The position numbers and the translations under genes were made by a program. The notes under the pieces are model-generated. The model did not search any database. It saw nothing but the letters and a program-made list of their open reading frames with translations, and had not been told where the DNA came from. This document shows positions 1-64,000 of a DNA stretch of 64,000 nucleotides, piece by piece (within the stretch, counting starts at the first letter, position 1; every line of letters begins with the position of its first letter). Location: the NCBI RefSeq assembly GCF_006345805.1, contig NC_043006.1, forward strand, positions 30,566,001-30,630,000, in the 5' to 3' direction. This DNA is from Octopus sinensis. Its lineage: Eukaryota.

Positions 1-1149
1 TTATTATATATATTTTTGATTTATTTCCTAGATTTTCTAATTAGGTATACAATCCTCATCGTTTAACATCTGCTTTCGATGCTGGCATGGGTGGGATGGT
101 TTGGCAGAAGCCTGCACCAGACTTCTATGACTGTTTTGGCAGGATTTTTACATCTGGATGTCCTTCCTAACACCAATCACCCAACAGTAGACTTAGTGCT
201 TTTTACATGACACAAGTACAGGTGAGGTCAGTTTTGGCAAGATTTTTACAGCTGGATGCCTTTCCAAGCGCCAACCACTTCACAGTGTGGACTGGATGCT
301 TTATATGTGGCACCAGCACTGACAGGGTTACCAAGTAACTTGCGAGACAAAAATCTTTTGAGAGGGGAGATGGGCATTGGAGGAGGTGATCTTGTGTCAG
401 TTGATGAAAGGTTATAATGAGGCAGAAACAGGCGTCTTGCTGTACAAGAGGTACAAGGTTACCCAGCTGGGGACGGGGACGGGTGAGAGATCAGGAATGA
501 AGATGGAAACAGGTGTGCTGCCACAAATGATACACTGTTACCCCACCTGAGAGAAGTGGAGGCGAGAGTGGGGGGCAGCAGGATAGAGATGGTGGCAAAG
601 TGCCAGGCATACTCACAAGGGATGGGGATCAGAATATAAATGGGGTGGCTGAGTAAAGGCAGAGAGTGATAGAGATGATGGCAAGTGCCAGGGAATATCC
701 TTGAGGTTTGAAGGTCCTAATATAAGTGACAGGATATTGCCCAAGGAGAAGTGTGATTAGAGAGTGCAGAGAGGAAGTGAGTGGTGAAAACCTGGGTATA
801 TAGTGGGTAGGGCTACCAGGTAGTAGTGATACAGATAAATATGGTCGTGGGGACAGGATTGGAGAGTGAGAAGTAGGCATAGTGTATGAAGGAGGAAATG
901 TGAGGAAGAGAAGAGCTGTATATTGGTTTGTTGGGATAGGATGTGTGAAAAGTTTTCTTGTTACATGTGGCTGGAACACACGTCAGGGCATACCAGGCAG
1001 CAATGATACAGTGTGAAGAGGACAGGATTAAGGAGTGGGAGGTAAGCATAGTGCATAAAGTGGAAATGTAAGGTAGAGATGTAGTTTGGTTTGATGTGGT
1101 AGGATGTGTGAGAAGTTTTCTCGTTAAGTGTGGGTGGGACACACAGCGC

Positions 1150-1990
1150 TTCTAGAACTCAGTTTCGCTGATGTGGGCAGGTCTTCTCAAGAACCTCATA
1201 TCGCCAGACATCTTGGTCCATTGTCATTTCCTTCATGAGGCCCAACATCCTGAGATCAGTCCTTACCACTTCATCCCACGTCTTCCTGGGTCTCCTTCTT
1301 CAGCAGGTACCGTCCACTTTCAGTGATGGGCACTTCTTTATGCAGCTGTCCTCATTCATACACATCACATGTCCAAACCAGCATAGTCTTGCATACTACA
1401 TTTGATTTCTCTTATGCCCATCTTTTCTCTTAATACATGTGCACTGATGTTGCACATTCGACGGAGCATACTACCTTAATTTCTCTCCAGTCTATGCATG
1501 TCTTCTGCATTCAGAGCCCATGTCTTACTACCATTGGGTATAGCCATTCGTACACAAGCATCATATAATCCTACCTTTCACTCTGAGAGAGAGTTCTTTC
1601 ATTTCCAACAAGGTTGTAGCTTCACTTCCACCCTATTCTTATTTAAGAAACAATATTTTCAGAGCATCCTCCACCATTGCTTTTTTGGTCACCTAGGTAA
1701 CAGAAACTATCTACAACTTCAAGAGAGCCTCTTGAGCATTTGAGAAAATCTAATTCCTGTGTGCTGTTAGTGCTTATTGTTCCTGCACATTTGCCACATA
1801 AAAAGACTACTTTATCTGTTAATCTACCTGTGATTCCACTGTACCTCCTATGTGTCCAATAGCTTACGCTGGGTGCAGCAAATGGAATTTCTTCCAACTC
1901 CTATTCTACATATTGAATACTTGACAGGAAGAGTTTTTTCTTACTAACAACAACTTTGGTCTTTGCTGGGTTAACTTTAAACAACTTGTG
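1150..1990 (-). mobile_element. RTE-clade LINE 3' fragment (degenerate)
   Basis: Minus frames give EVVDSFCYLG, WFGHVM and RRRPRKTWDEVVRTDL, typical RTE C-terminal motifs, with stops and frameshifts. Confidence 0.8.
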
Positions 1991-2091
1991 TGGCAAAGGA
2001 CTATTTATTACAGTCAGTTAGAAACTTATTCTTCAGGTTAACCCTAACCCTACTGTTGTCTCTGTAAAGACTTTACTGCTCCACAAAACAT

Positions 2092-2285
2092 CATCATCAT
2101 CATCGTTTAGCGTCTGTTTTCCATGCTAACATGGGTTGGACGGTTCAACTGGGGTTTGTGAAGCCAGAAGGCTTCATCAGGCCCAGTCGGATCTGGCAGT
2201 GTTTCTACGGCTGGATACCCTTCCTAACGCCAACCACTCCGTGAGTGTAGTGGGTGCTTTTTACGTGCCACCCGCACAGGTGCCA
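2092..2285 (-). mobile_element. SINE family C ((GAT)n-tailed), well-preserved partial copy
   Basis: On + reads (cat)n-gtttagcgtctgttttccatgctaacatgggttgg...gctggatacccttcctaacgccaaccac. Copies near 50-350, 2920-3060, 8500-8625, 16145-16330, 18530-18730, 23775-23900, 24412-24576, 36465-36625, 38430-38980, 41060-41425, 44775-44935, 53120-53480, 62480-62815. Confidence 0.8.
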
Positions 2286-2562
2286 GACAAATTAAAAAAA
2301 AAATTTTGTAATCCTCCATGGTATTTTGGTTGTCAGTATATATTTCAATTTGTGATGTATTAGAAACCAATTTATTTTAATGGAATGACACGACTAAATC
2401 AAAGAAGTAGGGTCACTGCGCGATCTGTTTCATTAATTGGCTTATTTGGGATTAAATGACATGCTTTATAGAATGTTAATCTGATGATAAGCTAAGTTTA
2501 TAATTTGATTTCAGTTTACATCTACTCCCTAGTTTCTGACACTGTGTTTTATATTATTCCAG

Positions 2563-2605
2563 AATAGATGTACATCGGCCTCCTGATAATTCTGCTTCAG
2601 AGACG
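2563..2605 (+). CDS. IGF2BP: Imp exon, 43 nt (IDVHRPPDNSASET, end of KH1)
   Basis: ttccAG acceptor, GTgag donor; IDVHR matches the IGF2BP KH1 motif (IDVHRKEN). Confidence 0.85.
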
Positions 2606-5600
2606 GTGAGTTTGGTTTTATTTTTAAACTTTTTCAGTACACCAACAGCTTAAAGAAAAATGGTTTTGTTCAATTCACAAAAACATTACAGAATATGTAT
2701 ATGATTAGATGAGTTAGTAATTTGCCATCAGTGATATCATTATCAGTTTGTATGAAGTCTTTTTGCAATGTAACTTGTTGAGGACTGAAACCTTATTTAA
2801 CAATGCAACAGCCATCAATAAATTACTTTAAATTCCAGTTATTCTTACATTTACAATTCTCATTTACAGCCATCACATAAGACAACAATGCACGTACACT
2901 TTTTATATATCCATATCATTTAACGTCTATATTCCTTGCTGGCATGGGTTGGATGGTTTGACTGGATCTGGCAAAGCCAGAGGACTCTATCAAGCTCTAC
3001 TGACTGCTTTGACATTGGTTCCTACAGCTGAATGCCCTTCCTAAATTCCAAGCACTTTACAGCAGCAGTGGGGTCACAAGACCCCTCAACTGAGTGGAGG
3101 GGGTGTAGTATTGAAGGGGTGGCTTTGTTCCACGTGATGGGAAGTTAACATATGAATAGTGGGAGGAAAATGGGTGTTGGGGAGGTAGATAGACGAAAGA
3201 GGTGGAGAGAAGTGATGGAGGAGGTTTCACCCAAGGTGTGTATGTAATGAAGTGGACTGGGGATTGTGAAAGAGTGGGGGGTGGACACAAGTGGAGGTGG
3301 TGTGAGGAAGGTGGTATGTGGTGGTGGTTGTAGGGAGGTTTGTCAGGTCATAATGGACATACTTTTATGGCTTGTCTACCAAATTCTAGTAGAAGACACT
3401 TGCCCAAGGTGCTGTGCAGTGAGACTGAACCCAAGACTACATTAAGAAGTTTAAGCACACTGCCAATCGTGCACCTGTATGTATGTGCATTTGTGTGTAT
3501 GTGTGTGTGATGATGATGTATATATTTAGAGAGAAAGATTGGTGCAGGTATATTAAATGAATTATATGAATTTCAATGTTGAAACCTGCAACAAAAACAG
3601 CAATTTTACACATTTTAATAGAATATTTTCTTATCCTTTTCCCCATTTTCTCTGCTTACTACATCAACATATCTTACATCTTTAATGTTGCAATCACCAT
3701 TTAAAGTTTGTATTCATTTTCTTTTTCCAAGTTGGTAACAATCAAAGGCAGCTCGAGCAGTTGCACCACAGCATGCAGGGAATTAATGAAAGTTATACTG
3801 CAAGAAGCAACTTCGTTAAATCGGTTTGTTTCATTTAAATAATTAAACTTTCGTTACTGGTTTTATGTAAATTCATCCATTAACATATTTGGTGTGGGTG
3901 ACATGCTTTTTCTTTTTTCAAAAATATAACCCTTGTGCTATATGTGAAGATACATATAGCCCGTTATGTGATTATATTTGTCTTAGAGAAATGCTTTTCT
4001 CGAGCTGTTGGCTACTTTAGACTACTAGTAATTCTATGTTCTAAAGAGAAAGAACCTGTAAATGGTTGCCAGCCTGCTGGAAATATCAACTAAATCTTTC
4101 AAATCTCCTGCTAACATGTAGGATGACTTTGGTCTTGATTCATTGTCTGGAAATAAGACTGGATGATCATGACTGGAATGCCTTTGATCACATAGGGCTG
4201 ATATGGGGCTAAAAGATGGGGTTTATTTTTCCTTCTATCTTTTAACCTATAAATTTTAACGAACATTATTAATTTCGTAACTACAGAGAAAGCATTTAAA
4301 TTCTTTATTTTAAATTGTTAAATGCAGGAAACCTCTTTTCTTGAATATTTCCTATAGAAATTGTTTCATTTTATATGGTAATGTTTTATTAAAACTTTTA
4401 TATTTTCTATAAATTTGAATCCTTAAATTTTTGTCTCCACTAAAACTAAAAGTACTTTCAATATGATATTGTGGTTATGATTTGTTTGTTCAATGTAGAG
4501 AAGAGGTGGGGTTAATATGTGAAATGCTGGAGAAAGGGTGTCATGGTATCAAAACAGTTTCTCTTAATTATAATATCATTTTGACAAAATCTTTCAGAAT
4601 GGATGAGCTAGTAAGTTGAGCTGTTAAATTTTTATGATATAGCAGTTTATTTAAAGTACTTGAGAATTTTGGAAAAATTCTCCCTTCTGCAGAAAAATTT
4701 TTTAAATCTCTGTTAAGTATTTCATATTGGGTCCCATTTATTCTTGCAGATAGTGCTTCAACACTGGAATGTAGCATCAATATTCAAGCTAGCAATTTCA
4801 CAATTTGTTCAAATTTCAGTTGGTCCATAGGGACATAAACTATGCATGACATTGTATGCTTTCATTCTCCTACGTGAATGAAATTCTCATACTTTTTGTA
4901 TTGTCTTTGAAGTTTGAAATACGCTACACATTTTACTACACACAATTGGCAGTATATTATAATGAACATTTTATATCTGAAAAGTACTGCATCTAACTTT
5001 ACCAGACCTGTGCATTATATGTGGTTGCCCTTCTTTACCACAGGTTGAACCATTCATTTTAATAATTGCTACTTTAAATCGTCTGAGAGGAATTAATTTT
5101 ATGTATAATTGGAAAATGTTTGCAAATTTTAGTTTAGCTGGTCTCCTTGCTTGGTACATTTCATTCCACCCTCACACTTTCTTACACTTTCATATTTCAT
5201 TGAAACAATTGCTTTGTATTTTTTCAGAACACACTCATTACGAATATTATGTCCAAATAGTCTTTGTGGTCGTATGATTGGTAAGCATGGTAGTGTCATT
5301 AAAAGTATCATGCAAGACTCAAATTCTCACATTACGGTATCCAGGTATTGTGCTCCTTTTCTCTTTAGCCTTTATTTCCTCTCTCTGCAACTTTATTTCC
5401 ACTTAATATTTTTTTACATTATAGTAAACGCCCCCCTCTTTCCAGACCATCAGATTATATGATTATCTACTTTGATATTAGTTTCATACTTTTAGTTTCT
5501 TACAGCTGTAAGTTTACACACACATTAAAAAAAAATTTTTTTTGCCTGTTACTCTTTCCTTGATTTACCTTGATGTTAATTTACAGTTATTAATATAAGT

Positions 5601-8600
5601 AGAACATTGAATGAAAGACTGGCTTAAAAAATTTTAATATTTATAAATATTTGAATTTTTAAAGTCCATAAAAATGGATTCTGAAAAGAAAGTGTTTCTT
5701 TTAAAGCAGTTTCTTTCTCTAATATAAAGATTAAGGAAATGTTTATTTGTTTGATTCTATTTTGCTAACATTGTTTATTTGTTTGATTCTATTTTGCTAA
5801 CATTGTTTATTACTTTCCTCCCATTTAGTATCAATGATGCAAATGTGAATAATCATTTCATTGACCGTGTAATTACAATAAGTGCTTCACCGGATGCTAT
5901 GTCCAAAGCTGAAAAGATGATATCAGAAAGGATGAGAAAATTTTATGCTCAAGATTCTCAACAAATGGCTGTGAGTTCTGTCTCTCTGTTTTCTGCCTAT
6001 TGTATTTAGGGTGTACTTATGGCATACTGTCGACCTTAGGGTATGAATTGTCTGGCTGAGGGTCCAACTCCTCGTCACAATTATGTGGTTAGTTGTACGT
6101 GTGTGTTACATTTGCACGAGTGAAAATGGTTGAGCTCCAAGCAATGGCATAGTTGTCGTTTTCCTGTTGGCTTATTTGGCACTTTTGACAAGTGGCATAG
6201 GAGTACCTTTACTTGAAAAACAGGTGAGGGTTAATGTCAGGAAGAGTGTCCAGCTATGAAACGATGCATAATAAAAAAAAATATATATTTATCTAATCCA
6301 TGTTAGCACAGAAGAATGGATGTAAAAACAAATACGGATAGAAATACTGTTTTATTTAGATAGGTTAAACATAAACTGGAGAATGTTATTCATTACATCT
6401 TCCAGTTTCAAAGAGGCTGCAAGTATATTTGAGGGGAGATAACTTGCATTATTAATTTCAATTTAGCAATGTAGTTATCCTCCCTAGAACTTTGTATAGC
6501 AATTAAGTCAAATCATCTGCTAATAAATAGTTCTTTAATCTACTGGAACACTATGATAGCTGAAACTATATTTTGAAATGAAATACTTTAATAAATGGCT
6601 TACTTGGTCAGTATACTGGGTAGTATTCAGATTTTGCTCAGTTTTGATATTTTGCTATCATATTCTGCCAACTTAATGTCTGTGGAACTTCTAGTTAATC
6701 CTTTGATTGATTACATTCATTCGCTGTGTATATATTAATATCACTATACAACTCTCTTCTACTATTGTGTGGTTTCTTAAACATTTTTTAAAAATAAAAA
6801 AAAAACTCTACTTCTGACAGTCCAAAGTTTCTAGTGTAAAAAATATTGCTTTAAATTGTTTCATAAGCTTCTTATTAAGGTTTTGAATTTTGTGTACAAA
6901 TATTCTCAAATGTATAAGAATGTTATTGACATCTCAATTTAGAAAATGCTAGTACATGGTGATAATTAGGCTTCTGTACTTCAAACATCACAGCGAGGAA
7001 CACTGTCGGTAACATTTTATAACATCATTGAATTCATAGTAAGCCACTTCTAAAGGAAGTAAATTAAAGTTTAGTCTTACTGTTCTCAAACTGCGTAAGA
7101 GCTGCGTGATTGTCAGGGCACATTCTTTATGCTTCATAACATGTTATAATTATTTTAACAGTAAAAATAATTACCTCATTAGTGATTCACAAGAGTTTGA
7201 CAATAATTAATTATTTTGAATTTTTACTTTTATATTTTAGTGTCTGCTTGAATTGATTGAAATGTGGATATAGTTTTTTTTTTTTAAAAGATTTTATTAA
7301 ATCAAACTTTTGTTTCTAGTATCAGCCCCCAATGACTCTTGGATTACCTGCATTTGCTATGATGCCTGGAATAAACAGTTTCCCCACTTTAAGGCCTCCA
7401 TATCCTCCTTATGTGGTAAGCTGCTTTTTTCATATTTTTTATTCTCGTTTCAGTCATTGGACTGCAGCCATGCTGGGGTTTATTATTATTCTTAATAGGT
7501 TACAACATGGTTTTTTTTTTTTCTATTGATTAAAAGCTTTATCAATTACATACAGTTGTATCATGTGGAATAGTTGTCCTAATCTAGACTGGGTTGCTAG
7601 ATTAAATGTAATTGATGGGATTGTAGAAATTTATCCATCGAGAGAAGTAGATTCCATAGCCTTATGGAATCTTTTTCAGACTAGTACTGGTGATATTTGG
7701 ATAAGTTATAAAGAGAGAGAGCGAGTGATTGATTGAGATTTGGATAGTTGGATGGCTGAAATGATAAAAGCTAGATACTGTATGTGACATTGTTTAGTTT
7801 CACCTTTCTACAACCTGAGCTCAAGTTCCAAGCAGGTTAGCTTACCTTTTCATCTTCCCATGGTCAATGAATACTAGACATATACTCTGGTTGATTCCAT
7901 GTACTAATGGAGGATTATTTTTCTTTTCATTTCAGCAAGGAAATAATTGGTATCCTGGTTTCTGTGGTCTTCTTCCTAATCCACAACCTCCACAGCAACA
8001 TCAAGAAGAAGTGACCTACCTCTATATACCTAAAAAGGCTGTTGGTTCTATTATTGGAAGTAAAGGCATCAACATTCAGACAATCAAAAGAGATTCAAGT
8101 GCTCGAATCAAAGTGAGTTGATAGTTTTTTTGGTGGGGTTTTTTACCCCCTTTTAATTTTTAATAAATTTCTTTGATTTGAGTTTAATAAAAACTCTTGT
8201 CATTTTGTTTAGATATTACCAAATAATAAAGGTGAAGGTGATGAAAAAAAAGGTTCCTCTTCAAATATGGATGAAAGGAAAGCTATAATTGTTGGTGATT
8301 TAGATGCTCAATGGAAAGTAAGTCAAATCTGAATTAGTTTGATATTTTCTGATTTAATATTGCAATGAATTAGAGCCCATACATTTTGGCATTGTTGCTG
8401 CCCACTTTTATATGACTTAGGTTTTCAGTTTGAACTAAACAATTTCATTAACTGTTCACAACTCAAGAAGAATTTAACGCTAATTTCATTGAGATTTCTA
8501 TATCATCACCATCATAATGTAATGTGTGTTCCATACTGGCGTGGGCTGGACAATTTGACTGGAACTGGCAAGTTAGAGGCCTCTGTCAAGCTCTATTGTC

Positions 8601-9766
8601 TGTTTTGGCATGGATTCTATGGCTTTATATATATATAATAGGAATATAACAAATTCAGCAAAATGTTGAATTTTAGACTAAATATTTGTGGTAATTAAGC
8701 GAATTAGTCAGATATTTAAAATGATTTAGAATGTCTAGTAAGTTGGCTCCAGAGAATTGTACTCTTAATTTCCAACTTGAGAAGAATTTAACTTAAGTTG
8801 TGAATATTATGTCTGATTATAAAACATTACTACCAGACGTTGTCTACCAGGTGAACATTTTAAACTGCTCTCTACTCACGTGTCATTAATTTGATGTAAA
8901 GTAGATTAATTATAGAGGAGTAACTATGTTAATCCATGAAAGTGTGCAATGGTGCTCAAATATATCAATGCCAACTGGGTTCTTGGTAAGTGTTGTAACA
9001 ATTGCAATAGAATAGGGATAATGTATTTCATGTTTGCAAGAATAGTTGAATTAAATGCTGTTAAACCTGGCTGATTGGTTAAGGGATTTGAGTTTGTTGT
9101 AGGAGCTGCTAGGGGCTGATGGTGAAGTAGGGTTTTTTTACCTTCAATTTATAGATAGGAACAATGATTTAGATTGTTGACATTCATTAGTTTGTTTTAG
9201 GTGGATTATGAAAGTTTAGAAATTCAGCAACAGAAATTGTTAAAGATTAATTTTGTTTTGTAGGCTCAGTTTTATCTTTTTGAGAAAGTTAAAGACGATG
9301 GAGCTTTTGGTAAAGAAGAAGTGAAGTTGCGTTCTGAAATAATGGTTCCTCGCAGCATTATTGGCAGAATTATTGGCCGTGGTGGACAGAATGTAAGCAG
9401 ATTGTTTGTATTTGTGTTGTGTGTGTTTTAATACAGTATAGACAGGTGTAATGGTTGGTTTTTCCTTATTGTAAATATTTTATCTTTCAGCTTCAAGAAT
9501 TGAGAAGAGTTAGTCGTGCCATTGTGAAATTGCCTGATGACTTCACTGAAGATGATGTCCCTGTTACAATCATTGGAAATTTTTATTCTCTTCAGTCTGC
9601 CCAGCGACGAATCAGAGATCTCATGGTATCGGCTCTTCACAATGCAGGCCCTCCACAAATACAACACCAACAACAGCAACCACCATTGATGCCACTTCCC
9701 CAACCTCCCGTTTCCTATCATCAAAACAGGACAGTTAAAACCAGTAGGGAACAAGAAGTCAACTAA
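2563..9766 (+). CDS. IGF2BP: IGF2BP/Imp KH-domain mRNA-binding protein, 5'-partial; join(2563-2605,3732-3823,5228-5344,5829-5970,7320-7415,7936-8112,8213-8317,9264-9392,9491-9766)
   Basis: Nine exons with AG/GT boundaries splice to 1177 nt (1+392 codons incl. TAA) with no internal stop. Translation has the end of KH1 plus KH2-KH4 with GxxG loops (GKHG, GSKG, GRGG). Stretches such as QWKAQFYLFEK, GRIIGRGGQN and FYSLQSAQRRIR closely resemble Drosophila Imp/vertebrate IGF2BP as I recall them. Upstream exons were not found and probably lie left of the window. Confidence 0.93.
3732..3823 (+). CDS. IGF2BP: Imp exon (LVTIKGSSSSCTTACRELMKVILQEATSLN)
   Basis: tttccaAG acceptor, GTttgt donor; phase fits both neighbours; KH1 terminal helix. 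Not in the ORF track. Confidence 0.85.
5228..5344 (+). CDS. IGF2BP: Imp exon (KH2: THSLRILCPNSLCGRMIGKHGSVIKSIMQDSNSHITVS)
   Basis: ttttcAG / GTattg; KH GxxG loop. Confidence 0.95.
5740..5811. repeat. Exact 32-bp tandem duplication upstream of an Imp 3' splice site
   Basis: tgtttatttgtttgattctattttgctaacat x2 plus a partial third copy. Confidence 0.9.
5829..5970 (+). CDS. IGF2BP: Imp exon (end of KH2: INDANVNNHFIDRVITISASPDAMSKAEKMISERMRKFYAQDSQQMA)
   Basis: tttAG / GTgagt; phase consistent. Confidence 0.93.
7320..7415 (+). CDS. IGF2BP: Imp exon (KH2-KH3 linker: YQPPMTLGLPAFAMMPGINSFPTLRPPYPPYV)
   Basis: tttctAG / GTaag; 96 nt, phase 0-0; Pro-rich linker as in the family. Confidence 0.8.
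7936..8112 (+). CDS. IGF2BP: Imp exon (start of KH3: ...EEVTYLYIPKKAVGSIIGSKGINIQTIKRDSSARIK)
   Basis: tttcAG / GTgagt; KH GxxG loop. Confidence 0.95.
8213..8317 (+). CDS. IGF2BP: Imp exon (KH3 variable loop: ILPNNKGEGDEKKGSSSNMDERKAIIVGDLDAQWK)
   Basis: tttAG / GTaagt; 105 nt in frame. Confidence 0.93.
9264..9392 (+). CDS. IGF2BP: Imp exon (AQFYLFEKVKDDGAFGKEEVKLRSEIMVPRSIIGRIIGRGGQN)
   Basis: ttgtAG / GTaag; end of KH3 and KH4 GxxG. Confidence 0.95.
9491..9766 (+). CDS. IGF2BP: Imp last coding exon (end of KH4 + Q/P-rich tail, TAA)
   Basis: tttcAG acceptor; matches ORF 9455..9766 from LQELRR onward. Confidence 0.93.
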   Translation, partial: LQELRRVSRAIVKLPDDFTEDDVPVTIIGNFYSLQSAQRRIRDLMVSALHNAGPPQIQHQQQQPPLMPLPQPPVSYHQNRTVKTSREQEVN

Positions 9767-12700
9767 TTGTACATAATTAACATCTCCCAACCCTGATCTG
9801 TTGTTAATCAAGTTATCAGGTTCTGATGACATGCCAAAGATGTCAATCTATTCATTTTTAAGGATGTAAGTTGTGTAGATAAAACTTTTAATTTAACTTT
9901 CTAGGACTAACACTGACTGGATTTCTTATTACATGAAGTAAATAGGTAAAACTTTTGGTTTCTTTTTATCCTCTTTCATTTTTATATAATTTCTTGTGTT
10001 TCTTTAACTTCATGTAATTATCTACTTCAAGATTTTACTTCTGTTTGAGAGACAGACACAAAAGTAGTTTCTGTCAAATCGGGTTGTATAAAGAAAGGTG
10101 GGGGTGGGGACAAAATGATGGACAGTTACTATTGTTTGTATCTCTATCAGTTTCACTGAAAGCAGTAATAATCTGTGTGTAAAGTAGGCAGTTGAGGTTG
10201 GTTGTTGTTGCTGTAATTATTGATGAGGACTGTCCACTATTCTCTATTGATAGCTGATAGTTGTTCAATACAGTGGGTAGGAGCTGTTAGCCTCTGTCCA
10301 TTTTGGACATTTTGACTTTTCCTTTTTTTTTTAAATGAAGCATCAAAAGGACACACAACTAATTGTTGAAACTCTACAAACTGGTTTATTTTTATTTATT
10401 TATTCTTATATGTCTATGATAATCATGAGCTATTTTGTTGGAAGTGGAGTCATTTTGAAATATAGGTATTCAGTTGAACAAATTTTAACCTGAGACCATT
10501 GTTGAATGTTGAACCTTGTCCGGCTCCTTTTTTTCTAAGGAAGTACAAAGTTTATTTTTGATACTTGTTGAGGTGCTTTAGAATTTTTAGATGATCTACA
10601 TCTGACCACCACCAAACATAATTGTTTGTGTTTGGGCTAAAACAGCTCTGTGTAACTTTTTTTTTTTGTTATAAAATAATAAAAAAAAAATAATAAAAAT
10701 GAAAAAAATTACTAAAATTTATATTTCAGGTGATTCTTTTTTTTTTTTTTTTTCTCCTTGCCAACCCCCCACAAACAATTTGAACAACTTGTCAATGATA
10801 TTAGAATGGAAACTATTTTTGTTCTTTAACTCTGCAACTAATGTTCACAGTTTATGACATGTAACCTTAGTAGCTCTGAGATTTTCAGAGTTTCACTGAT
10901 ACATTTTATTCTTGTATTTATTGAATTAGCAAAGGATTTCTGAAACTGTAAAATCAAATACTTTTCTTTTCACCACACACACTTTTTGTTATTTTACTTG
11001 ACTCAATTTAGAAATGTTTTGCTTTTCTTTTCTTAACTTTTTTGAAGAAAAGAAATTTCTTGGTTTATTAACTTAACGTTAGCATGTGTTCACTGTTTGC
11101 AATCAATTTTAGACTTAGCACTTAATTTAGGAAATAGAGTAATATTGCCTTTAATTATGTGCCTTTGTTAGATATTTTTTTCTGATATCTCTTTCAAACT
11201 CTAAAAAAAAAGTAAAAAAAATTAAAAAAAAGGATAACTCTAGGCAAAAACCAGCAATGTTTTACATATAATTTGGAATTTTTTGCTCTAATTTCTTAAG
11301 ATTTTGATTTTGATAGTGCTGGATTTTGGCACATTTAGTGTGTGTGTGTTGCTTATAACCACTGAGGCTTCAGATAGTATGTTCAGTTTTATTCTCTTAG
11401 ATTTATTTTTGCACTTTTTATGAGTTGTAATAATAACCTTCTTACCAATCCATTTACAATCTAAAGCCTTTTATATTTCTTATTGGTGGTGACAAAATGA
11501 AGGTTGTAACAACCTGTTCATTTTTGAGCTACATAATTAGAGAAATGTGATATTTTTTAGATGGAACTATATTCAGATTTTCAATTGAACAACAATCTTC
11601 TTGACTGAACACTCTAGTTGTTAAGTTCCCACCTATCCCAGAATTTGCAAGATGAGCTGCAAACTCATTACATATTTCATGTGTACTCTCTGTCAGTGTA
11701 CTTTCAATGCATTCAACCTAGACACCACACACTGCTTGTTCTAAATTTTATTTCATCAATTATAATTCTTTCTGAATATTGTAATTAAGTGCAGTAATTG
11801 CAAATATGCATTTCAAATATTTAGTGAAAGTTTGATTGATCAGAATCTTAAGATATAATAACAGTATGTGCTATTTTGAGACTGGAATATCCCTGTGGGG
11901 AAAGATTAAAATAAAAAATGCTATCTGCTTTAATACTATGTCTGGGTAATTGTCTTGACTATTAGCAGTTTATTACACTGAAGGAAGGAAGGAAGGACAA
12001 GTTAGTGGGTTTTCAGTTAAGTCAATCTGTTTCCCTTTCATCACTGGTTTGCCTGCATAACTTTCTTTCCTGTTGTTAGTTTATGAGTGAATGAGTGAGA
12101 ATATGCATGTCTATGTAATGTAAGATCTTTTAAGCCAAAGACAAACACCATCTGAAAGAAATGAATTTTGTAAAGAAAAAGGCTCTTTTTTTTTCTTTTT
12201 TTTTTTTTTTACTTCTCTAGCAAAGAAATAAATTATTATTCAATCTCACGATGAGGTGGTTTTTTTCTTTTTAGTTCATTTGCCTTTTTGTTTCCTTTTT
12301 TTTTGTTTTTTTTTCAAATGCTCCTCTTGCAGTTCCAATCACACACACACACACAGGCTACCTAAGAAAATAGTTGTGGAAATGTATGTTTACAATGAAT
12401 ATTGTGGATATTCTCTGTAATCAACCTTCAATTTAAAAGATTTTCTTTAATGCTTCATAAATATATCCGGTTCTGTTAACAAAATTTTTAACTGTCCAAA
12501 TTGTCTAATACTTAAAACACAAGGGACTGGATGTCAAGCACCTATATATGCAGGGGTGTGAATGACAATTGCTCTAGTGTGGCTTATTCATATTGAATGA
12601 ACTGGGATGATGATACTGGAATTGATGCTTAGATTCTGTCATGTTATTTTGATACTAGTACCCTGGTATCCAGTGCCCTGCTCCTTCACAGTCCACTGGA

Positions 12701-12840
12701 TGGAATGAGTAAGGAAGATTTCAAAAATAGTGGGTAGAGGAGTAACAATTTGAAATATTAGTTTTCATACAAGAAAAATCTGCTTCACTTTGAAAGGATG
12801 ATGGTAGGCTAAATTTCGTTATAATATTGGTTTCAAATTT
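9767..12840 (+). other. Probable long 3' UTR of Imp
   Basis: U-rich unique sequence with no recognisable SINE/MITE, unlike the flanks; AATAAA candidates near 10678, 10692, 11909, 12227. True 3' end not determinable. Confidence 0.5.
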
Positions 12841-13797
12841 TGGCACAAGATCAGCAATTTTAAGAAGAAAGTGAGCAAGTTGATTACCTTGACCCCAGTG
12901 CTTAACTGGTATTTTATTGACCCCCAAAAGGAGGAAAGGCAAAGTTGACCTTAGTGGAATTTGACTATAAAGATGGATGAGATGCTACCAAGCATTATGC
13001 CCAGTCTGCTAACAATTTCTGCCAGCTTGCTGCCTTAAATCTGTTTGTAATATTAAAGACAGTATCCCTGGACTTTGAAATGGTTATATTTATTGGAAGT
13101 AGAAATGGTAGGTAGTGTTGCTATATTGAATGGATTGTATTTAGTCCTACTCCATTCTTTGTGCTGCCAACATATTCTTTCTGCAAGAAACCTTTTAAAG
13201 TTTACCTAAAGTTTATAGCTGGCAATGCTTTTATTTGCTGGAGCTTGACAGGCTTTTAATATATTGCCTGTATGGTAATTCTGATTTAATGCAATCTTTG
13301 TAAATAGGTAATTCACCAATTTCTCTGTAGCTCCTGGGGACTAATCTGATATTTAGTAGTCTTGCTTTTAACATGTTTAATCAACACTGTGGTTTTTCTG
13401 TTCATGAAACTATTTGACTTCTGGTCAAATTTGTTGGCATTACAAAACAAATATGGGGCCAATTTTTTTTTGTATTGCAAGATTGCAATTTATAACATCT
13501 GTCACATTACTCTCATCTGCTACACTCTTCCATGCTGGCTTCAGGCATGTTGGAAGAGTGTATTAATTTTGGTGTTTTCCCCTCTTCTAGATAGATTGCT
13601 TTCACTGTAGATAAGGAAATCAATCTACCCTTGCAAAAATTTATTTAATCCATAGTTAGGACCCTGACAAGTACTACTGTTCTAAGTTAGAATGGACCTG
13701 GGAGTAATGGTAATTAAGGGGTCATTCCATGCTCTCCAGAACTCCTGGACTGAAGCCTTTCCAATGAATAAGGTTTAATGCCATACCCAGGATGTGT

Positions 13798-14126
13798 ATG
13801 TCTTGTTTCAGTCATTAGCTTGTGGTCATGCTGGAGTATCACCTTGAGTATCAAATCAGCACTTATTTTATCAGTGTCTTTTGCTGAACTGCTAAGTTGC
13901 AGAGACATACACAAATCAACACTGGTTGTCAAGCAGTGGTTGGGGACAGATGCATACACATCACGATAGGCTTTTTTCAATTTCTGTCTACCAAATCCAC
14001 TCATAAGGCTATGGTTGGCCTGAAGCTATAGTAGAAGACAGTTGCTCAAGGTTCCACACACTGGGACTGAACCTGGAACCATGTTGTTGGGAAACAAACT
14101 TCTTACCACACAGCCATGTTTGCACC
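13798..14126 (-). mobile_element. SINE family A copy
   Basis: Colinear with 43085-43498; explains ORFs 13714..14004 and 13778..13969. Confidence 0.8.
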
Positions 14127-17100
14127 TATATATTTAATGATTTAATTCAGTCTTGACAATTTTCATTCATTAAATCCCATGACACTATTCATTATTTAAT
14201 CAAGGTTATTAGATCTCCCCTGCAAGAGTTTGTGGTTGCATTCTCTTCTCCCTTTTCCTGCCTCTCTTTCTATCTTTCTGCTATGATCAGTAATTTCTTT
14301 TAAAGTCATTAACCTTATGTCTCCCTCTGGCATCTCAGACCATCATCCCAAATTCTTCCTCCATCAGTATTGTCTCTTCGAATTACATAAATACAACGCT
14401 ACAAGTAAATGACACTTGACCAAGCTGGTCCTCATCATTGAAAAGGGAATTTCTTAACCAATTACCTGTATCTACTCATTAATCACAATGTAGAAAATAT
14501 ATTTAATTTGTATGTGAAAGGAGATTGTCAGCCTTTTGATGTTGCAGTTGTGCATGTTGCTTCTTCATTTAGATAATTAATCTTTCAAGATTCTTAATTT
14601 TAGAATTTTTATTGGAACAATTTAAAGGGTTTTTTTTTTCTACTGTCAGTGTTTACTCTGAGCTTGTCTAAAGATTGTGTGTGTGTTGTTAGGGATTTGG
14701 ATGAAAATTGTAAACATAGTCCCTGTTCATACATAATGGAATATTTGTATAATAGGGAGTAAATGTGTCTAGGGCAGGAAGGGAATGGAGATGGGAGCTG
14801 AAATGCTTCTGCAATCTCTCCCAAATCTTTTTCTGCAGTGTAAAACTGAGTCTTATTGAATAAAGTCAGCTAAAGCAACAAGTTATTTGTGATAAGACTT
14901 CAAAGGGATGCTCATTAATTTAGTGTGTAATTAGAATGACAATAACTGAGGTATGTTTCAATAGAGAAGTTTTACTTTATGTCAAGTTTAATGTTTACTC
15001 CTCTGTAACTTAATCCTTCAGAATGATATTGTAGGGTAGGTGTGAGAGGCCAGATCTGGCCAGTTTGAACACAAAACGGGGAGAATATTTTTGCCAGATG
15101 TTAAAGGGCTAAACATTCTTTTGACTGCAAAAGGTCACAGAATTTTGATAATGACCATTTGAAAAGTTGATTTAATGGGTCAAAGAATACTAAAATATAG
15201 AATTATGATTCAAGAAATAAGGAATGTTCTTGTTTCGTTGCCTTTCTGATGTATCTGTGTAAACTATTGTCATACAATAAAAGGCACTGACCTTTTACTA
15301 ATGGACTTGAAGTGAAGCTAGATTATATTTACAGCAACAGTCCAAATCATACAAATGCTAGCAAAAGATCCTGGAAGAATGGAAACTTGCTCACTGAAGC
15401 CTTTTTGTGTAGCTCCTTAATGATAATTTATCTTTTACTTGTTGTTACCTCTGGATTGGTTTGTTATTGTGAGGTGTAGACCAACTTCTATATTTTCAAT
15501 GACTCCAAAAGAATTGTCCTTGATTTCAGATATTACAATGTAAAGATAGCAGAGCAGAGCCTGCTCTAACAATTTTGTGTAAGAAAAAAAGAAAATACTG
15601 ACTGACCTGTAAAAAGATGGATAACTGTAGCCACACTAAAAGTAGGGGAGGTGAAAGTAAAACAAGTTTAATGCTATTGAAGTAAATTTGGCGGGCGAAA
15701 TGTGGATAATGTTGTTTTTGGACGGAGCCCAAGATTTCTGGTAAATATTCTGGATAAGAGAGGTAGGTAGCACTGAATTAATATTGCACTAGATTGAAGG
15801 CTTTTTTTTTTTTTTTTTTTTTTTTGTTATTGTGATTATATAAAAGTTGCCTCAAGCCAACATAGATGCACACAAAGCAATGTTTATGTAACGAGAGGGT
15901 TGCAGGTAAGAAGGGCAGAGCTACATTTTAAGGTTTTGCAGTCAAAACTGCAAAAGTTTTATTAATACTAATTTTGAAATTTTGTTAGAAGCACTTAAAG
16001 ATTTAAGTAACAGGTTAAAAAAAAAAAGTCCTGGCATTGATTCATTTGGCTAAAAATTCTTTAAGGTGGTGCCCCAGCATGGCCACAATTTAATGACTGA
16101 AAGAAGTAAAATAATAGGACTGTTCCTTATTGTGCATATATGGATGTGTGTATCATCATTTAATGTCCATATTCCATGTTGGCAGGCATGGATTGCATGC
16201 TTTGAAAGAATCAAGTGGGTCCAGAGTCCATCAGGCTCCAACTATCTGCTTTGGCAGGGTTTCTATGGTTGGATGCCCTCCTTAACTCCAACCACTTTAC
16301 ACTGTGGACTAGGTATTTTTTTTAAGGTACCTGCACCAGTGAGGTTACCCTGCAGCCTGCATGACTATAATTTCCTTCAGCTGAGTTGGGACTACAAGAG
16401 AGAGGGAGGTGACTTTATGCTAGGAGAAGGAATCAGAATAGAGCAGGTTTCTTGTAGAGGAGATATAAAAGAGAGGTTGGGGGGAAAGGTTAATGGGTGA
16501 TGCTGGAAAGAGAGAAAATGGTGATAATAAGGTGTGGCCTTGAGATAAGAGGTGATCAGAGACAGAAGATGAAGGGTGGAAGAATATTTGGGAGGGTGAG
16601 AGATGGCTAGATAGAGGGAAGAGTAGGTGACAACTGTAGAAGTTGGGTAGGGTTGAGGGGGTGATCAATGATACATGAATTGGGGGAAGGTAAGGGAGAG
16701 GAGGTGACTGATAGTGCAGAAAATGGGTTGGGTGAAAAGCAGTAGACTAGTAATAATGAGGATGACAGTAATCAGGGGGGAAAAGAGAGAGAGATGATGT
16801 GGTTGTGTAGGTTGTAAGAGGGTGAGGTTGATGGATGGTGGTAGAGGAGAGAGAATTTGGTGACTGAAGAAGGTCATCAATGTAAAATGTGGTTGGAGAG
16901 GACAGTATGAAAAACGGGTAAGTGAAATGATTCCAGGTAAATTGTAAGATTTACAAGTGGTAACAGGGAATGCCTAGTGCAGTATGTAGTTCTATTCCAA
17001 ATACAATTACAGCAGCAGAATAGTGCAGTTAGAGAGATGAAGAGTGGTGAGAATCTCTTGAGAAGCAAATTGAACAGGAAGCATATTTGTGCACATTGTG

Positions 17101-17149
17101 CTTAGAGAATCTGTTTTGTGAAGGTAATTAGTTGGGTCTTGAGAATTGT

Positions 17150-17985
17150 TTTGTTCCATACACATTACATGTCCATATCAACACAGTCTTCTTTCCTGCA
17201 CACTACATCTGATTCCTTTTCTACCCAGTTTTTCCACTCAGCTCCTTTCTTCTACATGGTTCATGCACATTCAGCAGCGCATGTGTGCTTCATTCCTTTC
17301 CAATCTCCTCAAGTCCTCTGCATTCAAGGCCCGTGTCTCATTACCATGCAGCATTGCAGTTTTAACACAAGCATCATACAAGTTGTCCTTCACTCTTAGG
17401 GAAAAGATCTTTGTTGCCAGCAGCAGCTCTCTCAACCCTTTCCAGTCTGTTCTTACTGTAGCTATTATACTTTCAGACAAACCTCCTCCTTTGCTACTAA
17501 CATCTGAATAACAAAAGCTATTGACTACTTCTAGTGACCCATTTAAGCATTCAAAGGTGTCCATTTCTGCACTGTTCACACTATATTTACTCTGCTCCTG
17601 TGCATCTGTATCACATACAAAGCTTATGTTCTCTTCTAGTCTACCTGTGATTCTGCTACATCTCTTGTGTGTCCATTGCTTGAAGGATTGAGCCTTGATG
17701 CGCTCCTTCCTTTATGCTAAAGTCATCACTGAAGTCTTTGCCAACTCTCACTACATCTTTGTCCATAGCTTTTACAATCTGAGTTTCCTTGGTGACCAAA
17801 TTACTGAACATGGTGCCCTGTCAAATTCCTTCTCCATGCCAATGAAAACCAGGATTAGTGATTAGCTCTTAACCAAAAATTTCTCCCACACTTTCTTCAC
17901 TAAGAAGATTGCATCTACAGTACCTCTTCCAGCTATGAAACCAAACTGCATCTCATCTAGGTTATGCTATGACTCTAACAAAAGA
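17150..17985 (-). mobile_element. RTE-clade LINE fragment (RT motifs + C-terminus, internally deleted)
   Basis: DEMQFGFIAGRGTVDAIFLV, LEVVNSFCY, LYDACVKTAMLHGNET; same family as 1150-1990. Confidence 0.8.
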
Positions 17986-18768
17986 GTCCTAGCATTATCC
18001 ATAACATATATATGATGAGCTTCTTTCAGTTTCTGTCTAGCAAATCTACTCCCAAAGCTTTGGTTGGCCCAAGATGCAAGTGTCCTCCCCACCCCCGGGC
18101 CACCAAATTATCTTTCCTCATGCTCTATACCTGTCTGTCTCTATGCTACTTGTGCAGCCTACCTAGACTCATCTTTCTCTCCACTCCCCTGTCAACTGTC
18201 TCATCCTGCTGTTAGGCCTCCCCAGCTCAAACACCTCCTCCCTTTCGACCCTTACCAATCCTTACAGATGTTACCTTCCCCTATCTCTTCCCTCCCCATA
18301 CACACTTGCACCACCCTTACTGCTCCTCTTACTTGAGGTGCCACTTGGACACCTCATCACCACTGTCTGTCTCTTTAGAAACACTTTCAGTTTATTCTCA
18401 CTCTCTCTCTCTCTCTTAAATGTGAATTGCCATGTAGCTCCTCTACAACAAGAGCCTGCTCTACCCCCAACCACTTCTCTCATCCTTTAACCCCCATCTA
18501 CACTTGCTTCCATAGGTTTGTAGATTTGTGATGACCTCAGTAGTGCTCTGCCATGAGAAAAGCACCCAGTCCACTCTGTTAAGTGGCTGACATTAGGAAG
18601 GGCATTCAGCCCTAGAAACCATTCCAAAGCAGATACTGGGACATGATGCAGTCCTTCAACACATCAAATCCTTGTCAAACTGTCCAACCCATGCCCGCAT
18701 GGAACATGGATGTTAAATGATGATGATGATTTTATAAACTGGTATAGTTTATATATTTTACAGACAGG

Positions 18769-18955
18769 CTAAGACTGGACAAAATGTTTAGCGGTATTTC
18801 GTCAGTTACGTTCTGAGTTTAAATTCCGCTGAGGTTGACTTTGCCATTCATCCTTTTGGGGTCGATAGATTAAGTACCAGTTGTATACTGGGGTTGATCT
18901 AATTGGCTAGCCCCCTTCCCCCCAAATTTTGGACCTTGTGCCTAGAATAGAAAAG
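18769..18955 (+). mobile_element. SINE family B, 5'-truncated, with 19-bp target-site duplication
   Basis: Core gttctgagtt(c/t)aaattccgctgaggttgactttgcc...gtcgata...aagtaccagtt; flanked by tatatattttacagacagg at 18750-18768 and 18956-18974 (TPRT hallmark). Confidence 0.85.
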
Positions 18956-19359
18956 TATATATTTTACAGACAGGTATACTTCTTACTCTCATAATGCTCT
19001 CATTGTATGTAAAGACAGTATTGAATAATTACAAGTGTAATTAAAAAGTATAATTAACTAACTTATAGTACTGAGTGCTAAATTTCATAATCATCATTAT
19101 CATTTGTATTTAGTGTATAGTTTCCATTTTGATATGGGTTGGACAGTTGTCAGGAGGTGACAACCCACAGAACTGCTGAAAGAAAAGAAATTCTAACTTC
19201 AGTAAAATTTAAAAAAACCCCAAAACAATGATATCAGTTGATTGGTTTTTTTTAAATCTCAGGTCAATTTTAACTGGACAGATCTATGATGAAGAGTATT
19301 CCAGATGTGACCATTTTCTCTAATACAGCGGAGACCACAGTCTTCAATGTGTTCTTTAT

Positions 19360-19585
19360 TTAACCCCCTAACATTCTGATTACTCTGTCAAAATCTAATA
19401 CTTATTTATTCCACATTGTTTTCGATTTTGCATCATCTCATAGTGTTGAGATTCCAATGATGTGATTATTCCTTTTTAGAATGAGATTGAGGAGTAAGTG
19501 TGAGAGGCTGGATCTGGTTGGTCCTAGCATAAAACGAGTAGAATATTGAGGCCTGATATGGCCAGTTTAAATACTAAGGGGTTAA
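19360..19585. mobile_element. TTAA-flanked MITE family E (piggyBac-like ends)
   Basis: TTAA-CCCCCTA ... TAAGGGG-TTAA; second copy 20818-21045; deleted copy about 14990-15115. Confidence 0.75.
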
Positions 19586-20817
19586 AGTGTGATTTGAGAG
19601 GGATTTGGCTGCTATTTCTTGCAAGTTGAGTGGTTATTTAAAGGTTCTCTTTGTTGTTGTTTGACCCCAGGTCAGTCTTGATCTAACTTTTCTAAGTGTG
19701 GCCATTCAACCATTTTTTTCATATACACAGGAACCCCATGACCTCATTCTCTAAGCTGTCCTTCTAAGAGTGAAAATGTGTCAAATGAGGCAGGATTTGA
19801 CAGGTATTTTTAGCAGGCTGAATGACTGTATAGAGGCTCACTCTTGTGATAGGAATGAAACAAAAACATTTAATCCTTTCAGACATTAGCAAAGGTTCTT
19901 CTAACAACCCACATTAAAAATGGGGGTGAGAGAAAGGAGGAGGAGGGGGAGTAGAAAAAAGAATAATTAGAAACAGGAAATAATGTTGATAAAGGTGGGG
20001 AAGGCATAGGAATAAAATTAGTTTTGTTTATGGAAAGGAATGAAATAGGATTGGCAACAGGTGTGGCAGTGTTTAGGATTGTTATCAAATAACACTGCTG
20101 CCTTAGGTTTGTGTGTGTGTGAATGCACACTCACATAAACACATACACATCTAAAGACATACCAAAGAGAGAGAGAAGGTCTGCACCTAAGCAAGTATAC
20201 TGATAGATATAGAGAGAGAGTTATGAATCAAAAAAGCAGTGAGTCAGTGCCAGCATCTGGATGTTTTGGCCTCTCAATCATAAGATAATGATGTCAATCT
20301 CAATTCAAGGCCACTCTAGGTTCTGCTGCTCATTCCAAAGACTACTTACTGTTCACCTCATTTAATTCTTCAATTCTTAAACTGTTCAGTGTCAAGTATG
20401 AGTTTCCCTTCAGATGAATATCTTTGATATTGTATGTGTTTGAGAGATCTAGAGCAGGGATGGGTGAAATTGGTACAAAATCTGTCAGCATTTAATTCCT
20501 CACAGATACAAGGGCCTTGTTGATGGCCAACCAGCTGAGAGGTTGATGATGTGTATCCTGTCAGTGTATTGTGTTAGTGGTTAAGTCACTTAACTCTAAA
20601 ATGGCCAAGTCCATCTAAATAACTGTAAAGTAGGAAATATTTGTTAACAATAAGAGCATTGTTAAATTTGAGAGTCATGTTAGTTAGGCTGCAGTGTTTG
20701 GAGAGAGGATGGTCTTTGCAAGCAGATTTGCTCCAGGTACATTCTCTGAAATATGAACCAATGATGGAGCCTCTATGTAGTCATTTGTTCTCCTAGAAAT
20801 AGCAGTGAAATCTCCTT

Positions 20818-21045
20818 TTAACTTTTTAGCTTTCAGTTTACTCTGTCAAATGCAAAGCTTATTTATTTACATTGTTTTGAGTTAACCTTGCATTATCCCT
20901 TAGCTGTGAGATTTCAATGATGTGATTATTTATTTTTAGAATGACATTGTAGGATAGGTGTGAGAGGCTGGATTAGGCCAGTTTGAACATAAAGCAGGTA
21001 GAATATTTGGGCCTGATTTGACTGGTTTAACTGCTAAAGGATTAA
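20818..21045. mobile_element. TTAA-flanked MITE family E, nested in a family G repeat
   Basis: Colinear with 19360-19585; TTAA on both sides; host repeat resumes after 21045. Confidence 0.75.
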
Positions 21046-22278
21046 ATCACACACTACTGTCTTTAAAACAAAAGGGACGGATTAGATAATAGGGTACAAG
21101 ATACATTGTGTCTCAAAAACAAAAGATAATAATGGCTGGAATGATTAGGGTTTAGGTCTGCTTCAGGACTAGACCTTGGGCTAAACAACAACTATATGAG
21201 ACTGTGTCATAAGCACAAGATTTTGGTACATGTGACATTGTATTACATCACTGTCATAAGCTGAATGTGACAATGTCTGTGATTTATTATGCTCGTGGGT
21301 CACTACATATAACTATGTCAGTAGGCAACATCCAGAGTACAGTTCACTCCATGAGACTATCAGGAGCAACTACTTCTCTGTAGTAAACTACATGAAACAA
21401 TGTTTGTTAGGGGCTTTCAGTGGGAGTTGATCTGTCTGAATGTTCCCATAGCAACCAACTGAAATTATCTTTGGGATAGGATTTGCAGCGCGTTAAAAAA
21501 AAAAAACCTCAAAACAAATGAAAAACAAAGTCAAAAAATGTGGTGAACAGGGTAGGGAGGAATTTGATTTACTACAAATACAAAAAAAAATTTCAGTTTT
21601 TAAAAGTTTATATTTTTATAATTAAAAACAATTGAAACGTGGAAGGTGTTTATAAGCCATTTAAAAACACACAAACATTGTTAGATTCACTTCAACATTT
21701 AAATTTAATTTGCTAAAATATTTTCGTCACTTTGAGACCGTGTCCTGATCACTGATAAAATTCTGTGCTGCATCTGTTTTCGTTCCAGCACATGATCTCA
21801 GATCAGGTCACTTGCTATGCAAGTACATCTCCGTAATTTTTATAATTTATGTTTATCAATTTGTTTTGCAAAATTCCTGATGTGAAATCGTGTGTTGAAA
21901 CAGATATTGTTGTATTTCCAGATGGTCATTTTATTTATTTATTTTTTGGTCAAATAAACACACATTCTTTTACTCTTTTCAGCCATGCAGCCATGGTCAT
22001 GCTGGAGCACCACTATGGACTATATATATTTTTTTCTTCACCCGTTTATTACTGTTCTTATTTAAGTCCATTGTCTGGAAATCTTTTGTCACACATCTGT
22101 GACCTCTTCAGCGACACTTTTCGTTTCTGTGTGTGTGTTTTTGCTCCACTTACTCCATTCTGTTCTCCTAAGATGCATATTCTTATGTGTGCATGCGTTT
22201 GTGTCCTTGTTTGTGTGTGCATGTGTGTATGCTTGTGTATGTGTCATAGTTTCTAGCAGCAGTGTAGCCTTCCCCTAA

Positions 22279-22563
22279 CCCCATTGTACTGCTGCTGTCC
22301 TAAGACCCAAGAACCAAAAAATGATACAGTTCCTGTGTTCCTCTGTGTTTGTTTGCCCACAGTGTTGTTGTTGTTGTCACATCGTTATAGCCGTCCATGA
22401 AGTTTCATGTATGTGTGTTTGTCCGTGTGTATGGATTCGCTTCATATGTATCCATGCCTTTTATATAGTTTTATTCATTTTATATCTATCTCTGTCCTAC
22501 ATTTACCACAGGTATTGTACCTTTTTTTTTCTCGGGTCTTAGGACAGCAGCAGCACAATGGGG
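22279..22563. mobile_element. MITE with about 50-bp imperfect terminal inverted repeats
   Basis: ccccattgtactgctgctgtcctaagacccaaga... / ...tctcgggtcttaggacagcagcagcacaatgggg. Confidence 0.7.
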
Positions 22564-24576
22564 TGAGAAGATGGGGCTGAGAGGAAGGTTTGGCAAAAGA
22601 GACTGATAGAATAAGTACCAGACCCCAAAAAATGTAAGTCCTGGGATTGATTCATTTACCTAAAAAAGATTCTTCAAGGCAGTGATGCCCCAGCATGGCT
22701 GCAGTCTGATGACTGAAACAAGTGACATAAAATGCCATAAAAAAAGCAACTACAATATTAATAAGCTCTAAATCTTAACGTCTCCTTGGTTGAATCCTCC
22801 CGAAATAAATGTTCTCAAATCTACAGATAAAAGATTCTTATTTCAGTTGCTTAATTCTTCAAACGAAATAAGTATTGGTAAAGTAATTCACTTTCTGGTC
22901 TCTAATAATAATAATAATAATAATAAGTTAATGTTTGAATAATGATGATTATGGATGTGGCTAAAAGGCAACTGAAGGCTGTGTGCTTGTGTGTGTGTGC
23001 TAGAAATAAATTTGTTTCCAATACAGAAATTATAGATTTCAGTTTATTTCTCTGGTAAAGAATTGCCTCGTTGTTGTGGAAAGAAGCTTTACCATATGCC
23101 ATGGGCCCAATAATAATAACTTGTGTAAATGAGCCTGTAATCACTCAGATTTTGGATTCCTTGGATGTGTTATATGCTGGGGCAGTTTGAAATTCCTTGC
23201 AGCTAAATGAGTTGATGGAACGAAGTGATGGAATGTATCTCAAGACCTTAACAAGCAATGATGCTTTTCACTAAAACATGGAAATAGCTGCAGCATCAGA
23301 ACAATAGAAATATAAGAGAGATGCTGGTAATGGTGAGAGGGAGGGGTGTGAGTTATGAGTATAATTTGAAGTGTTTGGAAGCATTTCTGGGTGATTAAAA
23401 CCAGAACTGAGGTGGATGTGAAGATTAGCTTCCCATATAATAAGAAAAAATTTGGTTTAGGACAAGGTGGACATAGTCATTACATGCTTTATCAGTCTGT
23501 ATATATAGAAATATCTGTACAGAATGCAGATTAAATGCTCTCTTTATATACATGTCTATGCGTATATATGTAAAATGTAAAAATCTATCCATCTATTATA
23601 TATATACATTACATGCATATAGAATATATACCACATTACATGTATACATACATGTGTACGTGTATCAGTTTTTTTCTTTTGTTTCAGTTATTTGATTATG
23701 GCCATGCTGGGGCACCATGTTGAAGAGTTTTACTTGATACTTATACATATGTATGTGCGTGCACGTGTATATCCTCATCATTTAATGTCTGTTTTCTATG
23801 CTGGCATGGGTTGGGTGGTTTGACAGGAGTTGGCCAACTAGAGGACTACACCAAACTCCACTGTCTACTTTGGCAGGGTTTCTATGGCTGGGTGCCCTTC
23901 CGATCTATGTATGTGTGTGTGTGTGTGTGTGTGTGTATTGCTGTTTTCTTGTTGCCTGATAGTTGCAAATGAGTGTTGCCCTCATGTGAATAGTCTCCTT
24001 TGTTTCCCGTATTCCATGCTTGACCATGGGGGTTGGTGACAGGAAGAGCAGTTGCAGAAAAACTGTCAACAAATTCCATGTGATCCATACAAGGGTGAAA
24101 AAAAAAACTTATGTTTTACTTGTTTTAGTCATTGGACTGTGGCCATGCTGGGGCACTGCCTTGAAAGGATTTAGCTGAACTAATCGACTGCAATTCTTTG
24201 TTTTTTTAAATCTGATAATTATTCTGTTGGTGTCTTTTGTTGAACTGAAGTTACAGTTGTGAAGTGGTTGGGGAACAAACAACAACACACACACATCTGA
24301 TGGATTTCCACATAGTTTCCATCAACCAAATTCACTCACAAGGCATTGGTTGGCCCAGGGCTATAGGAAAAGACACAAATCAGCAAGCTTAACCACACAG
24401 CCATTATATCATCATCATCATCATCATTTAATGTCCATTGTCCATGCTGGCATGAGCTGGACAGTTTGACCAGACCTGGGGAGCTGCACTAGACTCCAGT
24501 CTGATTTGGCATGGTTTCTATGGCTGGATGCCCTTCCTAATGCCAACCACTCCAAGAGTGTAATGGGTGCTTTTAT

Positions 24577-24905
24577 ATGTATACGGAAGTTCCTGGAGAG
24601 GATAGCACCAAACTTTGGTGGTTGGTGTAGTTCTCAATGCCAAACTGGACATCACTGCACTGTTCTAAATGTCCCAGCCATCTCATCCAGAGTGAAGACT
24701 ATGTACTGCAACAGCTTGGGATTCAAGGGCCCATGGCTATTTAATATCTTCCCAAAGAATCTGAGAGTTCTACATGGAGTGGAGGTAGATGTTTTCAAGA
24801 AACAACTTGACCTTCTGCTGTCCAAGGTCCCAAATGAACCTATATCACCGCAAGAAACTCAAAAGAGGGCACCAATATCAAACTCCCTCCTTCACCAAAA
24901 GCCAA
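24577..24905 (+). mobile_element. CR1-like LINE 3' end fragment
   Basis: From ORF 24506..25021: NSLGFKGPWLFNIFPKNLR...FKKQLDLLLSKVPNEP...SNSLLHQ; sandwiched between two SINEs. Confidence 0.7.
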
Positions 24906-24907
24906 TC

Positions 24908-25099
24908 TCTGAAATTTTGGTGGGAGGGGGCAGTCAATTAGATCTATCCCAGTATGCAACTGGTACTTATTTTGCCAACGTTGAAAGGATGAAAGGCAAA
25001 GTTGACCTTGGCGGAATTTGAACTCAGAACATAAAGATAGACGAAATACCACTAAGCATTTCGCCTGGCATGCTAACGTTTCTGCCAGCTATCCGCCTT
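24908..25099 (-). mobile_element. SINE family B, well-preserved copy
   Basis: Same core; other copies near 12840-13038(-), 30030-30200(-), 30830-31010(-), 33718-33940(+), 41549-41765(+), 44520-44680(-), 49350-49490(+), 53866-54090(+) and a cluster at 56860-58190(-). Confidence 0.85.
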
Positions 25100-25399
25100 G
25101 AAGAATGGCCATTGAGAAGGTGATGACATTAGCAGTACCCCACCATGACCACACTCTTTGAGCTGAAATGCGTGAAAAAAATAAGTGTTCCAGCATGGCC
25201 ACAGTTGTCAAATGACTGAAACAAGTAAAAGATATATATCGTTTTTAGAAAAACATAAATCTTGAGAGGCACACTCTAAGAGGTAGAGCAGTCTATATTT
25301 TTTTAAATAAATATATAAAATAATTTGATAACTATAATCTATGATGCATATATTATAATGAGTATATATGATTAACTTTCTGAACACATGTTCAGACCT

Positions 25400-27176
25400 A
25401 CATTCGTGTACTGCTTCCATATGTAGAACACAGTTCTGCTGCTACACAGACACACAACCGTTCTAGAGAAGAAATTCAAGATTCTCTTCCCAGCAGACGT
25501 TCAACCACATCAGTACAGCACTCTAACACTACTACAACCGTCACTGTTCCTTTGAACTGAGTAATTGTAGCGTCAACCTTTTTCTCCTGGTCTCAGTTCC
25601 TGCAAGATCTTGCATTAAACGCTTAACCAGTCAGTTTTGTTGGAACTGCACATCCTTGCTTCGCATTTTCCTTCAATTTCCACCCAACCCCTTTACACAT
25701 TGACAAAAATAAAAAAATTCAAGCTGAGCCCATGTCGAATCACTGCGGAAGTGTTTGGAGCCCTTGCTATCGTTCTGATTTAAGCGAGTATGTCTGTGTG
25801 TGTTGTCTTTTTTTTATTATTGTTTTGCCCTACGTAAGGTGGTAGATGGAGCCCAGCACGCAGTGAAACCCCAAAAGTTAGCCATCGGGTTCCTTTTGTG
25901 GGGTTCACCAATGTTAAAAGAATTCTTTAAACATGTATTTCTTTCTATGATGTATTTACACAGTAAATGTACACTTATAAACATAGTCCTGTGATTACAA
26001 TTAAATATATGCTTTGTTGTATACAAAGCATATATTTGATACACGCAAATAAACGCACAACCTTTCTTAGCTCTGTCGATTCTTCGTTTCCCGCCCTCGT
26101 TATCTGCGCCTCTCCCTATCTTCCGCAACTACACGTTTCTTTTGTATTATCTTTGAAATACCTAAAGACTCTTTCATAACACTCTTACGACCACCTAGCT
26201 TCCTAGTCACACACACATATATTGGAACATATACTTATTTTCTCACCCATACACGCTTTTGTCTTCTTTTTTTTTATTACAAACACGTTTTTACACATGA
26301 TTTATGCTGGAAAATACATTCTCATGCAATCATACACATATCTATGTGTGTGCCATACACACATATATACATGCGTGCATACTACACATGAATACATATG
26401 TACGTAGATTACACACACTCACACACATACATATATTAGTGGGTGGGTAAAAAAATGATGGGGTGGAGATTGCTGTGATAAAATACAGTCGTCAAAATAG
26501 AGCATCCATCCATTGGAGAGAGGGAGGGAGAAAGAGAGAGAGCGTGTGTGTGTGCTCAGAACGTACAGACCACAACACCTCGATTATAAATTGGAGAAGG
26601 ATTTTAAATAATAATAATGATAAAAATAATGATATAATTTCGAATACAATTCCTGTTTCAATGACAATGATAATGTTGATATTCATAATGGTAAAGAAGA
26701 GAGAAGAAAAGTTGAAGTAGCAGCAGCAGCAGCATCAAACGCAGCAGGCATGGATCTGGCGTAGTTTCTCTAACAAGGAAGTGTAACGGCATCATTATCA
26801 TCATCATTACCATCGTTACCACCACCACCATCACCAGCTTCTGCTTCTTCTTTTCACCATCATCGTCACCGTCACAAGCACCACCAGCAGAATCACCAAT
26901 TACTATCACTATCAACAGCAGTATCTCCCACAATAGCAGTAACAGGGCAAAGCCCAGTCAGTATCAAGCGTTTTATCATTTTGTTCGCTTGTTCGCTCAT
27001 TCATTCCTCATTGGAACCGATCGCTACGGTTGGTGGGCAAATTCTGAAAACAAAACCTCTACGAGTTGTTTGTGTCACACGTACATAGAGGGTCGCAAGA
27101 CGACAGACCAGAATCCGAAGCAGCTCGGTTGTGTATGTGGGGGGGTTGCTAGGAACGAAACCGGCAACATATCACA
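25400..27176 (+). promoter_or_regulatory. Probable M-Ras promoter / 5' leader region
   Basis: Visibly more CpG than the flanks, little repeat content, CGGAAGTG (ETS-like) at 25746-25753, CCGCCC GC-box at 26091-26096, CAG/CAT/CAC tracts at 26717-26940. TSS not determinable. Confidence 0.45.
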
Positions 27177-27360
27177 ATGGTGAAACCACCTAATGACTCT
27201 AGCACTTACAAGTTGGTCGTAGTCGGAGAAGGTGGTGTCGGTAAGTCGGCACTCACTATCCAGTTCTTTCAGAAACTGTTTGTTCAGGATTATGACCCAA
27301 CAATTGAGGATTCATACATACAACACGAAGATGTTGATGGAATATGGTGTGTCTTGGACG
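27177..27360 (+). CDS. MRAS: M-Ras (R-Ras3)-like small GTPase, coding exon 1 (61 codons + 1 nt)
   Basis: [61 protein letters not shown]: G1 P-loop, effector loop YDPTIEDSY, and the TIQFFQK and W-x-x-LD features typical of M-Ras; strong donor G|GTAAGT at 27360/27361, just before the expected VLDTAGQEE. Confidence 0.88.
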
Positions 27361-29845
27361 GTAAGTGTCCTACTATGCAACTTCATACCCTTCTCTCTCT
27401 GCTTATTTCTTTCATCTTTTACATTCACACGCGCCTTTTCCCCCCTTTTATTATCCATTCCACACTCTCTTTTACTGCCTCTTCTTTTATATCTCTCTCA
27501 TTTACTTTCTTTTTCTCTTCTCTACATCATGTCATACAAACACATTTTCATTTATTCCTCTTTCTTACTCCTTCTTCATGTCCACACGATCCCTTCTCTC
27601 TCTCATATTTTTTCTCTCATTCATATAACATCCACCCACTTTCTTCTTTCCTTTCTCTTTCAACGTTATTCTTTCATTTTCGTTCTCTCTCCTCCCCTAC
27701 ACATTGCTTCCATTTTCCTTTATTTGCTCTTGTTGCCACACTCTTTCATTTATTCTTTGTCTCTCTTGGATAATTCTTTCCGTTCACATGTGCAGCATGA
27801 CTATTTTAAAAACACATAAACGCACCTATCTATACACACACATGAAAAATATAGGAATTCTCGAACGGTAACAAGGAGGTCGCTCATAAATCTGTCCACT
27901 TGTCTGCGTAGTTCTTTATGTGTGTGTTTATGTATGTTGTATACTACAACCTTAAGTGTATATTTTTCAACTGTTGGTATTGAAGAGATAACCTATTGAT
28001 AGGAAGATACAGTAATTATCTACACATGTACCACTGCATGTGCGCGCGTGTATGTGTGTATAGTGTGTGTATACGCACTAGATGTGTATCACAGATTCAC
28101 TTCCTTTATACGCTCAAAAAACAAAACAAGCAAAATAAAAAACGCACATTTACAGAAGCACGCATACATAAATTCAAAGACACACACGCGTATACATACT
28201 GCTGTTGTTTCATTGCTGTGTACATACTGAGGAGGACTAGACGCAAAAGATAAGGACAGATTAAGTTAAAATGTGTTATTAATCAACATGTTTAAGTAGT
28301 GTTAACTAATTCTAGGAGCCTTTCCACCACTGTTTCAACACACACACACACACCTTGCATTCACGCAAAGATCTGGTGCCACCAGATTAAGAATCCGCCT
28401 CACATGGTGGACTAGTTGCAATGGTATAAACCCATAGACTTATCGGTGAACCTCGTAATTCCTTATATCAATACTGTATGTATCTGATATTTTTGTTATC
28501 GATTACAAGGGAATTAAAAGCCCTTTATATTGTATGTTCAAATATTGTTCATTTTTGTAGGGTCGATAAAATAAAATGCCAGTCAATTACTGGGTGGGTT
28601 CAACAAGTCTGAGATTAAATTGAATTATTATAATAGATGACCGGCAAAACCGATGGAACTTGACGTAAAGGGACGAAAAATAGATTTAGTCCTCAGTGTG
28701 CGCTTTTACCATTTTACGGCCGTATGTTGTTTTTTTTTTTTAATTATGTTTTTCAAATTTATCAGGTTAGAAAAATGGTAATTTACAACGTTCAAGCCCC
28801 GCTTGAGGATGATATTGGCAACATAATAAGTAAAAGGAAATAACTTGCAATTAGGGTTGCTGCTGCACTTCATCGAAATGTGACATTCACAACATTTGAA
28901 TAGCTGTGATCCATTGAAATAATCGATTCTAGTATACAATTGATACTTAGTTTTTCGATTCTGATAGGAAGAAATGATGTTAGATTTTTTTATTCTTGGC
29001 AGGATTTAAATTCAGGATCTTGAGAAGTCCCTATAATGTCATAAAACGTCGGTCCGTTGGCTCTGTGTGGTTTACAGACTTCTAAGAATTCTGGGGTTTT
29101 TTTGGCAATATCACAAAGCGTTTGGGGAGTGAAAACGGGATGCTGTTTTGACCTGGGCTTTAGCAGCACTAATGAAGTGAAAGTGGATTTGATAGGGAAT
29201 TGAAACCTTGTTACATACTCAGTTCGGCGTTACAAATCTGAGGTTATTTCGCTAATACATCTTTCATCATCCTTATAACAAGGATTTTCCCACCTCAAAT
29301 TGAGCCCTGTGCATGCCTAATATGTATTTTACCGACCCAGATGAGTTGAAGTTAGCCTCTGAGGATTTGAACCTCAACTGAACAGATATAAAAATTGTCG
29401 TGTTAAGTGGAATTTAACTCCAGAATCATGAAGGGCCAAACTGAATACATTTATTCTGAATCTCCACCATACACACATAAATAATAACAAAAAAAATTCC
29501 AGGACTGCCGCAGACAATGAATGTGTGTGAATTATAACGTTTGTTACTTTTTCAATCGTTACACAGAAGTAAATGTAAGAATTTTAACCAGGAATCGAAA
29601 CTTGCAAAGCGTATTCACTACAGAAGAACCTCATTACTTTCATGTTGGGAAATTGTTTTCGAGTTTATATCATAGTTGCAACGAAAGCTCAACCTATTGA
29701 TTACATGTAATTGTAGAAGACACAAGAAAACGGACAATGTGACAAAAAGTGTCGGATTAAATATCTTGGAGAAATTAGTTTCGTCCATCATCAACATTAC
29801 TCAGTTAACTATTTAGGTGTCATTTGGATTCGATTAAATCGACTA

Positions 29846-29889
<44 letters not shown>

Positions 29890-29896
29890 ACACCTC

Positions 29897-29972
29897 CGGT
29901 CATTTAAGTCTGACGAGTTCCTATAAAGCTGAGCGCTTTATAGGCGCGAAACCAGTGGTCACTCTCTGACCG
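29897..29972 (+). ncRNA. Type I hammerhead ribozyme, intact core, predicted cleavage after C29960
   Basis: CUGACGA 29910-29916; G10.1-C11.1 (29917/29947); GAAA 29948-29951; stem III ACC-AGU-GGU; GUC triplet 29958-29960; stem I AGU/ACU, internal loop, CGGUCA/UGACCG; stem II with a perfect 10-bp helix CCUAUAAAGC/GCUUUAUAGG. Confidence 0.85.
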
Positions 29973-32900
29973 CCAACAAACAACCTTCTTTTGCAAATGT
30001 GTTGTGTGGTCAATATATTCTTCTTGTATTATGATTCGACCCACTACTTGATTGATATTTTATTGACCCTTAGTTGGTTAAAAGGCAAACTTGAGCTCAG
30101 CAGTATTTGAACTCTGAAAGTAAAAGGTATTAACTGAGTCTTGCAGGGAAGTTTGTCCGACGCTCCACCGATTTTGCCAACCCACCAGCTCAGATATTGT
30201 TCCTCTATTAATTATATGCGTGTATATATGACAATTTCTTTCTCGTATATAATTTGGATATCATTACAGGAAAAAACACACGCAATTCTGTTTGCCAGAG
30301 TTCAAGACATGACAATATTCAAAGATATCTTAAATCAACGAAAGAACCTGCCCTTGAAAGTGAGGAGTGTATTTCTGAATATGAATTTGGTTTAGGTTGT
30401 GAGTGTGTGAATGTACACTTGTTCATGTGTTTGTCCGAACCACATGTCTGGGATATTGAACCATTAGTTGCTAAAATATATTTCACTGCAAGCGTTTAGT
30501 CTTTCCTTCGATTGATGCTATTATAAATGCTACCATAACCCTCAATTTTATTAGCTGATGGAGAATAACAGGTTGTAAAAGCTAAAGTGCTGTGACGACT
30601 GGACATTCGTCATTGGTTCACACCACGTCACAGAATATGGAATCATTATTACTCTTAGGGATTTACTTAATTTAGACGGTGACGAGGATTTGTCAGTCTT
30701 GTGTGTTTCCCGTATTTTGTCCATGTTTTCTCCTCATTAGCCAGTATTACACATACACAGGCACACATTGATTAAAGGCAATAACTTGTTGAAGTCGATG
30801 GCTTGTGGTGTTCAAAGGTTGTTTCACTTTTAGGCACAAGCCAGCAATTTTGAGGAAAGGGGTTAGTCGATACAGTTGACCAATACTCGACTGGTCCAAC
30901 ATTTTATTGACCCTGAAAAGATAAAAAGCAAAGTTGACTTCGTCAGGATTGGAATTCAGAACGTAAAAAAAAAAAAAAAAACCGGAATAAATACATCAAG
31001 ACATTTTTTTCCCGATACTTCTACGATTTTACCATCACGTCACTCTTTTATAGTGTTAGAAGATGAATGACATGAATTTCTTCATATTTGGCCTTGTCCT
31101 TTAACATCTCTATAATGTTCCTATTGTTTAGCTCCAGATCAGCCGTGATTCAAAGAATTTACGATCAGAAGCAGTCAAGCCGTGACAATCTCGTCTGTGC
31201 ATCCGGTTCTACATTAACCAATGAGTTTTTCCCTTTTAAGATAATACAGGGAAATTGAACGAAGATTTGGCTGCTATTTCTAGTAATTCGATAATGTTAT
31301 TTCCTTTTTAACACATACAAGCACTATTTAAAGGAACGTATGGAGGGGTCATATAAAGGTTTCTTCTGAAGTGATCCAACTAACAGTCGTATATTTACAA
31401 TGTGGATAAGTATCAGAATGCATACGAATATTAGTTCGTTGCATGAGCTGCAGATTTTGTAACGGTCATGTTTGTTTCGAATGGTAATCGAAACTGAGTC
31501 GTTGAAAAAATGAGGGTTAACGAGTGCCATGTCCTGCTTTCCTAAAAGTGTTAGTGATATACGTGTCTCATTAATGAAGATATACTAATGAATGTGCACA
31601 TGACTAGCAAAAATCCACTTAGGTATTTAAATGTAAGTTATTACATACAGTAACATAGGAAGATGTATACACGCTCGTGTGTGTGTGTATAAACGTGCCT
31701 TCATATACACCTAAGTACCTCGCATTCAACCACACACAGCTTGCGAACACTAATTCTCTTCTCGCAACCTGTTTAGCAACGAATAGTCTTCAGATTTCTC
31801 ATCACGGTTTAATGCTTCTACTCTCAACCACCACCACTGCGTTTAACTCGGCTTTCCTAAGGTGTGACATGTGTCTTTCACAAAATTAATGGTGAAAAGT
31901 AAACTATTTCACCAGCATAGCTCTACACAAAATGTCATTACTTCCATTCCCACTTTTTACCCTTCTCTCTGCTTCCATCTCCATATCTTCACAACCTGTT
32001 ATTACTTTCTTCCTCATCTCCTGCCTCACCGTTCATACCATCTTTTGCTCGCCCATGAGGCCTGTGTTAATCCCTATCAACTGCATTGTTTGAATTGGAA
32101 ATCAGAACACAAAAGATTTTGTTGGTGTGCCGTGAGACGAAGTGAATAAAGATTGTCTCCAGTGGATCCCATTGTGGGACAATGTCTACCGATTAACATA
32201 GAATATTCTTCTAATGCTAATGGTTGTCTTTGTTTACCACGTTATTTGAATTCCCTAGTGTCTGAGCTCTTTCCTCACAAAGAAACAAAGCCTTATCTCT
32301 AGAATTTGGATAACAAAAATAAGTGTTACATGTTGAACATTAGAAAAGTGTTGCTTATATTTTTATTATTCTACTTATTGTACCCATATATGACATACTT
32401 GAGGTGGGCAGGCAAGCACAGGGAACTCCTAATGCTGTCGGAAAAGGGTGTGCACTCTAATATACTCACATTCCACGAAAATATTTTAAAATTAGACCAA
32501 TTTTAGCAGTACTTTGAAGCCATATGAAATGGGTACTTAGACACACCCTGAGAAGCGGTATTTAGTAATTAAATAACTGATGTCATTTACTAATTATTAG
32601 CCATTAATTATGATATCTCAGTCAAAAGTCGAAACTTATGGCAGACTCTAAACTTCAGTAATTACATTCTTTCTATATGTAGACATTAAGCTCAGGACTG
32701 TATAAAATGTTTGGACTGCATCATTATCCTTTTATATAAATACGTGTTTGTAAGCACAACCTTAAAACCTATCGGAAGTTGAGTGTAACAAAACATATTT
32801 AGTCATTACTCATGCCAATGATAGATTAATTACTTCATAACAATCAACCCCATTTTTAATTACCATGATATCACGGTAATGATATGGTATTTAAAAAATA

Positions 32901-34349
32901 CATTTAAATAAACTTTAGATGAATACATTGTGGATTGCAAGGCTTACGCGTATACTTTGTACTTTACACGATGCTGTATTTGTTATAGGATGTGACTTGT
33001 AAAACCTGAGCCTTTTCTTATTATTTTGATCACAATTACAAATTTTTTCCAGTTAAATCATTGTTAGATGTCCATTTTCTATGCTTGTACAGATTGGACA
33101 ATTTGACATGGGTTCGTGAGCCAGGGGACTGTGCCAAGCTTTAATGTCTGTTTTGGCATGGTTTCTTTAGCTGGGGCTGCAAGACAAGACACCCCCCCAT
33201 CCACTGAGTAGGGGAATTAGTATTGAATGAGGTGGCTTTATAGCAGCTGCTGAGAGGTTAAAGTATGACTAAAGGAAAGACACAGATGTCTTACTGTAAG
33301 TGGGGTTACATGGCTACCCCAGTTGGAAAAGAAATAGGATAGTGGTGAAGATGTTTCACGGCATAATCTAAAAGGGGGCCATGTTGATGAAATAGTAGAC
33401 GAAAGTAGGGAGAATAAACCACTGCTCAAAGTTAGCTTCTGTTTGATTAAAATAATTTGTTGTTTTTCTGTTTACTCTTTGTAAAAGATGGGGAGTGTTT
33501 ATAAAACAACTGTGAAAGGGGACACAGAACTACAGAAGGGAGCGAACCACTGACTTCTATAAGCATCACAAACTATAAAGTATGTTGTAATATTGAATTT
33601 TGGTTCAAGATATTAGTGAGGTTTGAACCGTTTTAGATCAAAGAGAGAGAGAGAGAGAAATGTCAATTATAATTATATTTAATGAATCTAAGATTACATA
33701 CAGCTGTGATGCATTTTTTGAAGGCTGCAAGCTGGTAGAAATGTTAGCATTCCAGGCAAAATGCTTAGCAGCATTTCTTCTGGTCTTTTACATTCCAAGT
33801 TAAAATTCTGCCAGGTTGACTTTGCTTTTCATCCTTTTGGGATTGATAAAATAAGTACCTGTTACGCACTGGGGTCGATGTAATCAATTTAGTCCCTCCC
33901 TTGAAATTGCTGGCCTTGTACCAAAATTTGAAATCAATAATTAGTTTGATGGAAATGAGTTCACAGTAATTCGAAAGTGGTGTTCTGAGACAAAATTTAT
34001 TTCATGAACAGAGAAAGCGCCAGGGACCACCTATGCAAGATCTCAAAGTGATATTCTTGGTTTTGAATATTATGTAAGTAAGCCACTGTAGAATTTTTTT
34101 TTTTTTTTTTTGAGATAAATCAGGAGTCCAGAAGACTGAAAAATAATTCCAAAGTTTCAAATAGAACAACATAAAAAAAAAACATCAACATAAGTACAAT
34201 ATCTGATCCAAATATATTGACTAATATTTATATTAAAGGGTTGCAATTCGGAATCCTTGAATTAGAAATATAAAAAATAACATACTGCTGAGCACAATCA
34301 TGAATGATTATTTTAACAGACAGTGTGACATGAGAACACTTTACTGATT

Positions 34350-34605
34350 CAGGGGCTGTCTCAAGCATAGATACACTGGGCAGTTGCATAGGGGCCTTCA
34401 TGGGTCTAGGGTTGTCGAGGAAAATTGTGGTCTATGTATACTGTGATTTGTTGCCAGTTAATATATACAGTACAAGCCAGGGCATTGATGTGCCTTGTAG
34501 CCTTCATGGGTGCAGGGGCCCAAATCAGATTGATGTATGCTGGGGCTTGCTGTCAATAAATAAGTGTTATAGAGCTCAGTGAATTAATTTGCCCAGGGGC
34601 CTGTT
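34350..34605. repeat. Unclassified interspersed repeat with internal duplication; related copy at about 45347-45530
   Basis: Shared ggggcctt..tgggtctag, ggtctatgtat and ttgctgtcaataaata blocks. Confidence 0.45.
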
Positions 34606-35269
34606 TTGGGTTGTAAATGAAGAAATAAACTATATTATACAGTAAATAGTAAAACATGAGCAGATTGCTCCATGATGGGGTTTCCTAGCTTAAGATTGAA
34701 GATGATGGTCTTGTAAACTAATCTTATAAAAAAAAACACAATATAAAACAGATGTAAAAGGAAAAGAAAATGCTGCTTTATTGTTTAATCTTTCTGTTTG
34801 TTGCACTTTAGAAAAAACTATTATGGAATAAAAAGGGCAAACATCTTAGATGTTTGAATTCTTCAATCACTTTCTTTATGATGTCATATCAATCTGGTAA
34901 TAACTTTTTCAGCAGGTTGTTTGTTCTTACATTGAATATTTATAAAGCAGATCAGTGTTTATCTAGTATTGGTTGATTCTAACAAGGTCTTTTGTAAAAT
35001 TTTCTCAGAGTGAAGTCACAGTATCGTGGCAATAACACTATTATCATTTTAAATCATAGCTTTGTCAAAATCACTGGATATAAATCACTGGATATAATAT
35101 TACACTATCATGACACTCTATTATCATTTTAAACTGAAACAGAAGCTGGATTTTTTCTTATGTCAGGAGGCCACGTTAAAGCTAACTGACATCTGAGAAA
35201 GCCACCATAATAAATCTTTAACATGTCTCAATCTCACTTATTGTATAAAATATAATTATTCATTCTTTT

Positions 35270-35560
35270 AGCTTTTGAGAGAGCACATTCAAAATGAGAT
35301 AATTCAAGAATGCAGTGGCGTGAATGATGTGATTGCAGAATACTGAAAGCACAAATTCCACTGGGCTGGACATGTTGCAAGGTTCACAGACAACAGGTGG
35401 ACCCATGCAGTTGCTAAGTGGTATCCAAGAGGCTGGAAAAGGCCCCTTGCCTCCATGATGATGGAAAGAGGATTTTTTGAAGCAATTTGGGTCAAGATGG
35501 AAAGGAATGGTGTAATCAAGATAAAATTGGAAGTGCATTGTGATCAGCAGTATATCACTG
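35270..35560 (+). mobile_element. RTE-like LINE C-terminal fragment (second family)
   Basis: NEIIQECSGVNDVIAEY*KHKFHWAGHVARFTDNRWTHAVAKWYPRGWKRP. Confidence 0.75.
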
Positions 35561-38544
35561 CATCTGATGGTCTGGTTGATACTACTGGGATAATTATTCA
35601 TAAGCACTCTAATAAAATCTAAAAAAATTTAAGAGGTGCCCTCAATTTTTAAAAGTCCTTATTTTTTTGTCATAAACAAAGCAGGCTCAAATATAAAATA
35701 TCTATGACTGACCCTTAAAGGGGTGACAAAACAATGAGTCACACTTCAAATCTCATTTTACATTTTCTAAAAGTATTTACGAGTCTTACTTGTTTTAAAA
35801 ATTTACAGTTCATTGAAAAACAAGCTTTAAATCATAATTGTTCATTTCATGTCAGCTTTTCCATGCTAGCATGGGTTGGACAGAGAGTCATTTTCGGCAG
35901 GACTTTACTGCTGGACACTCTATCTTTCACCAAGTCTTGTTTTTCAGTTAAGTGATCGTCTTATTCCAGAGATCTTTGGAAGCACTGAGAGACCAAATTG
36001 GTCATAGAATCAACAAGGAATATCAACAAGGAATATATTTCATTCATTGCCAAACCTCGATAAAATATAATTATTTTTAGTAAACTCTAACAAAATACAA
36101 ACAAATTTTAATAGGTTCTCTAAATATTCTAAAGCATGCTCCAATAAGGAAGGATCCAGGGCCACTTCTATAACGGTACACATTGTGATGAATGAAGATG
36201 TGCTAAGCTACAATTCATATTTATGTTTTCAAAAAGTAATTACAAATGTAGATTAAAAGTATAAATAGCTGTTTCTAAAATTCACAATTAGTTTCTAAAA
36301 TTCACAATTAGTTGAAATGATGAGTTTCAAATCAAGTACAATCAATAAAACTCTGCTTCAGTGTAAAAATTAGCACTTGAAACCCTCACTTTTTCCTTCA
36401 AATGGACACAACTTTCCCACCATTCATCTAAAATCACGGTCTTGTGATACTTGTATCAATCATCATCATCATTTAATGTCCATTGTCTGTGGTGGCATGG
36501 ATTGGACAGTTTGACTGGTGCTGGCAGGCTGGAAGGCTGCACCAGACTTCAGTCTAATTTGGCCTGGTTTTCTATGGCTGGATGCCCTTCATAATGCCAA
36601 CCACTCTGAGAGTGTAACGGGTGTTTGTAAGCATGTAAGGTAAAAATTTTAATCTAAATATTATCAATCGCAGGTAAATTACATTTTTCAATTTGTAACA
36701 TTTGAGATTCCTGGAAGAGCTGGGATGGTAACCATGGAATTCCTAAATTCTTTGATTCTTACCTAATCGAAACATTATATGAGTCCTATGAGAGCCACAT
36801 ATAGCATTCCTGGTGTTTCATCCTTGCAATCATTTGCAGTAATGATTCTTCAATAGATAAACAAAAAATTTCCTATCCTTGTACAAAGCCTTTAAAACAA
36901 ATCGCAACAACATAAAAATATAACTTGATCTAAAATCATGGAATTATGTGACTAATATCAGTGTACTGGAGTGCAATGTTAAAATAGCAACTTAATCTAG
37001 ACTCACAAACTACCAGTAAAAGGCAAATAGTATTTTAGTATAAAATCACAACATTGTGAAATAAAATCATAACATCACATGGTTTTGCATCAATATTAAA
37101 AAGATACCTCAATAAGTTTGAAGTGATGCTTTGAAATTATCTTGCAACCAGTCAAATGATTGGATCCAAATGAGAAAAGTCATCTCTCCACCATAGAGTC
37201 TTGTACAGAAATAAAGTAAATTCCTAGTAAATAGTTGATTGGGCCACAATAAATGAACTTATGTGACCTGAGTGTCGGAAGTCATATCTTGCTCTGTGAC
37301 TCATCCAAAGCTGTTCCTTTTCACAGTGACTTCTTGACCTGTGCCTCTTAAGCCAGGGAGAGAGAGAGAGAGGCTTATGTCAAGTGATTTACCAAACTAC
37401 TGAATCAGACAGAAAGCTGAAATTCCTGATACTACTAAGAGTTTGCCTCTAATTATCTCTTAAAAAGTCTGACCCTGGGTGGAGCAACTGACCCATTTTT
37501 TACCCTCAGCAGATATCCATGATTAGAAGTGTTCTCTTTCTCACTGATTTTGAAAGAAGTGCTTTTGTTTGCAAAGTAGCTGACCTCTCTGACATAGTTT
37601 TTATTTTCTGTTGCAAACAACTATATCAGGTCTGTTATATTTGTACTTGGTGAAAGTTTTAATGGAAATCTTTCACCATTATTCCTTGCAGTGATATATA
37701 TGTATGTATTCAGAAACAAAGGAATTCACTACATTTATCCTAGTCCATTCTTTCTTATGGACAGCATTGTAGATCGTTTTAGCAATGTCTATGTATAGTC
37801 TTCCTGATTAGAATTTTAGAATTGTTGACCAACCACTTGCTCAGTGGCAAGATTCTAAAGAACACATATTTAAAAACAAAAGTGGAGACTTGTTTTTGTC
37901 ATTTTTTTGTGCAACCATTCACTCTTGAAATTTTTAAGAATGTCATGCAAATTTGTATTGTCCCTGATATTTGGATCCTCTTTGGCATATGAATTATGGA
38001 GTTATGTTCATTGTTCAAGAATTCAAGTTCAGCCATTCTTTAATCCAGCAGGTTGTTACAAATTCTGCTGCTGTCTTGGATTTGTTAGCATCTCAGTAAT
38101 GGTCCAATGTTTCTTTTCTTATGTTTCTTACCATTCTAATGTCAAGTTGGTGCCTGACTTTCACAAAAGAATGTTTATATTTTTTGGTCTCAATCGAAAA
38201 TATAAGATTGTTGTGTTTTAATTTGACTGCTGTCTTTATTTTAATGTTTTACCAAAATTCTTTCGACATTGATATCAATAAATTTGTTTCTGATTTTGTC
38301 TTCCTTGCTTCATTCCAAACTCTGGTTACCAAGTCATGCATATAAGAAGGAAGTATCTCAAGGACATTGTCTCACAGTTGGCAACGATGCCACTACTGTC
38401 TTCAGTTTTGGTTTTGCTTACCTTTAACCCTTCATCTCTTAGCATGAACCCCCACATTTTGGGGCATCAGAATCTTTGCTAGTTACATGGTGACCTCACT
38501 AGTGCTGGTGCCATGAAAGAAGCACCCAGTCTGCTCTGTAAAGT

Positions 38545-38700
38545 TAAGGTTCTTTCTACAGATATTCTATAGAACTTATTGCCAGCACTGATTGTTTGCT
38601 ACAATGTTTTATATCGAGATGTTGAGATGCCACATGTAAATTGTAGCAAACAACCAGTGTTGGTTCTAAGTTCTATAGAATATCTGTAGAAAGAACCTTA
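38545..38700. repeat. Long inverted repeat (61-bp arms, outer 34 bp perfect, 34-nt spacer)
   Basis: 38545-38578 is the exact reverse complement of 38667-38700; the inner 27 bp pair with 5 differences. Confidence 0.9.
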
Positions 38701-39216
38701 ACAAAACAATGTAAGAAGAATTACTGACGCAATACAATGTGGAACTGACTGATGAAAACATTTAGTATACTTCATGGTATATTGTGTTTGCACAACGAAG
38801 TACCATGTACCTACAAATCTGTAACCTTGTAAAGTGTATGGCCTAATGAAGAGCATTCAACCATAGAAACTAAACGAAAGCAGACATTGAAACATGATGC
38901 AGTCCTTGGACTCATCAAATCCTTTCAAACTGTCCAACCGATGCCAGCATGGAAAAAAAGGATCTTAAATGATGATGATGATCTATCTATCACCATTTAA
39001 TGTCCACTTTTCCATATTTGCATGGATCAGATGGATTTGTTGAGGTGGATTTTTTACAGCTGGATGCTCATCTGTCACTGACTCTCACTTGTTTCTAAAT
39101 AAGGTAATATTTCCTCATAACCAGATATGCACACACACACACACACAAAGGGGTCCCTCACAGTTTCCATCTACTGAACTCACTTATAAGACATTGATCA
39201 GTCTATGACTAGAATG

Positions 39217-39633
39217 TCAGGTCATCCCATAAGTTCTGTCCGATTTTACCTTTTTTTAAAATTGAATGAAATTTAATAGTGTTTTAGAATGTCTAATGGA
39301 ATTAAAAATTATTTTTATGCTTTTGTGTACATTTAAACTAATTAAATATTATTTTACAGAATAATAGAATTAAAATTTCTTTGATTTAAAGCCCTTTCTA
39401 ACATGGAGGTATCCAAAGAGCATTTCAGGGACATAATGCTTTATGAGTACAAAAAAGGAAACTCAGCAGCTGAAGTGACTCGAACCATACACTCAGTTTA
39501 TGGGAAAGAATGCTTGAATGAAAGAACTTGCAGAAGATGGTTTGCAAAATTCAAAAGTGGAGATTTCAGACTTGAAGATGAAGATTGAACAGGACATCCA
39601 GTTGAGTTTGATGATAAGCTCCTTGAGGCATTA
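39217..39633 (+). mobile_element. Truncated mariner transposon (left TIR + transposase N-terminus)
   Basis: ORF 39403-39588 MEVSKEHFRDIMLYEYKKGNSAAEVTRTIHSVYGKECLNERTCRRWFAKFKSGDFRLEDED is a mariner HTH region; homology continues past the TGA (TGHPVEFDDKLL); TIR-like tcaggtcatcccataagttctgtccg; broken by a (TA)n tract. Confidence 0.85.
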
Positions 39634-39634
39634 C

Positions 39635-39689
<55 letters not shown>

Positions 39690-39757
39690 ATATATATATA
39701 TATACATATATATATACATATATATATATATATACATACATATATATATATATATAT
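39634..39757. repeat. (TA)n-rich microsatellite
   Basis: Direct inspection; other large tracts: (TA)(TG) 29846-29889, (TG) 49764-49810, (TA) 50043-50112, (CAT) 62055-62170, (TA) 62820-62881. Confidence 0.95.
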
Positions 39758-42039
39758 GAAAGAGAGAGAGAACACAGCTATATATGATATGTAAAAGATA
39801 TCTGTGGTGTATATATGCTTGTGTGTTTAATATATATGCACACACACACACATGTATGTGTATCTGGTGTTTATGACCCCGACTTAACATCTAGTTGTTA
39901 CTAACCTTTTGCTATTAACTGATTCATGAGTCACACTACCATTCAGATCCTTTGTTTCTAAACAATGGACACAATGCACCACTGCTTGATCACATGGTCT
40001 GCACAATTCTCCTCCATGAATGCTTTGTCTGATTCACTCACCATTTCTGATTCTGTTGTTATCTGAAGCTAGAATCCCATTAATATTTTTGTTCCTAAAG
40101 GGTAATTTCTTAAAATGTTGCCCCAATCTTTGCGAATAATTTAATGCTGTATGCTACCACTGTTGATGAGTGAGTCTTTAGAATAAGGCTTTCAGACTTA
40201 ATAAATAAGAGCCCTTTTCTAATAGGTTGTGATCTGTTTAGGTTGCTGGCAACTTGTAAATATATGATTAAATATGTTTATAATTGCAGTCAGTTAAACT
40301 GATGAGGTGTAGGTTTGCCTTCATGAATTCAATAAAGCCTTCCATTCGCTAGAATTGCTTATTTACTTCTGACATTGGCGCAATACCATTCCTTGTTGTT
40401 TAGGCCAAAGTCAGGTATAACTAAGTAAAAGGTTAGAATTTTTGCGTGATTAAAAGAATTCCAAGCATGGCCATATTTTCTTATTTGTTCTTCAGAGAAT
40501 GAATGTCATGTTTTTTGTAGAGAAGTGTCTCAAGTTCACAGCTTGTTACTGGTCCCTTTCTAATCCTTTTACTGTGCAAATCAGGGACATCTACTCAAAA
40601 TCTCATTATCCTTCTCTGTAGAAAGCAGTTTTATATATCAGTTTGTCTTTTGTTGCGGAATGTCAAATTTGAAACAATTTTTTGCTAAGATTTATTGAAG
40701 TTTATTGAAGTAGCATGACTTGCATAAAATACAAATTCTATTTTCTGGTAAATATTTGACATCTTGATTGGAATAATCATGGAATTTAATTTCACAGTGT
40801 GATGGCTAATCGATCTTAGATAAAATTTTAAGAACACACTCTGATGGGTTTTGAACTCATAACCTAGAGTGATGAAGGGAAATTCTGTAATACATTTACT
40901 ATAGCACCCCTGTCCTATCTTAGTTCCCTTTACCACCATCCTATATATTTATTTATATTCAATGATGCAATTATGAAAGGCAGGGTGGACAACCAAGAAA
41001 GTGTTTCACAATGTCTATCCTAATAATACAGTATTAAATTTGGGATGCTGGTAATTACTTCTCCATAATTATTTAATTAGTTTCCTGTGCCAGTGGCATG
41101 TAAAAAGCACCATCCAAACAGGGTTGATACCAGTGCCCTCCCCCCAGCTGGCTCCCATGCCTGTGGCACATAAAAGCACCATCTGAACGTGGTTGATGCC
41201 AGTGCTGCCTGACTGGCCCTCATGCCAGTAGCACATAAAAAGCACCCACAAAACTCTTGGAATGGTTGATGTTAGGCAGGACAGAGCCTGGTGCAGCCTC
41301 CTGGCTTGCCAGTCCTCAGTCAAACTGTCCAGCTCATTCTAGCATGGAAAATGGACATTAAACAACAACGACGACGGCGGCGGCGGTGGTGGTGGTGGTG
41401 ATGGTGATGATGATGATGATGATTTATTTATTTATTTAATTAACTTGTACTGAGTTTAATCCTTTCTGTAGGAAAAGCTATCAATGATAGACCAGAATAT
41501 CTCCCAACAAGCAACTTTTCCTTTTCTATTTAACATTATGCCAACAGGAAGCGGTGAGCTGGTAGAATCCTTTGCTCACTGGGTACCGCTTTGCCGTATT
41601 TCGTCTGTCTTTACGTTCTGAGTTCAAATTCCGCTGAGGTCATCTTTGCCTTTCATCCTTTTGGGGGTCGATAAAATAAGTACCAGTTGTATACTGGGGT
41701 TGATGTTATTGACCAGCCCTGTCTCTCAGAAATAGTTGCCTTTGAGCCAAAATTTGAAACTAATATGAACACTGGACGTGAATTCCCATACTCTAGATCC
41801 TTTCTTTCTGAACAAGGGTTCAATATATCATGCAATACATTGTGTTTTTTTAGCATGTTTTTGATTGGTCTGGAAGAAGGTGGTGGTGGGATCAATAGAA
41901 GAAAGACAGGATACAGTAGTTCGTACAAAGCATAAGAAAGGGAAGACACAAAATGTTTGAAGATGAGAGGAGAAACAAATGAGGGACTGAGAGGCCTTTA
42001 TTTAGATTTGTGTGTGTGTGTGTGTGTGTGTGCGCACCA

Positions 42040-42960
42040 ACACTGTCTCAGATATTGGAGGAATATGGTGGGTCTCAAGTTCAGAAAAGTCTAATTAGTT
42101 GTAGGTTGAAGTATTTTCTGGTTCTGAAAACCAGTCTTTGTGATGCAATTTTGGCTGGGTTATGAATGAGCATTCCCTGGGGCAGATCTTCAGTGATGCT
42201 AAGGTCTAGCAGCTGTAGTGACCCCAAACATTATAATTACACCCTGTTTTCTTGATACGTATAGAGATTGTATCTTCGTGGTGTTGAAAGGAACAAGATT
42301 GGCATTAGGGCATTGGAGAATGTTTATTTCTTTATTAAGCGATGTATATTTGGGTCTGGTCTTGGAGTTAGTGCCAGTCAGGTATAAGACATTGTGATTA
42401 GTCTATGAAGTCTATGAAGTGAGTAGTTTTGCCAGAAGATTTTTATGTTAGACCTGGTCAAATAACTTGCTAAAAATAGGGTATCAACACTTTTCACGAA
42501 ATTTCTCATGATTGAAGGCAGCCTGGTGAGAAGGTCTCCAGTTGATCTGGCTTTTCAAAACCATAGTGGTGATCATGGAATGATAGAGACTGGAACTGTT
42601 GCAGATGAAACTTGTTAATGACATTGTTGCCATCATCTTTGATGTATTAAAAGTGAGTGTGATCAGATGTTGAGACTGGGGTGGGATGGGGGTGGAACGA
42701 CTGTCCCTTTTTGAAAATGGGGTGCAATGTTGTGTGTTTCCAATGATCAGGATGTATCCCTGTAGAGAGAGAAGGATTAAAAATTTTGGCAAAAGATAGG
42801 GGTTAATTCCAGTCATTCAAGAAAAGCATCTGCTGCTGTCCGAGTGTTGGAAGAATTTACAAGCAATGTATGGAAGCATCCGATGAGTCTCTTAAATGAT
42901 TTGTGGTCTTGGCTAAAGTCTGTAGGGATGGAGGAGAATTTTGTTCAAGCTGCATTAACT
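42040..42960 (-). mobile_element. Degenerate CR1/L2-like LINE fragment
   Basis: Minus-strand pieces VPFNTTKIQSLYVSRK and AKIASQRLVFRTRKYFN resemble the post-RT region; many stops. Confidence 0.5.
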
Positions 42961-43084
42961 TCATCTTTAGATTTGAAACTTTTTACAATATGGTGATGCT
43001 AAATTTCCACCAGTTTGATCCCTGATTTTCAAGTAGGTGCCTTATTCCTCAATATCTGCTTGTTCCCAAATTGGTTTTAAACTC

Positions 43085-43498
43085 TCTCTCTTTGCTCTTT
43101 TACTCTTTTACTTGTTTCAGTCATTTGACTGCGGCCATGCTGGAGCACCGCCTTTTAATCGAGCAACTCGACCCTGGGATTTATTCTTTGTAAGCCCAGT
43201 ACTTATTCTATCGGTCTCTTTTGCCGAACCGCTAAGTGACGGGGACATAAATACACCAGCATCGGTTGTCAAGCAATGCTAGGGGGGCAAACACAGACAC
43301 ACAAACACACACACATACATATATATACATATATACGACGGGCTTCTTTCAGTTTCCGTCTACCAAATCCACTCACAAGGCTTTGGTCGGCCCGAGGCTA
43401 TAGTAGAAGACACTTGCCCAAGGTGCCACGCAGTGGGACTGAACCCGGAACCATGTGGTTGGTAAACAAGCTACTTCCCACATAGCCACTCCTGCGCC
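43085..43498 (-). mobile_element. tRNA-derived SINE family A, near-intact full-length copy
   Basis: Minus strand: GGCGCAGGAGTGGCTATGTGG (A-box-like), GGTTCAGTCCC (B-box-like), internal (TA/TG)n, tail gactgaaacaagtaaaagag. Other copies at about 13798-14126(-), 49880-50312(+), 52108-52515(+), 60201-60560(+); partials near 3370, 22600, 24110, 39120, 56540, 58270, 60860. Confidence 0.85.
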
Positions 43499-45559
43499 TA
43501 TACTCTGAACCTCTTTTTCTAAACTAATGGTGATAATGTTCTTATTCACTCAGTCACTGGTGTCTGGCGGTATTTTTAACTCTTTCTTTTCAAAACAAAT
43601 CTTTCAGATATTGTTGTTGACAACAGAAGAATTGTGAAATTGGTAAAACTCGAAGTTTTTGAAGAAGGGAGCATGAAAACTTTTTTTTATTTGTGAGTTA
43701 ATTACAAGAAGAAAGGCAACAGCTCTAAGCTGCAGAAAAATTTTTTATTTGTTTTATTAAACTAAATAGGAATTATAATTACATCTCATTAGTTTATTCA
43801 ATACCTTACTTCAGTGAATCTCTCCAACTTTTTTGGACATTCATAAATACTCCAATGTCTCTGAAAGGAAATAGCAGCATTTTGTATGAATTTTGTGTCC
43901 AAATTTTGGTTTTCATGGAATTAGTACAGCTGCTTGCATTTGTGTTATAGAGGAAAGGCACTAAAGTATGCCTCCTACAGAGAGAGAGAGAGAGATTTAG
44001 TAGTTTATTGTTGAAATAACTGAGAAATAAAGCATAATTTAGTAGCTTATTGTGCCAAGATCAAATCCTCTCTTTTCCTTGAAAGTAGAATAGTAAGTTG
44101 TCACAGATTTTAATGTTCCAACCAACAAAGAGAAAACATTCCTTTTATCTATGTATGTGCACACCGCTTATCACACTAGGAAACCCTGTGTAGTACTTCC
44201 TTCCTTTTTACGACCATAAACACTGGCATTTGACTCTTTGCTCTGTCTGTCTTCTTTCATCCTCCCTTTCTCCCTCTTTCTCTCCAGGCTCTTCTGTCAT
44301 GTTTTCAAGTAGGAAAGTTGACCAACATGCCTCCAGATTAGTTCAGCTAATTAACCTACAATTACCACCTTCCTTACCAAAAACAAACCACTACTGCTGC
44401 CGTTGTTATTGTTCAGGTCATAATAACTATTGTCATGTTTTGTCAAGAAACAAAACTAAAAGCATTTTTTTTGGTCTTCCATAGCAGAACCTCAAGAAAG
44501 ACTCTTCAAAATGTTTCAGGTTGATATCTTAATATTGATCTGTTTGTCACAATGCTACAGCGTCCCAGTAAAGTTCTTATTTTATTAACCTCTGAGGAGT
44601 GAAAAGCTAAGTTGATTTCAGTAGAATTTGAACTTAGGACATAGAGGTATGAAGCTAATTATTGCAAGACTACAGTTTTTACAAGATCACAACCTCCATC
44701 ATTTTAATGTTAAAAACCATTTAAAACTATGTTAATGTTAAATTTTGTCAATCAACAGGGCTATCCAACAATTTCTTTGTAAAGTGGTTGGCATTGGGAA
44801 GGGCATCCAGCCATAGGAACCAGTCTAAAACAGATAATTGAAGTCTGGTGCAGGTCTCCAACTGGTCATCTCTTGTCAAATCATTCAAACCATGCTAGCA
44901 TGGAAAATGGATGTTAAATGATAATAATGGTAATGATTCATATTTTTCAAAGGTTTAGCTGGGAGGGAGAAAACCTGCTGTGTATAGAAACTCCTCAGGT
45001 CTTCCAACACTAATCACATTGAAATGGTTGATGTTCAGTTTGAGCATCTGCAAGAAAAACTCTAACAGAAAGGGGATTCCAGAGGATTGGACATTAAGGG
45101 GAAGAATGAGTTTAGGGATGAGAAGAATTGTGTCAGGTGATAGTAAGGGTGGTGGTAGTGATATGTAACTAATTAGCTCTGAGGAGGAGCAAAATCTGTT
45201 GTAGTAGCAGTAGAATAGACAAAGAGGAGACACAGCGTATCTGTACATTGGTGAGATTTTTGTAAAGTAGTCACATAGCTTTCTTATGAATATTGTTTTG
45301 GGGGTGCTTGTGTGTATTTAGTAGGAGTAGCAGCATCCAAGATATCAGGGCAGTGTTCCATTCAGCACTATCTTAAGGTATGGGCACACTTGGAAATTAC
45401 TGGGGCCTTTGTGGGTCTAGAAGCCCAATTCTGGTCTATGTATGTTGTGGTTTGCTGTCAATAAATACAATAGGGTCCAGTGCAGTGGTTTGGTCCCAGG
45501 AGCCTCTAATGCTGTTAAGAGGGCTCTGACTCCGTTGTGAGTCCTACCTGAACTTTAAC

Positions 45560-46230
45560 TGTTTGGAACTGAAAAGTTAAGTATTGAAGGGGCGGGGCAG
45601 TCTTTGGGCTGCAGTTTTTGCAGCATTATGAATGTGAGCTGTCCAGGAGAACTCATCAGAAATGGTCAAATGTAGCATTTTAGAATTGTGTGTTGTCCAA
45701 AACTAGAGAAACTGAAGCAGAGAAATAGTTACTTGGTGTGCACAGTTTTTGCTGTCCCTGTTCATAGAATTAGTTTGTGTTTGCTGTAAAGTGTTGATGT
45801 CAGTATGTGGAAGATTCAGGAAGAAGGAAGTGTGGTGCATAGCAGTGTTGTTAATGTTGAAGTTGAGTCAGTTGGAAGGAAAAGTATGTCAGAGTTGATA
45901 GAATGTGGTGTGAGAGAACCTCGTCTGTTCATGTAGCAATGATGTGATGTGACAAAAAGCTTCTACATCCATAGAATAAGACACACGTGAAACCCTCAAG
46001 TAAGCATATCCATTAAAAAGTTGTTAGGGCTTCTTTTTAACCAAAAACAACAAAAAGGGGAAACCAAATTGTTTTTTTTTTGTTGTTGTTGTTATGGCTG
46101 TTGGTATTCTCGAATGGTTCTGTTTGAAGAGATTTAATGGCATGGAAGTATCTGATTTAATATTCAGAAAAGTCTGTAGGTTTGGCACTGTGGGAGCCTG
46201 ATATTCCACTGTTTGTATTGTATGAGATAC
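45560..46230 (-). mobile_element. Highly decayed CR1/L2-like LINE remnant
   Basis: Only scattered motifs (DFNI, FSWTAHIHNAAK). Confidence 0.3.
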
Positions 46231-47070
46231 AAAATGGCAAATAGAATCGGTCTTGTCATTTCATCTATTTTTGTATTATTGCAGATGTGGTTGTAGAGGA
46301 TTTGGCTGTGGCGCCAAAAGAAATGATTTACTTTTGCTCGGCCATATCTTTCTTAAACATCTTACCATTATAACAGATAGGAAAATGAACTGAGGAAGCC
46401 TTTATGCAGTTATTTGCCCTGCTAAAGATAGCAACCAAATCTCTCACAAATCTCACCTAACCCTATAAAAAAGAACACATTGAATGGTGTAGTCCAAGAT
46501 ATACCATGTCATGGTTGGAATGTCTTTAACCATTGGTCTCACTTGATTACAGTTGATCTTAGGCTACAAGACTAGATAGAGAATGGTTGATATGGTTAGT
46601 GCAAAATAGTTTTGTTTCATCTGAATTTATAAGAGGAGGCCAGCAATTTAATACAGGGTTTGCAAGACCAAAGGGAAAATTAACTGTTCATTTGTTTTGA
46701 CTTGAAATATAAAATGTGAGGTTGTCCAAAATACAATAACAGCATAAGTAATCTACTAACTTAGCCAAAAAAGCAAAGTTTTTCGTGAAACATGTGGAAG
46801 TTCAGCTTACAGTCTCTCAGCTTTGCAATGCATTGTGGGTTTCTAATATCTGGTCTGAGGCAAGAGAATGGTACATTCGCTAGAGTATGTTTTTATTAGA
46901 GTTTCAGCAGGTTACTTATTTGCATGTAAAACAGCAAATTTATACACATGTTAATCATTATTAACAATATTAACTTATAAAAATGAGACAAAGTCATTAA
47001 GCAGATATGGCAGAAAGAATGCCAGCAGGTTTATGTATACATACATGTGTGTGTGTGTGTGTGTGTGTGC

Positions 47071-47376
47071 ATGGCTTAGCAGTTAGAGTATTCAACTCAT
47101 AATCATAAAGTCAGGAGTTCAATTCCTGGCAGTGTGTTGTGTCTTCAATCAAAACGCTTTATTCCACATTACTCCAGTCCACTCAGCTGGCAAAAATGAG
47201 TTGTACCTGTAATTCAAAACAGGCCAACCCTGTCACGTGCTGTGTCATGCTGAATCTCCCTAAGGACTGTGTTAAGGGTATGCATGTCTGGGGAGTGCTT
47301 GGCCACTTGCACATTAATTTCGGGCTGTTCTATTAGATCAATTAGAACCCTCATCATTGTAACCAATGGAGAACCA
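47071..47376 (+). mobile_element. tRNA-derived SINE family D
   Basis: tggcttagcagttag...gagttcaattcc head, ccactcagctg core; inverted homologue at 50359-50678; related head at 61180-61450. Confidence 0.75.
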
Positions 47377-47465
47377 GTTATCAAATAACTTTATTTCTGT
47401 ATCCCAAATACTTGTCAGTAGCTTTTTTGTTATAATGTTGTTGTATATCCTCATGTCATCTCTTA

Positions 47466-47690
47466 TTAACCCTTTCGTTACTGTATTTATTTTGAGATAC
47501 TCTGTGTTTCTTTCAGTTACTTTAAATATAACAAAGGATTTAGTAAAATAACTTAGTTATTCAGCTTGTGTTAAGAACATAAATTGTGACTAAGGTTTGG
47601 TGGAAGATATTAATTCAGAACCTTTGAAAACAAGACATTTGTACTGAGAGCCAGAGCCGGTTCCAGCCGGGTTGGTAACGAAAGGGCTAA
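47466..47690. mobile_element. TTAA-flanked MITE family F
   Basis: Perfect 12-bp TIR ccctttcgttac / gtaacgaaaggg with TTAA/CTAA flanks; second, 3'-clipped copy at 54792-55008. Confidence 0.8.
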
Positions 47691-49773
47691 ACAGACTTCT
47701 GGTCAAAACCATTCCTGTCTCATCTCCATGTTTTCAGATAGCATATTATGCAATGTGTTCTTTATTTTAAAAGACAGTGGAGTGTATTTTGAGGGAAATT
47801 TGACTACTATTTCTAGCAAGTCTGATGATCACATAGAAGCTTACCCTTCAGTTTGTTGTTTAATGTTGGAGAATAAAGGATGTTTCACTAGTTCTAATCT
47901 TTCGCCATTTTGTCTGTTAGCCTCAGTTGCCTGCAGAATATACCTGAAAAGAAAAGTTAGATCAGACATGTGTTAGTGTGGTGAGAGCCATAATGTCAGT
48001 AGTAATGAGTACTCACCCACCTAAGTTTCTACAAACACACACAGATGACAAAAAAAAAAAAGAACAGGCATAATTGCATAATTATATGCACAGTCACAAT
48101 TTGAGAAACGAAAGAAAATAAGTGATGGAAATATGTATTCAAATGATAACAACAGCAGTTCACCTTTGATTTGTGTTGCAAACCAAAAAGAAATGATGGA
48201 CATGAGTCAGTTCCAGGCAAGACAAAAAAAAACTAGAAGGAGAACATTACAAAAGAGAGTACCTCCTTGCTTGAGGATTTTACCAAAGAAAAGGGCAAAG
48301 AGCAAAGTGACATGTTATTACTTAAAAAACAAAACAAAACAAAAAAAAAATCAGTGAATTTGGCAAGACCTTGTTAATTGTAGCTAGTTAAATGTTCCTT
48401 TGAAAGGGGCAAGGCATATGGAAGCATATACCTATTAGGACTGAAGAGACAAAAAAGCCAGCAAGGTTTGTACACAAGATGGTTGCCCACAAGATAGTGA
48501 TACTGTATATAAGCAGGAGAACATTAATGCTGTTGTGAACCCTTGGCTCCTAGACACAGCTGCAGCACAATTTGAGCAAGTTGTGAGCACTGAGGAGATT
48601 GAGAACAGATAATAAGCTTTGCTTCATCAAAACTGTCTTTGACATAAACAACAACAATTTTTAAAAATAGATTTTCTCCATCTGTTATTGTAGTTCCTGT
48701 TATTTACTCTCAAAGAATGTTATTGTTTTCCTGTTCTATTTTTGTTGCTTTTGTTGTCTTCAATAACTGACCACCCCTCTGCCTCTCAACAATTCAAAAC
48801 ACGGCTGCTATTTTTCCTCCTGCTTTTGTAGGATTTCCTGAACTCCTAAATATTCTCAAGAACCTCTCCATTCTCATTGCTTAACCCAACCCTTCTCTCA
48901 CATTTGCATAAACTATTTTCTATTTTAAGCCTGAAATAAAACTATTCCTATATCTTAATACTGACCCACAAGAAATAGTAGTTAAATATCCCTCAGCTTA
49001 CTATTTTAAAACCAAAGGTCTTATTAAATAATGTAGTCCTAGATACACTGACCAATGGTAATTAATGGTTACCATTGGTGGATTTCATATCCAACCAACG
49101 ATTCTACTCAGAAACTGAGATGTGTCCTGTTTCTTGTATGATTCAGGGAGTGCCAGCTGAGACTCTCTGGCCATGAAGATCCAGTTGGGTCGATGGCTTG
49201 TGTTGGTTGACCACATGGCCGTGGCAGATGAGGAGGGGCTGACTGGGACTCTGCATCAACAGATCACCCAAGTGGAGGACCCAGGAATAAACCAACAAAT
49301 GGTGAATGTAAGCAGCGCACTGCAATAGCACATGTCCCCATAGGTGACCTAATTTCACTGAGGTTGACTTTGTCTTTCATCTTTTTGGGGTCAATGAAAT
49401 AAGTACCAGTCTCTTACCGGGGTCGATGTAATTGTCTTGCCCCTTCCCTATCAAATTTTAGGCCTTCTGCCTATTAGTAGAAATCAATATTATTGATCTG
49501 TTGTTCATTTAGTTGATTTGATGTTGTTGCTATTATTAGTGTTATTCAGCTGCAGTGGCATATTACTGATGTTGATGGTGGCATGTCCTTCCTTTGCCAT
49601 AGTTAAATTATCTCAGTATATAACTGGTACTTAATTTATTGATCCTGGAAGCATTAAATACAATATTTTTTCTAAAAAATAATTATTTTATTTTTTGTAT
49701 CTTTGCAAGATTTTTCAGATTTGAATTACAAACTTAATTAGCATAGAAAATCTGATTCTGCATGTGTGTGTGT

Positions 49774-49812
<39 letters not shown>

Positions 49813-49879
49813 CAGCTATGCATGCAAGTATGGGCATGTGTATATGATAAAGTTTTTTTTTAAAATTTTAATGTATATA

Positions 49880-50041
49880 GGCACAGGGGTGACTGTGTGG
49901 TAAGAAGTTTACTTCCCAACCAAATGGTTCCAAGTTCAGTCCCCCTGCATGGCACCTTAGGCAAGTGTCTTCTACTATATAGCCTTAGGCTGACCAAAGC
50001 CTTGTAAGTGGATCTGCTAGACAGAAACTGGAAGAAGCCTG

Positions 50042-50083
<42 letters not shown>

Positions 50084-50312
50084 TGTATATATAATATAAT
50101 ATAATATATATGTGTGTGTCCTTGTGTCTGTTCCCCACCACTGCTTTGAAAATTGGTGTTGGTGTGTTTATGTCCCTGTAACTTAGCAGTTTGGCAAAAG
50201 AGACTGATAGAATAAGTACCACTCTTACAAAAGAAGTCTTGGGTTGATTCATTCTTCAAGGTGGTGCTCTAGAATAGTCGCAGTGAAATGACTGAAACAT
50301 GTAAAAGATAAA
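49880..50312 (+). mobile_element. SINE family A copy with expanded internal (TA)n
   Basis: Reverse complement of the 43085-43498 pattern. Confidence 0.8.
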
Positions 50313-50358
50313 AGGTTCTGCAATGTGTGTGTGTGTGTGTGTGTGTCATTTACTGGCA

Positions 50359-50678
50359 AACTGGCACTCCATCGGTTACAATGATGAGGATCCCAATTGA
50401 TTCGAGCAACAGAACAGCTTCCTCATCAAATTAACATGCAAGTGGCTGAGTACTCCACAGACACATGTGCCCTTAATATCGTTCTCAGGGAGATTCAGCA
50501 TGACAGAATGTGACAAGGCTGGCCCCTTATGAATGACAGGTACAACTTGATTTTATCAACTGAGTGGACTGAAGCAACATGAAATAAAGCGTCTTGCTCA
50601 AGGACACAGTCCATCTCTGGGAATCGAACTCATGACTTGATGATTATGAGCCAAATCCCCTAACCACTAAGCTACATG
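50359..50678 (-). mobile_element. tRNA-derived SINE family D (inverted copy)
   Basis: Reverse complement colinear with 47071-47376. Confidence 0.75.
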
Positions 50679-52107
50679 TCATCACATCATTTGCTACATG
50701 TGGCCTTGTAAGCTATTCTGTGTCAGTGTAAATATGTTGTTTTCCCATGTGTGGGAGGCTGTCTGTTATTTTTCATAATTTTCGGCCCATATTTTAGGCA
50801 AATAAACCACTTTCAGTTGTTTGTATTTAAAACTGTATTTTCTCAAGTGTGTCATTTTATGTGTGTGTGTGTACATATATCTCTATATGTAATGTGTGTG
50901 TGTATGTGTGCCTGTGTTAGTGTGTATATGTAAATATAAAGTAGTAGGTATGTCTCAGTGTGTGTATGTTTTCACAAGTGTATGCAGTTTTGTGCTTGTT
51001 TTAACAAGTGTCTTACTTGTGTCTGTATGTGAATAGATTTCCTTTTCTGCATGTATGTGTTTGTGTAAGTATGTGTCCGTGTGTGTATAGTGGAGGTGGT
51101 GGGGGCTGCATTTCACAGGTTCTTCTCTGTAAATGCTAATTCTTAATTGTCTTTGTGTGAGTGTGTCTTTCTGTTTGTTTCTCTGTATTTGAATATGAGA
51201 AAGGGAGAGGGAGAGAAAGAGAGAGGGAGAGAGAGAGAGTGCATTTGTGTGTGTGTGTGTGTATATGGTTTATTTCTGTGTGTGTGTGTGTGTTATGATG
51301 ATGATGGTGTGTGTGTGTATTTTCCTGTTAAGTACCAATGTGTGTATGTAACAGCTGTTGTGTTTCTGTGTTCTTTTCACTTCTCGACATGTGTGTCTGT
51401 GAATCCCAATGAATTTCACCATTCTTCATTGTGTCTAATTATATTTATCACATTATATCAATAGATACTAATGGGGGAGGGGGTTGTTTCAATTCCTTCT
51501 CTTTGTGTCTTTGGGCATGGATTTCTTTGTCTATGTATGTGTGTGGTATGTATGTGTGTCTAGAAGTGTGCATTTTATGTATTTTTATTAATATTAATAG
51601 ATCTATTCTGTATGCATTTGTGTGTAAATGTGTATTAAACTATGCATGTGTGTGTGTTTGTATGCATATATATTTGTCACAAATATCAACATCATCATCA
51701 TCATCATCATCATCATCCAATTTTAATGTCTATTTTTTTCCATGCCAGCATGGGTTAGATGGCTCCCATAATATCTTGTTGCTCACTGTCGTTCATCACC
51801 ATCTGCCACAACACAATTATAAAATAAACTCGGCCACTCTGCAGTTGTGTTTGTCTGTGACATTTAGTTTTTGATCTGTGGATATTCCTCTTAACTGCAA
51901 CTACTTCAAAGCTTAGACTCATTGTATCTTATTGTGCCATTAATTCTAAAGGGATTCTTTGCGTTAGGATTAAAGACTCCTCTCTACTTTTGCAACAGGT
52001 CTTACTCAGTCTTATGGCTTTTCTTTGGTTGGTTGTCTCTGCTGTGTTTTGCAGAATCTCCTTACTTTTTGTGTGGAAAATGGCTTACCCTTCCTGTCAT
52101 TTCACAT

Positions 52108-52286
52108 GTGCAGGTATGACTGTGTGTAGTAAGGAGCTTGCTTCCTAACCACATGGTTCTGGGTTCAGTCCCACAGCTTGACACCTTGGTCAAGTGTCTT
52201 CTACTATAGTCCTGGCTGACCAACACCTTGTGAGTGAGTGGACTTAGGGGACAGAAATTAAAGAGGCAAGTCACATATAAGTGTAT

Positions 52287-52322
<36 letters not shown>

Positions 52323-52515
52323 ACACACTGCTGCTTGACTATTGGTGTTGGTATGCTTATGTCCTGTAACTTAGCAGTTTGGCAAAAGAAACTGATAGCA
52401 TAAGTATCAGGCTTAAAAAATATGGACATCCAGGTTGATTCATTTGGCTAGAAATCCTTCAAGGTGGTGCCTCAGTATGGCCACAGTGTAATGACTAAAA
52501 CAAGTAAAAGATAAA
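52108..52515 (+). mobile_element. SINE family A copy
   Basis: Same head, body and tail as other copies. Confidence 0.8.
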
Positions 52516-52809
52516 GACCTCTATTCTTCTTTCCACTTTGTATGTGTGTTTATATTGATGTATATATGTAAGTAATTAAATTTATTTGTGTATATGCAGT
52601 GTATGCAATATTAGTGCTTGTGTTGTTGTTGTTTTTGTTGGTCTGGTCCGAACGCTGTGTCTGCGCCATGTATGTTTGTCTGTATGTACTAATGTATGTT
52701 ATTATATGTAAAAATGGTGTATATGTTGGCAAGTGTATGTTTACGTGCGTCTGTGTAAGATTGTGTGTGTGTATGCATATATATTATGTGTGTGTATTGT
52801 ATGTATGCA

Positions 52810-52844
<35 letters not shown>

Positions 52845-54419
52845 CAAGTGTGTTTTATAGTTGCAATGAGCCATGACTCACTTGCGTATTTGGTTGAAAT
52901 TCAACAAATGAGATATTGGTGTTTCTTTGTCTGCAGCTGAATGGAAGATGAGTGCAGCTTCATTGTTGCATGAGCAGCGTGTTGAATGGCAGAATGGATG
53001 CAGTGGGAAACAGACTTACACAAGCACACACACACACACACACACACGCATGTACACGCATGGAAACATCTGTATGTATATGTGCATTTATATATTCGTT
53101 TGTCTGTCAGTCGAAGCGTCATCATCATCGTCAATATTATCATTTAATGTCCATTTTCCGCACTGGCATGGGTTAGATGGTTTGACTGGAGCTGGCAAGG
53201 TCAGGGGCTGCACCACGCTCCCATTGTCTGTTCTAGTATGGTTTCTACTGCTGGATGTCCTTCCTAATGCCAACCACTTTACAGAGTATAATAGGTGCTT
53301 TTTACATGGCACCAGCACTGTACTTTTTATGTTTTAGGATATCTATACATATACACACATACATCATCATCATCATCATCATTATTATCATCATCATCAC
53401 GTCCACTTTTCTATGCTTGCATGGGTTGCACAGAATTTATTGAGGCACATTTTCTACAGCTGGATGCTCTTCCTGTTGCCAAACTTTATTAGTTTAGTCA
53501 TGGGACTGCAGCGAGGCGGTTTGTGAAGAAGTAGCAGAAGAGCTCAACTGAGCCAACGGTGTTTCTCAAATTGATGCTAAGTGGAGGAATCCTTGAAGAT
53601 CAATGGTCAGGATCACCAAGTTCTATCAAGAGAGCAACTACAATGCATCCAGAGGGTTGGTGGCCATGGTTGTGTAATCAGCCAATGAAATCATTATGAC
53701 TCAAGGCCCTAATTCAAATTCATAATAATGAACTTGGATGGTGACAAGAGAGTCTCAGGAATCTACAAAAGCAGCATGACCAAAACGAAGATATATATTG
53801 ACCTCTTGTGATCTATATTCCTGTAACACACAATACTACCCTCATGCTTCAATTCATGTTATGAAGGCAGTGAGCTGGCAGAAATTGTTAGCACACCAAG
53901 CGAAATGCTTTGCGGTATTTCATTTGCCGTTATGTTCTGAGTTCAAATTCCACTGAGGTCGACTTTGCCTTTCATTCTTTCGGGGTTGATTAAATAAGTA
54001 CCAGTTACACACTGGGGTCAATGTAATTGACTGAATCCTTTTTCTCTTGTTTGTCCCCTCTATGTTTAGCTCCCTGTGAGTAATAAAGAAATAAATACAT
54101 ACATGTCATACTCTCACCTTGTTCTAGTTGTTTGCCTATCTATTGGTTTATTCTATTGCACACATCCTGGCTCAATTGAAACTCTGCCTTTAGCTAATCC
54201 TCATTAGGCAGCCGCAACATCCTTGCATTTCAATCTGCAAATCAAGTTGGAGGTTTAAGCAGCAATGCTAATTGCATTTACCTTACATCATCAGATGCAA
54301 CATTAACTGAGTTTTATAAATATATATCTTAGATAACTTAAATTAGTTTTGGCTGTTATCAGCCCAGGCCATGACTAACTTAATAGCACCACCTGGAAAA
54401 GTCTTTTAATTAATTATTT

Positions 54420-54700
54420 CAGGATACCATGGACCACTCAAGCAGAGAGTTGTTGTTGGCTGAGATGTGTCCAAGTGTAGGTGTCTTACCCAGTATTTTG
54501 TGGAGGAATTTGTCCAGGTACTTTTTGAAAGTTGTGGAGTCTTTTTCTACTTTAATCTCTTTCAGGATAACATTGAAAGAACAGGACCGTTTGCAGTGGA
54601 GAAATTATGTTGCAATGTTCTTATGTGATGTGATCTCGACCTTTGTAGGGAATGCATTGCTTGGGGTCCTAATCTTGGGTGAATTGTAAACATAAAACTG
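54420..54700 (-). mobile_element. CR1-like LINE 3' end fragment
   Basis: CSFNVILKEIKVEKDSTTFKKYLDKFLHKILGKTPTLGHISANNNSLLEW parallels the 24577-24905 terminus. Confidence 0.65.
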
Positions 54701-54791
54701 ATATCATTTGGATAATATTGGTAGAATATTTTCCACATTGTGCAAATAATGTATCGCTCATAGCTGTGTTGCAGAGAATAGTTTCAGCTGT

Positions 54792-55008
54792 TTAACCCTT
54801 TTGTTATTGTATTAATTTTGAGATGCTCTGTGTTTGTTTCAATTACTTTAAATATAACAAAGAATTTAGTAAAATAACTTAGTTATCTTTCAGCTAGTGT
54901 TAGGAACATAAATTGTGACTAAGGTTTGGTGGAAGACTTTAATTCAAAGCTTATGAAAACAAGACATTTGTACTCGGAGCCAGAGCTGGTTTCAGCCGGG
55001 TTGGTAAT
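54792..55008. mobile_element. MITE family F, right end truncated
   Basis: Near-identical to 47466-47690. Confidence 0.75.
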
Positions 55009-55324
55009 GTTATTGGATTCTCATTAGTGATGTCTCCATCCATTGGCCAATCCCAGAGATAGAACCACAGCCTATCTGTTTATCATCATCATCATCATCA
55101 ATACTCAGCAATTACAGTCGCTACTAATTTGCATACCATACTAACTAAATGTATGTAAGTGCATGTATGTATTTATATATGCTTTTATGTATGTATATGT
55201 GCGTGTATATTTATATTATATACACACGCATCATATATGCATCTGTGTGTGTGTGTGTGTGTGTCTGTGTGTATGCATTTATATATATCATTTAATGAAT
55301 TGGAAAGTGTGCGTTTTATACACA

Positions 55325-55700
55325 GCTTTCCAAGAATCATTCTCTCTTTGGTCCAGATCCTCTTCATTGAGAGAATGGATTATCCTTGGAATGTAATTTT
55401 CCCAATGATAGAAGAGCTTCAAAATGCAATGGATGCTTGATTTTGAAATTCCTGTCTCAAGACTTGCTTGTCAAAACGGATTTTCTTGAACTCAGGCAAC
55501 AAGTTTCTAACACCGTTTTCCATTTGCTGAGGTTGTTGGTGTCCACAAGTCTTCCAAAACATTTCTTGTGGACATTCAGAACTGCTCCATCTACTTCAAA
55601 CTCATCTCTAATTCAAGTGATGGTAAGCTGCAACAGTAGATCTGTTTGAAACTCCCTCCTAAACTCTCTTCTTTGCTCTTGGACTGCATTGAGTTATCAT
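55325..55700 (-). mobile_element. Tc1/mariner-superfamily transposase N-terminal fragment
   Basis: With one frameshift: TIT*IRDEFEVDGAVLNVHKKCFGR...SSRKSV / QASLETGISKSSIHCILK...YIPRIIHSLNEEDLDQR (HTH regions). Confidence 0.65.
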
Positions 55701-57469
55701 TAACTGTTTAAGTGTGTATACATTTGGGGGTGGGGGGACACCTTATATACATACATACACACATGGAGATGTGTGTAAATATACAGACACGCAGACACAT
55801 ACATGTGCACATATGTCTATATTTGTGGATAGTGAAATAGATAGATTGATAATGTATAATTTGGAGAAGTGATATATAGAGTAACGGGTGGGTGGGGGAA
55901 GGGTAAGGTGTAAGTGCAGCGAAGGGATAGAGAGATGGTGTTAGATGTGTGGGGTAATGGAAAGGGAGCGATAAATATCATTGGAAGATTTAAAGAAAGA
56001 GGGAGGATGAGTGGGGTGAGAGATGGATAAATGAATAGTTTATTCATTTGAGCTGTGGGGGGAGGAGTGAGGAGGAGTAGGTAGTGTAAAGATGGGGGCG
56101 GGGGAGGAAGGAGGAAAGTGCTTCATTAGATTGCTGGGTGGAAGTATGGGGGTGGAGGTGGGGGAGCATAAGGATAAGTAAATAGGGGAGAAGTTGAATA
56201 TGGGTGGTTGAGTTGACTGATGGCAGGAAGTGATGGAGACAGGAAAGCGATGGAGATTGAAAAAGACAGGAAAGATAGATGTATTGAAAGATAAGTTGGG
56301 AGATAATTTAAGGAGAGAGAGAGAGAGAGGGGGGAGGGGAGTGATTATCTTGAAGTAATAAAAAAGATTTTCCTTCTTTTCAAAAGAGAGGCTATAAGGA
56401 GAGAGAGAGGGGGGAGGGTCCTGTGCCAGGATTCTGGTGCAGTGAAAAGGAATGGATGTCATGAGTTGTGTTAAGATGTTGTCTCTGAAGTGATGAGGAA
56501 GTCTGAGGAAAAATAAGCCAAGAAAAGTGCAAGTTGAGAAGCTCACTTTGCAACCATGTGGTTTCAAGTTCAATTCCACTCCACAACTACACCTTGGGTA
56601 AGTTTCTTTGCCTGTAGTCCCCCTCTTGGGCCGGCTAATGTTGTATGAATGAGGAGGAATCTGATTGATGGAAACTGTGTGGAAGCCCATCGTTTCTTTT
56701 AGCTTTTATCTTTTATTGTTTCAGTCATTAGACTGTGGCCATGCTGGGGCACCACCTTGAAGGGTTTTAGTCAAACAAATCAATCCCAGGACTTATTTTT
56801 TTAAGACTGGTTCTTTGTCTATTGGTCACAAAGTCAGCAATTTTTAGGGCGGGACGTTATGTGATGGCATTGACAGAAGTACTTGATTCTGCTATATTTT
56901 TATTCTGTGAAATTCTGGAGGGGAGAAAGGCAAAGTCAACCTCCATGGGATTTGAACTCATAATGTTAAGAACTGGAAGAAATTCTGAAAAGCAATTTCT
57001 GCTGTAAACATTTTGCCAGTGTGTTGTCTTTATTATAATGATCGTTTCTAACCTCAGCAGAAGGTTAACAATTTTGCCGGGTGGAGGATTAAGGGTTAGG
57101 GATTGGTTGATATCATTGACCCCAGTCCTTCACTTGTACTTTGATTCATTGAACTCTGGAGGGAAGACGTCAACATTGATCTTGACACAGTTTGAACTTA
57201 GAACAGAAAGAAACAAGGCAAATGTCGCAAGGCATTTTTCTGATGTCAGTCGTTCACCCTTTAATAATAATTATAATAATAAGCCTTTCTATTATAGGCA
57301 CAATGCCTGAAATTTTAGGGGAGGGTGTTAAGTTGATTACAATGACCCCAGCATGTAACTGGTACTTAAATGATCAACCCCGAAAGGATGAAATGCAAAG
57401 TCGACCTTGGTGGAATTTGAACTCTGAATGTAATTATAATAATCATTAGTCTTGTCCCCAAAATAGTTG

Positions 57470-57800
57470 TGACATGATGAAGTAGCAAAAATGCTACATT
57501 GGAATCTATGTGAAAGGTGGGGTCTAGAGAGAGGCCAGGTATGGTATGAGCACAAACCAGAGAGAGTGGTGGAGTTGGAGACCTGCAAAATATCTTGAGT
57601 ACGGAATATACTGGCTATGGAAAATGAAGAAAGTGAAGAGAGTGCCAATTATTGTTGGGTCCTTGGGGACAGTATCAGAAGGTATCAAGAGGAATATAAA
57701 GGAAATCGGAATAGAGTGCCCAGTAGAACTGTTACAAAAGGTTTATCTCCTTGGCACAGCCAATAATCAGGAAAGTATTAGTTGAAAAGAACAGATAGCA
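57470..57800 (+). mobile_element. R4/Dong-like (REL endonuclease) LINE 3' fragment, internally deleted
   Basis: HDEVAKMLHWNLCERWGL...WYEHKPERVVE joined to KY...WKMKKVKRVPIIVGSLGTV...ELLQKVYLLGTA. Confidence 0.7.
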
Positions 57801-59254
57801 TGGTACTATAGGCTGCAAGTGGCAAGACTTTGTGATGAAAATAATAATCATGATAATTCTTTCTACTATCGGCAGCAAAAGGCCTGAAATTAGTTGGTGA
57901 GGAGGTTAGTTGATTAGATTGACCCCAGTGCGTGATTGCTAATTATATTGTTGACCTTGAAAGGATTAAAAGTAAAGTTATTTAAAGTTCCGGCACAAGA
58001 CAAGGCAATATTTTGGAGGGATTAGGGGTTAGTTGATTACATTGACTCCCCCCCCCCAACTTGTCCTTTATTTTATTGACACTAAAAGAGATGAAAGACA
58101 AAGTTGACCTCAACAGCATTTGAACTCAGAACATAAGGAACTGAATGAAAGGCTTCATGGGATTTTGTCCTGTGTTCCACCGATTCTGCCAATAACATAA
58201 ACTTCCTATATTGGCACAAAACCATGTCAAAGATTGAATGAATTCCTCAGGATCTTATTTGCAGCACTTTGGGCAAATGTTTTCTATAACTCTGAGTTGA
58301 CCAATTCCTTGTGAGTGAATTAGATAGACGGAAACTGTGTAGAAGCCTGTCATATATATATTATTTTGTTTATGTTGCATGTATCTGAAGATGACAAAGT
58401 TATCAGCTTTACATTTTGTGGGTCCTGAGGTGACTTATTAGGCCAATTTTGTCAGGGAGTATGGGGTTACAACAGGTGGGGGTACCTAATAGCAGAGTCA
58501 AGACTGTTGGACTCTTGGTTTCCATGCAGCTCTCTTCTCTTTATTTGCTCTGCTCATGTCAGATTCACAGTACTGTACTCCAGAGTGCACAGCCCTATGC
58601 CACAGGGAGCCATCTTGAGCAAAAGGGTCCCAAGACTACTCGAAGCTACACTTTTCCAAGGTTATATGTATGTGTGTATGTCTTTGTATTTCACCGCCCC
58701 CCCCCCCCCACTATCACTGACAACTGGAAGGTTGGAAGAATGCAAGGCCCCAGATCAAAACCCCAACTTTCTTCTCCTTCCACTTACAACATTTTAGGAA
58801 GTGATTCTCTTTTTGTGAATGGCAAGACATGATTCTACCTGTTTTAGAAATGGAGGAATAAAAGAAAAAGTTCACTCCTAACATTGCCAAAGACATCCAG
58901 TTGACAGTTGTGGATGGTTCTTAGTTGGAACTCTGCTTATTTCAAATTTAGGAAGAACCAGAAGAGAAAACACAAAAATACTGGGAGTAGGTACTGAATG
59001 ATAAATGGTGGGAGGATTCTTTTCCATCTCCTTTAGCCATTCGAAACTTTTTTTTTTATTAGTCATCATCATCACCATCATCATCATTTGTAGCATCAGC
59101 AGAAGCAGTAGTAGTGGTAGTAGTTAATATGAGAGTAGCAGCAGCTGATGCACTGATGTTGAGGGGTAGGATTGGGGTGTTAATGGTAGTGCCAGTAGTA
59201 GTAGTAGTACTAGTAGTAGTAGTAGTAGTAGTAGTTGCTGTTGTTGTTGTAACA

Positions 59255-59440
59255 ACTTGGTTCTCATTGCTTGCTATTTAGTCCCAGGTCAGAGCTATGA
59301 TCAAAGGCATTCCAACTGTGACTATCCTGTCTTTCTCCAGGTTCACATTTAATGTACCCTCTTTTAAGAGAGTTGTGATTTGAGAGAGATATTTTAGCTG
59401 CTATTTCTAGCGAGTAAGTAACCATGTAGTGGCTCCCTCA
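59255..59440 (-). repeat. Interspersed repeat family G (unclassified, SINE-like)
   Basis: Motifs tttagtcccaggtcag...atgatcaaaggcattcc and gtgatttgagagagat...gctgctatttctag; copies near 4020-4220, 19255-19760, 20775-21190, 31120-31290, 46400-46520. Confidence 0.6.
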
Positions 59441-59490
59441 GCAGAGGTAGCAAAACTATTGATAGTTATTACTAAAGAGAAATAATAAAT

Positions 59491-60035
59491 ATTGTTGTCA
59501 TCATCATCACCATCATCATCATTTTTATCATCATCACTACCACACCACCCTCACCAACATCATCACCATCATCATCGTTTTTATCACCACCACCACCACC
59601 ATCGTCATCATCACAACCACTACCTTCACAATCACCATCCTCATCATCGTCATCATCACCACCACTACCACACCATCATCACCATCATCATCGTTTTTAT
59701 CACCACCACCACCACCGTCATCATCACAACCACTACCTTCACCATCACCATTCTCATCATCATCATCATCACAACCCTCACCAACATCATCGTTTTTATC
59801 ACCACCACCACCACCACCACCATCATCACAACCACTACCTTCACCATCACCATTCTCATCATCGTCATCATCACCACCACTACCACACCACCCTCACCAT
59901 CATCATCACCATCATCATCGTTTTTATCACCACCACCACCACCATCATCATCACAACCACTACCTTCACCATTACCATCCTCGTCATCGTCGCCACCACT
60001 ACCACACCACCCTCACCAACATCATCATCGTCATA
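59491..60035. repeat. Compound CAT/CAC trinucleotide array with higher-order blocks
   Basis: Recurrent blocks catcatcgtttttatcacc and acaaccactaccttcaccatcacc. Confidence 0.9.
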
Positions 60036-60200
60036 AATAACAACAATGACAGCTAAGAGCAATATTTCTCATTCAGCTCATGTGGTGTTTTGGGCTTGGC
60101 TGCTCTTTTGGGTGGAGTGAGAGATGAGTCGACTGAAAGCTGAACTTGTGCCACCCACCTACTAAACTAGATATTTCTATCTCTTGTGTCATCCCATGTA

Positions 60201-60560
60201 GGTGCAGGCGTGGCAGTGTGGCTGATAAGCTTGCTTCCCAACCACATGGTTCTGTGTTCAGTCCCACTGCTTGGCACTTGGACAAGTGTTTTCTACTATA
60301 GCCCCAGGCCAACCAAAGCCTTGTGAGTGGATTTGGTAGATGGAAACTGAAAGAAGTCCGTCGTATATGTGCGTGTGTGTGTGTGTGTGTCTTTGTGTGT
60401 GTGTGTGTGTGTGTGTTTGTCTCCTTACCAATGCTCAATGTCCCTGTAACTTAGCAGTTTGGCAAAAACGTAAATAAAATAAGTACCTGGCTTAAAAAGG
60501 AATTAAGTCTTGGGGTTAATTCTTTTGACTAAAATTTCTCCAAGTTGGTGCCCCATGCCA
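60201..60560 (+). mobile_element. SINE family A copy
   Basis: Same head and body; tail degraded. Confidence 0.75.
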
Positions 60561-61070
60561 GCCCAGTAGATGGTTGCTTTGGAGTTGTTACAGCATGCAG
60601 CCATTGTGTTATCAGAAGAGGTGACTGCAAGGCATGAAAACTTCCAAACAACGGACTACTGAGCCAATCTAAATAAGCTGTTGCACCTTATGTTGATATT
60701 GAGTACTTCTCAGCATCGTTACTCATCAATGGACAAGCATACACACACACACATGCGCACTGAGTGCTACTCAGCATCCAATTCAGTCTCCAATCCAGAT
60801 GACACCATTTAATGTCTGTTTTCTGTGCTGGCATGGGTTAGACAATAGATATATTGTTTTATTCTTTTACTTGTTGTCTCAGTCATTTGACTGTGGCCAT
60901 GCTGGAGCACCATGCCCTGAAGGGTTTTAGTCAAACAAATTGAGCTCAGGACTAATTTTTAAAATCTAGTGCTTATTCTATCAGTCTCCTTTGGAGAACC
61001 ACTAAGTTATGGGGATGTAAATACACCAACACTGGTTGTCAAGTGGTGATGTGGTGGGGACAAACATAGA

Positions 61071-61104
<34 letters not shown>

Positions 61105-62822
61105 CCAAGTTGGTGGCTGATCAAAATTTACTCTAAGTTAAAAAGTGAGAGAGAGAAAATCACACATACATCCTAATGTATGTGGCCCTGTGGTTAGGAT
61201 ATTGATAGATCATGAGTTCAATTCCCAGACCAGGTAGCCCGTTATGTTCTCGAGCAAAATATTTCATTTCACTTTGTTCCAGTTCACTCAGCTGTAAATA
61301 GGATAAACCTGCAACAGAATACCCTTCCAGTCAAGGGAAATGTTGGCCTGCCTGCCTAGCCACAGGGGTGACATCATACAAAAGCTAAAATGATGCGAAA
61401 CACATTGTGATCAGCGATGTATAACAACATCCGTCAGTCTGGTTGATCATGTGATGTGTGTGTGTATATATATCGGGGGAGAGAGAGTAATATAGGGAAA
61501 TCAGTGATACTGATTACAGGAAAATACTTCAAGAAAGTAATTTGCATATGATGAAATCCACTTACAGTAGAATCTCAGATACACACACACACACACACAG
61601 AAACCATCTGCAAGTCCACAGCTGTAAGTGGGATTAACACAATCTTAAGCTGGGGAGAACAGGATAAGGCATTATGCACCAATTGATAAAAGCAATCTCT
61701 TAAAAAGCAAAAAATAGAATTGGTTATTTGCCAAAGTGTGTGTGTGTGTGTGCGTGTATAACTCTTTTTAAGAGTGGGGTCCTTTTTTTTCATGTCTCCT
61801 TTAAACAATGGAATGGTGCAGTCTGAAGGTGCATATCCAGATTTCTTGTTATTTCCAAACCAGGGATGAATGCTTGTAACAATGAACTCTTCAAAAAGTA
61901 TTGTTACATTTGATGCCACTAAGCCATTTGTCAAATTCTTCTACAACCAACCCTAACCTATTGCTTCAGTGCAGATTATTTATGTGCAGAGCATCAACCA
62001 AGTCAACCTTGGAGTCCATGGTTATTAGCACTACTACTTGTCCCTTTGCAAATCCCATCATCATCATCATTATCATCATCATCATCACCATCACCACCAT
62101 CATTATCATCATCACTGGCATCATCATCATCATCATCATCATTACTGGCATCATCATCATCATCATCATTTATATATAAATATATATATAAACAGATAAA
62201 GAATGTGGGTACAAACTGTTAACTTCTAATTTTTTTCCTCTTTGACTAAAAAAAAAATTCTTTTTAATATTTGATAAAGATGGATACATTGAAACTGGTT
62301 ATATTTTAAATCACTCACTCTAACAAAAATATTAAACATTCTCTAAAATATACTTCTGTGCCTTTTCCAACTTACTTTTTTCACCATAATTTTAAATTTG
62401 TATGGACTGTTAACCCCTTTTCAACTATATTTGTAAAGCCAAGTGAAGTAATAGTTGTGGTTGTTGTTGGTGTCACGTAACGGGCACCTGTGCTAGTGGC
62501 ATGTAAAAAGCACCTTTTGAGCCTAGGGTCTCATGGAAGCAATAATAGATGACCAAGACCTCTGGTAATAGGCTGTGCTTGAGAAGAAAACCCATCAAGC
62601 CAAGTGAAATCATAGTCATGGTAGACACTGGTGTCACACTACTGGCACCCATGCCAGTTGCACGTGAAAGCACCCATTACACTCTGCTGAGTGGTTGGTG
62701 TTAGGAAGGTTATCTAGCTGTAGAAACCATGCCAAATCAGACTGGAGCCTGGTGCAGCCCCCCCCCCCCCAGCTTACTAGCTCTGGTTAAACTGTCCAGC
62801 CCATGCCAGCATAGACATCATA

Positions 62823-62884
<62 letters not shown>

Positions 62885-62983
62885 ATAAGATTAGCTCGTA
62901 TACGAGTGGGTATATATTTGTAAAAAATGAAGTTCGAAAATGCTGCTATATTAGACAAATTTTTAATTTTTATATATACATTA

Positions 62984-63033
62984 TTTATTTAACATGTTTC
63001 GGTTCTTGAAATGATGAACCTTATCAAAAAAAA
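62984..63033 (-). ncRNA. Minimal type I hammerhead variant (U3-A8) in the Penelope terminal region
   Basis: Minus strand reads UUUUUU-UUGAUAA-GGUUC-AUCAUUUCAA-GAACC-GAAA-CAUGUU-AAAUAAA: 5-bp stem II, GAAA, palindromic ACAUGU stem III, weak AU stem I. Confidence 0.6.
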
Positions 63034-63243
63034 TTATATATAAAAAAGATAGTTCATGCTATCAAATATAAAAAAATTCATATATAATATACAATAGAGT
63101 CAGACATCAAAAGTTCATATATAGTGAAGTGAATTCATGCTATATGTTTAAATAGTATGATGTAGTAGTTCATAGTGGTGATATGCATTCAATATAAAAA
63201 ATTGATGTTCTTGAAAAAGCGAGGAATTCATTTTAGATTTTAC

Positions 63244-63640
63244 CTTGAGTAACTGTGATGACTTTTGGTCGGTGTCCGCTCGGACAGTGCTGGCGAACCT
63301 TGTGAATTGTTTGGGTTTTATATCACCTGTTAGGTGGCCAGTCCAGCGGAACGTGACGTCATCAACGTTTTGACCAATCGTTTCGTTAGGTGGCTAGTCA
63401 AGCAGAACAGGACGTCATCAATATTATGACCAATCAGAATTGGGTCCGACCTATAGCTGTATTAGATCTGCCCCTTGTCTGTATCCCGTTAGGTGGCCAG
63501 TCCAGCGTAATGAGACGTCATCACTGCTTTGACCAATCATCCCGTTAGGTGGCCAGTCCAGCAGAACGAGATGTCATCAATGTTTCGATCAATCAGAATC
63601 GGGTCTGACCCTTAGCTGTATCGTATGTGGCCAGTCCATC
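63244..63640 (-). promoter_or_regulatory. CRE/CCAAT tandem array + TATAAAA + initiator + splice donor
   Basis: Units start at 63329, 63385, 63488, 63544; TGACGTCA 63354-63361; CCAAT at 63374, 63430, 63533; TATAAAA (minus) 63322-63316; CCA+1 at 63291; CAAG|GTAAAA at 63244/63243. Confidence 0.55.
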
Positions 63641-63785
63641 AGGATTAGATCTGTTCGATGAGATCTTTTTATAAATTTTTTTCCCCTTTTTTCCTTAGGC
63701 ATATTTCCGGCAGTGTGAGTGACTGTTTAAGGTAGCGGCCGTGGTGGAATTTCGCTTCTCCTTTTCGGAGGACCAATCTTTTGTT

Positions 63786-64000
63786 TTAATATTCCTGGCC
63801 CAGGGTGTTTAAACTTGGTCTAAATTTTTTGATGAAATACAGTTCTTTATTTTGGCGTTGCGTGAAGGTTGCGTTGTCACTGAATTTATAAAGCGGGTAA
63901 GTTGTAAATTTCAGATTTACATTTCCAGCACATCTATCTATGTGTCCGCTGACTGGTATTTTCCGGTATTCAGGGTTTCTAATTTGGGATTTATGCACCG
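63786..64000 (-). CDS. C-terminus of a Penelope-type GIY-YIG endonuclease (5'-partial, frame open past the window edge)
   Basis: VHKSQIRNPEYRKIPVSGHIDRCAG...FTTYPLYK...RQNKELYFIKKFRPSLN*: the H-x-x-Q-I...S-x-H and KE-x-YFI-x-KF-x-P-x-LN pattern of PLE endonucleases; no stop or frameshift in 71 codons. Confidence 0.75.
   Translation of the reverse strand, partial: VHKSQIRNPEYRKIPVSGHIDRCAGNVNLKFTTYPLYKFSDNATFTQRQNKELYFIKKFRPSLNTLGQEY

What the first reader, a model, noticed from the sequence alone, without database searches (positions are those of the whole stretch)
29897..29972. Intact type I hammerhead ribozyme, sense strand, inside M-Ras intron 1
Seen: every invariant hammerhead core position is present (C3UGACGA9, G10.1-C11.1, G12AAA, A15.1-U16.1, GUC cleavage triplet). 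All three stems can form: stem I is 3 bp + UUUA/CUC internal loop + 6 perfect bp; stem II is G-C, U-G, one U/C mismatch and a perfect 10-bp helix with a 5-nt loop; stem III is ACC/GGU within the quasi-palindrome ACCA-G-UGGU. It lies 2.6 kb downstream of the M-Ras donor, on the transcribed strand, directly after a (TA)n(TG)n tract, and I see no recognisable element body around it. Established: this core self-cleaves 3' of position 17; intronic hammerheads are known in amniotes (HH9/HH10) and hammerheads are carried by Penelope-like elements and retrozymes. Inference: CpGs and pairings are preserved while neighbouring repeats are decayed, so it is either a recent insertion or retained by selection. 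If active it would cut nascent M-Ras pre-mRNA early in a very long intron, which could affect splicing, trans-splicing or transcript attenuation. The long stem II is atypical, so the loop-loop tertiary contact and cleavage rate are uncertain.
Basis: partly seen in the sequence, partly recalled or inferred. Interest (0 to 1): 0.9.

Follow-up and report, generated by a model that had tools for sequence, protein, structure and literature searches.

The report
Transposon-borne hammerhead ribozyme in M-Ras intron
The sequence is a real, intact-looking hammerhead ribozyme motif, but it is the leftover 3' end of an old Penelope-like retrotransposon that landed in a microsatellite inside the octopus M-Ras intron, drifts at the neutral rate and is already broken in a sister species, so it is an ordinary transposon passenger, not a gene regulator.

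Summary
Window 29897-29972 (+) carries every hammerhead core position and three helices. It lies 2.5 kb into intron 1 of an M-Ras gene, on the sense strand, directly after (AT)10(GT)12.

The interpretation does not hold. The motif is one of at least 522 dispersed copies of a repeat family. Fuller copies carry a GIY-YIG endonuclease ORF 165-200 nt upstream, reverse-transcriptase remnants, an optional 3' tail and flanking (TA)n or (TG)n. In 19 of 50 loci there is a head-to-head inverted, 5'-truncated partner. These are hallmarks of Penelope-like elements (PLEs) of the 'Hydra' clade, whose 3' ends are known to carry hammerheads.

The window copy is a roughly 97-bp, 5'-truncated fragment with no partner. 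The same insertion sits at the same site in Octopus bimaculoides (intact) and in O. vulgaris, where a 29-bp deletion destroys the core and helix II. Its divergence from O. bimaculoides (3.3%) is no lower than that of the flanking intron (5.2%). It is therefore old and shows no sign of constraint.

Helix III is only 3 bp, as in PLE hammerheads that work poorly, and only as dimers. Rfam's Hammerhead_1 model does not detect the motif, probably because helix II is 31 nt long.

Verdict: a new member of a known kind, of low interest.

The parts
27177..27359 (+). Context: first coding exon of M-Ras (61 aa, [31 protein letters not shown]...WCVLD). The donor G|GTAAGT follows at 27360/27361.
   Evidence: ORF and sequence; 100% identity to residues 1-61 of the Octopus M-Ras protein P0279. 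No further Ras exon lies in the window.
29846..29889 (.). Microsatellite (AT)10(GT)12. It is the 5' flank of the insertion and a remnant of the (TA)n target.
   Evidence: The orthologues keep (TA)n on both sides of the element. In the family, 34 of 50 copies have a microsatellite within 150 nt of the 3' side, against 28.5% in background windows.
29893..29989 (+). 5'-truncated 3'-terminal fragment of a Hydra-clade Penelope-like element (or of a non-autonomous derivative). It lacks the endonuclease ORF, the upstream UTR and the optional 3' tail. The 3' edge is ambiguous over CTTCT at 29986-29990, because a (TA)n tract present in the orthologues has been lost here.
   Evidence: Homology with the other copies spans L001 1504-1600, which is window 29893-29989. 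The consensus and upstream extension are seen in other copies.
29897..29972 (+). Type I hammerhead motif (helix I open).
29910..29916 (+). Core box C3-U4-G5-A6-C7-G8-A9 (CTGACGA).
   Evidence: The box is conserved in the family consensus and in the sister subfamily.
29917..29947 (+). Helix II: G10.1-C11.1, U-G, a U/C mismatch, a 10-bp perfect stem and the 5-nt loop UGAGC.
   Evidence: pair probability 0.95. The perfect stem is specific to this lineage; the O. bimaculoides orthologue and the family consensus have a bulged G and a C/U mismatch.
29948..29960 (+). G12-A13-A14, then helix III A15.1-C-C / G-G-U16.1 with the 3-nt loop AGU, then C17. The predicted cleavage is between 29960 and 29961. 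ACCAGUGGU is a near-palindrome that could form an extended helix III between two molecules.
   Evidence: The predicted helix III pair probability as a monomer is 0.006. The dimer mechanism for such motifs is described in PMC4209133.

Best explanation
The motif is the hammerhead ribozyme at the 3' end of a Penelope-like retrotransposon of the 'Hydra' clade. That clade has a reverse transcriptase followed by a C-terminal GIY-YIG endonuclease and targets (TA)n.

Shown:
- A 5'-truncated copy of about 97 bp sits inside a (TA)n microsatellite in M-Ras intron 1, and the insertion predates the common ancestor of O. bimaculoides, O. vulgaris and the window's species.
- It has since changed at about the neutral intron rate.
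- In this species and in O. bimaculoides the ribozyme core has stayed intact. In O. vulgaris a deletion destroyed it.

Inferred:
- In the active element the ribozyme would cut tandem or multimeric element transcripts, working as a dimer through an extended helix III.
- As a lone intronic copy with a 3-bp helix III and a competing alternative fold, it should cleave M-Ras pre-mRNA weakly or not at all.
- It has no host function.
For: Family size and hallmarks:
- It belongs to a dispersed repeat family. At least 44 copies at 82-90% identity were scored, and 522 pattern matches were found against 0 in the control.
- Fuller copies extend upstream into an ORF for a GIY-YIG-like domain 165-200 nt before the hammerhead.
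- 19 of 50 loci have a second copy. All 19 include an inverted copy, 18 are simple head-to-head pairs with the 5'-truncated ends abutting, and none is a purely direct tandem.
- Microsatellites are enriched on the 3' side, in 34 of 50 copies against 28.5% in background windows.
- An optional 3' tail is present.
- All of these are described PLE hallmarks (PMC8557442; PMC4209133).

Link to the Hydra clade:
- Homologues of the endonuclease domain include full-length proteins (P0152, P0155) with RWR, DKT, YRDD, a CxCX5C linker and CxxC...E...N...CxH, and with no CCHH motif seen on reading them. This is the Hydra-clade signature.
- The same genome holds many frames of about 727 aa with this architecture.
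- Reverse-transcriptase remnants lie colinear upstream of the endonuclease domain in L068, L059, L052 and L060.

The fold is real at family level:
- A diverged sister subfamily keeps the same fold, with compensatory changes in helix I and a matched deletion in helix II.
- 77% of cells are paired, against 30-41% for slid controls. The covariation score is 0.168, against 0.057-0.080 for the slid controls.

Age and lack of constraint:
- The insertion is orthologous in O. bimaculoides (intact) and in O. vulgaris (29-bp deletion).
- Its divergence is 3.3%, against 5.2-5.3% in the flanks.

Predicted activity:
- The hammerhead fold scores -21.2 kcal/mol, against an MFE of -24.8 for a fold that pairs the core with the cleavage site. 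The helix III pair probability is 0.006.
Against: - No Rfam hammerhead model matches, even at E<=10. The hammerhead call therefore rests on the descriptor, the core identities and family-level covariation.
- The covariation comes mostly from one split between two subfamilies, so it reflects few independent events.
- For the window's own subfamily I documented endonuclease followed by hammerhead in 7 loci. Reverse transcriptase, endonuclease and hammerhead together appear only in the degraded locus L060. The complete colinear arrangement (L068) belongs to the sister subfamily.
- Many copies have low-complexity sequence where the reverse transcriptase should be. The immediate source may therefore have been a non-autonomous derivative.
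- All four differences from O. bimaculoides fall in helix II, and two substitutions plus the lost bulge improve pairing. A selectionist could read that as constraint. Taken post hoc, the chance of that placement is about 0.03.
- Self-cleavage was not measured.
Confidence: 0.85

Rival explanations
1. Domesticated intronic ribozyme. The hammerhead is kept by selection and cuts nascent M-Ras pre-mRNA early in the long intron to tune splicing or transcript levels, as proposed for the amniote HH9/HH10 motifs.
For: - The core is intact and CpGs are retained in this species and in O. bimaculoides.
- The motif is on the sense strand, 2.5 kb into a 23-39 kb intron.
- All changes since the split from O. 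bimaculoides lie in helix II and improve its pairing.
Against: - It is destroyed by a 29-bp deletion in O. vulgaris, the closest relative at about 1% divergence.
- Its divergence is not significantly below the neutral flanks: 3 substitutions seen against 4.8 expected.
- No family copy lies in the Argonauta M-Ras locus.
- It is one of hundreds of copies, about a third of which keep the core by chance.
- Helix III is weak and the copy has no partner for dimerisation (PMC4209133).
Confidence: 0.04
2. Copy of a non-LTR 'retrozyme'. This would be a small non-autonomous element carrying a hammerhead, which is transcribed from tandem repeats, self-cleaves, circularises and is mobilised in trans by PLE enzymes.
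For: - Many family members lack a reverse transcriptase and carry only low-complexity sequence, the endonuclease remnant and the hammerhead.
- Short forms with an inverted tail fused to the hammerhead block recur (L002 and L012).
- Animal retrozymes are reported to derive from PLE pseudo-LTRs (bioRxiv 10.64898/2026.07.22.740005; PMC7229834).
- A retrozyme-like pair of canonical hammerheads 431 bp apart exists elsewhere in this genome.
Against: - None of the 50 sampled loci has direct tandem copies of this family, and tandem arrangement is the defining feature of retrozymes. All 19 multi-copy loci include an inverted copy and 18 are simple head-to-head pairs.
- The copies are 5'-truncated at variable points and colinear with endonuclease and reverse-transcriptase remnants.
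Confidence: 0.08
3. A chance match to the hammerhead consensus in AT-rich intronic sequence.
For: - No Rfam hit.
- A loose descriptor gives 0.21 hits per simulated window.
Against: - 522 family copies against 0 in the reversed control.
- The core and helices are conserved in two diverged subfamilies with compensatory changes.
- The position, near the 3' end of a PLE, is exactly where hammerheads are known to occur (PMC8557442).
Confidence: 0.01

Closest known systems
Hammerhead ribozymes in the pseudo-LTRs / 3' ends of Penelope-like elements (Cervera & de la Pena 2014, PMC4209133; Craig et al. 2021, PMC8557442), in particular the Hydra clade
   Same: - Type I topology.
- Helix II longer than usual, with an unpaired nucleotide near its 5' base in the family consensus.
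- Short helix III with a near-palindromic loop, which implies action as a dimer.
- Location near the element's 3' end, downstream of a C-terminal GIY-YIG endonuclease.
- Head-to-head inverted partners 10-150 bp apart.
- 5' truncation.
- Insertion into (TA)n.
   Different: - Helix II is much longer here (12-14 bp with a 5-nt loop, against 6-8 bp), so the usual loop 1-loop 2 contact cannot use the terminal loop.
- Helix III has 3 bp, not 0-2.
- Craig et al. reported Hydra-clade families from only a small number of mollusc and other invertebrate genomes. Here they are abundant in an octopus.
- The window copy is a solo fragment with no partner.
Rfam Hammerhead_1 (RF00163), the classical metazoan type I hammerheads (Schistosoma Sm-alpha, newt satellite 2, cave cricket)
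   Same: - The same invariant core, the same topology and a short helix III.
- Members of RF00163 do occur in this genome (7 hits above gathering).
   Different: This motif scores below E=10 against RF00163. The model has 45 positions, and the 31-nt helix II here probably costs too much as an insertion.
Amniote intronic hammerheads HH9/HH10 (Rfam RF02275, RF02277)
   Same: An intact hammerhead on the sense strand of a long intron of a conserved gene.
   Different: - HH9 and HH10 are single-copy type III motifs conserved across amniotes (from my own knowledge).
- This one is a type I repeat copy, shared only within Octopus, lost in O. vulgaris and evolving neutrally.
Non-LTR retrozymes of animals (Cervera & de la Pena 2020, PMC7229834)
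   Same: Type I hammerhead, small non-coding unit, related to PLE 3' ends.
   Different: No tandem arrangement was seen in 50 sampled loci. Circular RNA was not tested.

Membership tests
Hammerhead ribozyme, type I | Invariant core: C3 U4 G5 A6 N7 G8 A9, G12 A13 A14, A15.1-U16.1, and H17 not G | tested here: met
   CTGACGA 29910-16, GAA 29948-50, A29951 paired with T29959, C29960. It is the only descriptor hit in the window.
Hammerhead ribozyme, type I | Three helices around the core, with helix I open (5' and 3' ends in helix I) | tested here: met
   - Helix I is 3+6 bp, helix II 2+10 bp and helix III 3 bp.
- Across 44 family sequences, 77.1% of cells are paired, against 30-41% for slid controls.
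- Pairs 19:76 and 20:75 change on both sides.
- The variation is mostly between two subfamilies.
Hammerhead ribozyme, type I | Match to the curated covariance model (Rfam RF00163 gathering score of 34 bits) | tested here: not met
   No hit at gathering thresholds or at E<=10 on 501 nt. The 31-nt helix II against a 45-position model is a plausible cause, but I did not test it directly.
Hammerhead ribozyme, type I | Site-specific self-cleavage 3' of position 17 | not testable with these tools
   Thermodynamic prediction only. The hammerhead fold scores -21.2 kcal/mol against an MFE of -24.8, and the helix III pair probability is 0.006.
Penelope-like element, Hydra clade (Craig et al. 2021) | Single ORF with a reverse transcriptase followed by a C-terminal GIY-YIG endonuclease. 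Motifs: RWK, DKT in place of DKG, a CxCX5C linker, no CCHH, and CxxC / CxH around the conserved E and N | tested here: met
   This was tested for the family, not for the window fragment.
- Frames of about 727 aa in this genome carry RLRWK, SDKT, YRDD, CNCKNESSC, KCKLCLLEK...NQRSE...CRH.
- Homologues P0152 and P0155 show the same.
- The criteria are quoted.
- Absence of CCHH was judged by reading the sequences, not by a separate search.
- Pfam gives only a sub-threshold GIY-YIG hit (E=0.029).
- The window fragment contains none of the ORF.
Penelope-like element, Hydra clade (Craig et al. 2021) | Hammerhead near the 3' end / in the pseudo-LTR | tested here: met
   - The hammerhead lies 165-200 nt downstream of the endonuclease ORF in L044, L045, L047, L049, L050, L058 and L064.
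- A diverged hammerhead sits at the same place in 12 loci of the sister subfamily.
Penelope-like element, Hydra clade (Craig et al. 2021) | Insertion into (TA)n; 5' truncation; an inverted 5'-truncated copy adjacent; an optional tail | tested here: met
   - The orthologues show the element embedded in (TA)n.
- Of 50 loci, 19 hold a second copy; 18 are head-to-head inverted pairs and none is a direct tandem.
- 34 of 50 copies have a 3' microsatellite.
- The tail is present or absent among copies.
Penelope-like element, Hydra clade (Craig et al. 2021) | Phylogenetic placement of the reverse transcriptase within the Hydra clade | not tested
   No reference PLE reverse-transcriptase set was available, so the assignment rests on diagnostic motifs only.
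Non-LTR retrozyme | Tandem direct repeats of a 150-400 nt hammerhead-bearing unit, giving circular RNAs | tested here: not met
   No purely direct tandem was found among 50 loci of this family. Circular RNA is not testable here.
Conserved host intronic ribozyme (HH9/HH10-like) | Single-copy, orthologously conserved with an intact core, and below-neutral divergence | tested here: not met
   - It is multi-copy.
- The core is deleted in O. vulgaris.
- Its divergence is 3.3% against 5.2% in the flanks, which is not significant.
- It is absent from the Argonauta locus.

The most novel reading that the evidence does not exclude
The lone copy is catalytically competent in vivo. This could happen through the lineage-specific perfected helix II, or by pairing in trans with transcripts of other family copies. 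It would then cleave some nascent M-Ras pre-mRNA in the window's species and in O. bimaculoides but not in O. vulgaris. That would be a natural presence/absence polymorphism of an intronic ribozyme between sister octopus species.
Probability: 0.05. Interest if true: 0.6.

Novelty: new member of a known kind. Interest (0 to 1): 0.2.

Why it matters
It matters mainly as a caution and as an annotation aid.

- **Caution.** A perfect-looking ribozyme in an intron of a signalling gene turns out to be transposon debris. Orthologue comparison settles this directly: the motif is neutral, and it is broken in a sister species.
- **Annotation.** Octopus genomes carry hundreds to thousands of hammerheads from Hydra-clade Penelope-like elements. 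Their long helix II makes them invisible to Rfam's Hammerhead_1 model. A dedicated covariance model would improve both ribozyme and repeat annotation in cephalopods.
- **Natural experiment.** The three-species series (bulged helix II, perfected helix II, deleted) is a small ready-made test of whether such PLE hammerheads cleave at all.

Tried and rejected
- **Rfam.** Scans at gathering thresholds and at E<=10 gave no hammerhead hit. The only 'hits' (SCARNA7, mir-297, AniS) are microsatellite artefacts.
- **Upstream extension.** Extending six copies 7 kb upstream by DNA found no shared body beyond about 350-520 bp. The link to a coding region appeared only at protein level.
- **Pfam.** Scans of the octopus ORF pieces and of homologues gave nothing above threshold. 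The only result was GIY-YIG at E=0.03-0.05. The PDB sequence search gave nothing.
- **Adjacent fragments in L043.** PLE-like reverse-transcriptase and GIY-YIG fragments lie 1.85 kb upstream of its hammerhead. I set them aside as a probable separate, neighbouring element.
- **Sampling more copies.** These were chosen for similarity and are therefore biased towards well-kept copies.
- **Intact-ORF PLE family.** The strict descriptor found no hammerhead in the loci of the intact-ORF family (L090-L093). Only a non-canonical CTGATGA...GAAAC motif lies upstream of the ORF. That young family is therefore not shown to carry this hammerhead.
- **Argonauta hians.** Only exon 1 of the M-Ras locus aligns. 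'Absent' there means that no family copy lies in the 47-kb locus. It is not a demonstrated empty site.
- **Cofold.** The dimer cofold did not return an extended helix III as the minimum-energy structure. The dimer mechanism is therefore inferred from the literature, not from this calculation.

Full report
**1. The observation**

Window 29897-29972 (+) reads CGGTCATTTAAGT-CTGACGA-GTTCCTATAAAGCTGAGCGCTTTATAGGCGC-GAAA-CCAGTGG-TC-ACTCTCTGACCG.

Every invariant hammerhead position is present:
- C3-A9 is 29910-16.
- G12-A14 is 29948-50.
- A15.1 (29951) pairs with U16.1 (29959).
- C17 is 29960, so the cut would fall between 29960 and 29961.

- Helix I is 3 bp, then the internal loop UUUA/CUC, then 6 bp.
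- Helix II is G-C, U-G, a U/C mismatch, then 10 bp with the loop UGAGC.
- Helix III is ACC/GGU around the loop AGU.

A hammerhead descriptor of my own finds exactly this one hit on both strands of the 64-kb window. Simulated windows give 0.21 loose hits, and 0.04 hits with comparable helices II and III.

Rfam does not see the motif. There were no hits at gathering thresholds over the window and no hammerhead family at E<=10 over 29700-30200. The RF00163 model has only 45 positions. The 31-nt helix II is the likely reason for the miss, but I could not test that directly.

**2. Gene context**

Window 27177-27359 (+) encodes [31 protein letters not shown]...WCVLD, followed by G|GTAAGT. These 61 residues are identical to the N-terminus of the annotated M-Ras protein, which is the same in O. 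vulgaris, O. bimaculoides and O. sinensis (P0279).

In the orthologous gene models, exon 2 lies 39 kb downstream in O. vulgaris and 23 kb downstream in O. bimaculoides. Transcription itself was not tested.

**3. It is a repeat**

- The 91-nt region has at least 44 scored copies at 82-90% identity, spread over many chromosomes.
- A 34-nt pattern from its 3' half matches 522 sites at up to 3 mismatches. The reversed control matches none.
- The mismatches are dominated by CpG to TpG or CpA changes, which is the signature of neutral decay.
- The genome is 2.72 Gb in 13,516 contigs. It differs from O. vulgaris by about 1% in this intron. It is therefore an Octopus very close to O. vulgaris. That it is O. 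sinensis is my inference.

**4. What the repeat is**

Shape of the copies:
- Aligned copies share sequence upstream of the hammerhead (...TTACAAAACTAACTGACCATGACGTTTTCCTCCCTCCNGTTGTAGAGAGGTTAT|GTGCCTCCGG...).
- They end at ...CAAACAACCTTCTAAA.
- After that come either a microsatellite or an optional tail of about 55-100 nt containing a small hairpin, and then a microsatellite.

The coding region upstream:
- At 165-200 nt upstream, fuller copies carry the end of an ORF. Its product (YIGxTxxxFKxRxxxH...SxHIWxL...WKIL...CKLCxxE...N...CxH) is a diverged GIY-YIG nuclease domain. Pfam gives E=0.029, below threshold.
- HMMER against 1.84 billion representative proteins finds 2,867 relatives. The best is an O. 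bimaculoides 'uncharacterized protein'.
- Longer members of the hit clusters (P0152, 716 aa; P0155, 813 aa) have a reverse transcriptase (YRDD), RWR and DKT motifs, a CxCX5C linker and this nuclease. I saw no CCHH motif on reading them.
- This is the diagnostic set that Craig et al. 2021 give for the 'Hydra' clade of Penelope-like elements (PLEs). They describe that clade as short, as inserting into (TA)n, and as always carrying canonical hammerheads.

Evidence in this genome:
- It contains many such frames of about 727 aa. At least 90 were scored, out of 15,262 first-look candidates.
- Reverse-transcriptase remnants lie colinear upstream of the nuclease domain in L068, L059, L052 and L060.

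Structural hallmarks:
- 19 of 50 loci hold a second copy.
- All 19 include an inverted copy. 18 are simple head-to-head pairs with the 5'-truncated ends abutting. None is a purely direct tandem.
- 34 of 50 copies have a microsatellite within 150 nt on the 3' side, against 28.5% of background windows.
- These match the published description of PLE insertions.

**5. The hammerhead is a real, selected feature of the element**

A sister subfamily, whose nuclease is about 45-60% identical, has a diverged motif at the same position:

GGGAU|CUGANGA|UACG-CCAUAAAG-CUAAACC-CUUUAUGG-AUGG|GAAA|CC-CAN-GG|UA|AUCCC

- Proximal helix I differs by compensatory changes: A-U to G-C and G-C to A-U.
- Helix II has lost one nucleotide on each strand.
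- H17 is A instead of C.

On a 44-sequence alignment of both subfamilies:
- 77.1% of cells pair, against 30-41% when partners are slid.
- The covariation score is 0.168, against 0.057-0.080 for the slid controls.
- None of 500 shuffles reaches the observed values.

This variation reflects few independent events, so it is supporting evidence and not proof.

**6. The window copy**

It is a fragment of about 97 bp (29893-29989). It begins directly after (AT)10(GT)12, has no ORF, no tail and no inverted partner.

It is not exceptional within the family:
- It differs from the family consensus at about 8 of 81 positions, against a median of 10 of 85.
- It has 6 CpGs, against a median of 4 and a range of 0-8.
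- 21 of 63 sampled copies keep the complete core pattern. The sample is biased towards well-kept copies.

**7. Orthologues decide the selection question**

The M-Ras loci of O. vulgaris (L094) and O. bimaculoides (L095) align to the window continuously across the site (97.2% and 89.5% identity over about 7 kb).

- **Age.** Both species carry the insertion at the same position, so it predates their common ancestor.
- **O. bimaculoides.** The hammerhead is intact but has the family-type helix II (GTTGCCTATACGGCTAAGC..., with a bulged G, a C/U mismatch and a G-U pair).
- **The window's lineage.** It lost the bulge and changed CG to AA, which produced the perfect 10-bp stem.
- **O. vulgaris.** A 29-bp deletion removes A6-A9 of the core and nearly all of helix II, and GAAAC has become GAAAT.
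- **3' junction.** In O. bimaculoides it reads ...CAAACAACCTTCTA(TA)nCTTCTTTTGC. The element therefore sat inside (TA)n. The window has since lost that tract between two CTTCT repeats.
- **Rate.** Substitution divergence between the window and O. bimaculoides is 5.2-5.3% in 5.6 kb of flanks. It is 3 of 92 (3.3%) plus one indel in the element. With 4.8 substitutions expected, seeing 3 is unremarkable.
- **Argonauta hians.** Only exon 1 aligns, and no family copy lies in the 47-kb locus.

One sister lineage has already lost it.

**8. How it most likely works**

Shown:
- The sequence and the potential fold.
- The family membership.
- The orthology and the neutral rate of change.

Inferred from published PLE hammerheads (PMC4209133):
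- In the element, the ribozyme processes multimeric or tandem transcripts.
- It acts as a dimer through an extended helix III.
- Single copies of such motifs showed no detectable cleavage in vitro. Dimers cleaved weakly.

Here the monomer's hammerhead fold (-21.2 kcal/mol) loses to a fold that pairs U4-C7 with the cleavage-site strand (-24.8 kcal/mol). Helix III has a predicted pair probability of 0.006. ACCAGUGGU could form 4+4 bp with one G/G mismatch between two molecules, but there is no second copy in the window. I therefore expect little or no cleavage of M-Ras pre-mRNA.

**9. Comparison with what is known, and novelty**

- It works like the PLE and 'minimal' type I hammerheads and belongs with them.
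- It fails Rfam's RF00163 model.
- It is not a retrozyme by arrangement, because no tandem copies were found.
- It is not an HH9/HH10-type conserved host motif.
- It is a new member of a known kind.
- The mildly new points are the very long helix II and the abundance of Hydra-clade PLEs with hammerheads in an octopus genome.

**10. Verdict**

- Interest is 0.2.

Noticed in passing
G000:C16:25146363-25146839 (loci L036/L037): Two canonical small type I hammerheads (gtatCTGAAGAgacccagaatgggtcGAAAcatgtgTCgtac) lie in direct orientation 431 bp apart. Both score above the RF00163 gathering threshold. The arrangement resembles a retrozyme or tandem-repeat array and belongs to a different hammerhead family from the one in the window. 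RF00163 gave 7 hits above threshold in the genome.
   Followed up: partly
G000, many sites (for example the places listed; loci L090-L093): Many nearly identical copies of a Hydra-clade Penelope-like element have uninterrupted frames of about 727 aa (reverse transcriptase, CxCX5C linker, GIY-YIG). This suggests recent activity in this octopus genome. The first look gave 15,262 candidates. Craig et al. 2021 reported this clade from only a small number of mollusc and other invertebrate genomes.
   Followed up: partly
L091, about 190 nt upstream of the ORF start (reverse strand of the locus): A non-canonical hammerhead-like string, ACTGT-CTGATGA-ACGGCAACGA-GAAAC-TCAGAG-TA-ACAG, lies upstream of the intact-ORF PLE family. 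Its 10.1/11.1 pair and helix II do not fit the strict descriptor.
   Followed up: no
O. bimaculoides XP_014771448.1 (P0001); loci L064-L069: A protein annotated as 'uncharacterized protein DDB_G0287625-like' is a transposon-derived frame. It consists of a low-complexity N/S/T-rich stretch fused to the PLE GIY-YIG domain. In many octopus copies, low-complexity sequence replaces the reverse transcriptase, which suggests non-autonomous derivatives.
   Followed up: partly
window 29985-29990 compared with L094:4806-4824 and L095:4821-4835: The (TA)n tract that follows the element in O. vulgaris and O. bimaculoides is missing in the window. It was apparently deleted between two CTTCT direct repeats.
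   Followed up: yes
window 29753-29899: The 'SCARNA7' match (E=0.0012, 23 bits against a gathering score of 65) and the mir-297, AniS and mir-3149 matches are artefacts of the (AT)n(GT)n microsatellite.
   Followed up: yes
L002 and L012, immediately 5' of the hammerhead block: In both loci an inverted copy of the element's 3' tail (tggtcagtagtt...gaaaaagaagcacac) is fused at the same point to CCTC(T/C)GG. This suggests a short, amplified, rearranged subfamily with terminal inverted repeats. The window copy begins with the same ACAC-CTCCGG junction.
   Followed up: no
L039 about 970-5050 (minus strand): A LINE-type element (AP-endonuclease and reverse-transcriptase frames) lies directly upstream of one hammerhead-family copy. 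It appears to be an unrelated neighbour.
   Followed up: no
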